Below are positions 1 to 20,000 of a DNA stretch of 20,000 nucleotides, piece after piece. Position 1 is the stretch's first letter. The number at the start of each line of letters is the position of its first letter. The stretch is taken from contig JAPEUG010000044.1 in the NCBI GenBank assembly GCA_026025795.1, positions 48,767 through 68,766 of the forward strand, given 5' to 3'. The stretch is from Thelocarpon superellum. Lineage: Eukaryota. The notes beneath the pieces are model-generated. The model did no database searches. It saw nothing but the letters and a program-made list of their open reading frames with translations, and had not been told where the DNA came from. The position numbers and the translations under genes are program-made.

Positions 1-1214
1 TCCGCTACCTTCCCCAGAGAGCGGGCGCGCTTGGCCATGTGCATCCATGAGAAGGATGTTATTGCCTGCATAGTAAGTGTGTGACTTGCCCGTTGCGCAG
101 GAATACCTACAAATATTGTACCATAAGCTCCATCATAAGTCCAAGATGATGGGTCATAGCGCCAAATGAAGGGTCGCGAGGGCAATCCTGCGATGGACCC
201 GTAGTGAGCGACAGAAGGCTGAGTCGCTAGCGCTTTTCGGCCACAAAAGCCATCATCTAACTGGGCGGCTCGAATGTATCATGTCTCCACGGTGCATCGA
301 GCCAATGCAAAGCACAGAGATCGTGGAGTCGAAATCTCCTTGAGCTGACACCTGTTCATGCAAGCTCCTCTTGACCTGCGGCGGTCTGCTTCTCTGTGCG
401 ATTGTGATTCCAAGACTCGGATCCTGGGGCTGTGCACAATCAGTCCCGTCTTGTCCGTCTGCCGGCCAGGAAGACACGACCGATGACTCAGGCTGGAGCG
501 TCATCAGCGTCGCTGTTGTGAAGGATGTCTTCATACCTCTCGAGCTCGCGGCTCTCTGCAATGCAGACATGGCAAATTCGTCAGAACGCGTCCTTGTCAT
601 ATCGACTACGATCTAGATCAATGCATATCCTGATTGACTCAACAGATCAAGTCAGCGACAAGGACAGTCGGCTTCCATGTTGACTTTGATGGGGTTGATG
701 GAATAACGCGTGAATTGAATTTTCTTCCGTGGCCGCAAATGCAAACGCACAAAGCTTACACCTCTGAAGGGTCCGTGATGGGCGAACAATGTGCCCATCC
801 AAAACTTGGACACGGATATCCCGGGAGGCTTGCTGAATCTAGAGGGGACCGGAGGAAATAGAACCTGGATCGTTGCCTCGCACTGCTCGCTTTGCACTGA
901 CAAGTCCAAGCTGAAGAACGAAGCCAGCCCATGTGTCGTGACTGATCCCCGCCCTCACGGTTTGTAACGAATGCTGCAATGCCCTTGACGTCGTCGCTGC
1001 AGATAATTGACAAGCCGTCCTCATCCTCAACCGCATGTGCACTTTGACCAGGAGAACAAGCGCAGCACGTTCAAGTGAAGAAGGCTACAGTGAATGCGTG
1101 AAAACATGATGCAACTGCCAATGTGGTCCATCGCCACGGCGATTCATCAACCTCCACTGATCCTTTCACGACCATCGTCGTGCCTCTCGCTCCTGCGCAC
1201 GCGCACGGCCAGCC

Positions 1215-2810
1215 ATGGAAGGCATGTCCAACTGGATGCGCGGGATCCACCCTCCCCGTCCAGCAACGCCCAGCGGCGAACCGTTGGGCCTCGCTGATGC
1301 CGAGTCACCCCCGCCAGCCTGGTCGAGACCTGTCGCGAGACTGTCAGCCCTCCTGCCCGCTTTCCGGTCTACCGCCACCATGGACTCCTTCGTTCTCTCC
1401 CCAGAGCCCATGTACAACTTCAAGGATGACGTCTACAACCCGGACGTCGACCAGATGGTCAATACCTTGCAAACCGCCCTCATGACGCGACCGGGCAAGG
1501 GTCTGGGGCCTGAGTACTACAGCTTCTTGTGCCACGTCCTCGAGGCCCACCGCGCCATGAGGGGCCAGATTGAGCGCCTCGAGAGCCAGGTGAAGGAAGC
1601 GTTGAACAAACGCATCGTGGATCATGAGGATTTCGATCGGACCGCGATGCTGTGGTCGGTGGAACGCGAGAAGTATCGCGCCGAGGTCAAGCGCCTCGAG
1701 ATCTTACTGTCCAAGGGATCTGAAGGTATGGAGGCCGTCATGCTGGCCCGCGCCGGGAGTTTGATCCGGAAGGAAGACGGCGTCAAACTGCCCTCGAGAC
1801 CAAAGAAGCCGAAGAAGCCGACCGTCATCGCGGAGGAAGAGCGTGCACGCCGTAAGACCTGAACGCTCTGGACATTTGACGAGAGATGTGCTGACGAGCT
1901 GTGAGTAGCCATGCTTCCCGTCCTCCCGGAGACCGACCCCGATGTCCTCGTCAGCCAGGAATTCGCCCGCCAAGACAACGATGCTCCGGAACAGTTCTAC
2001 GGCTCTCGCCCCAATCAGGCACACGAGGCTGGATTCATGAAGCTCCGTTTTCATGACCCAAAGAAGAACAAGCAAGGCGAGGTAAAGGGAAAGCATCGTG
2101 AAAAGGAGACCGGCGATACCGCGTCGGCGCCAGGGCCAGCGCCGTCCGCGTCGGTCGAGACCGGCGACGGCTCCGAGGACGACGACAAACCCTTCCGCCT
2201 GATGTCTAAGACGTCCGCATCGCGCCACATAGTCTCATCAGACGGAACGGCATCCACCATGGCCATGTCCTCGCGCTCTCCTGCCCCTGCATCGCCCTTC
2301 CCCGCCTCGACGAGCGGCGGCAGCGTGCAATTCGGCGATGCACGTCCAGCTCGGTCCAGATTCTCGACGACCGCATCGTTGGGTCACCGCCGTGGCTTCT
2401 CCTTCCAGGCCGGCGATGACACGGGACTGTCCGGGCTCAACACCTCTACCGAAGCATCCGTCCGTCAGCGAGCCATGAGAATTGACGTCGGCGGACAGGG
2501 GCGCGGCCAGAAGCCTTTGCTCCTTTCGCCCTCCATCACCGGACCGCCACTCTTGAAGCCGAGTCCCCTGTCGAGCGTCACCAGCTCCGCGCCCAGCTCG
2601 GGACCGTCTAGCCCGAGCGCTGATCTGATGATCGAGGTCCCTCATCGAAAACAGTCGTCGAGCAGCACAGCCACAATGGAGCACATTTCTTCCCGTCAGA
2701 GCACGTCCCGCGGAAGCCAACGCTCGAGCCGCACCCGGAGTGACGCGAGTGTCATCGCTGCTGCAAAGGCCTTGCAACTCCACGACCCGGAACACGCCAA
2801 GCCGATCTAA
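1215..2810 (+). CDS. Conserved fungal hypothetical protein, two exons (1215-1851, 1909-2810), ~512 aa; coiled-coil N-terminal half, Ser/Pro-rich disordered C-terminal half
   Basis: ATG in good context (GCCAGCCATGG). The 215-aa and 299-aa ORFs are in the same frame and are joined by a 57-nt intron 1852-1908 (GTAAGA donor, GCTGAC branch at 1890-1895, TAG acceptor) that removes the TGA at 1860-1862. Heptad-like segment (MRGQIERLESQVKEAL...YRAEVKRLEILLSKG) and an HRRGFSF.AGDD motif. Function not recognised. Confidence 0.8.
1852..1908 (+). other. Spliceosomal intron (57 nt)
   Basis: GTAAGA...GCTGAC...GTAG; joins C|CC ATG in frame. Confidence 0.85.
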
Positions 2811-3100
2811 GCATGACTACGTTCGGCGGCGAACGGCGTCACACAACACCGGGCGAGGAGGGGTCAAGGGCGAGAGAATCGGACACGGACGCACGGGTTT
2901 CTCGATGGATTGTCATCACGGCAATGGTCATCACGGCGGGCGGTGCACGAGCGGTGGAGGGTCAGGCAGTCTCCAGCTTCAGATGATATGTGATGCGATT
3001 GGACGATGCGGGTACCTAGGATGCGTCTAATGCTCCTCTACCCTTTTTCCATCAATGACTTCTCTCAGTCAATCAAAGATCTGATCCCATATCCGTCCCC

Positions 3101-3139
3101 GTGTGCGTGTGCGTGTGCGTGTGCGTGTGCGTGTGCGTG
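3101..3139. repeat. Microsatellite (GTGTGC)6 plus partial unit
   Basis: Directly visible hexanucleotide tandem repeat ~35 nt downstream of the ureidoglycolate lyase stop, between two convergent genes. Confidence 0.95.
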
Positions 3140-3172
3140 ACCCTTTCTTCGCTGGACGAGTGAAATGCACCA

Positions 3173-4021
3173 TCACAGCTTGCTCTTCCCGTGCCCTCCC
3201 GATGTCGATAGTTCGGCCCTCGCAATGCCAGAGACGACGACGGATAGCCCCTCGCCTGTCTCATCGGAAGTGATCTCGACCTCCTGGCAATCTTCCTGTG
3301 CAACGCCATTCACATGCTGCAAGACGACAAAATCAATGGGTTTGGAGCCCAGCACGATCATGGGCGAATGCCATGTTCCTGCCCGATACGTGACAGCCTG
3401 AGAGCCATCGGCCAGGAAGGCTCTCGCCTTGCCCACGTCAGGACGGCCTAGTAATGGTAGCGGGACGGGCTTGGGAGAGGACAGCGTCCGTGGTGACGCT
3501 GGCTCCGGGAAGGGGGGTGGCCGCGCGAGCGAGAGTACCTCTCGCAGCGACCGTCTTGGCCGCGGCGGCGGCGGAGGAAAGGGGGGAGGCCGCGGGTCCT
3601 CGGAGCGCGAGGCTGGCAGTGTCGGCGCAACGACCACGAGATATCGGGTGTGCGGGTCCGACGGGGCCAGGCCAAGTGGAAGAAAGGTCTGGCCGGTAAA
3701 GGGATGGCGTTCGAGCACGCTGATTGGGAGCAGACCCTCCACCAACCCGTCCCGGCTTTCAGATGGCGTGTTCGCATCCGGGGTCACGGGCCGAGGAGAG
3801 CACACAAACGTGTTGATGGTGAGACGGGCGGTTTTCCGGCTCGGTGCGCGGCCATAGAGGTTCTGCATCTTTGAGACATCTTCGTACTTCATGGCAGTGC
3901 CCTGGTTGGCCCCAACGGCGGGCGTGCCGGGTGATTCGCTGGACTGTGATGGGCTCGTGATGACGTCCCCGAATGCGGCAAAGCTCTGAGACGATAATAG
4001 ATCGACGGTGATGCGGGCCAT
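3173..4021 (-). CDS. DAL3: Ureidoglycolate lyase (allantoin/purine catabolism), single exon, 282 aa, C-terminal PTS1 (SKL)
   Basis: Family motifs F.AFGDVI, ANQGTA, LERHPFTGQTF.P, YLVVVAP, AFLADGSQAVTYRAGTWHSPM, DFVVLQH.NG. First in-frame ATG is at 4021 (the ORF-track start at 4099 is TTG). Ends GKSKL-stop. Confidence 0.92.
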   Translation of the reverse strand: MARITVDLLSSQSFAAFGDVITSPSQSSESPGTPAVGANQGTAMKYEDVSKMQNLYGRAPSRKTARLTINTFVCSPRPVTPDANTPSESRDGLVEGLLPISVLERHPFTGQTFLPLGLAPSDPHTRYLVVVAPTLPASRSEDPRPPPFPPPPPRPRRSLREVLSLARPPPFPEPASPRTLSSPKPVPLPLLGRPDVGKARAFLADGSQAVTYRAGTWHSPMIVLGSKPIDFVVLQHVNGVAQEDCQEVEITSDETGEGLSVVVSGIARAELSTSGGHGKSKL

Positions 4022-7000
4022 CGCAACGGGCACTTCAGCTGGGGGGCGATGACGTCTGGTCCCGTTCGAGGGCAGAAACGTTTCGGTCCGTCTCAACAAT
4101 AGTAATGCGAAGAGCGGGCGCTAGGATCCTGCCACGAGAGTGGTGCTGACCATCCTCTCTCATGCCACCTCCCCTTTGAAACACGAGGCGTCGAAGGGGT
4201 TGTTTGTCTGTGTCCTTGCTTTGCTCCGGATTAGTGACGACGTCAACGTGGGGAGAGAGGTCTGTTGACGCGGGGCCGCTAATTTCGTGGGATTGTGCCG
4301 GACGCGCACACCGGCTATTCTTGGAACATCTCGGTAGCCAAAGACCGCTAGCCGACTACGGCGTAGCGACTTGACCGCGCCTCCACCAAACCGATCTTTT
4401 TCGAGAGGGAAGGCCCTCTGGGCTCGGTGCCCGACCTGCTGCGCATTCGCCCGAAGAGGGCATCGCCCAGAACTTGGGCGGTCGGTGAACAAAGAGAAAG
4501 GATAATCGAGATCGGTCGACCGGCGATGATTCACACCGCAGCGCTCTTGGGGCCTTCACCGCCCGGACAGGCCGGCAGGCCCGGCGTCTGTGTCATCGCA
4601 CCGTGGCATTTTGCTACGAGCTCACCGTCATGCGCTCCGTCATATGCCGGCGATGCCACCGTGCCATTGGATCCAGATGGCCGCGTGCGCTCCGAAAACG
4701 CGGTCTGCGTTGGCCTGGGAGAGATTATCTCCTCATCCTTGGCGTCGTCCCAGTCGTCGCGGGGGTCGGTGTATCTTCCAAATTGCCATTATCGCGAGCG
4801 AGTCTGGATGTCGGCAGCGCCGAGAGGAGTCGGTCGCACGTTAGTCAGGAAAAATGGAGGGTCCTGTCAGCAGGCAGCGAAGCACGCCGCAGATTGCCGT
4901 GGTCATCTCCCGCCGCAATTCCCGAGCGACCAGGTGGGAACCGTGGTCGCGGACCGTTCATCCTGGCTCGCCCACTACTTAGTCATGTTCCCGGTAGCCC
5001 TACGGCCGAACCCTCCCGTCCCTAGGGACGTAACTGGGGTTGAGTTCTCGTCATCGCTCGCCGCTTGCGCGATTTGCTGGCCAATCTCCCGACCGGGGGG
5101 GTCGTAGTCTGATCACAGCCCCCCATTGGTCGTCGATGACGCTCTTGAATCTTCCTGAATGGGCCATCGTGATACTCTGCGCGGCCGTAGTGATGGGCGC
5201 GTACGCTGACGTGGCGCAAACGCAAACATGGCCCAGGACGGAAAGCACCGATGCACGCGGCGACACCGTGTCCGTGGTGGTGGTCGTCTTGTGGAAAGGT
5301 TACGTCGAGGAGTCACTGCAACGCTGCAGACGCCATGCAATGCTTTGCCTGGCGACTGATCTACCCGAGTGACTGGATCGGTCGCTTCTCCCGAGCCCGA
5401 CTTGGAATGTCGTCCCTGTCCCACCTCCGGCCGTTCGGCGCCCCCATGCGAAACATCATCACGTCGAGGGCAAGGAGGCATGACGTTGGACGAAGTAAGG
5501 TTTGGAATTAACTCGACTCCCGTCGGTGCCTGATGTCCCCATCCAGGCCGATCTACTTATAGATACGCAGCTGATTTGTGTATCAATGCGGGGCCGAGCG
5601 TCGCGACAGACCCGAGTGGGAGGGAAACCGTAACGGCCTCCAAATTTATGCCCCGCCGTCGCAGACCCCAACGGTGACGGTGGTCATGCACATGCAGACA
5701 CATACCAAGAGCCTGTGGAGCAACTGGGGATGGGGACGGGGTCGAAGGATGAAGATGCTTTCAGGGTTACGGGGTCATGAATGCCGCAACGGCCGTAGCA
5801 TGTGCCATGCAGCATATCTTTCGTGCAAGGTCACTACTCCCCCACGGCTTGTGATTTACCTCGCAGTTGCGTAGGGCTGGGGGGTCGGCACTTGATCCTC
5901 GTACAAAAATAGATCGCTCGACCAAGCCTACACGCTTGTGCACCGACCTCGGGGGCCCTCTGAGCCTCGGGGGCCCTGTGGGGGCCCTGCTGGAGTGCGT
6001 CGAAGGTTCGATGGAAAGAGGACGTGCATGTGGTGGAGGGAAAAGAAGAGGGGAGGCGGGCGCAGGCGCAGGCTCCGCCACAACCCGAGGTCGGTGGTTG
6101 TCGGGTGGGCGAGGTGGACGAGGTGAGTCCTCGTGGTCACGGGCGCTGGTGGTGGCCACGTCAGGTACCACGACCCTCCCGGCCTCTCCCCGGACCACCC
6201 GCTCGCGAACTGGGCACCGCAACAGCCGACCGTTCAGTCATCCGCACGCAGACCCTGGCCCCGCTGTTACCGTAATTAGCACATCGCATCGGATTACGGA
6301 CGTGTAGGCCGCCGCAGGGCATCTCCGCCCGCGGCCATCGATCCTCTTCCACAAGGCCAGGGCGCATCGTCGGGTCCGGGAGACAACTCCGATCCCCCCC
6401 TGGGTCCGAGGAAGCGACCGCAGCGAGAGCGTGCAGCAGTCGGCGTCACGGGGGGTCAACGGTTGACGCACCAGAGCCACCCTCTCCCTTCGGGACGTAA
6501 GCATCGATGCACAGCAGACGATTGGCTCGAGGGAAAAAGGATGAAAGGAAGGGCCAGCACGCTAGAGGGGGAAAATGTCTAATCGACGGGATCTGGCGTG
6601 TCCTGAGGGTTTGCCGACGGACCGTCTGGCCCAAAAGGCCGGCCAGGAGGATTGTGGGTGGTCAGGATGGTAAGGGTCGCTTCACCGACACCTCGCTCCG
6701 TCGCGCTGCACCTTCGGGGCTGCCGACACGCCCCAGAACCGGCGACGGCAGGCATGTCAGCAGCACCTGATTGGCCCGACCGCGCGCCAGGGTCCGGCCT
6801 GCCCTCCCCTACCCTGCGGTGAGCGACGCCGGCTCTCGGGCGTGAGCGGCCAATCCCTCCCACCGTCGCGGGTCGGCCAGCACTGGCCGCTCCCCGTGCT
6901 GGCCCAGGCTAGCGTGGCCCTGCTTCCTTGGTGCCTCGCATAGGGCCGAGCGACCGCATGGCAAGCATTGCCGGGGCCGTCCATGGTCCCCCATTCTAAC

Positions 7001-7346
7001 CCTGGAAGCTGCTGCTGCGCATGGCCCTATAGTTCCTATAGTTGGGGCCTGCATAACCATCAGACTGCGCCCCCTCCAGTCAAAGCCCGATGCGACTTGA
7101 TAACCTCGTCGATCACTGCCCGACCCGATCCCCTACTCCATATATTCTCCATCACCTCCACGCCGCTTCGTTTGTTTGACACCTTGTTCCCCTCCCCAGT
7201 CCACCGTGTATATTCGCCTCGTTCCTCTCACTTCGCCCCCCGACTACCACCGATCCGCCCAGCTTCGCCGCAGTCCCTCTCGCCTCACCCTTCCCGCCTC
7301 GCGCGGCTGCTTGCTCTCCTCGTGGTGGTGACCACCGTCCCCCCTG

Positions 7347-7458
7347 GTAGGTAGCTCTCCGTGTTCGCCGGGCTCGCCCGCCATCGCTGGCATGGGCAGC
7401 TTCGCCCCTGGCGCAACTGGTTCCGGGGATCAGAGCGGCCTGGCTGACGGTGATGCAG
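7347..7458 (+). other. Probable 5'-UTR intron of the C2H2 transcription factor gene (112 nt)
   Basis: G|GTAGGT donor at 7347 (alternative GTAGCT at 7351), GCTGAC branch at 7443-7448, CAG acceptor at 7456-7458; preceded by a pyrimidine-rich leader. It would remove the ATG at 7453, leaving 7504 or 7534 as start. Confidence 0.6.
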
Positions 7459-7533
7459 CGTGACCTGAGCGTGCCCCGAATTTTTCCGCGCCCGCCGACG
7501 CTCATGACGAGCCTCGCCGATCCCACCGTCACC

Positions 7534-10258
7534 ATGGCGGCCCATGAGAATCTCAACGATTTTGATCTCTTTCCCGAGCACGGCAGCTACCCAGCCTACT
7601 TCGCGCACGAGCACCCGCGACATGACGGCTTCAACCTCGACAGCGTCCGGCCTTTCTCCATGGCGCCGGAGCTCGCGCCGCCATACGGACAAGATGCCCT
7701 GAGCACGTATGACGGCTATGCCGCGCTGCCGGCCTACAGCCATGTGCCCGCGCATGGCTTCTACGATGCTTCCCATGGGCTGGCCGATAATCCTACTGGC
7801 GCCCTGAAGCACGCGGACCTGGCATCCGTGCCGCGTGCGTCACCCACGGCATCTGTGGAACACGCGCCCTCCTCGCTCTCGACAGCGTCGGGACCGTCGG
7901 TGGCGAGCGCGGCCTCGTCCGCCATCGGATCGCCTCATGCCAACGTCGGTCAGCTTTCCACCGCTGGGACATGGGCCGACGGAGTCGAAGCCTGGGTTGA
8001 CCCCAACCCGAGCGTCGTCGCGGTCGACGCTTCCACCCAGGACCACCAGACCCCAATTGGCCTGGACTCAGACCTGCTCTTCCTCAACGACAAACTCTCG
8101 GCTGGCTTTGTGGGTGAGTCCAACGAAGTTCCTCCGTCTCCAAGAGCTATTCGGCCTCTTTCTTTTTCCTCTCCGGCATGTCCATCTCCTTTTTCTTCGT
8201 CCGAGCCTGCTGCTTTTCCATCCGCCGCCGTCCCGGAACGGAGAGTGACCATCGACACCATCCTGGAAGAGGCCAACGGCGAAGTCACCAGTGCCACCGT
8301 GCCGGCAAATCCGGCGCCCGCAACGCCGCGGAAGCGGGCAACCACCTTGGCCACCAGCACCCCACCTCCCGACGTCTCCGTGTTCCGCTCGCCATCCACC
8401 CCTGCCTCGGCACGACGCGGCCCTTCACCACTCTCCTTCTCTCCCTCCGGCATACGAGACCGCAAACGATCGCTCCAAGGCACCAGCACCCATGGACCAG
8501 TCGCGAAGAGACCGTTCTTGCGCAACCCGTTTGCTCCTCACCCGCCTGCGGCAGAGCTCAGGGAGCGTGATTCTGCTGCTGCAGGTGCTCAAACACCTCT
8601 TCGTTTCGGTCCAAGCATTGGCAGTCTCGTGAAGCCAAATGACTCTTCTTGTTGGTTTCCTTCTCTGCGCGTGTCCCATGATTTTCTACCTCTCTCCTCC
8701 TGTCTCTTTCTGTCTCTTGCTCTCTCTCCTTTCTTCTCGCTCTCTCTCTCTTTTCTATGCTCTCCGTCGACGCTTTCCGGGAACAGAGCTGACGTATCGT
8801 CACTTAGATCCAGCGCTGATTCAATCTTTCCAACCCTACGTGGGCGCCCCCACTCCCAACGCAGCTCTGTTGAACGAGGCGGGCGCTTTCGCCGCTCCTC
8901 ACATGGCATTCGTGCAACCGCCGTCGCCGGCACCTTCGCATGGGTCAATGGGCAGTCGAAGAGCAGGCTCGATCAACTTCAAGCGAGGAAGCGAATCGCC
9001 CTACCTCCGCACGGCCGCGTTCCAGCCCTACCGTACCTACTCCGACCCGCGACGACCGTCGCTCTCATCCGTGCACTCTTCCTTTTCGAGCCACGGCAGC
9101 CCTCGGTCGACGAGCGGCGAGCTGGATGACGAGGGCAAGGAGAAGGGCCGCTGCCCGAATCCGGATTGTGGCAAGGTCTTCAAGGACCTCAAAGCCCACA
9201 TGCTGACGCATCAGTCGGAACGACCGGAGAAATGCCCGATCGTGACGTGCGAGTACCATCAGAAAGGCTTCGCGCGAAAGTACGATAAGAACCGACACAC
9301 CTTGACCCATTACAAGGGGACGATGGTCTGCGGCTTCTGCCCGGGATCCGGGTCGGCGGCGGAGAAGAGTTTCAACCGTGCCGACGTGTTCAAGCGGCAC
9401 CTGACGGCCGTGCACGGCGTCGAGCAAACTCCCCCGAACAGCCGCAAGAAGCTGTCCACTGGCGGCAGCTCCGGACCCGGCTTCGCCGGCTATGCCAAGG
9501 ACGCGACGGGCAAATGTTCGACGTGCTCGGGAACGTTCAGCAATGCCCAGGACTTTTACGAGCACTTGGACGACTGCGTGCTACGGGTCGTGCAACAGGA
9601 GGAGCCCAGCGAGGCCATCAACGAGATTCATCTGTCCTCGACGCTGGACGACGAGGCGACGAAGAAGACGCTGCGGGCGCACTCGTTGCCATCCAACTCG
9701 CTCTATCCGTCGCCACATCTTGCCCCCTCCTCGGACAACGAGCAAGACGGCTTGGTGCGGGCGGAGACGATGGAGCCCCGCTCCCGAACTGGATCCATCC
9801 AGGTCACCGGGGCGGGACAGCCTCCTCCGCATTGACAATCAGCACATCCCCGAGGTGTCCCTTCGCACGTCGGGGGTGGCAACTCCATCCACCACAAAGG
9901 CCGAGGCTTGACCTACTCCAAAGGCGGCGTACCGCTGGCGAGCAAGGGCCGGAAGAATCGCAAGGAGTTTCCGTTGTCGTGGGGCTGTGCGCCCGAGCAG
10001 ATGAAGATGCGCAAGCGGGTGCTGTGTGTCTTTGACGGGCCGCGCCGGCTCTGGAAGGATGACATGATGCTCAACAACGAGTTCGAGGTGCGCCTGCACC
10101 TGGGCGACGGCAAGTCGTACGTGACGGATCTCGACGTGCAGACGTTGAAACGGGCGCACGCCTTCCACAACGCGACGGAGGAGGAGAAGGGGCCGTGGAT
10201 CTTGGACTCGGAAGACGACGACCGGTCTTCCGTCGACCTGCAGGAGCTGATGTCATGA
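7534..10258 (+). CDS. C2H2 zinc-finger transcription factor; exons 7534-8113 (or extended to 8650) and 8808-10258, with an internal in-frame TGA at 9833-9835
   Basis: Tandem fingers CPNPDCGKVFKDLKAHMLTH, CPIVTCEYHQKGFARKYDKNRHTLTH, CGFC...FNRADVFKRHLTAVH, then CSTCSGTFSNAQDFYEHLDDC. Start ACCATGG at 7534 (in-frame ATG at 7504 also possible). Intron GTGAGT(8114)...GCTGAC...TTAG(8807) gives GFV-DPALIQ. 535 aa to the first TGA; the same frame stays open a further 140 codons to TGA 10256-10258. Confidence 0.88.
8114..8807 (+). other. Intron with alternative donors (694 nt from 8114, or 157 nt from 8651)
   Basis: Donors GTGAGT (8114) and GTTGGT (8651) are both phase 1; long CT-rich tract ~8685-8765; branch GCTGAC at 8788-8793; acceptor TAG 8805-8807. 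Confidence 0.8.
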
Positions 10259-10732
10259 TGTCATGTTGATCGATGCTAATGTTTCTCTCCGTCGATCTCG
10301 GTCCGCACTTGGCGTGTTTGATTTCCGAGCGCTGTGCTCTTCTCATCTCACCGCCTTCTCGTCCTCTCCCCTGAGGAATGAGGTTTTGGAGCGATTAGCG
10401 CATGATTCAGGATTGTGCATCATTCGGGGCAGCGTTGGGTTTGGGGCGAGGATATTCTCGACGATGACATGATGACGGACGGGGGGATACCAAGGGCACG
10501 TTTCAATCTGTTGACGGATGCATCGTACCATCTCGTATCATCTTGATTTCCTTCTCTGTGATTTAGCTACGCGAATGTGACACGGAACTGTGCAAATGTG
10601 TCGTGCGTCGGACCCCGTGAGAAATGATATGATGTCTCTATGCATGATCACAGAAATATAGAGAAGAGGATAGGTCACATAGAGCACAAGATTCTTCCCG
10701 TACGCCCATTCCCCCTCCCGGATGCCACCACG

Positions 10733-11557
10733 TCATAAATTAGCCACCTCACCGCGCCATCCCCAGCCGCCCGGCGGAGGGGAGGAAGACGAGCCGTCGG
10801 CCGTCCAGCACGTCATGCCCGAGGCCTCACAGATACGAATGACGACGTCACGCACCGCGCGGACCTCGGCCACACTCGCGCCCTGATTCAAGGCCCCTTT
10901 CAGATGGCCCTTCAGCTGGGAATTCACATCCTGCGGGATCAAGCCAGCGATCAAGACATAGCTTGTCTCGACTCCCGACAGCACACGCGTGTGGCTGAGG
11001 ATGTACCCGTACATCAAGCGCGCGGTGAGCCCCAGATCTTCCGTCCCGCTTCGCTCCATCCCGCCCATCACGCGCCCGGCCACCTTGCCGTAGACAAGGT
11101 CGAAGAAGCTCTGGCCCCGCTGGAGGATGGCGGAGGATGGCGTCGCGTAGATGTCGGTGGAGCGGGAAGTGGAGGTGGAGCCGTCGCCGGACGGAAGATC
11201 GAGCAGAGCCGCGGGCGTGCCGGCCTTCAGAGCCATCAGCGCATTGATGGCGCGCGGGAGGCCGGCGATCGGGGCCATTTTGATCAGGGCTTCGCGCATC
11301 TTGCGCGCGATGCGGACTGGATCTTCGTGGGTAGGCGGGGGGATGCGCGAGGCCGATGTGGAACCAGATGTGCATGCGGGCGTGGCGCAGTGGTCGAGCG
11401 CGTGGGTGAGGACCTTGGGGATTTCATCGGCGCGGTTCAGGACCGATAATGCGACGCCGGCGATGAAATACCATGTGTGTTTAGGGAGGTGGGGGTGCTT
11501 GCTGATCGAGCGGAGCAACGTCGGCGTCATGACGCTGGGAAGCGTGATGGCGGCCAT
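10733..11557 (-). CDS. AhpD/carboxymuconolactone decarboxylase-like protein, resembling yeast Pxp2/YJR111C family; single exon, 274 aa
   Basis: Motifs REALIKMAPIAGLPRAINAL, RGQSFFDLVYG, ETSYVLIAGLIPQDVNSQLKGHLKGALNQGAS.AEV. ATG in GCCATGG context at 11557 (ORF-track start 11617 is GTG). Ends EVANL. Confidence 0.8.
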   Translation of the reverse strand: MAAITLPSVMTPTLLRSISKHPHLPKHTWYFIAGVALSVLNRADEIPKVLTHALDHCATPACTSGSTSASRIPPPTHEDPVRIARKMREALIKMAPIAGLPRAINALMALKAGTPAALLDLPSGDGSTSTSRSTDIYATPSSAILQRGQSFFDLVYGKVAGRVMGGMERSGTEDLGLTARLMYGYILSHTRVLSGVETSYVLIAGLIPQDVNSQLKGHLKGALNQGASVAEVRAVRDVVIRICEASGMTCWTADGSSSSPPPGGWGWRGEVANL

Positions 11558-11823
11558 GGCAACGAGCGGTGGCCAGCTCGGCGAGGATCTTGCGGATGGT
11601 CGCTTGTGGCCATTCACTCGTACCTCTACATCTTGTGCGTCCTGGCTGCTCCAGGTATCTGGCGGCGAGGTGCACTTGAAATTCGTGCTTGCCCGCGGTG
11701 ACGCTGGATTCGCATCGCGAGTCGCCTCGGTTAGATTGTATTCGTAGTCACGTCGACGCGGATTCCCTCGCCTTGTGGCTCCCTGAAAAGAGACTACCAG
11801 GATTGAAGGTGACTTTAGACCAT

Positions 11824-13049
11824 TTACAACTTCTCGTCGGATTTCTTGGCTTCCATGGCCACATCCTCGTGATAGCCAACGGCCCGGAGGATCTCCAGCA
11901 GTCTACCGCCGTCTTGCTGGAGCAAGTCCCACTCCTCTTGCCTCTTTACCATCAACGACCCTGCGAGCATGGTGCCGTTGAGATTGATCGGGCCAACCAT
12001 GCGAGTCTCCTGTCCCTCGCCAAACTCGCGCACGTCAAGGAAGGCCCCCCCCTGCCTTCGTGGGCATAGAACCATGGTCGACGTGGTCAATGCCAAGTTG
12101 TAGCTCTTCGGCAAGTTGTGCCGCCGCGGGTCGTAGCTCTTGTTCTGGGTGCTCTCATCGCCTAGCAATCCAGCCCGCTTGCACAGCGACAGATACGTCC
12201 CATGAAGCGCCTCTGGTTCTATATCGGGCGCCAGGGCTGCTCGATAGTAGAGAAAAGGAGTGTATCCTACCCATCGAGGTTAGTCACTTCTTGTATCCCG
12301 ATCACGAGCTGAGACTTGTGAGACGATCGCTCTATGAGATCTCGACGCCTCCTGATGCTCACGGACGCTGTGGACGAGGCCCTACCCGAATCGTAGGTCA
12401 AGGTGTCACATAGGAGCGACCAGCCTTGGCTGCCCTCTGGCCCCTTCATACCTTCCACGGGCAGGAACTGAACGTGGCGGTGGCTCTGGCTAGCTCCACT
12501 ATGCTCGCCGCCGTTGAAAAACGCAAAGAGCCTCTCCTCTCTCCTATCGCCGCCGGACCCATGTCTCCAGGCTCGCAGGCACGACAGAGTGAGGGCCAAG
12601 TCATCTGCTTCCAAGAGCTGATTCTGTTCCTTGAAAGACGTCGTGACCAGCAGAAAGTGATTGGGGATGATGGGATATTTATTCAGGACAAGACGATGGG
12701 ATGGTCGGCTTCCTGGAACATTGGCGATCAAGAGATCGCCTGGGGGATGGAGGAAAGGATTCGGTTTCTTGGAGCCAGACGGCGGGGAAGCGGCCGGCTT
12801 CTCCGGCTTCTCCGGCTTCTTGGCCAGGTTAGGGCAATACCGAAGCTGAAACTACCATGACGACGGACGTCAGCATGGCTGACGACCCAGCGGTTTACGT
12901 TAGGGGTCTAATCGCACCGCGACATTCCCGAGGCGGATCACGGCCAGTTCGGTGGGCGTAAAGGAGAGCTCTCCCCTTGCTTTCGCATTGATATATTTGT
13001 CTTTGACCAAGGAGTCAAGCTGACCGGGAAGGCCAAGACAGCTTTCCAT
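11824..13049 (-). CDS. APA2: Ap4A phosphorylase / ATP adenylyltransferase (Apa1/Apa2 family), three exons: 13049-12918, 12851-12386, 12266-11824
   Basis: Spliced product MESCLGLPGQLDSLVKDKY...LAVIRLGNVA|FQLRYCPNLAKKP...NPF...HRLVLNKYPIIPNHFLLVT..F.EQ...FAFFNGGEHSGASQSHRHVQF (HxHxQ catalytic motif)...SYNLALT...LCPRR...NGTMLAGSLMVK. Intron 1 12917-12852 (GTGCGA..GCTGAC..TAG); intron 2 12385-12267 (GTAGGG..ACTAAC..TAG, phase 1). APA1 versus APA2 cannot be distinguished. Confidence 0.9.
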
Positions 13050-14543
13050 ACGCCCAGTTTGCTCTTTCATAAAAACGCAGGCGCCCTGGAATGCGTGTGA
13101 CGAGTACGATCATTCGTAATGAGGTTAAGCGGCTACCTGCCCAGAGTTGAGGAGTTAGGTCATCGCCCGGAGATATGGTCATCGAAGTACGGCGGCCTAA
13201 GACCATCGTTGTGGGACGGTCACGTGATGGGTATCGCTCAGCGAAGAGGGCACAAGATAATGTTCCGGCCAGAGGCCGATCAGCTGAAGACCTATCGTTG
13301 TGCTCCCGATACCATAGGAATCATGCTTCCGCAGTGAACCAACGAAGGTCTCCCGCCCACAGGCGACACCGTGCCATCTTTGACCATGGCCCCATCTAAC
13401 GGCCTGACTAAGAGAAATGCGGCTCCGCCGATCGGCTTAGGTAAGAATCTCGCTCGAACAGCCCTCGTAGGGTCTAGCAGCCCGCGCAGGTACGACGCAA
13501 CTACCACAATGGCTGCGCCCCAGCGACAGGGCTCGCAGGCGGTCAGGGATAAGGCCGCCGCCAAACGTGGAATCTCAATGGATGGGAAGTCTTGAGTCAT
13601 TTCTTGACAGCCATATCGTTGTAATGCCGGGTTTATGCACCCAAGCCGCCAGGAACGACGTAAACCCAGGCGATGTAGAGACCGGCGACGACTTGGCTGC
13701 CTCGTGACTCACGGCCCCGGAGGGGCGCGTGGCAGGGCCGTGCTGGGAGCATGTCTAGGGCGATGCACCTCTTGCTCCATCCCTCCTCGAGCCGGACCTG
13801 AATCGGACGGCGGGCTTCGCTTCCATCGACGTCTTGTTCAATGACCGGTCGGGCTGACGCTTAACCTGCTTGCTCATAACGCCTTAAAAACCTTAGTTCC
13901 TCCGTGGCACGACTTGCTCGACCGGCGAAGCTGGATGCCTGAACTAGCACCTCTGCTCACCGCAAAGCTGGCGGCGACCACCATCGCAAAGGCGAATGGG
14001 CAAGGGGACCCACTTCCCGGTGCCGTCAGTCATACCGGTTGATATCCGATCAGCCTGCAAGGTTGATACGCCCCTTCCGCCGCACCATTAGGCCCATGCA
14101 GCGGATGGCGCGCTCCTTCGCCCAGGGCTGTACCAAGCCAGAAGAAGTCGCCGTACCACTGCCCCCGTCGAGGCGGACCTTCTCGGTGCCTCACGCTGCC
14201 TGGATGGCTAGTGCGTAAAGGGACGGCGAAGCTGATTGCAGCGGCACGTTATGCCCTCTACGCCGACGCTCTCGTCCATCAGCACCGGCTGAGGAATGCC
14301 TGACGGCCCTCTTCAACCCCAGGCCCCGCCTCCGCCGGCGGTCGACTTCATCGCGAACGTTCTACGCTCACGAAAATGGCGGCCCCGGTCGGACCGCCGC
14401 CATGCTGGCGAGGCCATTCCGTCGCGCCCGGTCGGAAGCCCTCTCTTTTCGCCCTTCTAGGGCCTTCGGAGAACCTGGACACTGCGATCTTGCCATGAGG
14501 GTGCTCGCCGGTCTCTGGACGAGGCCTACCGGCTCCAAACACC

Positions 14544-14551
14544 TATATATT
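14544..14551 (+). promoter_or_regulatory. Candidate TATA box for the microprotein gene
   Basis: TATATATT in an otherwise GC-rich region, ~158 nt upstream of the ATG at 14702. Confidence 0.5.
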
Positions 14552-14701
14552 CACACATCCCGTCGACGAACCTGTGGAAATTTCTCAGCCAAGCATCGAG
14601 ACGTCTGCTCGTGCACCTCGTCAGCGCGATAGACAGCGGAACTCTTCTCGCATCGTCACCTTGCTAGAGCGCTCCGTTCCCTCCGGGTCCTCACTCTTGA
14701 A

Positions 14702-15015
14702 ATGGCGTCCGCTCAGTATGTGTGGTATTGCGTACGGAGATGTCCGGTCCACGTCGTTGAACTTCGCTGACAATGCTAGGGTCAATGTGGCTACGGCCCT
14801 TTGAACCCCGAGACTGATGTTGCCTGTCCAGTAGACCCATGCTACCACACACGGTGTGGGTAAGTTGCCTTCCTCATTCTGTCGGTAGTCGCGAATTCTG
14901 ACATCCTTCCAGGTGTTGCAAAATGGTAATGAAAAATAAGAAGAAGCGGCACCACCATCATCATGACCACCACCACCACCACCACGACAGCAACCAAAGC
15001 CATCAGCTGCTTTGA
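14702..15015 (+). CDS. 70-aa Cys-rich, poly-His microprotein; three exons 14702-14731, 14780-14859, 14913-15015
   Basis: Intron 14732-14779 (GTACGG..GCTGAC..TAG, 48 nt) and intron 14860-14912 (GTAAGT..TCTGAC..CAG, 53 nt) give MASAQYVWYCGQCGYGPLNPETDVACPVDPCYHTRCGCCKMVMKNKKKRHHHHHDHHHHHHDSNQSHQLL*. Not present in the ORF track. Confidence 0.85.
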
Positions 15016-15601
15016 AGTTGTGTCGGAGGGTGACGAATTTTGACGACCAAAGCTCGATGAGATGGATGACTTGAGATGTGGGAAGAAGCGTTTGCCCTCA
15101 GGTTCAGCATAGCGGCATCCAGCATAGAACTCCAAGGCTCGCTGCCGCAATAACATTACCCAAACTCTTACCAAATCTTTCCATTGCTCGTGCATATGTA
15201 GAACGGCCGGGAATTTCGAGGCTTTGAGTGACGATCTAAACCATGGTTGACCTTAACGCGGTACGGGGCCGAGGGTCAGAGTAAGCACGCACGCTGCAAG
15301 GCGAGCTGTCACTGGGGCCAAGGGGCTTGGACGCCTTGCCATTTGAAGCATCCGCCACACGTGACAATTGGCGGATGCTCATTCCGGTAAGGGGGCCTGG
15401 TCGTTCGTGTGGGGTTGCCATCTCTGATCAGGGTGGAGGTGAGCTCATAGCTGCAGAAGTCCTGATGTGTAGCCGAACTTGGGCACCGAGTTCTCGAGCA
15501 CGTTGTCCGAGGGTAAGGTTGACGCTCTTGGAGACCCGATATCCCGGTAGAAATACAAAGTCGGCCTGTCGGACAGGGACCAGCAGCCGACGTCCGTGGG
15601 T

Positions 15602-15653
15602 TTAGAGCGTGTGTCCTTCTCATGGCTGTCCATGAGAAGGACACACGCTCTAA
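15602..15653. repeat. Perfect inverted repeat, 24-bp arms with 4-nt spacer
   Basis: TTAGAGCGTGTGTCCTTCTCATGG-ctgt-CCATGAGAAGGACACACGCTCTAA; arms are exact reverse complements. Confidence 0.97.
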
Positions 15654-16140
15654 GAAGACCTGAGTAGACGGAGGAAGACTCCCAGCCAAAGTGAGGCTTC
15701 AGGAGAAAGGCCGTTGCGCGTCATTCAGGCAGGCCGAGCTCTTCCACGTATTTTCTTGGCTCGGCTTTCTTCTCTGATGTCCCGTGAAGATAGGGTTAGT
15801 TGTTTGAAGACCATCGCCGAATATGGCGCCCACCGTCCTTTCTGTGATGTCGCTCCGCCGTGACGACCTGCATATGTATCGGGACAAGCAATTACAGTTG
15901 AGACGAGAGTGGCACTCGCGCAACGCAGCGCGAACGTGGGGGAAGGCTGCCAAGGCACGACGACCATTTGGCATGGCAAGCGCTGCCGATCACGACGCTG
16001 GGATCTGCATGCATCGGGAGCGTGGCCCGGGTTGCAGCCCGTCCATGCATACGTCTCGATGCAAAGCGGGACGAGCGCGAGACATTCGTTTCCCGTTTGG
16101 TCAGTTTCACCTCCTCCACGTGATCCCTCTTAGTGAAGAC

Positions 16141-16590
16141 ATGCCTCCTCTTCTTCATCGTCGCACATCGTGAGCCCTCATCGTCTCATGCTTCCCGTCC
16201 TTCCGTGTCTTCATCCTCGGGCAGCAACGCCGCCGCACTGAAGGCAGGGGACACCAGTATGAGCCTCCATACGCCAAGGCCAGCGACGTGGACGACAGGG
16301 CCAACGACGGCAACACGACGAAGCGGTGGTTCCGACTCCCCGGCGGCACGCACGCCGACCTAACCCTCGCCACGGTCAAGGTGGCGGATACACAGGTGAC
16401 GCTGGTTGGGACGGAGCTGACGGACCTCTCTCGCCGGTCGGTCGGACCGATCAATGTGGAAAGGCCGAGGCCTGTCTCCTTCAAGCACGATTCTAGACGG
16501 AAGTCCTGGCTCCCAGAACAGCGCAAACAGTGGCAGACTGCCATTGACGAGGAGGCAGGGGACGACATGACCATTCGGAGTTTACCATAG
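16141..16590 (+). CDS. Possible small orphan gene, two exons (16141-16169, 16248-16590), 123 aa
   Basis: ATG 16141, GTGAGC donor at 16170, CAG acceptor at 16245-16247; this joins in frame to the 16288-16590 ORF (MPPLLHRRTSGHQYEPPYAKASDVDD...TIRSLP). Branch point is weak (ACTGAA) and no motif was recognised. Confidence 0.35.
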
Positions 16591-17805
16591 CCACGGTGGC
16601 TCTTCCTGCATTCAGCCCACACAGAGTCTGTGCTTGCTTTCGCACGATACGGAGTTGGCGAATACTTCCCTTACCTCAGGAGGCTGCGATTTACAGTTCT
16701 TCACACGGGAAGCCTGTGTCGTGGCTGGTGTCAGGCGATCTGTTTTCCTCTTCCGCATGGCATCTCGTGTTTTGTTGCGTCTTACCCCGCCGCTTGATAG
16801 AGTCCACTAGGGACCATATAATCAGCGGAGTTAATCTGGAATCTACCAGCACTGAGCCCTCGCCCTCGATCGTATTACAGGGATCAAGGCCAGGGGGTTT
16901 CATGAGCACGTTGGATGCTGGAGATTTAGGGTCCAATGAACAGTCAGGAGCAGATTGAACGGAAGACTGGTAGTGCTTGTCCTTGTTTTTGACGCCTGGC
17001 TCGAGTTCCAACGGTCGAGTTTTTTCGCTTCAGCGATGTAGTGCACAGCACACCATCTGGTCAACAGGTGCATCTTGGAAATGTCCCGGTGGATGATGGT
17101 ATCATACACGCCGTAGATGTGACGGTTGGAAAGGGTGGGACGTGCGCAGTGACTCCTTGATGGGCTGATGCGTTAAGGTTTCATCAGTCTCATCAGTGAC
17201 GTTGCACGGTCACTCGTTTCCAGACCAGTACGCGTAGATACGGCGATGACCGTAAGTCCTCTGCGTGGCCGCTGGTATCCAACAGTTGAGAAGGGCAGAG
17301 GCGGCAGGCGTCGTGGGGCCTGGTCACATCCTCTCGCATGCTCTGCACCCCACGCAGCGCGATCGATGCTACTGGCGACCCGTAATAAGGTTACCATCAC
17401 GCCGTTTACTCGGGGCTACCGAGCCGGAACTTGGGGAGCTCGGGCCATTACTAATGCCGCTGGCCGCCCCCGGCACATCACGGCGCTAAGATATCACCGG
17501 GAGACTAGGAGTAAGTATACATGTACGAGTACAGCATGTTCGCTGCAAAGGGCTACTCGAAGCGCGGCATGCTCGCGTTGACATGCCCAAAGACATCCCA
17601 CCCCCAGCTGCAGTGGCAGACAAGGATCAGATGGAGGAGAGCTTCAGCTCGCCCGCGGCTCACCGGGAGGCCGATGAAGCATCCCATCGATAATCGTAAT
17701 CCAAGATGCATGCCCTCTCGTGAGTGATCGGCGCAGCAACCAATCGCAGCGAGCCCTCGACGCGACCGTTATCCATGCCATGGACTCGCCCGACACGACG
17801 TCCCA

Positions 17806-19917
17806 ATGATCTCGGGCTACCTTTCCAAGGCGGCCGAAGGACATGGTAGGTCGCGTCCGTGCCATCGGCGCATGTCGACTGACTCTGCGCAAGCTGAGGA
17901 GGAATTGGCGTCGCCGAACACCGTATCGAACATTCCGCAGGACGAATCGATCCATCGCGGGGCCCCTCACAACACTCTTCCCTCGAATCGCTCTCTTATC
18001 AATGCCGAGCCGATAGATCGATCCGTTCCAGCCAACATGGCGAGCCAAACGCTGCGCGCAGACAATGTGGTGTCGTTGGACCGAGGGCGAATCCTCCGGG
18101 ATGATAGTCCTCCGGTCAGCAAGATCCCTCCCGCGCACGCCGTGGCAGGCTCGGAAGGAAGGGAAGTCGGCTTCCCGCCCGATCCCGCCACTTTACCTCC
18201 TTCGACGGCCGGGCAGCGATTGAAGCGAACGGGCCGACGCTCCCAGGCTCTCCGCTCCGAGTTTCAAGCGCAGGCATCCGGTGCAGGGAGCAGCAAGAAG
18301 CGTAAGCGCGACTCGGCCACGCATTCCCCATCGCCGGATCCCAACGATGCATCAGCCTACTCGCATCCAGCAGAGGAGGCTTCGTCGTCGCCAAACAGAG
18401 GGGGGAAGAGCAAGGAAGTTCTCCGACCGGTGGCGAGAGAAAGAGGGCACGACGATGAACTTGACGACCCGCCGCACCCATCGACCTTTACCAGCCCACC
18501 GCATGAAGCTTTACTGAACATCAACAAGTCCGACATACGATCGATCGGCGTCCACTCGGCGGTGGCGCTCTTCCGTCGACCGTCCGAGTCGAGCATGAAA
18601 TATGCTCGTCCTCCCATGTCGAAGCTCTTCGCGTCGCTGGAGCTCTCGCCGGAGAACTTCTTGCATCTCCAAGCCGCGGCAAAGACATATATGCTAAATG
18701 ACGATTATCCGGAGCGACGAGAGTGCGTGGGCAATCGCGGGAAGGGGGATTCGGATATGGTCAAGCTGCGACTGTACAACTGCGCCAATGAGTTCTTGGA
18801 GGGCGAAGGAAACGGCGAGAGGTACTTTGGCAGAGACGTGGCCCAAGAAGGCGTAGCTAGGAGACGCTTGATCTGGCCAGAGCAGAAGCAGAGGTAAGAG
18901 GGCATTTGGAGATGTCTCGATAACAGGCTGACGTTGACTAGTATCCTGGCTGCCGTCACACCGCTCCTGCGCCGGATGGTCACGAATGAACGCCAGCGAC
19001 GGTATGCGGTCGAGACGCGAGCCAAGGCCGGCGGACCCGAGAGCAAGAAGCGCAAGGCCGACGATGCAGGACTGAATGAATCCGAGCCGGAGATGGAAGT
19101 GGATCAACGGAGGTCAGAGCCAAGGGAGAGGGTCAGGCCAATCCCATCCATCGACCCACATCTTCGACCGGCAACAGCCAACGCACCCGCTACGCTTCCT
19201 CGTCCAATCGAGCTGCCTCCACCCACTGAATTCGCTCCTTCCATCGAGCTCCCGTCTCCGATCGAGCTCCCTCCAATCAAGCTTCTACCTCCAGCCCGCC
19301 ACTCCTTCTCAAGCGAGCTTCCTCCTCCAATGGACTCTCAAGCTCGCGCCGATCTCGTCCTTTCATCGCCGTCACACCCGTCGAAGAGACCCAAGCTCGC
19401 GCCGGTCGAAATCGCGGACACGCGCCCCTTACCTCCACCTCCGCCGCCACCTCCCACCATCCAACTCCCCGTATCGCCGGAAATGGTCGATCACGCACTA
19501 CCGCCACACGCCCACGCCCATGCGCCACCTCCGCGCAACTTCTCCGGCATGACCATCCACTTGAACATCCTCAGCGGATCGTCACGTCGCCATCCCCGCA
19601 CCTCCCTCGACGCATCTCTCTGCCCCACCCTCGCCTCTCTCGAACACTACCTCCTCCTCCAGCGCCACCATGCAGACCCACCACCCACCCCTCCTCTGCC
19701 TCCCCTCCCTCCTCACTCTTCATCTGCATCGACCCCGACATCCGCGTCTCGCACCACGGAAGCAGCAGACGACATGACGTCCATGCGATCGATCCAAGTC
19801 TTGACCGAGCACGGTCTCGTGCCCGTGCACGACGACACCGGCTGGCTTGATGTCCTCGCCAAGATCCACGCTTGCGTCTGGATGGATGATCAAGTTCGAG
19901 TCGTCGCTCGGTTCTGA
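17806..19917 (+). CDS. Conserved fungal hypothetical protein, probably nuclear; exons 17806-18893 and 18942-19917 (possible additional in-frame 48-nt intron 17846-17893)
   Basis: The two long ORFs are joined by intron 18894-18941 (GTAAGA..GCTGAC..TAG, 48 nt). Ordered core GVHSAVALFRRPS...KYARPPMSKLFASLELSPENFLHLQAAAK.YML...PERRECVGNRGKGDSDMVKLRL...PLLRRMVTNERQRRYA; basic clusters SKKRKR, SKKRK, SKRPK; Pro-rich linker; small C-terminal domain. True start uncertain. Confidence 0.82.
18894..18941 (+). other. Spliceosomal intron (48 nt)
   Basis: AG|GTAAGA...GCTGAC...CTAG|T, phase 2; removes the TAA at 18895-18897. Confidence 0.88.
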
Positions 19918-20000
19918 GAGATGGCACCGCAACGATGGATGCTGAGGTACCGCACTCTACTTTCCGCTTACTTATGCCTCGCTCTTTCCTCTTCCTCTTC

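Follow-up and report, generated by a model that had tools for sequence, protein, structure and literature searches.

The window analysed here, a 20,000-nucleotide stretch of Thelocarpon superellum DNA (contig JAPEUG010000044.1), harbors on its forward strand a gene encoding a C2H2/C2HC zinc-finger transcription factor whose coding sequence contains a candidate leaky stop codon (Table 1). The start codon matching the N-termini of homologues is the ATG at 7504 (MTSLAD...), and the public gene model begins at the ATG at 7534; the zinc-finger frame around the stop forms a stop-to-stop open reading frame (ORF) at 8633..9835. Removal of the long form of the first intron gives an N-short isoform, while the short form retains 179 additional codons (junction SS-Y-PALIQ, as in homologues) and gives an N-long isoform. 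The long-intron alternative is paralleled in the cDNA-like contigs L011 and L015 of related loci, as compared with genomic L008, and the short-intron form in L009 and L023. An earlier note on this DNA had given product sizes of 535 and 676 aa, which hold if translation starts at the annotated ATG (7534) and the long first intron is removed; the homologue-shared ATG at 7504 predicts 545 and 686 aa instead, nor is this the sole pair, since the other splice form (short first intron) gives 724 and 865 aa.

Table 1. Coordinates of the gene, its introns and the features surrounding the in-frame stop codon.
Feature	Position	Strand	Basis
Whole gene, C2H2/C2HC zinc-finger transcription factor with candidate leaky stop inside	7504..10258	+	sequence, homologue comparison
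First intron, long form (GTGAGT...TAG, 694 nt; N-short isoform, junction GFV/DPALIQ)	8114..8807	+	
First intron, short form (GTTGGT...TAG, 157 nt; N-long isoform)	8651..8807	+	
Zinc-finger region, four Cys/His units	9152..9586	+	
In-frame stop TGA, candidate leaky	9833..9835	+	sequence, read contig, related loci
CAA TCA hexamer, CAR-YYA (TMV-type) context	9836..9841	+	
Candidate readthrough extension, 140 codons (P0001), ended by TGA 10256-10258	9836..10255	+	
15-bp stem-loop, arms 9842-9858 and 9865-9880; encodes peptide block AHPRGVPSHVGGG	9842..9880	+	
Basic patch KGRKNRK (GRKKRK in relatives)	9944..9964	+	
Conserved C-terminal domain, PLSWG...RRLWKDD...YVTDLD...EEKGPW	9971..10198	+	

The zinc-finger region is the best-conserved part of the family, and its spacings, as read from the window, are C-X4-C-X9-H-X3-H, C-X4-C-X15-H-X3-H, C-X2-C-X19-H-X4-H and, last, C-X2-C-X12-H-X3-C. 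Against Pfam it matched PF00096 with an E-value of 2e-4, under Pfam's own cut-off. NsdC-type factors (Aspergillus NsdC, Trichoderma Nsd3) are described, in the accessible part of the source, as carrying two C-X2-C-X12-H-X3-H fingers and a C2HC finger (PMC13599534); only the C2HC unit fits, and an NsdC-type identity was dropped because the other finger spacings differ from that description.

Re-reading of the sequence confirmed what the earlier note had seen, namely a TGA in the zinc-finger frame followed at once by CAA TCA, with the frame open beyond it for 140 codons. In run X1, a 737-nt Logan contig of depth 173 covering 9697-10400 has 0 differences from the window; it confirms the TGA in reads with no variant and rules out a consensus error, though X1 may be the window's source sample and its contig therefore not independent. 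Low-depth 151-nt pieces of runs X2 and X3, from another study, span 9796-9946 with one differing letter, which probably sits close to a piece end (within ~20 nt) rather than at the stop.

The candidate extension contains a basic patch that looks like a nuclear localisation signal (NLS), followed by a conserved domain; relatives carry the PF28332 label in the protein database. A search with P0001 returned 1080 longer proteins at E ≤1e-3 (best E 3.6e-63), PF28332 being present on 120/120 of the matches listed (of 1080), and the tail is similar to PF28332-bearing zinc-finger proteins of Pezizomycotina. A local Pfam copy, which does not hold the PF28332 model, found no family for the tail, and with the tail as query a profile search of PDB sequences returned nothing under E 0.84 and an ESM Atlas search gave scores of ≤0.81, at chance level. 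The AlphaFold2 model of the tail (36 sequences; mean pLDDT 50.2, pTM 0.32) was too poor for a fold search.

Conservation of the stop codon and its 3′ context

Within the best 80 of 330 related metagenome loci, ranked by similarity to the query, TGA CAA YYA stands at the homologous place in 52, no stop is present in 25, and contig ends cut off the site in three; the set includes many near-copies, so these counts are not independent and 52/80 is no frequency among fungi. The stop is thus not private to this strain. Its identity is TGA in the window and in all 52 stop-bearing loci, which fall in two deep clades. Both flanking motifs are found in 67 of the best 80 of 330 loci, with a single frame kept in 67/67 and exactly one stop in 48 and none in 19; the downstream ORF shares the upstream frame in 48/48 testable stop-bearing loci of this set, and a +1 frame shift in the stop-bearing L031 lies 3′ of the stem-loop.

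The earlier note had described the C-terminal block as continuous in homologous factors, which is true of the 25 stop-free loci (among the best 80 of 330; Leotiomycetes- or Eurotiomycetes-like) but not of the 52 stop-bearing ones. Stop-free relatives carry Leu, Gly or Ser at the stop position, and the stop-free loci of this set have no HPRGV..HVGGG block; CTC CAG TCT stands in place of the lost stop in L027, and a 27-nt deletion takes out both the stop and the 5′ arm in L035 and L045. The readthrough signal decays wherever the stop is lost. The 35 unique stop-bearing genes end, at the conserved C-terminus, with TGA in 25 cases, TAA in eight and TAG in two; TGA terminates most of these genes and so is not reassigned. 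Judged by these comparisons, the site is evolutionarily old and constitutes a conserved signal, beyond chance.

Codon choice indicates that the hexamer is conserved at the nucleotide level past the needs of the protein. The +1 codon is CAA in 38/38 unique stop-bearing sequences, against a 41% share of CAA among the Gln codons of these genes. At +2 stand TCA in 16, TTA in 16, CTA in five and CCA in one (Ser, Leu or Pro), and these codons are rare in the same genes (11.6% of Ser codons; 2.9% and 7% of Leu codons); the YYA pattern is thus retained, the amino acid not. In the 52 stop-bearing loci, 38 of them unique, neither CAA nor the final A ever changes and the two bases in between are pyrimidines without exception, so that these loci, like the window, have the type I (CAR-YYA) context and never that of type II (UGA-CGG or UGA-CUA). 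CARYYA is described as promoting readthrough at UGA as well as UAG (PMC3542737), and a similar motif is active in yeast, where each of the six bases matters (PMC4132726).

Directly 3′ of the hexamer lies a conserved 15-bp stem-loop that the earlier reading of the site had missed. RNAalifold, applied to 19 sequences, predicts 15 pairs, four of them with compensatory changes; pairing holds in 95.4% of cells vs 39-52% with partners slid, and the covariation score is 0.207 vs 0.144 in shuffles, a value reached by 0/500 shuffles (which ignore kinship). For the window's own copy the folding energy is -27 kcal/mol (z -3.79), a value that 0/200 shuffles attained. A covariance model matched 49/52 stop-bearing loci (among the best 80 of 330) a single time each and precisely at the stop, the 19 training rows matching by construction; it matched 0/25 stop-free loci and nothing else in 399 kb. 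The structure is not universal, since in seven of the 52 stop-bearing loci (L022, L026, L039, L044, L052, L061 and L064) the main stem-loop is missing and only hairpins of lesser stability form (z -2.3 to +0.6). Its outer pairs start 7 nt past the stop and its main helix 10 nt past, which, with the covariation, agrees with the ~8 nt at which 3′ readthrough structures of types II and III typically start (PMC3542737). Synonymous change is low here, with dS ≤0.32 in 15/17 pairs over the 16 post-stop codons, all that this measure covers, vs ~0.3 to >2 in flanking regions.

Beyond the stem-loop, dN/dS of the tail is 0.00-0.18 in 13/17 pairs (dS is saturated in the other four), and the tail is under purifying selection by this measure. 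The earlier note had proposed looking in orthologues for a conserved stop with CARYYA and a low downstream dN/dS; both were found.

Alternative explanations for the stop codon

Five spliced cDNA-like contigs of relatives (L009, L011, L015, L023 and L059) all retain the TGA, in frame and in the context TGA CAA TTA or CTA. The first four are without the GT..AG introns found in genomic L008 and L012, and L059, 99.8-100% identical to L056, is without the introns of L056 and L058. These contigs are consensus sequences and come from relatives of T. superellum; among the RNA runs listed for 9300-10300, none contains the window's own sequence, and run X6 (guessed to be RNA) has 151-nt pieces at 9266-9342 and 10064-10214 only, none over the stop.

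An unrecognised or non-canonical intron that takes out the stop, as public models assume, has very little probability. TTGAC...CAG at 9832-9842 does look like a branch site and acceptor, and for at least 14 proteins of named fungi the public model puts an intron over the stop, but the junction differs in each. The stretch 9700-9832 offers three GT dinucleotides, at 9709, 9755 and 9803, and no others. With the AG at 9841-9842 as acceptor, donors 9755 and 9803 give introns of 88 and 40 nt that both break the frame, just as the earlier note had calculated, and the AG at 9853-9854 requires a donor phase absent from all three GTs. The earliest frame-keeping option, 9755..9946 (192 nt), is adopted by public model P0004 and would remove a block conserved in relatives. 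All GT..AG pairs around the TGA were checked by hand and ruled out by frame shift or by loss of conserved residues; none excises the TGA in frame while sparing these. Moreover, in all loci coding frame and protein conservation extend to the stop from either side, and the five spliced transcripts, from which true introns are gone, still have the stop. Many public homologue proteins appear continuous only through models splicing around it.

A-to-I editing of UGA to UGG, perhaps in sexual tissue only, would produce the long form in place of ribosomal readthrough, and was offered as an alternative in the earlier note; we consider it distinctly unlikely. Some filamentous ascomycetes do show genuine and frequent stop-loss editing (PMC13123824), W occupies the stop position in database protein P0006 (whose gene caller may instead have read TGA as W), and the relatives' contigs, as consensus sequences, are silent on sexual stages. 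However, fungal editing is described as preferring UAG and an A situated in a hairpin loop (PMC13123824), whereas the window and 52/52 stop-bearing loci (among the best 80 of 330) have TGA; its A is preceded by G and stands outside any loop, 6 nt 5′ of the stem. All five spliced contigs read TGA at the consensus level, and editing leaves the invariant CAA YYA, a known translational signal, unexplained. Highly improbable, too, is a separate tail protein made by internal initiation or reinitiation at two invariant Met residues 56 and 58 codons past the stop (KMKMKKRV), with the zinc-finger protein always ending at the TGA. The invariance of these Met residues would suit such a protein, but it extends to stop-free relatives, whose protein is a single chain. 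The 55 codons between stop and Met are conserved as protein (RGLTxSKGGV, GRKKRK, PxSWG) and stay in the upstream frame in the window and in every testable stop-bearing locus, neither of which a separate ORF would require, and the hexamer and stem-loop would again be left unexplained. A lone in-frame stop is, in one genome, the expected look of a simple nonsense allele, pseudogene or assembly error, but no support remains for a defect private to this genome, its probability being practically nil: it is refuted by the variant-free contig of depth 173, by the same stop in 52 related loci of two deep clades (among the best 80 of 330) and by a downstream dN/dS of 0.00-0.18. The constancy of the codon, always UGA and never UAG or UAA, could also point to selenocysteine or to reassignment in these fungi, to which we attach next to no probability. 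An Rfam search of 9600-10900 with E up to 1 matched no family and no SECIS was found there, the residues of stop-free relatives at the stop position do not include Cys, and reassignment is contradicted by the TGA that terminates 25/35 of the same genes. Dikarya are not known to possess selenocysteine machinery.

Proposed readthrough and known recoding systems

The TGA at 9833 is very probably a programmed, evolutionarily conserved readthrough site, composed of a TMV-type hexamer and a 3′ stem-loop and giving rise to short and long isoforms. The proposal of the earlier note, that readthrough at TGA CAA TCA gates the C-terminal domain, is supported by the conserved stop and hexamer, by purifying selection and by the stop-retaining spliced transcripts. 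The mature mRNA would retain the UGA; once this codon occupies the ribosomal A site, CAA UCA and the 15-bp stem-loop would weaken termination, and some ribosomes would have UGA decoded by a near-cognate tRNA, the expected insertions being Trp, Cys or Arg. Of the two products, the short one (545 or 724 aa, depending on the N-terminal splice form) would then carry the zinc fingers without the tail, and the long form (686 or 865 aa) would add the basic NLS-like patch and the conserved domain of ~75 residues. It is the ribosomal readthrough itself, its rate, the inserted residue and the role of each isoform that we infer.

If this is true, one gene gives rise to two regulators in a ratio set at translation termination. 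More tentatively, and with rather less than even likelihood, the site may represent an ancient translational switch of Dothideomycete-like and lichen-forming lineages, coupling the activity of a DNA-binding regulator to termination efficiency. The abundant short form, without NLS-like patch or C-terminal domain, might act as a competitor or cytoplasmic pool and the rare long form as the active factor, their ratio following release-factor availability, stress or development; the HPRGV..HVGGG block might be kept for the arms of the RNA stem-loop and not for a role in the protein. The comparative signature is complete (stop, hexamer, covarying stem-loop, suppressed synonymous change, selected domain, and loss of the signal with loss of the stop), and few cellular fungal genes have well-supported programmed readthrough. 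The candidate site would gate a conserved transcription-factor domain in two deep fungal clades.

Filamentous ascomycetes produce peroxisomal isoforms by readthrough, in which a UGA CUA-type context leads to the addition of a short targeting signal. PaYIP3 is an example of programmed frameshifting in the same fungi (PMC3777964). Both resemble the present site as conserved recoding that yields two proteins per fungal gene, but in neither case is a folded transcription-factor domain placed under such control.

As described in the accessible parts of the cited sources, the TMV type I signal, UAG CAA UUA (CAR-YYA), needs the local hexamer only (PMC3542737). The site in the window likewise consists of a stop and an immediate CAA YYA, all six bases kept (CAA TCA, TTA, CTA, CCA), and is proposed, like that of TMV, to give a C-terminally extended product from a fraction of ribosomes (PMC3542737); unlike TMV, it belongs to a cellular fungal gene, its stop is always UGA rather than UAG, and an extended stem-loop follows. 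The nine nucleotides at 9833-9841 are identical to the context of Arabidopsis eRF1-1, TGACAATCA, also a cellular gene, for which moderate readthrough was measured and whose hexamer is extremely conserved among plants (PMC5397192). Readthrough in the plant gene enters the 3′ UTR and tunes nonsense-mediated decay, in contrast to the conserved 140-residue segment found here, and the accessible part of that account describes no stem-loop (PMC5397192). Type II viral readthrough (alphavirus, tobravirus, coltivirus) combines UGA with an extended stem-loop ~8 nt downstream, CGG or CUA following the UGA (PMC3542737). The present site shares the UGA and the extended stem-loop, but CAA YYA follows, and it thus joins a type I sequence to a type II-like structure; a similar mixture is the benyvirus UAG-CAA-UUA with its compact stem-loop (Table 5 of PMC3542737).

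Conserved stop-codon readthrough is also described for the Drosophila POU/Oct factor Drifter (PMC8417969), which, as proposed here for a fungus rather than an animal, is a transcription factor gaining a C-terminal extension. Fungal stop-loss A-to-I editing, as in FgDBF2, likewise extends the product of a filamentous ascomycete gene past its stop, but is described for a UAG in a hairpin loop and as specific to the sexual stage, unlike the UGA outside the stem, with its readthrough hexamer, in the window (PMC13123824). A search of the literature, with subscription journals and supplements outside its scope, found no published account of readthrough for this factor, nor any from Lecanoromycetes or Dothideomycetes.

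At 48 nt, the element is compact and might be used as a natural fungal readthrough cassette. Public gene models hide the stop behind invented introns that delete conserved residues and need correction, and gene predictors for such fungi need a readthrough rule. Elsewhere in the window, a real 48-nt intron at 18894-18941 displays clear GTAAGA, CTGAC and TAG signals.

The zinc-finger gene and the segment beyond its stop

The window is fungal DNA (NCBI taxonomy places Thelocarpon in Pezizomycotina, leotiomyceta incertae sedis), and re-examination of its sequence found the coordinates and intron arithmetic of the earlier note to be correct throughout. The public model of the zinc-finger gene starts at 7534 (MAAHEN), versus an in-frame ATG ten codons upstream that matches homologue N-termini (M[AT]SLAD...). 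Two donors on one acceptor yield N-terminal isoforms differing by 179 codons; both forms occur among spliced contigs of relatives (L011, L015 versus L009, L023), as the two donors predict, and the counterpart introns in the related locus L008 (2457-2998 and 2889-2998) also pair two donors with one acceptor. The block between the donors (TIDTILEE..., SPxTPASAR) is kept in some homologues and missing from the public models of others.

Features of the window (all coordinates refer to the full stretch)
Feature	Position	Strand	Remark
Ureidoglycolate lyase match	3176-4120	-	E 1e-43
Zinc-finger gene, ATG to terminal TGA	7504 to 10258	+	one intron
Intron, alternative donors GTGAGT 8114 / GTTGGT 8651	8114-8807 and 8651-8807	+	common acceptor 8807
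Four Cys/His zinc-finger units	9152-9586	+	encoded by zinc-finger gene
Linker	between zinc fingers and TGA 9833	+	variable, acidic or low-complexity
In-frame stop TGA	9833-9835	+	140 codons open in same frame, then terminal TGA
Stem-loop arms	9842-9858 with 9865-9880	+	RNAalifold
Carboxymuconolactone decarboxylase family, weak match	10736-11902	-	E 1e-4, below Pfam's cut-off
Ap4A phosphorylase N-terminal domain match	12270-12851	-	E 9e-25

A database search with the 140-residue translation of the extension beyond the TGA (the tail) matched 1080 longer fungal proteins, and in all 120 of these that were listed PF28332 lies at the C-terminus, behind the same zinc fingers. Conservation restarts two codons past the TGA in an alignment of 13 proteins, with the blocks SAHPRGV.SHVGGG, RGLTxSKGGV, GRKKRK, PLSWG, RRLWKDDMML, YVTDLD and EEKGPW following in that order. 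When stop-bearing sequences were compared in 17 pairs, dN/dS of the tail past the stem-loop came to 0.00-0.18 in 13 (dS is saturated in the remaining pairs), similar to the linker and somewhat higher than the zinc fingers (0.02-0.05). Judged by its sequence, the tail is a genuine protein segment. A profile search of PDB sequences found no solved structural relative for it, and structure prediction gave no usable fold. Identity of the factor with NsdC was considered and rejected, its finger spacing being unlike that described for NsdC.

Public gene models treat the stop inconsistently. The best match, P0004, is a hypothetical protein of 612 aa listed under a Thelocarpon superellum metagenome-assembled genome, with 100% identity wherever it covers the query; its model calls an intron at 9755-9946, and part of the conserved block is therefore deleted. 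At least 14 database proteins from named lichen-forming and Dothideomycete fungi jump over the stop, with a different junction each time (P0004, P0007, P0008, P0010, P0011, P0012, P0018, P0019, P0024, P0028, P0031, P0046, P0067, P0117); from the protein sequences alone, these junctions look like predictor-made introns. Elsewhere the stop position is occupied by Gly (P0025), Ser (P0009) or Trp (P0006), the last possibly a gene caller's reading of TGA as W.

Conservation of the stop, its context and a stem-loop

DNA was obtained for the best 80 of 330 related loci (metagenome contigs picked by similarity to the query, many of them near-copies). The zinc fingers and tail share a frame in all 67 loci containing both flanking motifs, with exactly one stop between the motifs in 48 and none in 19. 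The first stop after the fingers is TGA CAA at the homologous place in 52 of the 80 (stop-bearing), the normal terminus in 25 (stop-free), and three loci are cut. All 38 unique sequences have CAA after the TGA, followed by TCA (16), TTA (16), CTA (5) or CCA (1), so that C-A-A-Y-Y-A is invariant while the second residue switches between Ser, Leu and Pro. Across these genes 41% of Gln codons are CAA and 11.6% of Ser codons are TCA, and TTA accounts for 2.9% and CTA for 7% of the Leu codons; the codon preceding the TGA is variable (CAT, AGT, GCG, TGT, others). With CAA YYA thus placed, the site carries the tobacco mosaic virus hexamer CAR-YYA, which is reported to stimulate UGA readthrough as well (PMC3542737) and to have a yeast counterpart, all six bases being required (PMC4132726). 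The window's TGACAATCA equals the stop context of Arabidopsis eRF1-1, reported to be conserved and experimentally leaky there (PMC5397192). One contig, L070, ends 27 nt past the TGA; in stop-bearing L031 (1347-1900) a +1 frame shift lies about 30 codons past the TGA, after the stem-loop, with the conserved domain running on in the next frame; faulty sequencing or decay of this copy could explain the shift.

RNAalifold, applied to the window and 18 loci, predicted 15 base pairs, the first at the seventh base past the TGA. Compensatory changes occur in four of them (AU 7 / GC 6; CG 13 / UA 3; GC 13 / AU 4; GC 10 / AU 4 / GU 4); 95.4% of cells are paired, a share that drops to 39-52% once the 3' partners are shifted 1-3 columns, and the covariation score exceeds those of all 500 shuffles, which ignore kinship. 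The window's own stem-loop has a predicted energy of -27 kcal/mol (z -3.79); in a group of loci sharing a 6-nt insertion, the stem persists and an inner hairpin is gained. A covariance model built from these 19 sequences gave a single match, placed at the stop, in each of 49 of the 52 stop-bearing loci, with E <= 1e-10 for 43 loci and the window (including ten insertion-group loci outside the training set), and matched none of 25 stop-free loci. Seven loci (L022, L026, L039, L044, L052, L061, L064) lack this stem and carry weaker hairpins starting ten bases past the TGA, perhaps an alternative means to the same end; here TGA CAA YYA is kept and the HPRGV..HVGGG stem-loop is replaced, by ACC GGT GG... 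in six and by a sequence starting ATC GGG G in L064.

The arms encode HPRGV and HVGGG, and since this peptide block is absent from every stop-free locus, its retention on account of RNA structure is suggested. In the 16 codons after the TGA, dS is at most 0.32 in 15 of the 17 pairs, compared with mostly 0.6 to more than 2 in neighbouring regions, which marks this stretch as a synonymous-constraint element, though measured on few codons. A second contig from sequencing run X1 (2364 nt, depth 11.6) matches the window only over 9832-9879, the 48 nt comprising stop, hexamer and stem-loop; the two show five differences there and have dissimilar flanks, and the contig probably represents this element in another fungus from the sample.

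Probable readthrough and its rivals

We consider it highly probable that UGA readthrough is programmed here by the CAA-YYA hexamer and 3' stem-loop, kept in two deep fungal clades, and yields a short and a long zinc-finger factor. Hexamer and stem-loop would drive ribosomes past UGA 9833, termination giving the short form and readthrough the long one. The proposal of readthrough at TGA CAA TCA, made originally from the window sequence, is supported by the conserved stop and hexamer, the stem-loop, selection on the tail and the stop in spliced RNA of relatives; no earlier report of readthrough in this factor was found in the literature searched.

Editing, internal initiation of the tail, cryptic splicing, a nonsense allele and selenocysteine insertion are each far less likely than readthrough. 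Aligned with genomic L008 and L012, the short contigs L009, L011, L015 and L023 show clean GT..AG-bounded gaps (107 and 110 or 542 nt); L059 likewise has gaps of 111 and 295 nt against L056 and L058, to which it is 99.8-100% identical. These alignments mark all five as spliced transcripts. Because every one retains TGA CAA TTA or CTA in frame, splicing leaves the TGA in place, unlike in the cryptic-splicing reading, and the consensus RNA of these contigs is unedited. Recurrence of TGA CAA across the 52 stop-bearing loci argues against a nonsense allele, and reassignment of TGA is countered by its use as terminal stop in 25 of 35 unique stop-bearing genes, in varied contexts after a conserved C-terminus. 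For selenocysteine, neither a SECIS nor any other Rfam family was found in 9600-10900.

An assembly error at the TGA was also considered. Assembled independently, run X1 yielded a 737-nt contig (depth 173) that agrees with the window at every base of 9697-10400, and no variant reaches 10%; the window may itself derive from X1, so this excludes a consensus error only. Runs X2 and X3, from another study, each gave one piece of 151 nt spanning 9796-9946, in which one letter differs, presumably not at the TGA because it is absent from the list of differences at least 21 bases from the piece end; with identical coordinates, the two pieces may be one datum.

Origin of the stop and other sites in the window

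The nearest named proteins to stop-bearing loci come from Paraphaeosphaeria (Dothideomycetes) and lichen-forming Lecanoromycetes including Pleopsidium, Wetmoreana, Alectoria and Flavoplaca; stop-free loci resemble Leotiomycetes and Eurotiomycetes. On a tree computed from 64 unique proteins after the linker and the post-stop columns had been taken out, which has no settled root or direction, the stop occurs in both deep clades and requires five state changes, at least three of them forced by well-supported branches, a pattern to be expected if the stop is old and was lost several times. Individual apparent losses are instructive: L027 has CTC CAG TCT where TGA CAA TCA stands elsewhere, and in L035 and L045 a 27-nt deletion takes the stop and 5' arm.

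A second candidate readthrough site, between ORFs 17728-18897 and 18898-19917 (one frame, TAA between), was rejected, the TAA lying inside an ordinary 48-nt intron at 18894-18941 (GTAAGA ... CTGAC ... TAG). The three minus-strand ORFs in the table appear, from their matches, to be ordinary housekeeping neighbours.
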